Notes: generated by a model from the sequence alone, not told the origin. A DNA stretch of 64,000 bases from Ramazzottius varieornatus (GCA_001949185.1 BDGG01000012.1:1418973-1482972); one strand, 5' to 3'; shown: positions 1 through 64,000, numbered from the stretch's first letter. A program made the numbers and translations.

Positions 1-649
1 TTTACAAACTTTTTACGTCGGGTGCGGCGAGGCAAGCTTTCCTCTGCCGTGCAGCAGAACTAGTCATTTAGTTTGGCGCCAAATGAGAAGGAGTTCTCGT
101 CCATTTTTCTTCTAAAAATTTCTTCCTTGGGTCTTTGGTGAGTTGTCCGCTGCAAGGGAATATTCATCAGTTGAAACTCCAGTTGGCGGGATTGCGTAAC
201 CTCCAGTCTCTTGGAGGAACAGGATAGTTGAGGATCGAGACGGCGAAGAAGGGCTGAAGCACCAGCGCACCTGAAGCAGCTACATTTGAAATTACGACCT
301 GCGGTCCTGCATGTTCACTGGCACATTTCTGCAGATTCTTCTCATGCAGGAGAAGCAACCTTGTGTTGCCTTTTCAGAGAACTGGAGTGCGGCAATCGTC
401 CTAAGCCTGCAGGTAAGATTACATGTAGTGAAGTATCTTCTGCTTCTGCTACGTGCACAGTATCTTTGCTCGAAATACGTGGTAGTACTCACCGACGCTT
501 TTGGTAACTAATCTTTTTACGTCCCGTTAATTATTACATCTTTTATAGGATTAATCCTGAGGGCTGCAGAATCGTGTGTAGATCTATGCGTATTTTTCTG
601 GAGGAAGATTTCACCAACGAGACCACCCGCACTGCGATTCTCCACTCCA

Positions 650-3600
650 ATGGTAAGCTCCAGTTCGTTGTTCCAATCAACAAATCAGTTCAGTGGTACC
701 GAGCTAAGCTACCGTGACGACGATGAAATGTGTTCAGTTGATTATCCTCGCCGACACGCAGCTGTCTCTCTGTTGGCATGTTGCTGAACCGTCAAGCAGT
801 CTTGCCTCTGATCGTAAACTTACGGGCACGTGTGTCTAATCGGTCGACTAGCACGACTGTTGATACACTTTGCAAGATCTGATGTAACTGTGCTACGACT
901 GTTTATGGTTGTGGTTTGTTCTTTTGCAGACTCACCTGGCGGATTCTGCAGTCGATCCTGATCGGAAGAGCGACCAAGATGCAGCTTTGAACGAGATACA
1001 AACTACACCGTTAACACCGTAAGTTCGAATCGCAGGTTCAAAGTTTTCGTGCAAACAGATATGAGTGCCTTCTTACCTAGTCTTGCTTCGACTTCGATTT
1101 CGATTTGAATGTCGCGTTCGCTAATTGTTCCCCTTCATGCATTGCAGTGGCTCTCCCGAAAGTGATACGGCTTCCGTCTTGGAAAGGAACATGATGGAGG
1201 AGCTCATCGCCATGGGAGATGAAGCAGAAGATGCTACTGCTGCAGGCCCAGAGCCTCCGGCGATACCAGACGATGCACTGGAGAAGATGGACAGCGAGGA
1301 AGTTGCTCCAGACGCGGGCGCCGAAGCAGACACGAAGGTCGTTTTGGAGAAGGTGGAGATCGAGGAAGCTACTCCAGACCCTCACCTGGACGCTGTCTCG
1401 GAGGTAGTGCAGAAAAAGGTGGAAGCTGGTGCAGTCACTGACCCAGAAGCTGTAGCGAAGGAAGTGCTGGAAAAGATCTTGGTGTCCACAGTCCAGCGGG
1501 TACATCCTGTTAAACTTTCCCAAGCAATTCCCGTCAAGGTGTCGGCTGAGAATGTGACACGGCTGGACAAACTTCTCACCGGAAGTGGCGCTGCTGGTTC
1601 AACCGATACTCAACCGGAAGTCGAGAAAGAAACGACAAGCCTACTCCTAATCGGAGAAGTGACGGTTGTAGCAGAGGTAGTCCTAACTGAAGTACCTACC
1701 GAAACGACTACAGTCGCGGAAAACATTGTCAGTAGCGCTGTGAGTACGGAAGTTACCGTGCCTGCTGTCTCGCTCGCTTCCACCCGAGAATCATCGTGTA
1801 ACTCTTCATTGGGGTGTGAAGTTAGTAATAGTAACAGCGGGACCGTCAGTTCGGAAAACAGCAATATAACAGACGACGAAGACGATGACTATTTGACCAC
1901 TACGCAGAAGCTGATCATCGACGAAGGTGGGCTGGATAGTCGGAACACGTCCTTCGTGAAGTCTCGCTGCAATACCCCAGAAGGTTCGTCCGCGGGGAAA
2001 ACGAAAAAGCGATCTGCTCCTGATACTCCGTTCCCTTCACCACTGTCCAAATCCAAGAAAACCAGTAGCTCAACGGTACGGTATATTTCTATTGAACTTT
2101 TCGATCATAGTAATGGCTATAGTATTCGAAACTTCGGTAAATGAATCGAAACCCGATCATGTTCCTAAAGTAGCGCACACTCCCAGCCCGTGACAGTGGA
2201 AAAAGTGCGGCACTTAGGAAATTCATTTGCCCATGTCCCATGGTATGTTTCATCTGGTTTTCTAAATCCCCAATCGGTCTTTCAGAATGTGAAGAAAGGA
2301 GGAAGCGAGGTTAAGACTGATGGTTTGGAAAAAGCTTCGGGTAAGAAGGGATCCAAAGATTTTGGGACGTTCGAGATTGGAAAGTACCCTATAGATCGTC
2401 TGGTCAAAGACGCCTTTCTGGTGGAAGCCGAGTATCATCCAGTCTGCGCCCACTGTATGAACCACAAGCATCTAGAAGACGCGACCAAGCTGCCGATCCG
2501 ATGCAAAGGGAAATGCGGTATGAACTACCACATCGAGTGCCTGAAAGACAATGCCAACGAATACCCGGACGTCGAGAAGGACTACGATCCGGAAAACTTC
2601 GTCTGTGCAGAATGCGCAGCTGGTAAGTTGCCCCATCCTTTGGTGCCCCAAAGTGGGAACTCGGCAAACCAACTCGACGAGATCGTCTTTCAAAGTGGCG
2701 CACTTTGCCAGTGATTCTGGCTGGAAGCGTGAACCGCTTGGGGAAGTGATCTGGCCGAGTTGGTTTGCCGAGCTTCCATGGTTGTCTGCAAAGCTACTTT
2801 GTAGGCTTCAGGAGAGCCTGAAGTGTTCCTGTTCAAAGAAATTCACAGCGGGTACTTCTTTTTTCAGGAGAGCATTTCTGTTTCGATTGCCTGCAGAGCG
2901 AAAAGGACAGCAAACTGGTCCGCTGTCCCGATGCAGGTTGTGGTCGGTTTTTCCACTACAAGTGCCTGATGGGAACTGAACCGCCAGCAACTGTTCAGCC
3001 AGAGGTGGCGCTACCTGTGGTCGCGGATCCACCTGTACTCGAAGTACCCGCCGTCGTGGATCCCGCAGTCGTAAACCCTCTGGTCGTCGGTCCTGCAGTC
3101 GTAGGCGTTCCTTCAGTCTTGGCTCCCGCAGTCATAGATTCCATAGCTGTGAATCTTCCAGTCCCAGTTCCTGCTGCTGTGAAATCGGTAGCAGCAAATC
3201 CGGCACCTGTAGGTCCCAGAGCTGTTTCCAAGAAGAAGTCGGCTCTTCGTCCGTGTCGACAGCATCACTGTGGTACCTGTAAGGCGCTTGGTCGTTCAGG
3301 AAAGAGTAAGGAGGTGGACAAGTCACTGGTCAAGTGTATGTTCTGTCCTGTGGCGTACCATTTCAACTTCATGTGCTTCCCAGCCGAAGCCTTCATTTGT
3401 GCCGAGAATGCCCGCTACATGATTTGTCCTCGACATCGCAATGTCAAGGTGATCGAAGAGCAGAGCAAGAGGAGCAAGAGCACAAAGGCCGGCGTGCCGA
3501 ACAAGTCCATCCGACCAACCGCCATGAACAACACTGTCTGTATGTCCTGCAAGTCTCCGGGAGAACTTCTCGTGTGCGAGACCTGTCCTTTCACTTCCCA

Positions 3601-5578
3601 TGTGGACTGTGCTGGCCTGGATGACATGCCTCCGTGGGACGTACCTTGGCACTGTCCGGATTGCAGCAAAGGCAAGCTGCCGATGGTGCTGGATATCGTC
3701 TGGTTCAAGTCCGGCGCTCATCGGTAAGTGAAGAGCTCGCGGAAACGAATGGTACATTGCCAAATGAAATGAACATGATCGTTATCTCAAGTGGCGCACG
3801 CTATCGTTGTTGTTAGCTGGAAGTGCGCGCCGCTTGGTGAAGCCATCATGTTCAAGACATTCTCCGACGTCCCAAAAAACAATTAATCGTCTCTGAGCAT
3901 TCCTGTTTTATGGTGAACTTGTGGAACCTCCTCATAAGCCTGACAATCTAACGATAGATTTTTATGTGATATTACAGATGTTGGCCCTGTCAGATTCTGC
4001 CGAGTAACATCTGTCCAAAGAATGTCCAAAGTCGAGCTCCGGAAGGGACCTTCATCATGCGCTACCTGGGGACGACCGACTACGGCTTCGCAACCTCGAG
4101 CGAAGTTCTTCCCTTCGAGATCATGGACCGCAGATGGGTGCAACATCCAGAAAAGACGCGCCAGTTTGCTGCAGGTAAATGCGGCAGGGAAGTTTTCCTT
4201 GCGATACGTGCAAAGTCCTCTGTCTTGTGATCGTAGGGCTTGCTGAAGCTCGAAAGTTTACTATCGAGTTGAACGTCCAGAGGAACAACTACCTTCCGAA
4301 GTGGTTCGAAGGAGTTCGGCCCAACTACGTCCGAATAAAGGTATGCAAACGAAAAGGTGCACTAGAAGGAAGCCATGTCGCTAGAATTCAAAGTGTCAAC
4401 TGACTTTTTCTCGCCGATAGATTTCTTTGAGTTGTAGTTTTGATCTTTTGTGGCGTTTAGCAATCGGGCTTTTTCATTAGGGCAATAAGGCGGTGCCTCC
4501 TGCCCGCTACGGTAGAAAAGAGTCAAAGAATGGCGATGAGGACTCCATCTGCAACTGCAAGCCTACCGATCGCTTCCCATGTGGACCAAATTCCGGGTGC
4601 CTTAACCGTGATATGGAGTACGAATGCCCGAAGTCCTGTCCTACCGGAAAGAGTTGTATGAACCAAAGACTACGGAATCGAAAGTATCCAAAACTCAAAG
4701 TCTTCTACACGGCCGACCGAGGCTGGGCTCTCCTTAGCCAAGTCGACATCACGAAGGTAAACCACACATCTCCCAAATTGACCAAGTGGCGCACGCTTTC
4801 AGCCGACAACATGAAGAATTGCGCCACTTGGGATCCGATCTTGACGAGTTTGTGTGTAACTGCTGGTCCCAAATCGATGGCTGGATAAAATGACTGGCGA
4901 ATAAAAAAAATTTTTTCGGTAACTGAACTGAACAACCTGCTTTAGGGTGATCTTGTTGTTGAGTATGTGGGGGAAATCATCACCACTCAAGAACGAGACC
5001 GGAGGATCAGCACCATGAGGGTCGCTGGTGACGTCAACTTCTACTTCCTGGATCTGACCGAGGGCCGTGTGATCGACGCTGGTCCTGCAGGTAACTTGGC
5101 TCGCTTCGCCAACCATTCCTGTGATGCTAATTGCTCAAGTGAGAAGTGGATCGTCGATGGCGAAACGCGGATCGCTCTCATGGCCATCAAAGATATCAAG
5201 AAGGGCGACGAGATCACCTTTGACTACCGCTGGCAGTACGAAGCTAATGTCACGTCGCGAGAATGCTTGTGTGGTAGCGAGAAATGCAACGGTACTATTG
5301 GGGGTAAGACTTATGTAGCCAAACAAGGCCCAGAGAAGAAGACGCCTGCCGAGAAGAAGAAACCCGCACCGAAGAAGCCAGTACGAAAGTCCACGCCCAG
5401 ACCAAAGAAGACTCCTACCTCTTCCAAAAAACCTGTCCTGCAGGAACAAAGCGATTCAGGCTCAGTGACCGAAGAAGATATGCAGCTAAAGATGGACGTC
5501 GATATGGAAGAAGACAAGACGTCTGCAGCGCACAGTCCTCCGATCGTACCTTCTGAAACTTCGGAGATCTCAGTGTAA
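650..5578 (+). CDS. NSD: NSD/Mes-4-family histone H3K36 methyltransferase (acidic disordered N-terminus, PHD fingers, PWWP, AWS-SET-postSET)
   Basis: GT-AG exons: 650-652, 930-1018, 1148-2075, 2286-2622, 2868-3723, 3978-4174, 4237-4340, 4481-4756, 4946-5578. PHD motifs (CAHC..CKGKCGMNYHIEC; CFDC..CGRFFHYKC; CMFCPVAYH; CMSC..CETCPFTSHVDC), PWWP-like DIVWFKSGAHRCWP, AWS (CGPNSGCLNRDMEYECP), SET (GNLARFANHSC, GDEITFDY), post-SET CLCGSEKCNG. The start codon is uncertain because the frame stays open upstream of 650. Confidence 0.9.
2128..2239. repeat. Intronic palindromic element family, copy 1 (NSD intron 2076-2285)
   Basis: TTCCTAAAGTAGCGCAC ... GTGCGGCACTTAGGAA; outer arms GGTAAATGAAT and ATTCATTTGCC. 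Confidence 0.75.
2655..2777. repeat. Intronic palindromic element family, copy 2 (NSD intron 2623-2867)
   Basis: GGGAACTCGGCAAACCAACTCGACGAGATC..AAGTGGCGCAC ... GATCTGGCCGAGTTGGTTTGCCGAGCTTCC. Confidence 0.85.
3751..3873. repeat. Intronic palindromic element family, copy 3 (NSD intron 3724-3977)
   Basis: GAACATGATCGTTATCTCAAGTGGCGCACGC ... GTGCGCGCCGCTTGGTGAAGCCATCATGTTC. Confidence 0.85.
4782..4870. repeat. Intronic palindromic element family, copy 4, left-truncated (NSD intron 4757-4945)
   Basis: CCAAGTGGCGCA ... TGCGCCACTTGGGATCCGATCTTGACGAGTTTG. Confidence 0.8.
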
Positions 5579-6857
5579 TTTATGACTGAATTGTCCTTCT
5601 TAGTAGTCCAAGATTCGTTTTTATAGCTTTTTTGTCCTTTTTTCTAGTTCGATTATGTGGTTATCTTCCCCTGCCAGCGATATTCTGTTCGCGGGCTTGT
5701 ATTCTTTGTTAGTGATTTTCAACTTTTGTAGCCTGTTGTGTACCCACGATACGTAGCCCGGGCTCCCATGGGCTTTTTGCTGAATCAAAAGTGTGTTGAC
5801 TGGCCATGCGTAAATCATATTTTTGTGCAACAGCATCAAACTTCTGGACAGAAGCTTTCGTTATGACCCAGAGCGCGCTGATTTTGTTCCAACTTCCGTC
5901 CTCAAGAAACCCGAGAACCGCACGCCAAAAATTCTGTGAGGTAAGTACAGGGCAGGCCAGCCTGGCCAGGGGGACGCACCCGGAACAGTACAGTTCGGCT
6001 GACCCGGGGGCCCGGGAGAAGCAAAACTCAAAATTCTTGCATCGACCTTCCACATCAACACTCTTAGTTAAGTCGGTTTCGAGATCTGGACTTTCGTCAT
6101 CTAAAAGAATTCATCTTCTCGGGACTGTTGAAGTCCAACAGGATAACTGTGTACCCGCAGGTATCTACTGGAGGCCATCTGCAATCACGGGTGAATCATC
6201 GGCAACCATCTGAACGGATAGTGGAAGTTGTAAGTGCAAATTTCGAGTCGTAGCCTTTAGGCAGTCTACTCCACGACGGTAAAATACTTTTTGCTTTAGA
6301 TTACAGTAATTGGACATAGCTTGTTGCAGGTGCGTCACGTTTTTCTTCCATGTTGTATAATTGGGGTGTCATTCCGAACGTTCAGCCAGATCGAGTTGCT
6401 TGGCGATTCATATCAGCAAGGTAATCCCCGAAGTTCATCTCGTAATCGCCGTGCTCATCGCTCTCCCCACTATACATGCGCACAGTCAGCACCAATAAGC
6501 ATTTGGCTGCATGAGCACGGTTTTAACCAGCATGATCGTCAGGCTGATCTTTATTCCTTTTTCTAGTTGGTGCGACGGCTGCTGCCACGTTGGTCTGGCA
6601 GCTCGAAAGTCACCGAGCGCTGAACTAGCAACTTCTGCGGTCTTTGGTCATCAGTCGCCACTGCAGCGTGAATCACGATAAGCCAGCCCAGCTCGCGAAT
6701 AATCCAGGCCTGTGATGGTGTCTTGAAATACCACCTGCGCGCGTTATTCAAGTATTTTCCATCATTCCTTGCTTCCAAACTGTCGCGCTTACTGCGTGGT
6801 GTGTTGTCAGTTTGGTCAGCTGCATGCGCGAGAAGACATACGAGACCATATTGCAAC

Positions 6858-8650
6858 ATGTTGTCCTGGTTTAGCCACCCGTATCCCTCCTTGGGAGTCT
6901 TCGACGACATGCAGGACTTCGAGGAAGGAGTTGATGTACCGGACAGGAGTAAACCCGCGTCTGCTCCTAAACCTGGCCATGTCCTAGCAGCTTCCCCTGC
7001 AGGAGACCATGTTCCGCGACCGCGATATACGTCTCGAAGCGCCGCCGGAAGTGATGGCGGATCACTTTCCAGTGAAGCACCATTCCATCCTCCAATGCCT
7101 TGGTATTTATTCATTCTTCTCACAGTAATACCACAATAAGGACGTGGGTGGATGAACTCAGCCAAATTGTCACTTCAAGTGCCGCACGTCTTCCTAGTCA
7201 TCGGTTGAAGGTGTGCGCCACGTAGAATGACAATCTGGTTCTGATCATGTACCCACGTACTAATTGCCTAGCTGCTTGTGTTTTCTGAGTGGAAGTCCGT
7301 GCTGCTTTCAGGTTCGGTATGGACATTGGTGGATCGCTCGTCAAGCTGGTTTACTTCGAGCCCGAAGAAGTATTACCTCAAGACGCCGAGCAAGACGTCG
7401 AGCTGTCCCGCACAATCCACAAATACCTTACAAGCAATAAGACATATGGGGATACAGGTATTCGTGATGCTCACCTGGAAATGCGTCGCGTTCCCATCAA
7501 CGGGCACTTCGGTACACTGCACTTCATACGATTCCCCAGTTCGGCCATGGAGAAGTTCATCTTCCTGGCCAAGACCAAAGGCTTGTCGGCGCTGAGCTCG
7601 ACCATCTGTGCCACGGGTGGTGGAGCCTTCGCTTACGAGAAACTGATCAAGCAGTCGGTCAATCTGGACTTACACAAGTCCGACGAGATCGACTCGTTGG
7701 TCAGTGGCATTCATTACCTGGAACTGAACCACCCGGAAGAGAGCTACTTCTTCGAGAACCCACTAGATGACAGCAAGTGTAGGAAGGTTCCACTGAGCAT
7801 TCGTGATTTGTATCCGTACATTGTGGTCAATGTCGGAAGTGGGGTTAGTGTGCTGCTGGTTGAGTCCAGAACAAAGTACCAGCGGGTGTGGGGAACCAGC
7901 ATTGGCGGTGCAACATTCCTGGGCTTGTGTTGCTTGTTGACGGGCGCGAAAACATTCGATGAAGCCATCGCGTTGGCGGCGAAAGGAGATCATCGTCACG
8001 TTGATAAGCTTGTACGTTCATCAAAATCGCAAAATGCTCAAAAACAACATTACACGAAGATAGTATAAAGTATTGAAAGAAATTCTACGTGGTGTGAGTG
8101 ACCAAATTTTTCGTGGAAAAACTGAGAAGCCAAAAGGTTAATTAAACTTGCGGAGCTGGAAAGAAGTAGAAGCGGAAAACACAAGTGAAACACGACGAAG
8201 TAAATGTCGAAGAATATTATTTACGAAATTTAACGTTTCTTTTGGTGGTGTTCTCAGGTGCGTGATATCTATGGTGGAGACTATGGCCGCTTCCAGCTTC
8301 CCGGTGATACAGTGGCGGCTAGTTTCGGACATATGTTGGATCCGGAACGGCGGAAGAATGCAAAACCCGAAGACCTAGCCCGCGCAGTGCTGGTTACAGT
8401 AACGAATAACATTGGTTCCATGGCCATGATGTGCGCGATGAACGCCAAGGTGGATAAAGTGGTCTTTCTTGGTAATTTCCTGAGAATAAATGATTTGTCT
8501 ATGAAACAGTTATCGCATGCAATGGACTTTTGGTCTAAGGGCAAGTTTAAAGCAGTGTTTTTGGAGCATGAGGGTTATTTTGGTGCTGTAGGATGTCTGC
8601 TAGAATATATGAGCTTGGCGAAAGCCGGCACAGGTGTCGTCGACGCCTGA
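6858..8650 (+). CDS. PANK: Type II pantothenate kinase (PANK1-3/fumble-like)
   Basis: Exons 6858-7102, 7312-8011, 8258-8650. Motifs [71 protein letters not shown]. The start could be ATG 6909; probable non-coding 5' exons near 5900-6420. Confidence 0.95.
7153..7243. repeat. Intronic palindromic element family, copy 5 (PANK intron 7103-7311)
   Basis: CCAAATTGTCACTTCAAGTGCCGCACGTCTTC ... GAAGGTGTGCGCCACGTAGAATGACAATCTGG. Confidence 0.8.
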
Positions 8651-9266
8651 TTTGATTTTTTTTATTAATATTGTGTTGCTCTGTCTAGTTTGTTGGCTAA
8701 CTGAAAGGCTTGCAGGTGTTTTTCCATACCTCTGTTGCTCTTACTGATCTTCCGGTTGTTAGAATTTCTTGTTAAACTAGTGATAACTAACTGATACTCA
8801 TGGTTCGCGTTTACGCATGTTGGCTGACCGTGAAGCCGGTTTAGTCCCCTGCGCGGAAGGAACGAGTACTCGTACCAACAGTATTCTATGCTCTCATAAC
8901 AGTGTGTGGATCCAAAGCATGAATGAGTCAGTTCGTCGCTGTTCTGTAAAAGCTGAAAGCATGGCACAGCTGGAGACAGAAATGCGAAATAGTGGTCCTC
9001 AGGGTGTTCAATCGGACGTCCGAGATATGGAAAGTCGGACGAACCGTGCAAACCCCTTTTTATTCATCATGGTTACCGTAATAAGCGCACGGTAAACTCC
9101 GAGGTAGCTCGTCGAATTCTTCTGCCGTTTTCTCCCAGTAGTTTTTGGTGTTCAGTCTTCTGAACATCTGGAATATACAGCGTGTTCTCTCTGAAAAAGT
9201 AAAACCCCAATGAACGTCGTTAAAGAACATGGTTTCTACTTTACACTTTCAATAAAAGCAACACCC

Positions 9267-12200
9267 CTATTCAGGTTTATGGAATTTGCTATTCAAGAAA
9301 GTCTTCGACGAAAAGGTTGTGCTCATATTTCGCTGTTTGTTAAAGCTCTTGTTCGGATCCTTCAATCCACCGCCATGCGCTTTGCCCGGAGGTTTCTTGC
9401 TTGCTCCAGCACCGTTGCTTCCGCTGGTGAACTTCGAGTAGTCCGCCGAATGGTAGTCGAATGCGGGTCGCTTGGCTGGAGCAGGTGCAATCTGCGCAGA
9501 TGCAGTCTTCTCCGTGTCTTTCGCTGTAGTACCTTGTGCTGCCACACCGGTACGGGCAGCAGCAGCGTAGGAAGACTTGGCTTTAGGCTGAGAAGGAGTG
9601 GCGACCGAAGTTTCTGGAGCGGAAGACGGTTTGGCCGTAGCCGACGCAGGACGTCCGAAACTAGTTGGCGGACCCGTTACCTCTGCTCCATCGCTTTGTG
9701 GCTTCTTGGTCTTCGCAGTCCCTGCATCGACCAGCGGAAGATCTTTCGGAACGGACACGTGCAGGTTAGGCTTGTCCGCGACCGCAACGAACGCTGGGCC
9801 TATTTCGACACGAAAAGGAATGCAGGAAGAGCTTTAACAGTAGTATAGATTTTCTGTGAGATTAACCTGTTTCTTTTTCTTCATTCTCTTTGGATTGTAC
9901 GCTTAAGTACGACTCCCATATGTCAGCATAGTAGTTTCTTGCCGTATTCTGTCCGACGTTACTCTCCGAGCTGGACCACGACAGCTGAGCGACCTGGACA
10001 ACTGGCGGGACGACATCCAGGAACCGAGAAACGAACTCTGCGCCAGTGACCGGTTGAGGCACCTTTCGCTGGATGGCGTCTTGAGCTTCGGTATCAGCTT
10101 GAGCAGGAGTAAATTCGGAGACGGGAACAGGCACCACACCTTGAAAGGCACGAGCGTCCTTCAGAAGGGAAAGCACTTGGTGGATCTTTTGCTTCACAAC
10201 AAGCGGAACGAACTCCAGGCACTTGACCAGATCGTCGGAGGTACGCGGAAGCTCTTCGGCCAGATCGATGCAAGCCTTGGTCGGAAGCACGTATCTGCAA
10301 CATGGAAAAGCTCGAACATACTCAACGCTACGTATTAGTTCAAGTTCACAAAGTATTGGAACACAACGGGTGCTGATAGTTTAGGCTAAAGTAGTATAAC
10401 CTTACCCGATACTTTCATCCAGATCGCGAGCTACATCATCTCGCCATTCCAATATCTTCTTTAGCGCATATTTCTGCTGTTCCGAGAAGTTCTTAGCAAA
10501 CTTCCACATGATGAATGCGAAGTCATTAACGTCCAAGGTCTGCTTTTCATATCGCTGCAGAAAACAGAAAATAATCATGTATCAATAGTAACGCTGGGCG
10601 ACGCGGTTACTGCAAATATTCTCCATCACGGTGATACCGTATACATGATACTACACAGTACATTATGGAGACTAACCTGAAGGCATATTTCTTTGCTCTG
10701 CGCGTATACCGTCTTGAGAAGCTGGAGAGAAGGGTCTTTCTTGATCAAATCGTTCCTCACACAGTCGTGCAAAAAGAGAAGATCGTGGGTATCTGAACGT
10801 GCGTAGTTCAGCATGTCGTCCGGAAGTGGCCTAAACGGGGAAGTGCTCTACATTAGCATAGTTGTCACTGTAAAACCTACCAGCAACGTTGTTGTACCTT
10901 AGTCGCCAGTCCGACGTCTGATGAGTCTTGTCGACAATCTTTCCCAAATACTGCTGCATCAAGAATGCGAGAGAGAACTTCGGCAGCTGCAATGCACGAC
11001 TAGCCTGGCCGGTGTCGAACATGTTGACGACATAGATTCCGAAATCTCGCTGAAGCCACTGGATGTCCATGTTACCTCCGTGAAACACCTAGGATACGAT
11101 AGATCAGTTATCACGGTGGAATCAACCAGACAGCAGTGAGAAGCTCGAAAGGTATGAAGCGCGGCACGTACCTTCAACACAGCCGAATTGGTGAAGATCA
11201 CGTTAAGCTCGCTCATGTGATCACGCAGCGCAATCGTATCGAAGACATAGTCCGCAGTTCGGGAGGAAATTTGGAGAAGACAGGTGATACCCAAGTATGT
11301 CCGGTAGGAATGATGCTGAAATTAATAAGCATCGGTAACTAATCATAACTAATATCATTCAACTTCCGGTTGCTATCTACGTAATCTGATACAGTATCCG
11401 GAATTCCAGATTTTATAGTTTCGGCTGCCAGAGGTATCACTAGAAAACTTTCACTCTTACCTCCAAATCGACGGCTATTTCAGAGGCGCTCATCAGCGAG
11501 TTCAACGCAGCTCGAAACTCGTCTGGCGTATCCACGTAAACAAAGTGAGTCTGATCGGAAGGTTTCGCCGGAAGTGGAGGACTGGCCACCAGACGCTTGG
11601 CTTCCGGAACAAACATGTCCAGTTCGACTTGATAAGGATGAGGTGCAGTGGTTCCGTCTTGTCGGTGCCAACGGAGACTGTCCTCCAAAGAGCGTACAGC
11701 GTTCGGCTTAACAGTGATCTTTGGTACGAACGGAGAACGACTGTTGTCGACTTTCCATCCATTCGACACCTGGGGACGCTGAACAGTCGTCGCGCGGAGT
11801 TGGTAACGGTTCACCACCGGCGAGCGCACAATCCCGGAAATCTTTTCAGCTTGTGTGGACATGTGTTCCTCTTTCAGGCGAGCGAGTTCATCCAGCGTCA
11901 GATCCATTCGTTCTTTCAGCTGTTTCGTCGCGTCGAAGACTCCCTGTAGGACAGCTGTCTTATTCTGCGGAGTGTCGAAGTGACGACATGTCTGCGCTGG
12001 CATGCCCCAGTACCAAGCTAGGTTCTTCATCCTAAACGTGAGATGACTAACTAGACACGGAAGTAACAAAGACATGCACCAGGACGACGAGTCAAAGATT
12101 CTCACATGTTAGCCAACTGTATCGAACCAGTCGTAATTCCTTCAACGTATTCTGGAAATGTTGAGCAAACCAAGTAGTCCATCTCGCTGTGAGGAAGTTT

Positions 12201-12439
12201 CTGTCCAGCGTCCACGACTCCAACTAACTTCAGCTTCAAATCCTGTAACAATGGCAAATTATTACCTTACTGTACAGTCACTATGGCGTGTCTGTAACTT
12301 TTACCTTGACGAAATGAGTGGTGCTAGGGTATCCGCAGAAGCTAATAGATGTTTCGTCAGCGTGAGAAGAAGGACTGAACATGACTCCTGGTTGCGATGT
12401 TCCCGTCAGCAATGTTGTGTTCCATCCGATACTGTCCAT
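9267..12439 (-). CDS. EXOSC10: Exosome component 10 (RRP6), DEDDy 3'-5' exonuclease with PMC2NT and HRDC domains
   Basis: Multi-exon. N-terminal YPSTTHFVK|DLKLKLVGVVDAGQKLP..STFPEY (PMC2NT-like); RPQ..DNS..PFVPKITVKPNA; HPYQVEL; IAVDLE|HHSYRTYLGITCLLQIS; HGGNMDIQWLQRDFG; YARSDTH; HRDC DESIGYVLP; basic low-complexity C-tail. Start is 12439 or 12382. Confidence 0.93.
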
Positions 12440-13444
12440 CCTCAGAGCCCAGTGGGCAACTTTGTCCCGAAGATTTTAACCAGTATCCGGCGCGATTCCC
12501 ATCACGGTTGCCTACTGAACAGATCAAACACAGCACAAGAAGGTTCGGCGATTGGTTTGATGAGATACTGAGCTTATGGAGTGGAAGTTCTGTAAAACTC
12601 AACTCCAGCTGATAAGCTTATTAATTGCTGCAAGTGACTTGTGACGACTTTCGACATGTGAGATTGCGATAACGCACTGATCCATCTCAGCAATCAATGA
12701 GATGTTCGCAATCAATCGAGCGTGAAACTACAGATTCGACCTTTTTCGCGCATGACGTTACTCTGTGATATCATCTGCCCGATTATGCAATCAATGCAAG
12801 AACCTCGAGTCCTCGATCTCACAATGAGGACCTCAACAGGCACAGTCCACGAGTGATCAAAAACTCGTTTTTATTCCCGGAAAACTGAAAATGTAATCCG
12901 AGAATACACGATAACAGCACCAAGCAGGCAGAGCTTCACAGATGGACGCAGGCGCGTTGAATAAGCGAAGTCTGGTCCCCGGACGATTTCCACCTCGCTT
13001 AAGCCAGAACTGGCCAGAGTACTTTTCGAACGACGAATCCACTGAGGACTACCTTAATCGTTCACACTCGACTGAGACGAAACTACAAAACGGCATGTTG
13101 AGAATTTTACTGGAAATTCAGACGGCGCAGACCATCGTCCATTTGCTCCGACCCATGTCGCAAGAATCAGTAATCAGTAAGGAATACTTTCATAAACCCG
13201 TGAGGCTGAAATATTCTAGTATAGACAAGATGAAACTGTAATGTTGACAGGGAAGTTTGACAGGGAAAGTCCAAAGATTTTACTGGGCCTTCTTCCTGAA
13301 AGAGCATCCTGCAAACACACAAAACCCATTTGATAATTATCATGCCAAGTAAGCAACTCAAGAAATTCCTTAACTCTAGCGCCAACCACAGACCGAAGCC
13401 GTCGGCTGTTTGGCAAGTGCTAAGGTAGCCATTCGCAAACTTCA

Positions 13445-13591
<147 letters not shown>

Positions 13592-14157
13592 TCAAAACAC
13601 ATCAATCAGTCGCTTGATTCAGCACAAACAAGAACGAGATCGCTATCCAGACTTCAACGCACCAGGGCACTTAACATCCATAAAGTAGGAGTTCGGGTGT
13701 TGTACGATACGTTTCAACTTGCATGTCCTTCGTTCCTCTTCCGCTGTGGGATGGAGAAGATCCCTGGCCAACTACAATGAGACGCAAACAACGCTGACAT
13801 CATCGTTCCATAATTTCGGGTCGGATTCACCTGCGGTACCTCTACTTACAGGCATTGTGAAGTTTTGATGGAGTCCTGTGAATAAAAGCACAAAGACACC
13901 GTCGGCTAATTCGGTAGAAGAACAGATGTTCGTAAGGAAGCTGGAATAACAGAAAGCGTAGACGTGCTTCACGATGAGGTCGCCGACAAGAAATTTTCTC
14001 TCTCTGACTGCGCAATCTCGTCGTTTAGCCAGCCTGGATCAATGAATGATAAGCCGCTTCGCTAACGCAGTTCATGTATTGCTGTCAAGTATGACGTAGA
14101 TGGCGCCACCATAATTCCGAAATCCGGAACAGATGGCGCTTTACTGTTCGCCAACTA

Positions 14158-14323
14158 CAGTGTACGACAAAATAAACCGTTAAAAATGGGTGTATGGAGC
14201 TAGATGGCTAAAGCCAATGGAATTTGCGCATGTAGCAAAACTTAATTCTCATTGGCTCAGTCGTAAGTAAGCTCAGCTGGAGTGTTACGCCCATTTTTAG
14301 CGGGTTAATTTTGTCGTACACTG
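14158..14323. mobile_element. Tc1/mariner-type MITE (166 bp)
   Basis: About 36-bp imperfect TIRs, CAGTGTACGACAAAATAAACCGTTAAAAATGGGTGT and ACGCCCATTTTTAGCGGGTTAATTTTGTCGTACACTG, with TA on both sides (14156-57, 14324-25). Confidence 0.85.
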
Positions 14324-16834
14324 TACGCCCAAACTGACACTTAATAGTTCTTGCTTCTTTCAGTTCTTACTGCCTCACAGAGAATTCCTCCCTGATGAAT
14401 ATGCCGGTTCCGCGGAATTTAACTGAAAGTCCACGACTATATCGCAACAATGTTTCCGTTATAGTCACCATAAGCCGAGTATACGGGGTTGCTTCTGGGA
14501 GCCATCTTATGGTCACAGTGGCCAGTACGAGTTTGCAACAATGGAACCACGAATTTCAGCACGAAGCACAATACGGCGAGCGGTGCGTTCCTAGCACACG
14601 TACAGTAAGTTTTACTTCTGGTCGAACGTCAAAAGTTTCGTGAGAAACGCGGTGATTTTAGCTCAGACCTACAAAAGATGATTAGTCCGTTAATTACATG
14701 CGTATCCGCCACGCTTTGGTAGAGCTTCGGTCACATTAGAAACTTTTGTTTACAAGCTCTCCGTTTATATAATTATAAGTTAGATATTGTAATTATCTGC
14801 ATAAGAATTGGTACTTTGCCGAATGGAAACTGCCGATCTTGACGTTTCGTCTCAAGCGGCACCCGTCTGCGTCTCGCAAACCTTCGGCTTGTAGTCCCGA
14901 AGAACGAACCGGAGCTCGTTGATGCGTTTGTTTTTCAGTTCACTAGGCTTCCGATGACATTGCTTCGTACAGTAATAGTCAAATGAGGGAGCCTCATGGT
15001 CAAGCTCGAAGCGCGCGTTATTATTGTTGGTAGACCAAGAGCGACGGCACTTTGTTTGACACTCCACAGTACACAATCAAAGCCCAAAGTGTCCGAGCTG
15101 GAAACAAAGCCACCATTCCATATGCACTCCATACTTTGCGTGTGAAAAATACCGTAATTATAATCAGTTCATGACGTAGTATGAGGGGAAGTTGCTCTTA
15201 GTCTCTCCTTGTGCTCGCGGATTAGTTCGAGCACGGACCTGTAGGTGTGACCACCCTTTGGGCGCATGGTACAGGTGATCACGCATTGAACTGACCAGCG
15301 ACAAGCTTCCCTACAAAGGACGGTTGAATTTGGCATGGCGAGAGGCTAAGTGTAGTCGTTGATACAACAGCATGATGTTTCTGCTTTCGGACATATAATC
15401 ATGGGATTATGAAGTATACTTCTGTGCCCAGAATGCTTACCTTCCATTCCTCTACCAGAAGCACCGTAGATCGTACTATTTGCACCTCGAAACTCTATTG
15501 TCCCGCCGAGATGCCCCATCCTGTCATTCGATTATAATTTATGATTAAAAACCCTGGGCTGTTCGACCATTACATCCCAACTTATAACTCGGAATAAGGA
15601 GGAAATCTTACGGTGATGTTCGTGGATGGTAGCGCCGGTTATCGTCATCTTCATCCATGCTAAAGTTCCATCCAGCTGCAAAAATGAAAGATAAACCCAT
15701 TGTCCCCACATCAATCGTAACGTCGCTGAAGCCGGACGGTACAGTAATGGTAAGTGATACCTGCCTAAGAAAACGTGTGACCTCATAATCCTAAGCTCTT
15801 TTTTGCAAACTGCAAAGCTCTAAGGTATCTTCTGATACTTTAGATCGCCGTGTGTGAAACGCTTACACAAAAAACCGTGTGATAACAATGAGATTGCAAC
15901 CTCAGCAGGAAAAAAGGCGTTAACTTCGTCCTCGTAATCTCGTGTCTTTTGCTGCCAGAGGATGAAAAAAAACACGCGTTTGAAATCATCTCGTTCATAT
16001 CTGGGTCTTCGAGACAGGTATTCATCGTAGTAAAATACCCCGCTCCAAGTCACTTCCATGTTGTTGACTATTGCTCACCTTGAAACTGAACTTATCTTTC
16101 TTCCTGCGCTGTACGAGTCGCTGTGGAATACCTAGAGGAATCCACCTGAATGGCTCGAAGGAATGACTACAATATGGAAATCGATTGTGCTTCAATATAG
16201 AACATTACTGAGCCAAGCCGGAAAATACAACCCAGCAGAAGAATGGCGAACCTTTCAGAATATCCCCGTAGGTTTCCCAACTCTTGTACAGTAGTTTCTT
16301 TGTCCTGTAAAATAGAAGCTCGTATGTTAATTTCCCATATCACATGTTATGAGACTAACGTGATTGTTACGTGGATTCGCGTCGATAACGGAGCGAAATT
16401 ATTGACCTTGTTATTGATCTGTCCGTTTGGTCTCATCGGCACTACCTTGCTTTCCGTTTCCAGCTTTCCATCAGATCCTCTTTGTCACTTGTCTGTCCAC
16501 AGTGACCAGTTCATCAAGGTAGACGATAGAGACAGGCATGAGAAGATCAATAGGCCAGCTCGTTCAGAGTCCAGTCAAAGCTTCTCAGCCTTCTCTTCCT
16601 GCTTACCTGTTCAAAGTCGGCAAACAGAAAATAGAGCACTTGTTTTGCGAGCGTCCACTGTCCACTGTCCGCCCATTAACCATTCCTCGATGCATTTACA
16701 GCTTGCTTTGTCCGAACATACCTAGAGTATGGTTACCTTCTGCTTCCCCAATATTCCAATTAAGGCAGTTTGATTTCCATGGCCATTCCATTCAAGATAC
16801 TCAACTGTCGACAGGTAGGGTCCTTAAAAGTTAC

Positions 16835-19800
16835 ATGACTCAGAATCAGGCATGCACACTAATGAATTCTGAACCGAAAAACAGCAATCAACAGTTCAAC
16901 TCGAGGAAGGAAGAGACTCATATACTAAATCAGATGGAACACTCTTCAACAAAACCGTCATTACTGCAAGTTGTTTCTGTTTTGCAGAACCCGGCCTTTC
17001 AAACCGTGGACATCGATGGCTTGTCCAGTCAAATTAATGGATCTACCTACGGATCTTATCATACCTTGTCCAATGACAATTATCCCACCAGGAGCGTGTC
17101 CACGGTATCGCCAGTCTCCAAGACGGACGTTCCCGGTGGCCAGCTGAACCATACATTCCTGAGGGAAGCGACAGACCCGAACGCTAACGTTTATCCTGAA
17201 AGAGAAGCCCATTATTTTGGTAAAAGTCTTCCGAGGGTGGAGAAGGACCCCAGCGCAGGCCATGACGGGAGCCGGCGTTCGTACTCACCCACCGAAGACC
17301 GCGAACTTCCCACGTATTATATGCCTGTTAATGCTCATCGAAAACTCCTCCGGTAAGCAAAGTCGGCGTTCTTCGGAACGAAGAGCTGGAAACATGCACG
17401 GTTCCATTAAACCCACAAAAGCGAGCAGTCGGCAAAGACAGCGGTCCCGTGATCTCGACTACCTGCATACCAAGAACCGTACAGTTATACGTTGAACTCG
17501 TATGCGGGTGCTTCGCAATGGGATACGTTGGCTATTATGGCCTTCCGGATTAGATCACCGTTCTACTGTAAGTTATGTCTTTCCGGATCGTCCAAGTTTT
17601 TTTAATTTCAGAGGAGAAATTTTATACGTGACCAAAGATACCCGGAAAAGCAAATCCAAATGCTGGAAACGCACCCTTTGCATAGCGCTGATTGCTGCCG
17701 TGTTGATCATCGCGGTTGTGATAGGAAGCCTTAGTGCAGGTATGGTTATCTCCTGAATCCTCTTTAACTTAAGTTCGGCGCTCCTCCGGAAAGTCGGCTC
17801 GTTTTCGAGCATTTCGAAGCCATGAAATCTGCAAAACCATTCATGTTTTACAGTTGGTATCATATTTAATCCTCGGAATGTGGAGCAACGGAAAGACAAC
17901 TTACAGGCGTTGTCAGTTACGTCAGATGGACTACGGTCAGCAGTGGATATCGAAGTGCAGGAGATCGACAAAAGGGTAGAAACCAGTCCGTCGAGACTGC
18001 ATCCAGGATCCGAAAGGGAGCCCAAGTTGATCTCAAACAGCGCCGGTGGGATCAATGGAGTCTCCGAACAAGCTGGCCATGGACGACTTCCGGTCGATGG
18101 ATCTGTAACGGGGACGACTCAAAGCACTCTGGAACTTTTCCAGATTGGCCCGGTTGAAGGAGGTAGGAAACCTCTCTCAGCCTTCTGTCAGCGCGTTTGC
18201 AAACATAGATTAACCTCAGAGAAAGTGGTATTAGATAAAGTCTAGATTCTGGACGCCAGTGACCAGGACACGAAGATCTGAAAATGATGTTTTTGTTTCG
18301 GTTTTCGAGCTTTCAAGCAATCAATCAATTAATGACCGTGGCAGTGGCATCAGCGGTCGCTTCCGGTTGGTCGCATCTCTATTATGCTTGCAGGCTGCAG
18401 TTCTTTGCGGCTGCGAGTATCGCGCGGACTCGCAAAGTCAAACGATGTAGCTCAGGAACCGCCTGTCAGTGTTGACAAGATCGGTTCTCATAATATTACT
18501 TATGCAAAGTTTAAGGGGATTGTTGAATGAGCATTGATGGCATTGTTATGATGGGTGCTGACTGTTGACTGATGCTTGCTCTGACATTGCAGTACCCGAG
18601 GCCGTCGAAGGAGAACTCCGCATCTTGAATATGGATTTCCAGATGGCTTTAGCTGACCACAAGTCCTGGCTCTACCAATATACGGCGAACGACCTGGCCA
18701 CCTACGTGAGTAAAGCTTGTTTCTGCGCATCATCGCCTCATGCAAAAAAAAGTAGTAGAAAGTTATCGAAGTGGCGGCAAGAGAGGAAGACTTGTGACGT
18801 CACTGCGAAACAAGCGACCTTGCTCATTTGACACCGGAAGCTTGTAAAGATGGGTCGTGTAAACATATCAAAACCACTTCAGAGATTCGTTAGAACTTGT
18901 TGAAGTAGCCCTTGTATCGCACTTTGTTCCATCATAAAATGATCATCATTCAATGATCCAACTAGTAGCATTGATTTTATGATTCGTGTAATCCATGTTT
19001 ACTGTTTTTACAGCTCACTGACATTTTCATCAAGGCGGTCAACGCGGAAAACTTCAATGCGACAAGAGTGATCTCTTTTCGGTAGGTCTCACAAGATCCT
19101 TACGGAGATCCATGAAGCACGGTTCACAAGGTTTAGTCTTATAGACCCGGAAGTGTGATAGCCAAATTTCAAGCGCTGTGGAATCAAGCACCGGCAAACT
19201 GGGACGCTGTTGTAACTCAAGTCATGAACAACCACCTGGACCTCAACAGTAACTTCATCGGTATGATCGTGACTGCATAGTTATAACAGCTGGGAACGAT
19301 ATCTAATGAATGATTTTCTGCGCAGGGAACTATCTGATTGATCGCGGATCGCTTTCCATCAAAAGTACGTACTGGGATCTTTATTTTCCAATCTGCTTTT
19401 CTAATGTCCAATGAAATACATTCTTCAGGCATTTTCTACACATGCCGCGTCGACAATGGTGGTTGCTCTCATCTTTGCGAGTTCGATCTCCTGGAGATGA
19501 AGCAATACTGTCTGTGTCCAGATAATCGGTACACGCTGATGAATCTGACCACCTGCGCATTGACTTCCGGTACGTCACCTGGCCGTAAAAGCACCTCACG
19601 CCAGGCTAAATCCATCCTTTTCCCTCATCGCATGTTCTTTCCTTCAGGGCTGAGCGCTGTAACCACCAGGACGACTCCTGTAACTCCGAGCATGACGGTC
19701 CCGCCACTTCGTCCCACAGAAACCACCATATATACTTCCTTAATAACCAGCCGCGCCCTGTTCACTGTCGAGAACCTCAATACAACAGTGTCTCCTGGGC

Positions 19801-22800
19801 GAAACAGTGATCCTTCCTTCTTACACCTTGTCCCTGTCAACACTGCCGAAGTACCACGTGAGCCAGGCGTCGTCACTGGTCCATCAACCATGAACCATTC
19901 GTCCGATCACAACGCCGCTCTGGTCCATTACTCCATAGAAGAATCGACAACCATAACGACTGCGGTTTCCGCCCAGCAGAATACCACTTCCTCCACTCCT
20001 TCCATCGGTACCACGGGAGGCCAGGGGTCGACAACACTCAGTCCTCTTTCCCGGTATTCCACATGGTGGACGGTACTTAGCCTGCTGAACCAGCAACAGT
20101 CTACGACTTCGCCCAGCACGACAACCTCTACTACAACCGTCGGAGTTATTACACTGGAAACGACGACGGAAGTCTTACCACTGATCGAAAGAACGGGTTT
20201 GACGGAAGATTTCCCAGCCCATTTACTATCAAGTACTCCACTTCCTGGTTTAAGTCATGAAGCTGGAGGTGGCCATTTGGATGTTCATTCCGTATCAACC
20301 GCAATGAACACGACTAACGTGACCTCGGAGGTAGGAGAGCCGGCTGTCCAGTCACAGATTTCCCACGAAAACGAAACCTTCGTCGGTCATGTTCCGCCTG
20401 CGCTGATAGCTAGCACAGAGCCTGTTGAAGGTTCCACAACCGAACATAATGAGGACGTGCTGGAAAGCGAAGATGGTCATGGAACCAGTACACGTGCATT
20501 GGTCGAGACGACCATGTCGACTTCCGGTGCTGTAGAACATGACGTTACCGAAGCTCCTCACCATGCGATGCCTTCACCGGATCCGAATTTTGTCACGCTG
20601 CTTCATCCGGTCCATCCCATCAATTCTTCGGCCTGTACAAGCGACCAGTTCCACTGTGTTTCGGAGGACCGGTGCATTTCGAGCTTGGCTCGCTGCAATG
20701 GAGTTTCCGAATGTAAGTCTTCTTAAATACCAGAAATGACATTGGCGAGCTTCTCTTCTTCATTAGCTAACCTATCTGTATGGTTTTGCAGGCGAAGACC
20801 GCAGTGACGAAAACGAATGTTTAGACTGTGGACAGAACTTCCGTTGCTCCAAAGAACCTGGACTGTCAGAGTGCATCCCTGTTGGCCTAGTCGTAAGTTG
20901 TCGTCGACCTAGGTGTATGCACGGGTAAGCTCTGTATCTTTACTTGCTTGTTGGTTGCAGTGTGATGGACTGCAAGATTGTCAGAATGGTCGGGATGAGC
21001 AATCCTGCACACAGAACTTCTGTCAGGCTTCTGGGATGTTTCAATGTGTCACTGGATATTGCTTGGAGAACTCCAGTCGATGCGATGGAATGGGTAACTG
21101 GGTCCCTTACAACACCTAGCCTGTTTCTTACTTGCCCTTTCTTTCCTGGTGGAAGGATCATCTTCCATATTTGTTTGTAGGTGACTGCTACGCTATGGGA
21201 GTTCCGATCGACGAACTCAACTGCCTCAACAGTGAACAGTCGTACCAGTGCGCCGACGCCGGTCATTTCATGTGCACGGAAAGCAGACGATGTATCCCCA
21301 TGGAATGGAGGTAAGCAAGCACTGGAAACCGGATAGCTTAAGAAGACGTTCTGATGTCTTACTTTCTAGATGCAACAAGCGCACGGACTGCCTGGATGAC
21401 GAAGATGAAAAGGCTTGCAGTTGCCCATCCGGACTGACTTTTGCGTGCGATGGTGGAGGATGTATCAACAGTCACTACAGATGCGATGGAGTTGCTCAGT
21501 GCGGTAAGCAGGCTACTATTGATAATCTGAGAATTGAAACACTTTGAGTTTCCGCACTGTATGGTTCAAAAGTTTGTTTCTTTCGTTTTTAGCTGATGGG
21601 TACAGCGATGAAGTTGGCTGTACGCGGCTCGAACCTTCCGGACTTCTCGAAGTTCAGTCTGATGCAAACGACTGGTTCCCTGTCTGTTCGGACAACTGGG
21701 TGAAGAACTCAGCCGATGCTGTGTGCAGTCGACTAGGCTATAGGTGAAATTAGTCATCTCAATCAACAACTCAAATTTCAAATACCGTATTGAAATTATT
21801 GATTACATTCTTTTTCTTGTAGACCTGCATTGTCCGTGTTCTCCCTTGCCGCGGAAGTTACGAACCATTCCGAGTTTTTCTGGAGTAGCAGAGAGTTTAA
21901 CGCTACTAGCCCCATCCAGGGTCAGCTCCGGGTGTTCAGCACCGCTGGCCGATGCCAGAACGGCAATGCACGTGCTGGTGTAACGTGTGAGAGATTTCGG
22001 TGCCAGCTTAATGCTAATCCAGCTGACGAGGCTCCGGCTAAGCTGCTGTCTTCCATCGTGAAGATCACGTTCGAAGGAGATCCATTCATCGCGTGTAACG
22101 GATATCTGGTTGCACCTATGTGGATTGTCACCAGCGCTAGCTGCCTGACGAACCGGTAAAATTCTATATTTATGCGACGTAACTAAACCAATACACAATC
22201 CTTGAAATCTTTTTGGTACATAATGCCATTAAACAGCTTCCGGATCAGAGATTTTGTAAACAGTCAGTAAATATTTAGCCTAATTTGTTTGGACGGCTTC
22301 TCTTCAGGACGGCTCCTCTTCTTCGCGTGGCGTTCCAGGACCAAACCATTCAGGCCGGTGTGATCGAGGTCCTTCAGCATCCTCAATACGTTCCTATTCG
22401 GATGATGCATGATCGCGATTTCGCCCTTCTAAGGCTGTCGAACAGTGTCCCAGCTAGCGTACTTCCCCATTGTCTACCGTCAGAAAACGTTCTCCCTCGC
22501 CAATGTAAACTGATACGACTGCATACTAACGGCAGTTTCAGCAGTCACGACCTAACCAGCCTACCGATTACCGAATGCAACGAAAAGAACGTTTATGCGA
22601 ACCTGATCTCGGGTAGTATGGAGTGCTGGACTGTGAACGTGTCCGTTTGCGATGTACGTATTAACTATAAAGCAAATGCACCCAGCTTTTATTTTATTCC
22701 CAAGAAGACTTTGTCATAATTTTATGCGATGGCCACTTCTCATATTTCAGGAGGATGCAGTGTCACCAATGTTATGTGAAACAACGGAAGGTGGCTGGGA

Positions 22801-25312
22801 ACTTCGCGGGTTCTTGTCATACCAACACCACTGCGGGTTCTTCTACAAAAAGCCTTTAGTGATGTCTAATCTCACATTTGCTGCCAAATGGATGCGGTCA
22901 GTTGTTGGACCCAGCCTAACCAACGTTGTCCGCGATGTACCACCAGCAGCTGCCACAACTCCAAGCTCCGAATTATCCAGTTCTTCAGAAGCAAGCCATG
23001 CCGAAGAGCACCATGAATCGGCTGCTGTGGACGCGCACCAGCCACCTCCGGTCGGAAGCCACGAACCGGTGCCGCCACCCGAACCACATCAAGCACCCGC
23101 AGCGCCAGCCGCTCATGGCGCTGAGCATAATCTACACGGGGATGCAGACAGTATCTCGGAACGCGCACAGATCAACTCCAAGAAAGCTCTAGTAATGTTC
23201 GGAGCACCGAGAGTCCTTCAAGAGTCGAACACCACGAGTATACCCGCGGTCTTGAATGTGTCATTCGTTTCAAATATTTCGGCAACCCTGTTTGATAATG
23301 TGACCACAAAAGCCGTGACTGCTGCTGAGGCACCACTGTTGACAACGATTGTGAGTACTCCGAGCACGAGCACGGTACCCTCTGTACCGTTCCTGACATG
23401 TCCAAATGGAGTGCTTTTGCTTCCGGAATATCTTTGTGATGGCATCGAAAACTGCGGCGATGGGTGGGACGAGAACGTGGCGAACTGCATGGCCATGCCG
23501 TGTGATCAGCCGACTCATCAGCGTTGTGCCGGCGGAAGGTGTGTAGAAGCCATTGCGGTGTGTGATGGAAGATCACAATGCCCAATAAACTCAACGGACG
23601 AAGTGAGTTTTCAAATTTCAATGCCTGTTGTCCTACCTGTAGCAGGATTCATGACTATGGTTTCGATCATTTTTAGATTGGCTGCAAAGAATGTGACACG
23701 ACAACCCACTTTCGGTGTCTCGAAGGCCGATGCGTTTCTCTGTCGTGGATGGACGACGGAGTTCCCGACTGCCTGAACGGGGAGGACGAAGCCAGCGTTG
23801 GATCGTGCAACAGCACGACTTCCTACCGCTGTGTCTACGGAGGTGGCTGTATCCCGAACGAGAAGGTCTGCGACGGGGTTTCCGACTGTCCGTCGAACTC
23901 GGACGAGTCGGATTGTGTGCGAGTGTACCATAGCTACGATACGCCCAGCGGTGTCGTCGGTATGCGGTCTCGAGGCTCCGTGTGGACGCCCATCTGTCAT
24001 TCTGGACATTCAACTGGTGCGGAAAAGCAATGGGGCGAGAAGGTTTGTCGGGAACTTGGATACGACTTCTCCAATGCGACCAATCCAGAGTTCTCGGCAA
24101 ACATCACGGGTTTCACAATAAGTGACCATGCTCCCGCCGAGGTCGATATTTACATGACTGAAAGGAACTTGACGGCGGGTCGCTGCAACAACTCGGAAAT
24201 TCTGGCTGCCTCTTGCGGATCTGTTGGTAAGCGAAGACTTCTCACCAATTCATTTGACTATGACAACTGAACATTTAGTATCCATATTTATCTTTTTTAG
24301 AGAGAGGAAACTGGAACTCAAATGTTACGGCTCTGGACTTGGCGGTAGCGTACAGGGTTCCACGCGAAGAATACCGCCACATTGCTCTCCTTATCCACGT
24401 CAAAGGCGCGCTGGAACCGTGCATCGGGACCTTCTTGAATGCGCGCTGGCTGATCACTTCCTACGAATGTCTCACCGAAGTGTAAGTATACAGTTTCTGT
24501 GTGCTAGGCATTTCATAATACCAGAAGTGACGAAGAGTGTTATGCAGGGACTCAAGCCTCGCTCCGTTCGACTGGGTCATCTCGACCGACCCGAATTCAG
24601 TTACGGACGATTCGCTTCGCTTCGTCCGTCGATTTGTTGCTCATCCCAACGCCAAATTCAGAGTATATTTTGCACAGCATGACTTGGTTCTGGTGGAACT
24701 CATGGAGGATGTCAACTTGACTGGCGGAATCAGCAAGGCCGGCTTGGTGCCTATTTCAGGACCCTTGCCCGATTCCACCTGTGTCACATACGGATGGCTT
24801 TACGACAGTGAGTGCAAAGTTCACGCTTCTTACAACAGACATTTCCTTCCGACACTATACTCTTTTGGGTCTATCTTCAGCTGTGGAGATACCAGGAACA
24901 AAAGTTCAGAGAAAGTCCCAAGGGCGTCTGTATTCATGGCGCACTCCACTAGTGCCAACTGCCCAGTGTAATCAAGCGGGAAACTACAATGGGCTTGTTG
25001 ATGCTTCCTCCCAGTTTTGCGGAGGTTTCCGGAACGCTACCCACAGAAGTCCTTGCATGGTAAGAGAAGGAGTCCTTGATTCCACCTGCTGGAGGGCTTG
25101 TTCGACGATATTCTTGTGCGCCTTTATAGGGAAGAATAGATGGGGCGCCAGTTATGTGTCTGAACGCCGGAGACCGTTGGGAGATCACGGGAGTCAGAGC
25201 TTTCCAACCAAACTGCGAATCTTCCTGGGTCGCCCCTTCAGTCTACACTGATGTTTTCCAGCATAGAAAGTGGCTTGGTGATATCGTTGGGTCTGGTCTG
25301 TTGGACAAATAA
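16835..25312 (+). CDS. Type II transmembrane mosaic serine-protease homolog (nudel/corin/enteropeptidase-like): TM, SEA-like, EGF, mucin, LDLa x5, SRCR, trypsin-like, linker, LDLa x4, SRCR, trypsin-like
   Basis: Signal-anchor TLCIALIAAVLIIAVVIGSLSA (about 17672-17740); SEA-like region ending FR|PGSVIAKF; EGF CRVDNGGCSHLC; S/T-rich 19650-20600; LDLa repeats (CDGxxDCxxGxDE); two SRCR-like segments (WFPVCSDNW..VCSRLGY; WTPIC..VCRELGY); two trypsin-fold domains; stop TAA at 25310-25312. Some internal exon boundaries and the start are approximate. Confidence 0.85.
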
Positions 25313-25614
25313 ACTATGGTTGACATACGCATCTCAGTACATCGAGCCTATTGGCTTCCCATGTCTGAATCGAGTATTTTTGATTCTGCAGCTTTTTATT
25401 TCTATTTTGTGAATCAAAGGATGTACACAAAACTTATGTTCTCAAAATACAGTACGTGCAAAACGACATAAACTATGGTAAACGAGTGGAGCTAAACAAT
25501 CTACTTCTCGAAATATGGTTTCAGACAGATTACTTTTGAGAAAGGACACGTAGCTATCCCGACTCTGGTAACTCCTGAAGGGCGCGGAAGGTCTGTTTTG
25601 AGTTAGCGGTTTCT

Positions 25615-26182
25615 TCATTTACTTGATCCTTCGCCGTTTGATTGTGGAGGAGCACTTCCGCTAAACTTCTTGGCTTGTTCTTTGACGCGTCGGTCGTACT
25701 GCTCTCTATCTTTGGTGAAGATGTGATAGGCTTCAGCTTGTGCGGGATCTTTCTCGTTCGGATTGACCATCAGATCTTGAATGCCCAACAGAATCTCCTT
25801 GACCGTAATGCCTGATCGCCATCCCTTGTCGTCATCCAGGATCGACAAGCACACCGTTCCCGAAGGGTAAATGTTAGGATGAAACAGCGGCGGATCGAAG
25901 GCGCATTTGGGAGATGATCCTGGATACTCTTCCTTAAACTTCATCTTCAGACGGTAGTTGCCACCTTCCCACAGAGTACCTACAAACAAGAACCGTTTAG
26001 TCAGCATCCCCTCGAACACCATCCTCTGCACCTCTACCTTTTGGTCCTGGAATGATACAGTCCCAAACCCACAGGTTGAGTGTTCCATCAGGATTCTCGG
26101 TCGGCTTCGCCACGAAACCAAATGGGTGATCCTTGCGCCAGCTTTTGCGCTCTTCCGCCAGACGCTGTAGTGCTAGACTCAT
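25615..26182 (-). CDS. UBC9: SUMO-conjugating enzyme UBC9
   Basis: Exons 26182-26038 and 25979-25615 (58-nt GT-AG intron). [40 protein letters not shown] (catalytic Cys), DPAQAEAY. Confidence 0.97.
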
Positions 26183-27089
26183 TCCCGATCCCTAGTAAAG
26201 TCAGATTCTTGAAGATCTCCTAGAGAGAAGGTACTATCGAGAAGGATGATTGTTTGTTTTGGTCACTTTTGGAAAAATAAACGGAATGCTATAGAACTTA
26301 ATCATACTATACTGGCGCATTTCAGTGCACTTCGGTCACGGCACTTCGCTCCGCAACCGTTTTGCAGCGCCTGTCCGTGGTCAGTTAATGTTAGTCGGCG
26401 TTCTGGTGTCCGACGAACGGATCCGCCAGAGCGATTCACGAGGTTTTATGACCTGTCAGACCTCTCATGTTCCTGAATACCGTACCTGTTCGGCAAAATC
26501 ATGAGGAGCATAGCTTGATCAGCTGATCTGCGACATTTTGGTGCATGCTGGTGTATCTAGTCCGGCGCAATGCGCTGTTACCACCCGTCTTGTTTTGAGC
26601 GGGCTGATCTTGCTGGGATTCATACTGATTGATTGGTTGACCACCAGTGTGACAGCGAAGAAAAAATTCAAAATCAAAAAATCATGAAAAAAATCCACAA
26701 CAAATTTTTATTTCAGCTTCCTTCCAGAATTTTCCGGCTGCGCATCCTTTTCCAACCCTTGCTACCCGCCTCTCGTCTACCAGACCCTGATGCTCAACAG
26801 TATTGAAAGGAATTCACATCTGACTGATCGACTCCAGGAAGCCAGCGGAAGGGAGCAGCGTAGTGACACTCATCGAACCCCAGCTACTGTACTCTGAATC
26901 CGTCCTCCTCTGCTACCACGGTTCTTTCCCTGACACCTTTACTAAGTTTGTAGCCTGCACTTCTTTACTGTAGAGATCCGAGATGTTTTTCTGACAACGG
27001 GGAATTGTGCGTGTACCCCCTAGCCGTTACAGGTTACAACGAGACAGTTGGACGTTATCGTGTTCAAGGCTATATCGTCCATCTGCAAA

Positions 27090-27919
27090 ATGAGTAAGCT
27101 CAACGTCAGTAACGTCTTGGTGATGGACAATCCTGCACCTTTCCTGCATCCTCTGGTTTTCGAGATCGTATTTGAAGCATATGAAGACCTGCAAGAAGGT
27201 AAGATCTAATTTCGGTAACTTTTGCATAGCAAACGGAACAAGTCTCCCTTGAGCTGTAACTTGATCACGTTATCTTGCTTGATCGTCGTTATTCGTGGGA
27301 ACACTCGTTATTTCCGTGAACTTAACTTGCTTTTGATAGATATCGAATGGAAGGTGATCTATGTCGGGAGCGCGGAAAGTCAGGCGTATGACCAGCTGCT
27401 AGATTCTGTCGTTGTGGGACCAATTCCATCGGGCAGGCATCAGTTTATTCTGCGGGCAAGATTGGCACTTCCTCCGTTTACCCTTAATCTTATGATAATT
27501 TGATAGCCGATATTCCGGCCGAAAATTTGGACTTTCACAATGCCCTCTTCTACAGGCTCCTGCTCCAGATCCTTTGAAAATTCCAGCCGATGATGTTATT
27601 GGGATAACTGTGGTGATGTTGACGGCTTCTTATCGTGGACAGGAGTTTTCGCGGGTTGGATATTACGTGAATAACGATTATACGGAAGTTGAGCTGAAAG
27701 AAAACCCTCCTCCACAGCCTGTCTTTGAGAAGGTTTGTTACATGTAGTCACATGTGCTCGTGATCGATTCATGCTTGTGTTTTTTGTTTACAGTTGGAAC
27801 GGAACATTCTGGCCAACAATCCCCGAATTACGCGATGCAAGATCGACTGGGATGACCGACCTGTTGTTGTCGCCAACGGGAAAGCTTCCTCGCCTGAGAA
27901 GATGGACGTCGCTTCCTGA
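27090..27919 (+). CDS. ASF1: Histone H3-H4 chaperone ASF1
   Basis: Exons 27090-27198, 27340-27455, 27556-27732, 27794-27919. DIEWKVIYVGSAES, YDQLLDSVVVGPIP, SYRGQEFSRVGYYVNNDY, LERNILANNPRITRCKIDW. Intron 2 has a GC donor. Confidence 0.95.
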
Positions 27920-28728
27920 AAACAAATACAAAGCTTCGGTATGAAAAGCTCCTCCTTTTATCTCCAAATGCTTAACTTATTTCCTCCAGCTCAATTTTCG
28001 TGCAAAACTATTGCGCCCAACTGGAGTACCTACATGGCTATGAACTCCAGTCAGGTATTTTCTGCGTTTGATTTGAATATTCTTCGAAGCTGAAAACTTG
28101 AGATATTTTTTGATGGTGTCTGCAAACTTTTTACTTCTGTACGTTCACTGATATTCGTAAGAAGAGCGCTGCTTGCACTTCGTCACGGATATTTGGAAGT
28201 AACAATCGTATCAGTGCACAAATTAGGTTTCAGCTAAGGAAGTCTTTGCTGTAATCGCGAACGTTGCTCAAGACAATGCTAATTTAGCCACTGTCTGGTT
28301 TGGTCGCAAGAAAGACATGCATTTCTTGCAGACTGCTGTAATAGACCGTGAAGATGTAACAGCGCAACATGGTGGAAAAACAGCGCCGCACTCGAGAGAA
28401 AGCTCCACCTTGCCGTTGTTGTAACTCCTCAGATTGTCTCGAGAGTGGTCAGTCGAAAGCTCGAACTGTTTTTCTAGACACCGTAATCTGTTTTAAATTG
28501 ATAAGTTAGACAAACATATTCCCAACAACACGCTCAACTCTGACTTTAGCCACGAAAGTGCAGGATGGAGGAGTTCCCATACGAAACTCTGATCTTCAAA
28601 AATACCTCTTTGTAATCTTTCTTAATACCATTATGCATCGACGTTAGGATGATACCTTCTTTTGTTGCAGCCCACTGCGTCCGCAAATTTTTGAAGTGAC
28701 GAGGAAGTATTGACTGGCTTTTCGAGCC

Positions 28729-31700
28729 ATGTCGGATGTATTGTTTTTAGATGCTGTTTCTGTCACGATGGACCATAGCGATGCGGCGAAACGTCGGATG
28801 CAAGCGGCACTTTGCGGAAGAACTGATGCGGACAGCCCGCGAGTGGACAAGATTGCTCAACGGTGGGAATCTTTCTTTCGTCAAGCCAACAAGCCTTCAG
28901 TCAAACAAGTAAGCAAGTTTTCTTTTCTGTGGTTCACCAGAGCGCCGCACTCTGGTTTGCAGTTGACATAGTCTAGTCAAAGTCTAACTGACAATGGGGG
29001 AAAAATAAGCAGGAGAGAATAACAGCAGGTTAGGCGACTCCAATGTTTACCCGACGAAGTACCCGCCACCGGTGCTCAAAAGCATTTGCATGTTCCTGTG
29101 TGACAACCACCGAGTCTTGAAACCAAACGTGCCGCTATATGAAATTTTCCCATATGTGTCGCAAAACTTAGCCGCTAGTGAGATATGTGCTGTCGGACAA
29201 GGTACTTGTGTGTGACTTTGCGGCTCTACCGTGTTTTGACCACCAGGGATTAAAAGTGCAAGATCAGAAATAAGCGCGGCCAATACAGCTGAGATCAATC
29301 ACTGGTGGACATTGGACAAAGTACCTGATGTACCATTTTCACGGTTTACGGAAAGTGAAGTGCCGCTCGTGAGTTTTTTCACCATGCTTCACTTCAGCGA
29401 CTTTCGTGACGGTCTGTGATGGAACTTTATCTGTTTTCTGGGATATTTCATCTTGCCCATGTACGCACGTGGACATGAGAAACGTTTAGGCTTGCCAGTT
29501 TGATTTAAGAGAGTGGAACCATCCCACGATATTCTAATGGCACTTCTTAACGATCTGACTTGACTGTCATACCATGTGAAACTGTTGCTCATATGGACCG
29601 TAACCAGTCACTCTGTTGATCTGATTGAAGAGTGAACAAGTTGGTTGTGACCCGCTATTTTCGTTTTGACTGGTGCAGGAGGAACAATTCAGAGCGGTTG
29701 AAGCTGTTAAGCTGACGGATAATTCGCCATGCCAGGCTCTCCACCATCTGAATGAGCTCGTAAGCCAGCGCGTCGATCACTCAAGTGCCACCATTTCTGC
29801 GCTCTCAAAGACAGAAGTCCCACCGCGAGCACCCTCTTCGTCATCACTGAATACTCCACTCTCATCAACTTCTAATGCCCGTGTAGTTCTCCAAAACCTG
29901 AAGCAACTCTTCGAGATGGACGCTACCAAGTAAGTCGGAACACGGTTTCAGTGTGTATCGGTTGATGTTGGTTATGGACCCGGAAGTTGGAGATGAACCC
30001 AGTTATCTCCTTCGACTTTTGTGAATTCTTTCGCTTTTATTTCGACAGTTTTCGGGTGGATTTCGTCCAGCAGAAAGGCATCTCGATGTTGTGCACTGCG
30101 TTGAAACGGCTTCAAGAGGAATTAAATCAATGGGAGAATGCTGATTCGAATCGTGGCGATCTCGATGTCCTGAAGAACAAAATGGTATGTTTCCTACTAC
30201 TTCGGTTTTGTTTCCTATTCAGTCACCTTAATGACGGACGTAAGGTCAACTTCGATTAATAAGGCCAAATTTCACTTGGGAAATGTCTCACCAAACGTTT
30301 TTCGTGTGTTGTTCCAGGTCGATGAGTTTCATTGCATCATGTGCATAAAGTTCGCTGCACGAGACCCTGTAAGTGAAGCCGGTCTTGTTACGGGTCAAGC
30401 AAAGCGTTTTCCCATAGCGTGAACTAGTTAATTAACGAAAGGGAACTCTCGTGCTGTTTCGCCATGGCTCAGTAGTCTGTCAAAACTGTCCGAAAACGCA
30501 AGTAAATCGGTAAAATAAATTCCACAACATGGTTATCTAAAGTGGCGCACCTTCTCGTTGATTTTGACTGAAAGTATGCGCCACTTGACAAAACGATCAG
30601 GCTCAAGTCGTTTGCCGATGTCTTATATGTCCAAGTACTTTTTGAACGGTTGATTGACTAGTGTTTATTGAAGTGCATCGTTTTCTATCGTAGAAAGGTG
30701 CGGAAGAGATTTTTCGCTCACCAACGAACAATCTCGATGTGGTTTGCCAGTCCCTCTTAAGTCCCTGCATGCAGTCGCGGATCGCCGTGATGGACTTTCT
30801 GACTAATCTTCTCCGCGCTGCACCGCAGCTGGCACTTCGTCCGATTCTCCAGCAGTTTACAGCCTTACGCGTTCGTTATGCCCAACCAGACCGTTTTCGT
30901 TTCCTGATTGGTTTATCGCAGAACGTTGGAAAGCTAAGCATGTTATTTAAGGTTTGTTGTCCAACTATGGAGCGTTGTTCTTTTGAAAGATGAGAAGCTG
31001 GCCTTGCATCTTTTATTGTGTTTACAGGCATCACTTCTTACGATGACAAATGAAATGCTCACAGCTTCGCCGTCTGGAAACTATCAAGTGTTTTTGCAGA
31101 CCGAGCTTGAAGAAGCGGGCCTCAATGTCGACGACGTGGAAAAGGTAGGCTGTGTCTTTCGCCGGTCACTTCGTTTGCTTGTCCTATTTTTTTGACATGA
31201 AAGCGAGAGCTTGTGTGGTTGTCAGATGTTTTTGCAATGAAATAATAATAGTAGTACTTGTTCATCGCACACACAGATAGCCCATGTCTCATCGGCCGAA
31301 CAAGGCAATCGAGAAGATGCATCCAACGTCGTAAAACAAGTCGAAATTTGGAGGAAGAACTACATCATGGTCGACAAGGATGCACACGGATCCACCCACA
31401 GATTCTCATCCGTAAGACATAATTATTGATAGAATCGTCAGACAGATGGAAACATGAACGAAGAACTAAGTCTTGGGCAAACAAGCGTACAGGATCGTTA
31501 TCTTGAGTAGCGCATGCCTCCAGATAATAATAATGAAAGCGTGCGCCACTTGGGATGACGAGCGTGTACGTATTGTTTTCCTAGCTCCCAATTATAATAA
31601 TAAAAATAAGTTATCTATTAAACCAATTGCGGAAATGCGGAATCTTGTTATGGCAAGTCATGTCACGTACAAAAGTCGTACGTTCACATGCTTTCTAAAA

Positions 31701-32451
31701 TGGATGATCATAACATGATTTACCATAACTTATTTGCCATAACAGGATTTTGCGTTTTCGCAAATGGTCCATTTTGAGCCGTTTGTGTTTGTAGTCGATT
31801 CCAAGTTACGAGTATGGCTCGTCTTCGGCACCTTCCTCCGCATTCTCTTCCCCTTCACCACCAGCCACGGCACCTTTGTCTCATCCTCCAGCTCCTGTAC
31901 TTCCAAGAACCACTTCGTCAACCGGCGAGATTCGAGTCATCATCAAGAACATCACCTCTTCTCGAGACCATCCGGGTTCCCCGAACAGCCTGATCGGGGT
32001 CGCTGACATTCATCCGCCTCCTTCGATCAACAAGCCTTCTAGCATAGCTATAAAGCAGGTCCCAGATCCATTCGACGTGCTACCGCCACCTCGGTGTCTG
32101 CTACCGTCACCACCGCCACTCATATCGCCACCTCGGATGAAGACGAAGCCTCACCTGACCAGCTTTGCCGAAGGTCGACCCTTCCAGAACCAGAACCTGA
32201 ATCAACGTATGGCTGACAAGTTCTCTCGAGAGTACGACGTGTGGAAGAGGAAACGGTCGGGCGACTCGATGGACTCTGGGGATACCAGTGACAGTGGTAG
32301 TTCAGCAGGCGAGAGCCGCGCCGTGTACTTGGTCGATGGTGTGTCTCCGGCTCAGCTGACTACTAAGCTAATTGACGACGTCTTGCTGCAGTTTGACCGC
32401 GCGTGCGACATCCTCGACGATAGCAGCTCAGTCATCGATGACGACTTTTGA
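28729..32451 (+). CDS. Formin GBD/FH3-domain protein without FH2 (multiple wing hairs-like)
   Basis: About 8 exons. FRVDFVQQKGISML, DEFHCIMCIKFA, SLLSPCMQSRIAVMDFL, RFRFLIG, VFLQTELEEAGL, followed by a Pro/Ser-rich disordered last exon (31795-32451). The family call comes from recalled motif resemblance. Confidence 0.65.
30500..30622. repeat. Intronic palindromic element family, copy 6 (GBD-FH3 gene intron 30369-30693)
   Basis: ATCGGTAAA..GTTATCTAAAGTGGCGCAC ... ATGCGCCACTTGACAAAACGATCAGGCTCAAGTCGTTTGCCGAT. Confidence 0.82.
31466..31589. repeat. Intronic palindromic element family, copy 7 (GBD-FH3 gene intron 31412-31794)
   Basis: GGCAAACAAGCGTACAGGATCGTTATCTTGAGTAGCGCATGC ... GCGTGCGCCACTTGGGATGACGAGCGTGTACGTATTGTTTTCC. 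Confidence 0.85.
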
Positions 32452-32718
32452 AGACACTTCATTGCGGCATCGCCGGCAAAGCGAAACCCCGTCAAGGCAA
32501 AAAGAGTCGAAGCCTAGTTTTTGCAGTCCTGCACAAGGGTTTTTTTCTGTAATTGTACAAATTCAATGTTAACCATAACTTTATGGTCGCGGTTGAACCT
32601 TCTCCGAGAACACACTGGTAGAATCAAAGGTGGTCGACTTGGCTCCGCTACTACAAGAAGTCACTCCATTGTCTAGTATTAAACTTTTCGCCATTAGCAA
32701 GTCGTAAAACCAGCGAAA

Positions 32719-33400
32719 ATGCTCGTCTTTCTGGTAGGACTATTAACCAAGCTGATTTTATTCGTATTTGCTCTGCGGGCTTCTGGGAATACAGCGGATT
32801 TGGTAAGGAGGCGTTTTCTCCTTTATTGCATTCATTCTAGCGACTTCTTTGTTCTTCATCGGCAGTATGGTATAGTAAGGTGCGTTACTCCCGACTTCGA
32901 CCCAAAGATACTGGCTCTTTTCTATGGTTGCTACTGCGGACCAGGTGGACAAGGAACTCCCGTGGATGCCATGGACCGGTATGCTACCACCCTTTTGAGC
33001 TTAATTATCCACGCGGAACATATGGCTATGTATCCCTGTACTTCAGGTGCTGTCAGGCCCATGATGAGTGCTACAAAGCTTCCCATAGGGGGCAGTGTAG
33101 TTACGCCTGGTACTGGCCGGTGATCATGCGGACGAACTATGCCTGTTATTCCAACCAAGCATCCTGCCGTAAGCTGTCCATGCAGTATCGATGTCTCAAA
33201 GTCTTGATGTGGTGGAAACCTTCAAAACTAACTTATTTTCAGTCGACAGCCAGGTATGTCCGAAGGAGCAATGCGAGTGCGATGTCAAACTGGCCAACTG
33301 CCTCAAGGGAATGAAGACTCCCACCGTCAGACCGAAATGTCCCGATTACTTCCGCGCACCCAAGGCGGGGTCGAGTGGCTCGAGTTGGTTGACGTATTGA
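32719..33400 (+). CDS. Secreted phospholipase A2 (group I/II/X-like fold)
   Basis: Signal peptide MLVFLVGLLTKLILFVFALRA; Ca2+ loop YGCYCGPGG; PVDAMDRCCQAHDECY (His-Asp dyad); CECDVKLANC. Four exons with short GT-AG introns. Confidence 0.92.
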
Positions 33401-33969
33401 CTGATCTCACTTTCTGTTATCGAGTGAAGTTCCGACATCGACTACTAAAATCTGTGAAAGTCTTCCTTTGTTGTTTATCGAACATGACATTTCCACAATA
33501 TCGTCTTTTTTGTCTAAAGCAGTAAAAATCGCTGAGTCACAGAAAACTGAAGGTTGTCTGGAGCCGCAGCCGCCTCGGCTTTTTTGAGACAATAAGATGT
33601 ACATAAAGTTGATGGGTCTTAAAAAGAAAAGAGAATTCACCATCGCCACCACGTTCGTCTCGTATACCTGCTGATAAAGGATGAATAAAGTGTCCATACC
33701 AGCACGCGTTACCCAGAATAAAATATCAAGGTCCACGGCGGCCACTTGTTGCGCCGCTTTGACTATATCCGCGTACCGTCTTATCTACCAGAAAATTTAT
33801 GGCTTCACGAGTAATTCTCCAGAGTTGAGACTCATTCTGACGGTTGTATCTGCGCCGCTGTATTAAATATGGATAGAAGTAGAGTACTTCTCTGTGTTAG
33901 TGGCTCGAAGCAGTTGCGTCCCAGGTTGTTCGACATAGATTTGCTCGAACTCCATCTGCACACCGAAGG

Positions 33970-36376
33970 ATGGGTCCACAACTGCCAATTCTGAAGCAGT
34001 GGCGGCTCTTTGTGTTCTTTCTAGCACCATTAATCCTCCTACCACTACCCCTGGTAGTTGCTACTCAGGTGGGCTTATTCATATTTTGGGCGCAGATTGT
34101 GTTTGCTCGAACTTCCAAGTGACATGATTGCAGGTCGCCGGTGCCGGATACGTCATCCTTATAGTAGCGATCTACTCCGTGGCATCGCCTATACCATTAT
34201 GCATGACCGCAATCATGTCCGTGTTTCTTTATCCGCTACTCGGCATTTATCCAGCTCGCCAAGTGGCGGCGTGGGCAATCAACGTAAGGTTGCTTCAAAC
34301 CATTGTGGTGCATTCTTCGAAGTACTATTGACTTTTTTTTCCAGGATCCGGTCATGCTGATGCTAGGAAGTATCATATTCGCGATGGCCATTGAAGGGGT
34401 TCTGCTTCATAAGCGCATTGCTTTAAGGGTTCTTCTGGCTGTTGGTCAGAAACCGGAAAGGTAAAGTAGAAGGGGAAGTCGGCAAACAACTTGAACATAA
34501 TTGTTTTCCAACTGGCGCACGCCCTTAGCTGATGACAATGGAAGCGTACGCCACCTACGATAAGGATCATGTTCAATTCGTTCGCCGAGATCCCGGATGA
34601 GTGCAAGTGATTGGAGACTACTCGTGCATCTTGGTGTATCATCAATGACCATCATTCATGCGGCTACAGGCTCTTGATGGGATTCCTGTTCGTTTCTTTC
34701 ATCCTGTCCATGTTTATCGCAAACATCGCCGTTGTTGTGATGCTTTTACCGATCGTTGAAGCAATGAAGGAGGAGATGGACAAGTTTTCTGAAGATTCGA
34801 ACGGTGTTGTGGATCATAAGGCTGCCGAACAGTTACACGCCAAAGAGCCGCCAAGAAGACACCGTACGTACGCGTGTCAACCTTTCTCGTACTGTAATAA
34901 ACAGTTCCTACATACACTATACGTTTCGCTGAAATAATTCCTCAAGTTGAATTTCTGAATTTGCTTTCTCTGAATCCGTAGAAAAGTTGATCAATGGACT
35001 ATTTCTGGCATCCGTGTACGGCTCGACCACGGGAGGAATGACGACACTTGTTGGAGCACATCCTAATATTCTTTTCAAGCTCTTCATCGACCGGTAAACA
35101 ACGGTATGGGGACAATAGGTCCAGAATTCTGTGTGACGAAGTTTTCCAACCCCAGGTTTTATGGAGATGCAGCCGCCGTCAACTTCGCGACCTTCATGGC
35201 CGTGACCGGACCGATGGCCGTGTGTGCCACCATATTAATCTGGCTATCGATGACCTTCGCATACGCCCCTGAATTCTTCAAGAGTTTCTGGAAGAAAACG
35301 GAGTCCTCCCATGACGACCTGAAATTCCGATCACGCCTGCGTGATCTCTTTCAAGAGCAGTATAACAGTCTGGGGAGTTTCAAGTAAGGTTCTCCAGATA
35401 ATTCCAAATATCGAACAGAAGATGCACAACCTGTTTTCACCTTCTAATTTCAGCTTTGGCGAAGGCTCAGTTGTCACGATGTTTTTCATCCTGGTTGCTC
35501 TATGGCTGTTCCGAGAACCACAACTGTTTCCTGGCTGGGGATCACTGTTCAAGAAAGGGTAGGCACATTGCAGCTCCCATTCACGAAAATCGTCTCCTTG
35601 GTTTTCCATCAAAGTTGTTGAATTGACCAGGTATGTCTCGGATGCCACACCTGTATTGCTGATATCGTTTCTCCTGTTCGCATGGCCGTCGGACTGGAGA
35701 TTGTTGTGGAATGAGGGGGTGCTCAAACCGGTCATCACGTGGCGCCCTCTCATGCTGCAACGCTTTCCATGGGAGCTTCTTATGTACGCCATCGGGACCA
35801 CAGTTCTCGCCGAAGGAACGACGGTACAACCTTCTCTGAAATGATAAACAAGCGTTACAAAAACCTGAATGTATTACAGGCAGCCGGTCTGTCGGTCTGG
35901 ATAGCCGACCTCTTTGGACCGTTGGTGGTAGTGCCTCCTTGGGTTCTGATGATCCTGATCACCGTTGTCGTATCCATCCTGACAGAGTTCCTAGGAAATT
36001 CTCTCATCGCGGTTATGCTAATTCCAGTCGTCGCTTCTTTTGTACGAACCCGCCAAAATATTCAAACACTAGGTCGGTCAAATTAACAGTGTCTCTGGTC
36101 TAGGCGGAGAAGACCATGGTCAACCCGATATTCTACATGTTACCCATAGCTATGACCACCGTCCTCTCCTTCATGACACCCATGTCAGCGCACACCATGA
36201 TGTTGCTTCAAAAGCAGGGCGTACCAGTTCGAGAGATGTGTGCTACTGGACTGTCCGCGAAAATCATATGCATCACCCTTGTGGTCATCACTATGAACAC
36301 CGTGGCGGACCCAGTCTTCGACATCCATTCGTTCCCGGCATGGGCTGTAAATGGCACTTCCGGTGTCAAGCAGTAA
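33970..36376 (+). CDS. SLC13/DASS family Na+-dicarboxylate/sulfate transporter (Indy-like), divergent
   Basis: Multi-exon polytopic protein: FLAPLILLPLPL, PIPLCMTA, LYPLLGI, AMAIE..LHKRIALRVL, LLMGF, LWLFREP, YVSDAT, QRFPWELL, NPIFYMLP, FDIHSFPAWA. Confidence 0.9.
34472..34594. repeat. Intronic palindromic element family, copy 8 (SLC13 intron 34461-34669)
   Basis: GGGGAAGTCGGCAAACAACTTGAACATAATTGTTTTCCAACTGGCGCACGC ... GCGTACGCCACCTACGATAAGGATCATGTTCAATTCGTTCGCCGAGATCCC. Confidence 0.85.
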
Positions 36377-36559
36377 CCGCACACCCAGACTAGATCCTCA
36401 ATCTCCAGCCGTTGCCCTGATCTTACTGAAAGGCAAAAAACTGCTTTTGGTTTCTGTTTCTTACTGGTCTCACGAGAACCTACAATATAACTATTTCGTG
36501 AGGTACCAGAATGATCGACTAAACTCACACTAAGAAAATCTTTAAAGACCGTTACGTGT

Positions 36560-39500
36560 TTAAACAGGCAGGGAGCCTTCCTGAGAAGCAATCGCAGGGT
36601 CAAAGGAATAAGAGGTTGGAATGAGGTCTAATACTGAATTCAAGTCAAAATCAAAGTTCTGTTGATGACTTGTGGATGGTTGTGGCAAAGACGCATATTC
36701 CTCATCGTCCTCCCCTTTCTCATTATCACCATTATAATTTTCAACGAGAAAAATCGTACTGGTAGAATCATCAGCTTCATTGCTGGGTTTCAGTCTGGAA
36801 CTCCTTCGCTTTGCAGAGTCAGGTATCGCAGCTGCTTCTACGAGTTTTCTCTTCCTGGGCTTCTTCTCACCCGTCGCTCTCTTCTCTTCACTAATTACCT
36901 TCTTCGTTTCTCTTTCTATCTTCTTCTGATTTTCGTTCTGGGCCATCCATTTGATTTTCTTCAGGAGCGTCTTCTTGGTGCTGACTTTCCTTCCTGGACG
37001 CCGTTTGACTTCTTTGGGTATCGCTGGCTTCAGCGGTATCGATATGTCGATAATGGGCGCCACTTCCAGTTCCTTCTCAGGCTCCACCGTGACATCAAGA
37101 AACGCGTCACTGTTGAGACCTCCGGTCAAATCTGCAACTTCCTTCATTGCCGGACTACAAAAGACGAAAAGAAGCATATTTTGAGCACATTACATAAGCA
37201 AACTGCTCATAAGCAACCAACGAGAAAGACTGAGCCGCGTTTCGTCCAGCCGCATACTGATGCCTCACAGGAGTGTTAGAGTAACTGTACTGAGGTGTGT
37301 GAAGCATGTGCCCATTTTATGGCTGATCCTCATGCGCTTTTCGCATACCGAAAGCTGGCCAAAATGTCCAAGTAAACATGGTAGGTTGGAGTAACGAAGT
37401 ACACACCTATCGATATCATCGTGGTTTTGTGGTTGCTCGAAGTCACTGAAAGAATTAACGAGGGCTATTTCCGATGTGAGGAAGACAGACACAGCTCGTC
37501 GCTCCATCGCTCTCAGATCATACGAGTCGCAAAGGGAGAGGACTTCTTGAGTAGGAAGTGCTGTATTCAGGCATAGCTGCTTGAGCTTGAGAAGTCCGTT
37601 AAGGATAGGTAGCGAAGGGGGAAGGCATACTGCCGGAGTACTTCGGTTGTCGTCATGCTCGGCCATGAAGCCGGCACTGACGATCTCGATTCGCTCTGCG
37701 GAGGTCTTTGGTTGAAGAGGCACCGGAATGTCACCAAAGCAGTTGATATGCTTCTTCCGACCCTTTCTCGTAGCAGAATCAAGGATCGGTGCTCCGAACA
37801 ATTCGATCAGCTTCCGGTCTGCTGGTGACAGAGTTTCCACAACAGCGTCATAGGAATCGGCAGCGTTGGGAATTTCGGGATACAACTGCAGATCAGTCAT
37901 GAAGTTCCTGACTGGACCCAATACCTAACGAGAAGACTAATATGAGAACCGTAGAAATTAAGAAGTGGTTTCCATTCAACAGAACGACAATCTCATGGAA
38001 CGAACGTGAAGAAAGAGTGTGTTGCATCCAGCTGCATACCCTCGCAGCGTAGTGACCGTGCAGCTTAACGTATGCAGGTCTATTTTTCCCTCGGTCTCTC
38101 ATATACCGCTGGTGTCCAACTGCAATAATCATTTAGTGAAAGAATCTTCACGTACCTTCTCGCTCTTCAGTAGCCCGGCAAGGCTTAGTGAGCTGTTTTC
38201 TCGTAGCGGTTTCGTCACCGTTTCGAGGATGTGCTCGTACAGCTTCTTGACGATAATGACTTGCTTCTCGTAGCCTTGTCCTGTGGGGAACGATCTTTCC
38301 CGATCTTTCTCCACCCAGCGGTTCTAGAACAAGAACGATCAATCAGAATATTGTATGCGAACGCAGCAAGGACTCAGTCTCAAATCTCTCGATGAGAGTT
38401 CGCTGGAAATTACCTCTTCCACGTTGGTATATATGTCCAGAAAGTACTTCTTCACCGTCCACGCTAACCTGTCCGGGAACTTCGCGTAAAGCTTGTCAAG
38501 ACCCGCATAAACAAAAACAAATCTAAAGTTTGTAACTCTATCAGTGGTTAGTAGATAAGTTTGCTTACCTTGGTCGGGTCGATGATCGCTGGCAAACTTT
38601 CGTATTTTTTCCCAGTCCTTTTTACTCCAGCTCGAACGACTCACTTCCGGGTTGAGATGGCGTGACCAGTACCGTATGATATCCGCAACCTTTCGATGCG
38701 GAATCATTCGCCCGACAAGTGACCAGTTTCCGCCGGCCACCACGTAAGTATGAATTAGTACGATTATGTCTTCAGCTCCAAAGCGCAGAAGTCCAGCGCG
38801 ATCGCTATGTCTCATATCCTGCTGGAGACGCTGATACTCACGACAGCAATCAAACGCCGTTCTGCCTTTGAGGTCGAAAGCCACCGCATCCCAGTTTCGA
38901 CTCCCGAACTGCTCTACAAGTTGCCTAAGCTTGGTCCTTTCTTCGATTTTCCATGGTCCTGTCTTGAGAGATGGATCTAATTCAAACTGGTATTTCAACT
39001 GGCACGCTTCCGGGGTATGCTTTTGAAGCTCACGACGTCCAGTGGAGATGTAGTACCTGTAAGAAAAACACATTGGACTAAGATGATAAGTAATTATGGG
39101 GAGTCAACTAGCAAGCTTCGTCAGCCACCTGCATATCACGAACCGAGTACACCGCCAAGCGGTAGAGTATGCAGGTACGTGACATAAACACAGCAGGGCA
39201 ACCACCAACACACAACCCAAAATGAAACTTCCTAACTTTGAAGCTTCTTAACAAATCGTCTTAGTATCGAAAGCGCCATTGACTCAATATTGCTACTTAC
39301 CAGTCATGCACAGGAATTTGCACCTTCTGGAACTGCTCCGCGGACAGAGGGAGAGTCGAAAGTCGCGCCAGCGCCACATCGATCTCAACTATCTTACTAT
39401 TGTTGTTTTCGATATCCCTCTGCAGCCGACATCTGTGTTGCCATCCCGTTGGATCGTCCACCGGCCCGCTTAGAGGAAGCTGGTCTAGCTCTTTCTGCAG

Positions 39501-39938
39501 CACGGCACTCCCGCGTTCAGCCTTCTTTCGTTCATAGTTCAGATCTCGCGTGATGATATCTTTCTTTTTGGCATGCACTGCCTCGACCAGCGCGTTCTCC
39601 GCTTTCGAGCTCCAGTAGGTGCGGGACGTGGTTGGGTCTTCCGAGTTGAGGAAGACAGCAACCTCGACTTCAGCATGATAAGTAGGCACAGGTGTCCTGT
39701 CGGCTGTCTGGAAATACGGGGTTCTGTACAGTGCCTGAGATACGGACAACTCACTCGAGCGACTGTCTTCCGTGACGGATAAGGCTTTTCGCACTTGCTG
39801 TTCCTTTCCTTCGTTGAGGGCGGCCTGCCTCTCTACGGTTTCCAGTAAAGCACTGAGGGATTGCTGATATGCTCGGCTGCTGTCCACGAAAGCTCGTAAT
39901 TTCCCACAAAGTTCCGATCTGCTGCTTTCTCCATCCAT
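36560..39938 (-). CDS. SNAPC4: SNAPc subunit 4 (SNAP190)-like Myb-repeat protein
   Basis: N-terminal coiled coil, PYFQTADRTPVP, WSSKAENALVEAV, then Myb repeats (LDPSLKTGPWKIEERTKL..NWDAVAFDLKGRTAFDC; NWSLVGRMIPHR..YWSRHLNPEVSRSSWS) and a basic/acidic C-terminus. Multi-exon. Confidence 0.75.
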
Positions 39939-40852
39939 GTCTGCTACGCGGTGGATAGCTTCCTTCCTCTCGTCCGAATCAACCACACATGCACCAGGAA
40001 TATAGAATCACCCTCTTTCAGCTGGATCTCAGAGCAATTTTAGCAGATATCTTCCTGAAAAATAATTTATCGAATTTGAATTGTTGGGTTGTGATTTTGA
40101 AATTTGAACTTTGGATGTTTGATGTAGTTCAATCAAGATCCTCCAATCAAGCGCAGATCTCACGTTGACGGTCGACCGGCTTGATTTCCACCACACAGTC
40201 CACACCACTTTTTCTAGCTGGCTCAAACGGGACCGACTGAACGTCATTAGGTTGGATTCAATGGGTCGATCAGTATTTTGCATGTGTATCAAGCTCGCAT
40301 GACGTCAGAATTGGTCAGAGTGGATGGTCTGTAATCCATTCCACTGCTCCCACTTTTCGGCGACCTGAATAAAATATAAATCCGTTTTTCTCCCATCTGA
40401 GCCATCTTTGATGGCACCTTAATAATTTCGTCCTGAAGTCTATGCCGATCCCGATCTTCTTGTGCTTTCATCTTTCCACCCAGCATATCGTCCTACCTCG
40501 CAGTTGAGTATCCAGTCTACGTTAGGCAAAGAGCGACCAGTGACTGATTCGATAGAGCACATCGTCTGGACTCCGCCTGGACCCTGACTCCGCGAAGCCA
40601 ACTCGGGAAACTGATCTACTCTTACCTGTCTATGCGTCGTAAGACGTCGAGAGCATCAGTGATTGTCCACAGAACTGCAGGTTCCTTCTCCCTATAACTA
40701 TCGGTCATCGCAGCACGGACGGGTAAAGGCGAAGCTGCAGGTGAGCAACACTTTGCGTGCAAGCATAATGTGACTTAGTTATATTCGTTTTTTGGTTGCA
40801 ATTTCTGTATTGCCATTGACGCTCAACCAATGATCTGTTATGGTTCCATAGA

Positions 40853-42233
40853 ATGGATGTCGCTCCGACTATAACCTCGCTCACGCAGCAGCTATTTGAA
40901 GCAAAAGAACAGCTGAAGGAAACGGATGAGAATATCAAGAAAGTCACTGGTCGCGATGCCATTGAACCTCCCGGCCGATCTCGCGACGTTCCTTCTGCAG
41001 CTCCTGCTAGAGGTAACGGCATTCGGAATACACTGGCGCTGAGGGATAATCCAGCCTTTGCTCGCGACGTTGAGCGGACAAGGGTCGCAGACGAACCAGC
41101 TTCGAAGAGACCGCGTATAGTCCACTCTTTCCACCCAGTAGCAGACAATACCCCACGAAATGGGGCAGATCAAGGTGATCGACGTCGAGGAGGATGGGAT
41201 GACGACGAAGATTACCGTCGTCGGAAAGTACAATCTGCTGTGGTTGTCGAAAGCCTCCCACAAAAGACTCGCGAGGTACCAGTAGTAGAGCAGTATCGAT
41301 TCGAGGCAAGGTGGCAGTATCGGCCACCCCAAAAATATCCTGTATTTCGGTAGGGTGGCCGACCTAGGTTTTGTGCCTCGAAAGTCGATGTGTGCTTCTG
41401 AATGATCGTTCGTCAGTCTATTGACTGTCTCTTTATCCCAGGAACGAATAGTGGAGGCCCAGGTCCGAGTTGGCGATAAAGACGTCGCTCGTAACCGCCG
41501 AATATTCGGTTCGTTAATGGGCACGCTGAAGAAGTTTCAACAAGAGCAGAGTACTAGAGCGCCCACAGATGACAGACAAGCTGAAATCCGGAAGAAACTG
41601 GAAGAGAAGGAATCCCTCGAAAAGAAGGAAGCTTCTCGAGCGCGCAGGGAATTATTCTGGGAACGTAAAAGAAAACAGGCCACAGTGAAGTTCTTAGAAA
41701 CTAAGGTTGATATCGTCAAACGGTTCAACGACTGGGAACAGTCGCAAAAGCCTCTGCTGAATTTCATCCAAACAGAAAGTAAGCAGCCTATCTTCTATCT
41801 GCCTAAGAAGTTGAATAAGAGTCAAGAAGAGAAATTAGAGAAGAGCCGGAAGTTAGTCGAGGAAGCCATACAGAAACGTCGTGAGTACATGGAGAACCAG
41901 CTACGAAGGCTGGATCAGAAGATCGAGTACGTCAACAGACCGAGAAGAGGTGGACCGGACGTTTCGGTCGAAGACGACATCCAGGAAACTAGGAAGAAGA
42001 TGCAGGAGGAACCACTGGACGATATCGACGTTGAAGCGTTGCTGGATGACAACGAAGTAGAAGGGCTGGAGCTCATCGCGATTGACGAGCAAGACCAGAC
42101 AGTCAATGTTCCGGACGTGGCAATGGAAGGTAGCAGTACTGGGGACAACGGAGCTCAGGACGCGGAAGAGAAGAATGATAGCGCGTCTGCTGACAATGGC
42201 GATACCAAGATGGACGAACCTTCGGCAACGTAA
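40853..42233 (+). CDS. PNN: Pinin (PSAP/EJC-associated splicing factor)
   Basis: Exons 40853-41275 and 41442-42233. LFEAKEQLKETDENIKKVTGRD, RNRRIFGSLMGTLKKFQQE, FIQTESKQPIFYLP. No C-terminal RS domain. Confidence 0.93.
41287..41399. repeat. Long imperfect hairpin filling most of the pinin intron
   Basis: AGAGCAGTATCGATTCGAGGCA..TCGGCCACCC pairs with GGGTGGCCGA..TGCCTCGAAAGTCGATGTGTGCTTCT. Confidence 0.65.
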
Positions 42234-42721
42234 GGCTTTCACGTGCACTTGACTGTAACTTTTCTTTATATATTTTCGAATGGAGGTTCGGGGCGGGACT
42301 TCTGCGAAATATTTCGTTCGTCTTGAGACACCGATTATTCACTCGTTGTTCAATTGTTGTCCTTCGCACCCTACGAGGTGTTGTTCACTGTTCAACTCGT
42401 TCCAGTCCCTGACGCAATGGCAGTGGATTGACACGGTGTCTGTGCTGGAGCTTTGATTGGCCGCTGATTACTGTTCTGTTAAGATGTACTTATGTAGCAT
42501 GTTCGCGCTGTGGATGGGCTGTATACAAATCCGCTGCGAAATGAATAAAAAGCTGTTCCCCCTCGGAATGACATATTTTTCCCCGAAGCAAATGGAAATG
42601 ATCGAGTCTCCATGTTCAAGACGCGGAATGCGACGATGGGTTCCATGAAACCCCAAACACGATAATACAGTCTGCCATAATGCAGATACGAAGATACCTT
42701 AGACGATTCTGCCATTTCGTA

Positions 42722-42875
42722 CTGTAGTGCTCCCAAATTAACGCGCACTCAGCCACGTGATGAGTCAGCGTTGTCCAGTGTGATCAGATGTTATCAGTGG
42801 AGCCTGTGTGACTCTCACCCGGGCATCATTTACTGTCCACGTGGTTGAGTGCGCGTTAATTTAGGAGCACTACAG
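42722..42875. mobile_element. TA-flanked MITE (pogo/Tc1-mariner superfamily-like, 154 bp)
   Basis: 38-bp TIRs, CTGTAGTGCTCCCAAATTAACGCGCACTCAGCCACGTG and CACGTGGTTGAGTGCGCGTTAATTTAGGAGCACTACAG (2 mismatches); TA at 42720-21 and 42876-77. Confidence 0.88.
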
Positions 42876-43645
42876 TATGATGCTGAAAGCACGGTATTAC
42901 AATAGTAGCCAACGAGCTGCCCTTGTCGTCCACGACCTCAAGCACATAAACGATTGTCAGCCTACGCACAGGTACGTTTCGTGGTCCACATCCTGAATAA
43001 GCTTTCGAACTCCCGAAAATTGCACTCCTTATGATTATCCTTATGATGTTTGAAAGTTATCGACGCTGGCCTATTGAGTGTTGAGTCCGAAAATGTTGCG
43101 AAGGACACGGCGCGAAAGGGACAGGAAGTCTTACACGAAGAAAAGAGTTATAGCGATATGTTACCGCGGAATTTTAGCGAAGATTATATGCCTACTTCCT
43201 GTCGACAACTTTCAAGGGTCTTCCGAAATATTTTGTAATTTTGACAGTGTCAGTTTCCTGAAGAAATAGCTGACAAAGGTAACCTAACAATAGGTGCACT
43301 TGACCAGTACATCATACTCGGGCAAGCGAAGAGCTCGAGGAACCCAGACTGTAACAGACCGCTAGTCCGTCTGGCGCTCCGCAGATGGACGAATCGGATA
43401 CTGGTATTGTAAATATGATACCTTCACCGATGGCGTAATAAATATGATTAATGATAAACAGGCAGGTTGTGTGCGGAGTAAGCGCTGATCGATGGAGGCC
43501 CGCGTACAGGTATCGTGCGCACGCCCGAACAACGGCCCGGCACTGTTGACCAAGATTCTAGAAATACATGGGGAATATAAAGAAACGCGCTTAGTCCATT
43601 GCTCGACCAAATCTTATTTCGTCTGTGCTTTCTTCGTGACAGAAG

Positions 43646-43653
43646 TATAAAAG
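43646..43653 (+). promoter_or_regulatory. Candidate TATA box for CBM14 gene 1
   Basis: TATAAAAG about 190 bp upstream of ATG 43837. Confidence 0.45.
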
Positions 43654-43836
43654 CTTCCTGCTCTGAACTCTGTCGGAAGCTCGTATACCGCGTGGTTCAT
43701 CATTGTGTAACGTTCCTTGTTCCTTGGGTGGGCGACCGACAGTAGTGAAAGAGGGGTATCACCTATCGATGAGGAACTAACTGGTCCTTGTTCGCGGCCT
43801 CCGCGACGACTTCGTTTTGCTATTTGATACTGTGAT

Positions 43837-45512
43837 ATGGCGCGGACTGAAACTGTTATATTTTTCCTTCTTATTTCAACTTTCTGTGGGTCTGTGGTTA
43901 GGTCTCACGAACTGGTAAGTGCATACAAACTACTGTAACTGAAAACTTTTCCTTCCCAGTACTTCTCCTTTGGGAAACTTCTCTTCTGCAGAAAAAGCGA
44001 CAATCCGTAAATATTCAAAACCCACCAGTATGGCAAGCGTTGGATCTTCTTCGGGGTGGAGGAGAGCCACTGAATGCCGCGCAGGTCCAACAAGTCATGG
44101 CTTCCGCCGGTAAATTGGTCTTGACCCTAGCTGGCTCACTGTTCTGATGCAGTGTTCTATTAGTCTATAGAGAGCTTGAGCTAGTTGGTATGATCTATCA
44201 TCGTTGTTCCTTGCAGTACCGGGACAGAGCTATCCAACATTGGCATACATACCACAAACTTCTTTCACCTGCTCAAGCGCTAGACAACCGGGGTTCTACG
44301 CCGACCCGGAAACGGGATGCCAAGTCTTCAGACGCTGCGAGCAGAACAACTACATGTTCTCCTACATATGTCCGAACAGCACTGTAAGTTCGGCAGGAAC
44401 CCGCGAAAGTCGATAATTGTCGAGCTCTTTGGTACCTTCAAAACACACACCGTTAATCCGGCTCCATCTTTAGCTCTTCAACCAAATTACTCTCGTTTGC
44501 GACTACTGGTACAACGTGCAGTGCGACCGGTAAGGCTTCAAAATTTAGACAAAGGCTATAAAGCGCTTTTGTGACTGGTTTCAACCACGTTACTTTCTCA
44601 GACAGCTGGAAAATGTTCGCCGTTTGCAGGTCGCAACAGTTTGTCGATTACTCCAATCCCAGAATTTACATCCAGGGTGGTAAGTCCATCCCACTTCTTT
44701 TGTCCTCTGTTTCGCTCTGAGCCGGTCCGACCAGCCACCTGACAATATTACAACATCAGATTTAGTACAAAGTCTGTCTGGTAGTTCCGTTACTTGACGA
44801 TGTGAATAATGGATACGGAGGAGCTAGTGGCAACCTCATTGGTGGTGGTGGTGGTAACTACGCTTCCGGTGGTGGTGGCAACTATGCTCCCGGTAGCTCA
44901 CTGGGCGCTGGGCAAGCTGTTACCATCGGTGGCGGTGGTACATATTCAGGCGGCGGTGGCGGTAACCAGTACGATACCGGACGCGTCCAAAGCCAAGGAG
45001 GAAGAGGATCAAACTACCTACAGGGGCTGTCCGGCGGAAGTCTGTATAGTAGCGGGTCTTCGGGTTCTCAAGGCGGTGATTACAGCCGGGTACAAAGCGG
45101 AGCGTACAATACGATGCTAGGAACCAGCTCGTACTCTGCCGCGAACCAGCAGCAACAACAACAACAACTTCCCTTCGGAACGCTTGTCTCATCCTCCTAC
45201 GGTCCATCCCCACAGTCCCCATACCAAAGTCCCTCTTCGAGTGTTCAAGGCGGATATGCGCAACAGAACTACCAACAACCACAGCCGCAATTCCAACCGG
45301 CTTCTGGATATTCCTCACAGTACTCTTCACAACAGCAAAGAGCACCGTACTCTTCCGGTGTAATCCAACAGATCGGACCATCTTACAGAAGTTTATCTAA
45401 TCGACTTCTAAGGCTGCAAGCCGACGCTTCCGATATTTTCACTACAAAGACCGTCACTGATTCGACACCGAGTAGTACTAACGTTCTAAAGTCCTTTGAG
45501 CAATCTGGCTAA
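43837..45512 (+). CDS. Secreted chitin-binding (CBM14/peritrophin-A-type) cuticular protein with Gly/Tyr/Ser/Gln-rich tail
   Basis: Signal peptide MARTETVIFFLLISTFCGSV; YPTLAYIPQTSFTC..PGFYADPETGCQVFRRC..YICPNSTLFNQITLVCDYWYNVQC (6 Cys); last exon rich in GGG and QQQ. Confidence 0.9.
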
Positions 45513-46487
45513 ATCTTTTCTCGACACTTTTGGAACGAATGTGATGGTCCGGATTTGAGCTCACAAAAATCTGCTGTGAATTTTGATAGCTTTACAGCCA
45601 AAAGTGAATTGTAGCAAATTTGTGTTTTGACTGTGAAATCGTGTCGCCAGAAATAAATTCTTGTTTGTTCGTTGATCGGAAAGTTCAACAGTTTGGTAGT
45701 TTATCTCTTCTTGTCCAATCGTGATGGATCGCCGTTTCCTTGTAACCTTTCGTATGGGTAACCGGATCAGTGGACGAAACACGTCAAAATGTCTTCATGG
45801 AGCTTATTCTGAAACAAGAGAAAACAGATGAGCAAAGGAACGTATAATGCCTGCTCGACTACTGTCGGACTCTGCAGTCGGTGAACGCCTAAGTAGCCAA
45901 TGCTGACCTGCAGCTCGCGCGACATATCACAATATCTCAATGGTATTAATAACAGCGGCCCACGCTTACCCGCATGTTTTGTGTAGCGGCAGATCGATCT
46001 TGCTTTCTTGTCCTCTCGAGCAAACAAGACCGACAGCTCAGTGTTTTCCCGCTTTTTAAAAGTCAAATAGTTAGCGTCTGGTTAACGCGGAAGTACTAGT
46101 GTAGTCTACCTCTTCGAAAATACTTCACCTCGTCGACTGAGCTTCGCAATCTCCAGGACTTTGGTTCAGTACGTCCGAAGAGCCTAGTGGTTGGGGCTTT
46201 CCGTTTAACACAAAAAATACAGCTAGTACAAGTCGAACTACAGTACTTATCAAACAACTAAACTTCAAGCAAACGAAACCTCAAACCGCCCCTGCCAGAC
46301 ATCTGCCACGCTCAAAATAGACCAAATTTCAACGTAATGCGCAGTAAACTTAGTGGGAGCTACAATCCACACCAGAATTTACACAGCGAAGGTTAGGTTT
46401 GTAAGGAAAATACAAATGCAAATGAAAGAATTTTGGGTACCGTCTAAGAATCTCAGGGAACTGCAATACCAGTCACGTGAGCGAGAC

Positions 46488-47731
46488 TCAATCAGCGTCC
46501 TCCTCTTCTTCTTCCTCGTCGTCCCCCTCATCTTCGTCTTCCTCATCACCATGATTTGAGCCTCCTGACTGTTGTCTGGAAGCTTTATTCTCCTTGAGGT
46601 TTTCATTGTCGAACCTGTGACAGAAAAATCCAGTTTTAGTTTCCATCAACTCAAAATATGCTCGAACATGCGCGACCCTCCTCGCCCTAACCAGCGTCTG
46701 ACTTTCATTGGCGCCACTCCAAATCCTCTCGCAAGTTCATCCTTCTGTTGGGTAGTCGGGCGCTTATTAGCTGCCCAGTACGTTTTGAGGATGTCTATCT
46801 GCTCCGGCGTGAAGCGAACTGCCTTGCCCCTCGGTGCAACTCCAGGATAAGTCAGTGTTCCGCCTTGTTCAGCAGTGAGACGGTCCAGTCGCAGGAGCTC
46901 TCGAACCTGGGTCACACGTGGCATAGGTAAAACTTTCTGCACCTCCCGGAAGGCAGCAGGGCTCACGCTGTAGACTCGACACCCTGCAACTACCGATACC
47001 ATTCAGTTTCCATCATCATCATGACCAACATTACCCTTTATTGTGCTACACTAACCGAAATCGAGGACCGCAGGTGTGTATCTTCGCGCGAACTTCTTTT
47101 CGCATTTCTTGTCACATTTGTGCAACTTGATCAAGTCTTTAAGAAGGGAAGGGACTTCCGTGAGGAGGATGCTGTCGTTCTCCAGTAGTGTCTTTAATGC
47201 AGCCGAGTATTTTCGCTCTTTCAACAGTTCCGTCTGTAGCAACCTGATCTTCTTCGCACATCGATCTAGCTCACTCCGCATACGGCTAGGCTTTTCCAGG
47301 ATAGCCTTGACGGTGCTGGTCTTAGCCTTGGTTTTGCGATCCACTGGATGGTTTCTACTTTTATGGGCAGGAAGAGTCTGGTGCAGATGCATGCTAGTCG
47401 ATTTCTTGGTCTTAGAGATCGAGGAGTTGCCAACTTGACCGACCAGATTTTCTTGTGTAAGAGATGATTGTTCGATGGAATGAGAGGTATTCGATCCGGA
47501 AGGACTGGCAGCTAGTTGAGCAACAGGTAAAGCCGGAGACGAACCCAAAAGCACAGTCTGGAGTGGGACGGAAGTGCCAGCTATGTCGTTCACTTTCACA
47601 ACCGGAAGTTGACCACCCACACTGACAGAAGAGTAAGAAGGTACGTCAGGAAGAGCGATGGTGTGATGGGACGATGAAGAATATGGACTGCCTCTTATTT
47701 GATCCATTCCTGCTGTGTCTTGAGGATCCAT
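46488..47731 (-). CDS. Chimeric protein: coiled coil, P-element/THAP9-transposase-like HTH, divergent homeodomain, acidic tail (364 aa)
   Basis: Exons 47731-47056, 46983-46692, 46614-46488 (72- and 77-nt GT-AG introns; 1095 nt in frame). Splicing gives RRYTPAVLDFG|CRVYSVSPAAFREVQKVLPMPRVTQVRELL and RFTPEQIDILKTYWAANKRPTTQQKDELARGFGVAPMKVRRW|FDNENLKE..DEEDEDEGDDEEEEEEDAD*. Confidence 0.75.
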
Positions 47732-48554
47732 TCGTTCGGCTTGGGTGAATACCTAAGAAGAGCCAAACCACAGCGTCCCACGCCGCTCATAAACAACAGC
47801 AACGTACTACAATACTCCACGGCAGTCTGGCCGCAGGCGATCGAACAACATGCCGAGTCTTACTGTATTCCCAAGCTTGCTGCAGTGCTAGTGTTGAAAA
47901 CAAAGGCTCCTCGCCTCCTCCCTGGACTCGGTTGAGCTGGTGGGGATACTCGGAGTCTCAGACGAGAGAATGGGATTATATTAATGAGTTACATAAAGGA
48001 GAGCTAAGAGAAGTGCCAAAATGTTCCGAACTTCAGATTGAAGTTCATTGAAGCCCAAGGGTGGCAGGAGTGCACCAGGGGCGTTTGACGAAGGCTCATT
48101 TTGGTCAAGGGCTCATGGCGAAGCTCGTAGTGAAGCTCTTGACTCGCCAGGGCCGAACATGCACCGCAGTTTGCTTCCCTTATGGTGAGTCATATCGTCG
48201 GAAATCTCTCCTCTGAACCATGTAAGCTCGCGACGCACCGTCGTTTGAAACGTGCTGATCCGACACCGACGAAGCGACTTACCGGAAGCGGTTCAGACTT
48301 CAGAGTTTTTCCTTTGTCCAGATCATCTGTTGTCGTTCTTCCAGGAGGAATTGTTATCGCTCGACAGCGTTTGTTACCGGAGAGAAGGAGGCTGGGAGAC
48401 TGCACGCGTACTATAACAGCGCAGAAACCGCGCTGAGGATCCAAGGTATGTTGATGACAACTCTTGCGACATCGCCTACCTATGAACTGGTTAATGACTA
48501 GGACAGTTATCACTCCATGGTTTTGGTTCCAGAAAGCTCCCTTCGTCTTCAAGA

Positions 48555-51500
48555 ATGTCTCAATACAACTTCAAAAAGATAACGGTGGTTCCGTCGTCGA
48601 AGGTGAGAGAAACGCCATGGCAGAATCCACAATGAAGACGCGGACGACGGAATCGGTGGTTCGTCTTCGGTTTCCTAATGGTTGCCTAACGAGGTTTTGG
48701 CTGATGCAGGACTTTATCGACATCATCCTCTCGAAGACGCAACGGAAGACTCCAACAGTAGTTCATCGTCATTACCAGATTTCCCGTATCCGTAGCTTCT
48801 ATATGCGAAAAGTGAAGTTTTCCCAGCAGAGCTTCCATGATAAACTGTCTCAGATTATCCAAGACTTTCCAAAGCTGGAGGTTAGTACAGTTGACGTATT
48901 CTCAAATATTCTTGCTACACATAAGATGGTGGGAAGCATTTGAACATGGCTTCCGTGATCGCTGTAATGTAGGTTTGCCGTTTACTCCTAGGACATCCAT
49001 CCTTTCTATGCTGACTTGATAAACGTGCTTTACGATCGCGACCATTACAAGCTTGCGCTAGGCCAGATCAACATTGCCAGGAATCTTATTGACAAGTACG
49101 ATACATTTTAATCGTGTTCCACATTGTGAGCGTAATAGGTTGACTAACAATTTTTTGATTTCTAGTGTGGCCAAAGATTACTGTCGTTTGCTCAAGTACG
49201 GAGATTCACTCTACCGGTGTAAGCAGCTCAAGCGCGCAGCCCTTGGCAGGTAAGATTCATCTGGAGTAAAGTTATCCGGATAATTGAAATGTTGTCCAGT
49301 GGGCGCGCCTATTCTGTCCGGTCTTCCATCTGAGGGCTGGATTTGCTACCAGCGTGCAAAAGTAACTGAGTTAGCATACGTCAGTTTGGATGGTGGACAT
49401 TGTCTTTAACTTCGCGCTGACCCTACAATCCCTAATCACTCGTCGAAGAGTGACATGCTTATTTGTCTGTCGTAGAATGGCCACTATCATGAAGCGCCAG
49501 AATTCCAGCTTGTCATACCTAGAGCAGGTCCGACAACACCTGAGCAGACTGCCGAGCATCGACCCCAACACCCGAACACTTCTTATCACTGGATTCCCTA
49601 ACGTTGGAAAGTCCAGCTTCATCAACAAAGTCACGCGCGCCGATGTGGATGTGCAGCCGTACCCCTTCACGACAAAGTCTCTCTTTATCGGGCACATGGA
49701 CTACAAATACCTTAGGTGGCAGGTGAGTTCTGCGTTTCACTTATAGAATCAGAAACAGGGAGAATTTAATGGAGCAGCAAGTATCCTTGACTTCCGGATT
49801 TTCAAGTGTATAAAGTCTTCGTGGTTTTTGCAGGTGGTAGATACGCCCGGTATCCTGGATCAGCCGCTGGAAAACCGAAATACTATCGAGATGCAAGCTA
49901 TAACAGCGCTTGCTCATCTAAGAGCTGCAGTTTTGTACTTCATGGATATTTCCGGTCAGTGCGGCCATACTCTGGAAGAGCAGGTGAGCGGCGTTTGGGT
50001 TCCCACGTGTCTCCGGCCACAGCGCTGATACTGTTTGGTCTTGCAGGTTAGCCTCTTCACTAACATGAGACCTCTCTTCGCCAACAAGCCCCTCGTCATC
50101 GTCATCAACAAGATCGATATCCTGAAGTTCGAAGATCTGAATGAAGCCGAGCAGGTAAATATTTGGTCGATTGTGGACTCATTTTCCCCCTCGGCTTATG
50201 GATAATTGGATATCTGGGTGGATTAGTCACGTGTTGTTCTTATTTTAGGGGCTGATAAACTCCCTTCGGGCTGAGGAGACCATTATCTTGTTCATGAGCA
50301 CCATAACCGGTGAAGGTGTTATGGAAGTGAAGCAGGAAGCTTGCGACCTTCTGTTAGCTTCTCGAGTGGAAGCCAAGATGAAAAGCAAAAAGTCCAACGA
50401 TATCTTGAACCGTCTGCATGTCGCCGTGCCGCAGAAACGCGATGATAAGGTATGCTGTTATTTCCGCTGAGACGCTGAGAGCTTATCGAAGGAGCTGTTC
50501 AGTGTACCTGTCCAGCGGTGTACTCTAACGTAATTTACGGGCTTGCATTCTCTTAGTTTCTGATATAGCATGTGTGTTTTGGAAGGAGGATGCTAGCGTT
50601 ATCATGAAAAACAGTAGTTAACTATACAGTTCACCACGGTCATAAATTTCAACCTATCTTGAGAGTTGGGACTAAATTTTGAACGTTAGATATAAATTGG
50701 GGTACGTTTAGTTAATTGCCGTACTGTTCATCTTCTCAAGTGTCTGTTTTGTAGGAGCGTCCAGCTTTCATCCCGGAAGGCATCGTGAGGAAGCGCGAAG
50801 CTATGGATGTGGGTGAGGTGAAGCCAAAGAAGAAACTGGAAAGGGAGATTGAGTTGGAGCAGGAGGAAGAGTACTTCCTGGACCTGAAGAGTGAGTCTAA
50901 AGTAAGCACTCCATTCCGTGACGATTTTCACATATTGCTTGTTCGGTCGACAGAACGCTACTTCGACATTCCCGAGAAAGAACGCTGGGACACCATCCCG
51001 GAAGTGTGGAATGGTCATAACATTGCCGATTATATCGACCCGGAAATCTTCGAGGTTAGTAATTTCCTGCTTGCGAACGTTCTTACTGACCGAAATCGCA
51101 TTCTGTTGTTGTGCCTTCAGCGTCTGAAACAAATGGAAGAAGAGGAAGAGAAACGAGAGAAAGCTGGGGACTACGATGAAGACATGGAGGAGGACGATGA
51201 AGAGGAAGAGAAGATTCATGAAACGGCAAACGAGTAAGTTAACTTTCAGGCATATTGGGTTTGAGTACGAAGAATGAAGAAGGTTTCGGGTTATTATTAG
51301 CTGATGGTTTGACGAGCAGGAATTCTAATTGATCTTATTTACAGGATAAGAAGACGCAAAGCAGTGTTGCACGAGGAAGCTCGAGTAAACAGGAGCACCA
51401 AGCCTAGAATGGCTCGCGAACATGGACGAAAGCGAGAACGCAGCGAGAGTAACCTCCGAAGTAAGATGGAAGATTTGGGCATCGATGGTGAGGAACTGTC

Positions 51501-51868
51501 GGAGAAGCGCCGAAGCCGCAGCGCCACTTCAAAAACCACGAAGCGACCTCGCATCAGCACCAGCGTGGCCGCAGCAAGTCACACCAGGAGCGAATCAAAG
51601 ACTCCTCGTGATCGATCCGGTCTTCGCGATGGAAAGGTACGTCTTGGTTACTCGTTGTTGACAGAGTATGGTGACAAGGCTCTTAGCTTTTGCTTGACGA
51701 AAGAATGTTTTGCAGATGGTCATGAAGGTGAAGAAGATGGCCAAGCGTGCGCAGAACAAGATGAACCACGATGCGCGAAAGGGTGAATCTGACAGGAAGA
51801 TTTTCAGCCTGAAACCCAAACATCTTTTCGCTGGAAAACGCGGTAATGGTAAAACCGATCGCCGATAA
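48555..51868 (+). CDS. GTPBP4: Nucleolar GTP-binding protein 1 (NOG1)
   Basis: [13 protein letters not shown]|[17 protein letters not shown]; G1 GFPNVGKS; YPFTTKSL; DTPGILD; NKID; [18 protein letters not shown]. About 12 exons. Confidence 0.97.
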
Positions 51869-52705
51869 ATCAGAAACTTTTTAGTTTATCAAAACGTTTA
51901 CACTGAATGCTAGGAAAAAATAACCGGTAATCCAGCTTTCAGTCTTTTTTTTACTAACGGGAATATGTCAACGTTCATCAGAACTCGAAAAATAATAAAA
52001 ACATGATCATATTGTCGTGGAGTATGCAGCCAAAGGCCTTAGGATGGCACTTCATTTCGACGAACCAGACAGACGGTGCGAGTGCAGAGTGGCGACCTGT
52101 TGTGAAAGAATAGGGTTGGTTTATGTAGGAAATGTTGTTGGCTGGGGATGGTGGGTATCGGTCGAAGGCCATTGTTTTTGTGGAGTGTAGGACGAGGCTT
52201 CAGACAAGAGACGCGTAGAGAAGCGTGCTGGGGTTAAGAATGGCTCTTGGCAGATGAACAAACTGAAAGGACCATGATATGTATGCAAATGAGATATGTG
52301 CAGTAGGCCTATGAACGGTATCCCACACTTGGCTCAGATGGACGACCGTTTATTGCCCATTTGACTCTCATCTTGTAGACAGGTCCGCCATAACCGGAAG
52401 TCAGCATCAAGTACCTTCTCAAGTGGCGAGGGAAGGCTCGCTTGGATGCGAATCTATGTGAAGAACAGGTTGGTTGATTAGCAATGCGTATATTTCACGT
52501 GTTCGTACCCGTATCGATGACGCGCGCAAACTGTCGTGATCGGTTTTCCGTAGGTTCGAAACCGATGCCGCCACTGGTCACTGCGCGCACAGCCATACAG
52601 TAACAAACGGATCAGGAGACATATAATGTTGCAAACAGAGTGTCGGTAGAGACCCACGTTTCTCAGCATCACGTTTCATTACGGACCTGATGAGCCTTGT
52701 CGGTG

Positions 52706-52713
52706 TATAAATA
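52706..52713 (+). promoter_or_regulatory. Candidate TATA box for CBM14 gene 2
   Basis: TATAAATA about 120 bp upstream of ATG 52828. Confidence 0.45.
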
Positions 52714-52827
52714 CTTTGAAGGAGATTCTTCCTCCATCAAGTTTTGTTGTTGTAGTGTTCGAACAGTCAGCTCCTCTCACACATCAGTCGACTGTTCACC
52801 TGGACGCTCACTTTCTGGAATTCCATA

Positions 52828-54414
52828 ATGAGGTCCCTTCCGGCCATTCTTCTTTGCTCCTGTCTCCTGTTCATTGGGACAAATGCACAGGTAACGAAAT
52901 CATTCCATACTAATCTCTCTGCGCAACCTATTTCAACGAAGACCACCTGAGTAAAGGAAGTACTGTTCCATGTTCCAATGGGGCTTTTTTCCGTAGAGTC
53001 AGAAGAAGAGCCACCATCGGAGGTCCAAGTCGGAATCTAAGCGGGGTGACCATAACAGCGCTCGTCGGTCCGCTGCTTATAACCCGGAAGTACGACCGGA
53101 AGCAGCCTCGATGTATTTGAGGACTAGCGCTTCGTCCCCAGTTCCGGGTCCCCCACCGCAGAACCCGCTGGTCTGGGACGCTTTGGATATTCTCAGAGGT
53201 CGCCCACCGCTGACGGCTAAGGAAGCTATTGATGTGATGGCGTATGCCCAAGGCGGCAAGGATTATCCCGTTTATCTGGAAGTACCCAAGACCTACTTCT
53301 CCTGCGGGAATGCCAAGCCGGGTTCGTCCGCTCGTCTGTTTACCATTCTGATCTGAGCTCTTGACCGCGTATTTTGCCTATCAGGGTTCTATGCCGATCT
53401 GGATACATATTGTCAAGTATACCACCGCTGCGATATCGGAGGAAAACAGACGACTTACCTTTGCCCCACTAAAACTTTATTCAACCAAGTACAGTAATTC
53501 AAAAGTCCTTATACAATGAAAACAGTAATGATCTGCCGACAATAACTTCTCTAATAAGTACTTGTATTTCGTTACTTGCAGGTGACCCTTGTTTGTGACT
53601 GGTACGTAATATTTTCATTTCTCACAGTGAGTAGTGGTCAGTAATCCCGTTTTCCTTGCAATGACTTTTAGGTTCTACAACGTTAACTGCCAGAAGTAAG
53701 TGGTCTGATAGAAGAAAGAGCCCACTTCCGTCCGCCTTTCGGAATGGATTATTCCTGACAATAATCAGTAGTAGCTCGACCTACCTGTAATATTCTCATT
53801 CACAGCTCTCGCCAGTTCATCGAGTATTCGAACTCTCGTCTTTACTACCCACAGTGGCAACTATTGGACACACAGGTAATTCGGATCTCTGGTCTCTGAA
53901 ATGGGGTGACTTCGACAGCCATGTTTTGCAGGAAAACTACGTCCTGCCATTCCTTCAACAGGGCACGGTTCCTCAACTGCAGGGACCTCCACCTGTCCTG
54001 TATGGGCCCGGCAAACAACCACCCGGAAACCAAGCCTACACCCAAAACATCAATGGACATGAGAACCCAGACTATCAAATGTCGGTAGTCATCCGGAATC
54101 CGCAGATGGTCCCTGACTACAACATCGAGGAAAGCCGCAACAAGGAATACCTTGATCAAGGCTCGACAGTATCACTCCCCATGGAACAACCCATGGAAGT
54201 TCGCAGAGACCCTAGCCCGGAGCAGATGGCGCAGCAAGCCAGCGAACAAGCCTGGAGGCAGCAGTTCCGCCAAGGTCCCGAACCTGACAAACCCCCCGCA
54301 GCTCCAGCTCCTTCGGTGAATGTCACAGTGAGCCTGGGCGACTCACCATCGGCGCCTGTGGTCAAGATTTCCAACCAGCAAGCACCTTCCTATGCTCAAG
54401 AACAGACTGCTTGA
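52828..54414 (+). CDS. Secreted chitin-binding (CBM14) protein with Pro/Gln-rich tail; paralog of 43837-45512
   Basis: Signal peptide MRSLPAILLCSCLLFIGTNA; DYPVYLEVPKTYFSC..PG|FYADLDTYCQVYHRC..YLCPTKTLFNQ|VTLVCDW|FYNVNC; includes 20-nt and 24-nt microexons. Confidence 0.88.
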
Positions 54415-55075
54415 AATAATGAGAGTACGATCTACATAACCTTGTATATACCCTAATTTATACTGGAAATTAATATTTGACAGAAATGTTCTGCGGACAT
54501 TTTGAAAACATCCATGATTTTTCCTATTTTGAATCATGATCAGTAGAATATTTTGTCTGTATTTTCGACTGTGTTTTATAAATGACTGGGGAGACTTACC
54601 AATCAGATAATTACGATGCTGGTTTACGGGACTAGTGCAGACAGTCAACAAGTTCTCGGACGGCTGATCACGATTACGCTTCGATTATGCTCATTATACC
54701 GTCGCGCGGAACCTTTCGAAGCGTGATAGTCTTCGGCGATACAATTGTTACGTAATTCAAACAGTACTATCAGCTCACTCATTAAGATACTTCGCTTCGG
54801 TCGCTCGTGTCCCGGACATAATCTAGTTTCGATGATAGGCAGTTTTGCGGAAAGAGTAACAGCGTTGTGCAGTAAGGCTCGCTAGTAAACCAGTAAAACA
54901 TCAAAGAAAAACGTCCAGGGGTATTGGATGATGTTGTAAGAACAAAAGTAAATAATATATACCAAATAAATGCTGGTCAAAAAGACAGCAGTTTAGGAAC
55001 AAGGTTCAGCATGAGTACCGGCCGGCATTATACGGGAATGAGTTCACCAAACAGAAAACTTCGGCGAGTTGTCAC

Positions 55076-57660
55076 TTACAAGCGTTGACGCATTTCAGCC
55101 TGGATTTCATCGATGCGTTTTCCTTTGGTTTCCGGGACCTTCATGTAGGTATAGACAATGAAGCCCACCAAGCAGGTCGTGAAGATGAGGAAGGTGTACT
55201 CGTTCAGGTTGGATTCTATCAGCGGGAAGGTGAAGGTGATGATGAGAGTTGACAGCCAGTTGACACCGGCAACAACACTGGTGGCTGGAGCACGAGGACC
55301 TTGTGTGAACAGCTCTGAAGCCAAGAACCTACAAGCAAGAGACGTCATCACAATGAGTGGTCCGATCTTCTTACAAACTTAATGGTATCTTCCTACTTAC
55401 CAAGGGATGGGACCGGGACCGTACGCGAAGAAGACGACGAAGAGGATGACGGAAAAGACGCTGGCATAGCTGGCCCATTCCATCCCTTCGTTTATCATCA
55501 GCTTCATGAAAACGACCAGCAGGATTGTCGTGATGCACATGCCAATCAAACCAGCCAAGAGGAGAATACGACGTCCTAACTTGTCCACGACCAAGCAGGC
55601 AATTGTTGATGCCACCACGAAGATGGAACTCATCGCCACGGTGGCGTACTGCGCGTGAACACCGACCATTCCTGCACTGGTGAAGATGGCCGTCGAGTAG
55701 AACATGACAGCGTTGATGCCTGGAAAACATAACGAAGAAACTTAGAATGATATAGCACCTTTCGTTGTCAACAGTTTATTACCTGAAAACTGTTGGCTCA
55801 GCATGACCATGATACAAATCAACATGATACGGCGCAGGAAGCGGTCGCGGAAGATGTCCGTCATGGTTACTTTCGGTTGATCTCTGCTTTCTTCGTGCTC
55901 ACGCTTCATCTGGTCCATGTCCGCAGTGACATCTGACGTACGTTGGAAGAAGTCGAGAGCTTTGCGAGCGCCATCCACATCGTTGCGATTCAGGTACAGG
56001 TGGCGAGGGCTTTCTGGGCAGAAGGACAGTGTTAGAAGCTGCAAAGCGGCAGGCACCAAGCTGAAACCGAACAGGATGGGCCATAAGGTTTCGCTTCCCA
56101 GGATGAATGGTAGGCCCAAAATCTGCAAAGAAACACACCCAGTTACACATGGTAAACCTTAAGTTCAACCGTACGGCCGTCAAAAGTAGAAACCGAGCAT
56201 CTTCAGCAGTGAGCTTCCCTACCCACCAGCCACACTTGTATTAGGACAGCCATAATGTCAACAACACCGCCCGCCGAAATATGTTCATAAGTGAAACAAA
56301 TTTTGATGCATTTGGCTCGAGGGGATTATGCCTGTCCCCACCTCTTTTTGGTCAAACTGTTCTGACGGAACGAGAGAGGAGAGTCTCTTCTAGGACCTGA
56401 GCCAGTGAGCTAAATCCCGCGTCGATCCTGGAACAAACTACAGGGACTCGGAAGTGAAAGTCCATTGACCGCTCCAGTATGCCGCGATGACGTAAAGCTC
56501 TTTGATTGGGAGTGTGATTGAAGACANNNNNNNNNNNNNNNNNNNNNNNNNNNNNNNNNNNNNNNNNNNNNNNNNNNNNNNNNNNNNNNNNNNNNNNNNN
56601 NNNNNNNNNNNNNNNNNNNNNNNNNNNNNNNNNNNNNNNNNNNNNNNNNNNNNNNNNNNNNNNNNNNNNNNNNNNNNNNNNNNNNNNNNNNNNNNNNNNN
56701 NNNNNNNNNNNNNNNNNNNNNNNNNNNNNNNNNNNNNNNNNNNNNNNNNNNNNNNNNNNNNNNNNNNNNNNNNNNNNNNNNNNNNNNNNNNNNNNNNNNN
56801 NATCTGACGGACAGCTGATCGGCTGAATTGCAATTTGTTAAATCAACACTCCCAATCAAAGAGCTTTACGTCATCACGGCATACTGGAGCGGTCAATGGA
56901 CTTTCACTTCCGAGTCCCTGTAGTTTGTTCCAGGATCGACGCGGGATTTAGCTCACTGGCTCAGATCCTAGAAGAGACTCTCCTCTCTCGTTCCGTCAGG
57001 ACAGTTTGACCAAAAAGAGGTGGGGACAGGCATAATCCCCTCGTCAGTTTAAACGACACAACTTGCCTGTGAAATCAAGACACCAACAACGATGACCAGC
57101 TGATGAACAGAACCGATGGCTCCTCGAAGCGAAGCAGGAGCTATTTCCGTCAGGTACATAGGTGGAGCGCCAGAGTTGAGTCCAGCATTAAGCCCAATGA
57201 TAAATCGTCCAACGATCAGCAGCTCGTGCGACATCACGTAGTACGACAGCAGCATACAAACTGCTCCAGCAATGGCTGTCACGTTGTTGATGAGCATTGT
57301 TCCCTTCCGTCCAAAGCGATTGACGAAGAATGATAGAGACATGGCGGCAATGAGTGCTCCCAAGCAAAAGATGGCCGAGACCAGCGACCATAGCGTGTTG
57401 AGCATGGTATTGTCAGTGAACATGATCTTTCCGGCTGATGCCTCATCGTAGTACCTACACCATATGGTCGTAGAGTTTTCTTCTCCAGGAGGCGGCGGAG
57501 TGGTTTGGTAAGTACCGCCGTCTCTTTCACAGTGGACACGACGAATCCATTGCGCAACTATCACACGAGGAGCGTTGATGACACCGATGTTGTATCCGAA
57601 GAGGAAAGACGACAATGCCGCCGATAAGACAGCAAAAACCAGTGTTCCCGTCACCGCCAT
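55076..57660 (-). CDS. Facilitated glucose transporter (SLC2A/GLUT class I-like), paralog A
   Basis: Exons 57660-57067, 56122-55782, 55721-55401, 55328-55076. FLFGYNIGVINAP, NRFGRK, PMYLTEIAP, CPESPR, QQFSGINAV, GPGPIPW, PETKGK. Confidence 0.95.
56318..57043. mobile_element. Foldback/long-TIR element in GLUT-A intron 1, spanning the assembly gap
   Basis: About 200-bp near-perfect inverted repeats (56318 to about 56520 versus about 56841-57043; termini CGAGGGGATTATGCC...GGCATAATCCCCTCG). No clear TSD. Confidence 0.7.
56527..56801. other. Assembly gap (275 N)
   Basis: Run of N bases. Confidence 1.
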
Positions 57661-58118
57661 CTTGAAGCGTCTTCGGCCGGAGGCAGTTCTGGTTCTTCGG
57701 GAGTAGAAATGCTTCGAATGGCTATTTCCTCGTTGTGGTCAAGTGAGTGGAAGTCGAAAACAGCATAAAAAATCGATCCTTCTCATACATACCCCCCTGC
57801 CACGTCAGTCGCCCAGCTTCTTCGGCAATAAATGGTTCCAGACTTCTGCAGAAGATATAATACAGTAGTTCGTGCCTATCAGCAAACAGCCGCCATCAAA
57901 GAAGAAGGAAAGATTAGAGCAGTGCCAAGTCGAAGGAATTTGGAAGATATCGAAGCAAAATCTTGTTAGGCCATCTGCCGGCAGGCGGAAGCGAATCGAC
58001 GATCGAGCCCTGGTTTGGCACAGTGCCCGGTTCGATCTCTCACGGCTCGGGTTGGGCCGGTAAACGCGACAAACTCCGTACAGCAGCTCATCAGTACGCC
58101 TGGGAAACCCTTGCGAAA

Positions 58119-58350
58119 ACGTGGGCTGTGGGCAAGGTTCCTCAAAAGTCTGGGGTCGTAGCGTAGAGGCACAGCTGATGAAATTTGAGAAGGGCAAGGG
58201 AAGGTTTTGGGTTTTCTTAAAAATTCTCGGCCTCCACGTGGCAAGCCCCGACCCTACCCTTGGGATACCCTGTCCCCTGCCTAAATTTCCTCGACTATGC
58301 CTCTACGCCGTGACCCCAGACTTCTAAGGAACTTGCCAAGACTCCACGTA
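58119..58350. mobile_element. Older palindromic MITE-like element (about 230 bp) between the GLUT paralogs
   Basis: Left arm GGCAAGGTTCCTCAAAAGTCTGGGGTCGTAGCGTAGAGGCACAGCTGATGAAATTT matches the reverse complement of the right arm, GGCAAGTTCCTTAGAAGTCTGGGGTCACGGCGTAGAGGCATAGTCGAGGAAATTT. Confidence 0.75.
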
Positions 58351-58627
58351 ACGACTGCGGTCAAAGCGACGCATCGTTAAGTGCACGACGCGACAAAATA
58401 AGCTTTCAAAATAGGCGGAGCCACTTGAATACTCACGAGGAATCAAGATCAGTGTTAAGCCAGTACGCAAGTTTGATTCGCTGTGTCCAGCTGGTTCCAT
58501 TAACACCCATTTTTGAAAGCTCAGTTTGTCGTACACTTGTACGTACCCGTGACACCACGGATGTCTGCAGGGCAATCCCGTAACAATTAACCTGGCGTGA
58601 TGGACTTGGTAATCACTGATCAAAGAC

Positions 58628-60235
58628 TCAAAGGTGTTTCTTTAATTCTATCTGAATTTCGTCTATTGTTTTTCCTCTAGTTTCAGGCATCTTGACGAAC
58701 AGGAAGATGACGCACAACACTAGGAAGCCAGTGAAAAACAAGAAGGTGTATTCCCCGGTGGCCTTTTCTACCAAAGGGAAGCAGAAAGTTATCAGCAAAG
58801 CGGACGCCCAATTTACACCTGCAACGACGCACGTCGCGGAAGAACGTGCTCCAGCTGTGAACAACTCCGAAGACAAGAACCAAGGGACCTGCAGAACAAG
58901 ACGCCCGTCATATGAAAGAAGCGTAATTGACAGAAGAACAGTCATTTGCCATACCGGTCCGGGCGCGATCGCAAAGAAGATGACAAACATGAAGACGCTG
59001 ATCATGCTCAGGTAACTTGCCCACTCCGATCCATTCTCAGACAGGACCATGAAAATAACTAGCATGACTGTCGTTACAGCATCTCCGATTAAACCGCTAA
59101 GAAGCAACGGACGACGTCCAAACCGCTCGACCGCGAAGACTGCGACTATGGTGGCTAAAGTGAAGATCCCGCCCATTGCGACTGTCGCGTAAAGAGCTAC
59201 GATGGAGTCCATTCCGGCGCTCGTGAAGATCGAGGAAGAGTAGAACATGACGGCGTTGATGCCGGAGTACTGCTGGCTGAGCATGGCCACAATGCAAATT
59301 AGGATTGCTCGGCGGAGCAAACGGTCAGTAAAAAGGTTTGCAATGGTCACTTTAGGTTGGTGCTGCTGCACTTCGTATTCCTTCTCCATTGCACTCATCT
59401 CTTCCGTTGGTTCCTGCTTGAAGTATTCCAAAGCACGCCTGGCTCCTAATAGGTCGTTCTTGTTTAGGTACAAATGTCGAGGACTCTCCGGACAGAATGG
59501 CAAAGTGCATAGTTGAATTACGGAAATAATCAAGCTGAAACCAAACAGGAAGGACCATCCCTCGTGGGTTCCCAGAAATTGCGGAAGTCCCAAGATCTAC
59601 AAGGTAAGAGATCATAGGTCAAACTCCGAGTATATCGGAAACCCCAGTAGTGGTCTGCTTGCCTGAGAAATGAATAAGGCAAAAACGTTCCCCAGCGAGT
59701 GAACCGTTCCCACTGCTCCTCGTATCCGAGCATTGGAAATTTCAGTGAGGTACATAGGTGGAACTGCAGAATTCAGACCTGAGTTCAGCCCGATGATGAA
59801 TCTTCCAACAATAAGCAGTTCATAGGATGCAACATACAGGGACTCGATCATGCAGATAGACCCGACAATGGACGTAATGTTATTTAGCAGCAGAGTTCCG
59901 CGTCTTCCGAATCGGTTCACGAAGAAGGAAAGGAAGATGGCCGAGCAGAATGCGCCAAGACAAAATATGGCGGATATCAAGGACCATATGGTGTTGAGGT
60001 CGTCGTTTTCTTTGAACATAACATTGCTTGCGTTTTCGGCTTCGTAATGCCTGCACCAGATGTCCGTTGCATTTTCTTGATCGGCCACTCCCCCATTTCT
60101 TTCGCAGCGTACTTTTCGAATCCATTGCGCTACTACGACTCGAGGTGCGTTGATGACCCCAATATTGTAACCGAAGAGGAATGAGGAGAGGGTGGCTGAG
60201 AAGATGGCGAAGATTAGGCTGGATGGAAGTGCCAT
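58628..60235 (-). CDS. Facilitated glucose transporter (SLC2A/GLUT class I-like), paralog B
   Basis: Exons 60235-59663, 59596-58955, 58888-58628. Same motifs as paralog A (FLFGYNIGVINAP, CPESPR, QQYSGINAV, PGP|VPW, PETRGK). Confidence 0.95.
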
Positions 60236-61332
60236 TTGGATACCGTGCCCTCAACCCGGAAGTTGCATTCAGTATGGCCGAGTGCGTTGGTCGACAAGAT
60301 ACATCAGGGACAAATTGATACAAGAGGCACATATGTTGTTGTTGCATACCGTAAGTTAGCTCATCGGTAGGGCAGTTTTTCTTCCGGCAGAGCTTTGAAC
60401 TGGCTAGCAACAACATGGGAATATGGTATTAATCACATCGGGTGGGAATTTCTCACGCTGTCTTGTATCTCCGGAAACGCGGGAGATGAGCATAGATGGG
60501 CTTTTGCTGGACTTTCAAGAGTATTACAGATGGTTAATTATCGTTGGGTCGCCGAGCTTGATGAAGAGCTTTTCGGGTTGCAATACGTAGTCCTAACAAT
60601 AAAACACTGCGCTCGCAAATCAATGCTAACTTTTCCATGCGTCTTTTGATAACTTCTAAGACGCTTAGCCCGACCGAGGGTCGGACGATGTTGCTGACCA
60701 TGTGTCACAAGGTCGGTCGAAAATTAAGCATCGATCAAAGCATAATTGATGCATCCTTCTCACGGCGAGTTCTATAGTGTGGATGTACGACGACTGGTCA
60801 CCGTAATTACGTATTCAGCTAGGTCACGTCAGTTTCAAACGCTCTCAAAAATATGCAGGTTTTGACAAATGGACAAAGTCCGATCGGCAGATGTCTGTCT
60901 GAGAGGCTGCGGTATCTTTATTTTACTAGTTTACCGCATACAAGTGTATCACAACCGCAACACTCACCAGAAATGCCGTGATGGGCGGAACCGAGGGGAA
61001 CGGAAACCAGACGCTAAGTAACAGAACCAGGAAGCTGGCAACACGACTGCCCCATCCCCAAAAAAAGAAAAGCGAAAAGAGAACAAACATGTACAAACAG
61101 TTATCAGAATGAACATGAAGACTGCGATCACGAAACTTTGACAGGGAAAGGCCTGCTCATGAAAAATACCCTTTCCGCAGCGAGCAAGACCTTCTGCCGG
61201 AATCAGGCGAGCATCCTCCGGCTGATCTCCTGGGTGTGTAAGTTCCATGTATCACAAATCGTCTGGGAGAGGTTAGGCCGTCATCCAGGAGGGTCTTCGC
61301 AGCTCTCAGCGCTGGAAAGACACACCAGACGT

Positions 61333-63115
61333 TCATAGTTCTGAAATAAAAACCATTATTACCGTAGTGGAAACCTTACTTCGTAGCGTGGAGTCCTCAC
61401 CGCATCCTCCATAACCGCCCGACTTCCATTTGCTCCCGGAATACTTATCGTCTGAACTCTTCCAGTTTCTTGTAGGTGAGTAGGACACTCGAAAAGGATC
61501 GGCTTTGCCAGTAAAGCACCCGATTTCCTGCTCCTTATCCCGAACAATTCCTTCAAGCTTACATTCGTACTGCCTCATTTTCTCCACCATGCGACACACC
61601 TGCTTTTCGTAGTTGCTCTCCTTTAGTTTGTGGTCGACTTTCAACCTAGCAATCTTCTCTTCGAATTCCGATCTTATGTCTTCTCGCATTTTTTCAAACT
61701 CGCATTCATTCCGTCTACTGTTGCAGGCAGTCAGCTTCTCCATTTCTCTCCGATGCTGCTTCTCGGCTTCCACCATCTTTCCTTCGTACTCGCACCTTAG
61801 GGACCTCGTTAATTCGTGAAGAGTGGATTGCTGACTGCAAAGGTACAATCGATCAGATCCGGAAAAGTGAAAACTTAACTGAGACCTAGGCAAACAAACG
61901 CAACAAGTTTGATTTATTTAAGTGGCGCACGCTTCAAGCCAACAACACTGGACATATGCGCCACCTGGGAAACGAAGCCTGTCGAACTTCCCGAACTCCC
62001 AAACTTTTGTGCTTTTCAACCATTTATTCAGCGTTAGCATGCTCAAGTCTGGAACAAGACCCTTCTGACGAAACGTTACACTTACAGGGCAGCCTGCTCG
62101 GCGACCTCGCGTTCTGCCGCCTGCTTGCAGCGAACGGCGTTCTCCAGTTGGGATTCTGTCCTGGAGACTCGCTCTTCGATCTCATGGCACTTCCGCTCCT
62201 GACATTCTGCGTACTTCTTCATGCTTTCTAGTTCGCCCATCAGCTCTTCTACTCGTTTCTTGTACTCTCTTTTCGAGCTTTCGAGGTGGACCCTTTCCGA
62301 CTGGCTGGCGTTCTTGAACCGTGTAAGTTCCTGCTCAGCGTCTTTCAGAGCACACTGCATACGATTCCTTTCAGCTTCGTATTCCGCTAGCCGATGTTTG
62401 GAGTTCCGAAGTTCTTCCCTCATACACTTGATTTTGCTTTCCAGTTCTAGAAACATAGCACGAGATCACATTTCGTAACCTAAGGTTTTCAAATCAATAA
62501 CGAAGTGATGAACTATCCAAAACTCTAACTAACTCTGGGTTGATCAAGGAAGCTTCTCTGCAAATCCTTACCTGTTATTTTATCATGGTACGAGTTTTCC
62601 GAATTGCGCCACTCGGCTTTCTCTCGTTCATAGTCTGATGCTATATTCCGCGTCTTTGTATTGGCTTCTTCCAGACTGGTCCGCAAGAAGCTTTCCATGT
62701 TACAGTGTTCCATCTGTTGAGCACGGACCTTTTCCTCCTTCTCCGCCAGCAGTTGCTCGCGCCGCCTGGACTGCTCAGCCATGGCCGCCATTTCCTCGTT
62801 GGCTTGAAGGAGCGTGGACTGTATACAGGCAATCATCTTCTCGCAGTGACGTCGACGGCTCTGCTCCAGTTCGAGAGATTCTTGAATCCGCTCTACCACG
62901 CTTCCGTGTTGGTCAGGCGTAGCACCCCATGAGCGTCCGTTGCGGCCAGTGCTTAACTATGCAAAAATCTATTATAGCATAAAAAATCTAAGATATTGTG
63001 GGGTGAAAAGCGGTTAATTTAACATAATTATTTCTCTTACAGGTGTGTCACCTGGATCCGATCCAGTTCGACTTCTTCCGGAAAAGACGTGTCGTGGAGT
63101 CCAAGGCTTCGACAT
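61333..63115 (-). CDS. Uncharacterised long coiled-coil protein
   Basis: In-phase GT-AG exons from ATG 63115 (MSKPWTPRHV..) through E/K/R/Q-rich heptad ORFs at 62899-62571, 62450-62086 and 61834 to about 61380. The 3' end is unresolved. Confidence 0.7.
61881..62000. repeat. Intronic palindromic element family, copy 9 (coiled-coil gene intron 61835-62085)
   Basis: GGCAAACAAACG..TTAAGTGGCGCACGCTTC ... ATGCGCCACCTGGGAAACG..CCGAACTCCC. Confidence 0.8.
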
Positions 63116-64000
63116 ACCACATTCACCTCCTGCTGAAAAACACGATCGGGTAAACCTTTGCAATCTGATTCTGGACTTTATAAAGCCCACTCAGGCTTCT
63201 GTTCATTAATCGCAGGATGGTTTTCCTTCTGAATGTTACTGCTTGTGTTTTTTTTAGGTTGCGATATTGACGAAGGCGAAGCAGGAAACAAAGCACCACC
63301 ACAGAAAAAAAGACACGGAACCACGACGGAACTTCACCAGAGGATGTGGCACCTCCGCATCGCGGTGTGGCCTTCGTGGATATGGAACCCTCACTGTACC
63401 CGGGTGCCGCCAGCATCAATGGGGCGTACTTCGCCAACCCATTCGACAACAACCATGCAGTTTCTGAAGAACACCGGACGGCACAGTGCCGCTCTGGAGA
63501 CGATCAAGGCTGCCAGCAATACTCTGACCACAAAAGGAACGCTCGATCAAGACAGCCGCATCACTGTCATTGCCAAGAGGACGACGGAGTACGTCCCGGA
63601 TCATCACGGTCCAAGCGAACTGCAGGAAGATTCGGCGGTATGTTCGATCTTCGCAAAACGAAGCAGAACCGCATGGTTTTTAATTGCATATAACTTACTG
63701 TCATCGTATTTCAAAATTGATATAGAGTACGTGTATTCTTGATTCGTCACGCTGGTAGCTTTGATGCCATGCATGTTGGCTTAGTTCCTTTTGGTCCGGC
63801 GATGTCTCTAAACTGTGGAACTAATTTTCTGTTCAACAGGCATCGGGGGCGAATTCGAGTCTGTCCTCATCAGCACAATCAAATGTATCTCCACCCGGAC
63901 ATAAAGCTCGATTGTTCCTTGTTGAGAGCGAGATGCACGGCGAAACCATCGTACGCATGAAAATGCCGGTCCAGCCCGCGAAGGGTCGCGAAGTTCCCCA

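Follow-up and report, generated by a model that had tools for sequence, protein, structure and literature searches.

RvY_15910, a single locus of the tardigrade Ramazzottius varieornatus, is probably a single-copy host gene for a transcription-factor-like protein of transposase descent, in which a coiled coil and an HTH of the P-element/THAP9 type are joined to an atypical homeodomain. The locus lies in a window of 64,000 nucleotides (contig 12, 1418973-1482972), by which we mean the whole stretch of DNA that was analysed. Most likely, RvY_15910 belongs to a kind of gene that is already known, namely the host-transposase fusion transcription factors. Public records label it 'hypothetical' or 'homeobox domain-containing', and its precomputed Pfam annotation gives the homeodomain alone; in the literature, we found no paper that names either the RvY_15910 locus tag or the coiled coil-HTH-homeodomain architecture.

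RvY_15910 is encoded on the minus strand by three exons in one frame, separated by GT-AG introns, as read directly from the DNA and checked with a script. The features of the locus, in the order in which the gene is read and with positions counted from the first nucleotide of the window, are:

47732 to 48554, unstranded: divergent intergenic region of 823 bp, common to RvY_15910 and NOG1.
47056 to 47731, minus strand: exon 1, with the ATG at 47731; 225 codons, identical to residues 1-225 of RvY_15910, and the initial base of the Gly226 codon; encodes a disordered Ser/Thr/Pro-rich N-terminus, followed by the coiled coil and the N-terminal half of the HTH.
47183 to 47290, minus strand: coiled coil/leucine zipper, residues 148-183 (AlphaFold helix 148-171; predicted in-register dimer contacts).
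46874 to 47176, minus strand, intron 1 included: probable P-element/THAP9-type HTH domain, residues 186-262 (Pfam, ESM Atlas, BLASTP, hhalign, HMM and MAFFT).
46984 to 47055, minus strand: intron 1, 72 nt, GTTAGT...GCAG, phase 1, within the HTH domain.
46692 to 46983, minus strand: exon 2, with the remaining half of the HTH, a linker and the part of the homeodomain that ends two bases into the W48 codon.
46578 to 46834, minus strand, intron 2 included: atypical homeodomain, residues 276-335 (Pfam, PDB search, AlphaFold and script).
46615 to 46691, minus strand: intron 2, 77 nt, GTTAGG...ACAG, phase 2, within the W48 codon.
46488 to 46614, minus strand: exon 3, with the remainder of homeodomain helix 3 (F49 D50 N51 E52 N53...), the acidic tail and the TGA at 46488-46490.
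46491 to 46547, minus strand: acidic C-terminal tail, residues 346-364, all D or E except one G and one A.

The translations of the three exons are identical, residue for residue, to residues 1-225, 227-322 and 324-364 of the public 364-residue RvY_15910 record, and the two split codons, G/GG and TG/G (slashes mark the introns), encode Gly226 and Trp323, the latter being W48 of the homeodomain. Left unspliced, exon 1 reaches a stop one codon past donor 1 and exon 2 continues for 14 unrelated residues past donor 2 before it reaches a stop; splicing of intron 2 exactly restores the W48-F49-x-N51 motif. The preliminary description of this DNA, made from the sequence alone, had proposed an intact spliced gene with introns of 72 and 77 nt, a 364-residue frame and no frameshifts, and this is what we find: the exon pieces match the annotated RvY_15910 exactly, and 364 codons are open over three exons with canonical splice sites. 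The N-terminal 140 residues of the protein are rich in Ser, Thr and Pro, are modelled as disordered and contain no cysteine pattern.

The gene lies in a compact, gene-dense region. As proposed, it stands head to head with NOG1: the ATG of NOG1 is at 48555 on the plus strand and that of RvY_15910 is at 47731, giving a measured ATG-to-ATG distance of 823 bp where about 820 bp had been stated. NOG1 (nucleolar GTP-binding protein 1; 48555-49746, plus strand) starts with MSQYNFKKI..., has its first intron directly after ...VVPSSK, and was confirmed to contain the Pfam domains NOG1_N and MMR_HSR1. Between RvY_15910 and its next neighbour, the plus strand holds a Gly/Ser/Gln-rich open frame of 236 residues at 44802-45512.

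For all searches with the whole protein, the public 364-residue record of RvY_15910 was used as the query rather than exons that we had joined ourselves. The Pfam Homeodomain profile (PF00046) matched residues 281-331 over profile positions 5-55 of 57 with 34.6 bits (E 1.7e-8), above its gathering cut-off of 22.9 bits, and exon 2 alone also passed the profile (24.6 bits, E 2.2e-5). In a PDB sequence search, the best solved relatives of this domain were ISL1 and DUX4 (E about 5e-6). AlphaFold modelled residues 281-335 with a pLDDT of about 90 and placed three helices at 285-298, 303-313 and 317-339. The homeodomain landmarks F8, Q12, L16, W20, P26 and L34 correspond to residues 283, 287, 291, 295, 301 and 309, and A35, V45, W48, F49 and N51 to residues 310, 320, 323, 324 and 326, i.e. 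with the exact spacing of a 60-residue, three-helix domain in which W48, F49 and N51 (W323, F324 and N326) lie in helix 3. Thus, the helix-3 motif restored by intron 2 and the landmark spacing are both as proposed in the preliminary description, as is the order of a divergent homeodomain followed by a D/E tail. We conclude that residues 276-335 of RvY_15910 are a true but atypical homeodomain.

What makes this homeodomain atypical is its recognition helix. In DNA-binding homeodomains, R53, which contacts the DNA backbone, is nearly invariant and residue 50 is not acidic; instead of a basic helix with these properties, RvY_15910 has D50, E52 and N53. Because of these three residues and the missing R53, we treat DNA binding by the homeodomain as uncertain and perhaps poor. 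Judged from these residues, the substitutions argue for atypical or weak DNA binding and leave the homeodomain fold unchallenged.

Upstream of the homeodomain, the preliminary description had placed an HTH resembling that of P-element transposases and THAP9, around RRYTPAVLDFG and directly after a coiled coil. The coiled coil was found as proposed: the helix at 148-171 is followed by the HTH from residue 186, and both hhalign and MAFFT matched this helical segment to the coiled coil of THAP9-like proteins. The HTH assignment was supported, with one reservation. Pfam PF12017 (Tnp_P_element) aligned over nearly its whole length (profile positions 5-71 of 73) with residues 186-253, the segment around RRYTPAVLDFG/CRVYSVSPAAF; its score of 15.7 bits (E 0.02), however, falls below the gathering cut-off of 23 bits, so that of the two profiles named in the preliminary description for a HMMER check, the homeodomain profile exceeded its cut-off and the P-element profile did not.

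Searches of other kinds pointed to the same family. In a feature search of the ESM Atlas, based on a language model and performed with residues 145-265, three PF12017 clusters came first with a score of 0.93 and up to 201 of 256 features, and PF12017 was the family on which 8 of the 10 best family-bearing matches agreed. The Atlas structure search likewise placed PF12017/PF21787/THAP clusters in rows 1-3, at a TM of just 0.48-0.52 and with a model pLDDT of 0.56; without an alignment, AlphaFold modelled residues 140-279 below pLDDT 50. A PDB sequence search with RvY_15910 returned homeodomains only and no P-element transposase.

The R. varieornatus genome itself offers a reference for comparison. 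Its sole THAP9-like gene, present in a single copy on contig 11 (1440356-1443523, plus strand, local about 1087-2913), contains a coiled coil, a PF12017 HTH (33 bits) and, after it, the RNase H N-domain PF21787 (E 1.9e-25), and has relatives that are 52-65% identical in environmental assemblies (P0153-P0158). Instead of being an active element, this gene may itself be a THAP9 homologue that has been domesticated. By BLASTP, residues 169-247 of RvY_15910 matched the HTH open reading frame of the contig-11 gene in register with E 6e-4. We aligned the contig-11 gene with four of the environmental relatives and built an HMM from the coiled-coil and HTH columns of these five THAP9-like sequences. 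This HMM matched residues 168-261 of RvY_15910 with 13.3 bits (p 3.6e-6), while the best other segment in the window gave 7 bits and none of 20,000 shuffles of the RvY_15910 region reached 13 bits. An hhalign comparison of the same five sequences with RvY_15910 and its paralogue on contig 7, described below, gave P 4e-4 with a probability of 35% and spanned the coiled coil as well as the HTH. Finally, in a MAFFT alignment of all seven sequences, in which the RNase H part of the THAP9-like sequences is misaligned onto the homeodomain, Y218, S233, A236, L244 and P247 are invariant.

A search of the R. varieornatus genome with RvY_15910 identified one distant paralogue on the minus strand of contig 7 (1652397-1652711). 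This gene (contig 7 1650897-1654211, minus strand, local about 2452-873) repeats the architecture of RvY_15910: its coiled coil and P-type HTH precede a homeodomain, which has E50 and K51. It was searched exon by exon. A coiled coil lies at the end of its exon 1. Over the region that runs from the HTH core through the linker to the homeodomain, exon 2 (local 1842-1508) is 31% identical to RvY_15910 (E 4e-9), and it matches Pfam Homeodomain with 36 bits, above the cut-off. With the THAP9-like HMM, the same exon scored 13.5 bits (p 3e-6), and again 0 of 20,000 shuffles reached 13 bits; moreover, the HTH of the paralogue matched the THAP9-like gene in register by BLASTP (E 1e-3), and a separate Atlas search with its HTH segment placed PF12017 clusters first, at 0.93.

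The homeodomain of the paralogue is interrupted by a phase-2 intron within the W48 codon (TG/G), at the same position and in the same phase as in RvY_15910; the first introns of the two genes are at different positions. The identities between the two proteins concentrate on the cores of the HTH and the homeodomain, and both domains therefore appear to have been kept since an old duplication. Altogether, the 31% identity, the core residues and the intron position would imply long purifying selection on the family after that duplication. Read by eye, the paralogue seemingly continues into a second homeodomain, ...W/FENRRRK, again split within the W48 codon; this reading involves pieces too short for a Pfam match. 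Such a second homeodomain would make the contig-7 gene a double-homeobox version of the RvY_15910 family. An acidic residue occupies position 50 in each of the three homeodomains, i.e. that of RvY_15910, the first of the paralogue and the putative second of the paralogue as read by eye.

No third member of the family was found in the R. varieornatus genome, a weak match on contig 13 being left aside. Two other weak matches were rejected as chance, one on contig 17, which is acetyl-CoA carboxylase, and one on contig 15, where no gene-like frame is present. In addition, contig 4 (1435162-1438323, plus strand, local about 1444-1912) contains a canonical ANTP-class homeobox gene reading ...SQIKIW/FQNKRAKLKK. 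Since this gene also seems to have an intron at W48/F49, R. varieornatus does not confine that intron position to the fusion family.

These data bear on the possibility that RvY_15910 is an ordinary, lineage-specific and fast-evolving homeobox gene, whose likeness to the P-element HTH arose by chance or convergence with no transposase involved. The PF12017 score under the curated cut-off, the low hhalign probability and the lack of a P-element transposase among the PDB sequence matches are what such a gene would give, and short helical domains readily produce weak matches. We nevertheless regard this explanation as unlikely, given that five partly independent tests led to the same family, the same residues and the same register, that the contig-7 paralogue repeated the result on its own with no shuffle reaching the HMM score, and that the preceding coiled coil also aligns with the transposase coiled coil. 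In total, the sequence comparisons support that residues 186-262 of RvY_15910 are very probably homologous to the P/THAP9 HTH and too diverged for the Pfam threshold. The domain is thus probably of the P-element/THAP9 type and derived from that domain, without certified membership of PF12017.

Outside the genome of R. varieornatus, the combination of domains did not recur in our searches. Queried with exon 1 and with residues 145-335, a word index gave no protein other than RvY_15910 itself. Exhaustive HMMER searching of 1.84 billion representatives gave 196 matches with E values of 0.001 or less, each of them owed to the homeodomain, and in the best 150 of these 196 no HTH was found, either by a renewed search with residues 140-270 or with a motif pattern. 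Similarly, two metagenome scans for the architecture found nothing. An ortholog with a divergence like that of the contig-7 paralogue would score about 26 bits, too low for the threshold of the 1.84-billion search, and distant tardigrade orthologues could therefore escape it. Several of the top HMMER matches are tandem multi-homeodomain predictions or ZFHX-like proteins. Six proteins from environmental assemblies (P0002, P0004, P0005 and P0007-P0009) contain 6 to 13 tandem homeodomain matches, each protein being one open frame that fills its short contig; P0002, for example, has 1666 residues on an ENA contig of 5333 bases.

The lack of an ortholog in the word-index, 1.84-billion-representative and metagenome searches, together with a recognition helix that has no R53 and has gained acidic residues, could mean that the RvY_15910 model describes a silent or decaying gene, a remnant whose frame is open by chance. 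We consider this quite unlikely: 364 codons are open over three exons with canonical splice sites and an exactly restored WF.N motif, a paralogue at 31% identity keeps the core residues of both domains as well as the intron position, and the gene sits in a compact, gene-dense setting 823 bp from NOG1. Altogether, these observations are consistent with an expressed gene.

The preliminary description had also stated that the THAP finger and the catalytic core are absent and that no terminal inverted repeats (TIRs) are present, and in these respects it proved correct. In RvY_15910, Pfam gave no match to the THAP finger (PF05485) at E up to 10 and none to the RNase H, GTP-binding and C-terminal transposase domains (PF21787, PF21788 and PF21789). 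No meaningful TIRs were present in 43500-50500, which covers about 3 kb on each side of the gene. The copy-number check suggested there gave one DNA copy of the 2.1-kb locus in the genome, and at the protein level RvY_15910 is likewise single-copy apart from the one distant paralogue. Because it is single-copy and has neither TIRs nor THAP or RNase H domains, RvY_15910 is not a transposon; that it forms part of an active or dead P-element-like transposon, as the likeness to a transposase HTH might suggest, is extremely improbable given these findings and the position of the genome's one THAP9-like locus on another contig.

RvY_15910 thus combines, in one spliced frame at a single-copy locus, a probably transposase-derived part with a host domain, which is what defines a host-transposase fusion. 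The preliminary description had called the gene a domesticated transposase-host fusion transcription factor; the fusion is supported by the gene structure, the domain tests and the single copy, whereas domestication and action as a transcription factor are what we infer from them.

Through its coiled coil, RvY_15910 may act as a dimer. In a two-copy complex prediction, residues 140-268 formed a parallel in-register dimer with a score of 0.50, compared with 0.00 for the best of 3 controls. The predicted contacts are 155:155, 162:162, 165:165, 169:169, 172:172, 176:176 and 179:179; at least 91% of contacts were shared between runs, and the pLDDT of the partner was at least 75. In calibration, 21 of 30 proteins solved as one-chain pairs attained the mark for a dimer, as against 0 of 23 single-chain structures; for eukaryotic proteins the numbers were 17 of 29 (animals, 7 of 16), and just 1 of 7 for those without an older solved relative. 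Being a model, the prediction supports dimerisation of residues 140-268 of RvY_15910 and stops short of showing it.

P-element transposase has the domain order THAP, coiled coil, HTH, RNase H with an inserted GBD, and CTD (PMC7776569). The coiled coil and HTH of RvY_15910 would correspond to the second and third of its six domains, with the order kept and the HTH aligned near full length, and the pattern (R/K)Y ... S-x-A-A-(Y/F) ... L-x-x-P is common to RvY_15910 and the THAP9-like gene of the tardigrade. By contrast with P-element transposase and THAP9, RvY_15910 lacks the THAP zinc finger, the RNase H core, the GTP-binding insertion and TIRs, is single-copy, scores below the PF12017 cut-off and has a homeodomain where the catalytic core would be.

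RvY_15910 may also be compared with the fusion genes of vertebrates, in which putative transcription factors likewise unite a host domain with the DNA-binding part of a transposase. RvY_15910 differs from these in being a tardigrade gene and in what it retains, which is not the THAP domain but the coiled coil with the HTH. Among host-transposase fusions of tetrapods, the P element/Kolobok superfamily supplies 21.3% of events (10.1101/2020.05.07.082677). The same paper on transposase capture (Cosby et al.; 10.1101/2020.05.07.082677) contains the words 'homeodomain' and 'homeobox' 0 times and mentions no homeodomain partner.

Two further groups of homeodomain proteins resemble RvY_15910 in part. 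As in POU and HNF1 proteins, a first helical DNA-binding domain is followed by a flexible linker and a homeodomain, with a dimerisation element as in HNF1; however, there is no sequence relation, and the whole of RvY_15910 gave no POU or HNF1 Pfam match. DUX/ZFHX-type homeodomains are among the best matches to the homeodomain of RvY_15910, and the paralogue, with its putative second homeodomain read by eye, recalls the double arrangement; these proteins, however, are without a coiled coil or P-type HTH, and the likeness is at the general homeodomain level of about 27-33% identity.

The closest parallel in architecture is Pax, in which a paired domain, thought to be derived from a Tc1/mariner-type transposase, is joined to a homeodomain. 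In both cases, a single chain would carry an HTH of transposase origin ahead of its homeodomain, and duplication would have followed the fusion (an idea discussed for Pax in 10.1101/2020.05.07.082677). The two differ in that the donor superfamily of RvY_15910 would be P/THAP9 rather than Tc1/mariner and in that RvY_15910 has a coiled coil; moreover, Pax is found across animals, whereas RvY_15910 was found, as far as our searches reach, in one tardigrade, and its homeodomain is atypical (D50, E52 and N53). By analogy, RvY_15910 can be regarded as a small-scale, functional parallel to the presumed origin of Pax.

In the most likely history, the N-terminal module of a transposase would have been captured beside homeobox exons, whereas its THAP finger, its catalytic core of RNase H and GTP-binding parts and the ends of the transposon are gone, and the fused gene would later have been duplicated to give the second copy on contig 7. 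The protein would pair through the coiled coil and present two separate DNA-contact modules per chain, as in POU, Pax and HNF1 proteins, and the acidic tail might serve as an activating or autoinhibitory segment. Because the recognition helix of the homeodomain has D50, E52 and N53, the HTH is probably the main reader of sequence. Most likely, therefore, RvY_15910 would act as a dimeric DNA-binding regulator with the HTH as its main reader.

The recruitment of transposase DNA-binding domains into transcription factors is a known route to new regulators, and Pax, the classic example with a homeodomain, is too old for its steps to be traced. In RvY_15910, a homeodomain protein would have received its module for dimerisation and its HTH from a transposase superfamily other than that of Pax, P/THAP9, and the genome in which this took place is small and compact and retains one THAP9-like gene for comparison. 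It is conceivable, although we advance it only tentatively, that RvY_15910 and its paralogue found a tardigrade-restricted homeobox class that arose by capture of this module, that they are dimeric two-module factors in which the HTH still reads scattered sequences like P-element ends, and that they represent a young and traceable replay of the origin proposed for Pax. If RvY_15910 is expressed and binds DNA, it would be a tractable case of the assembly of a bipartite homeodomain factor and would enlarge the homeobox set of tardigrades by one class.
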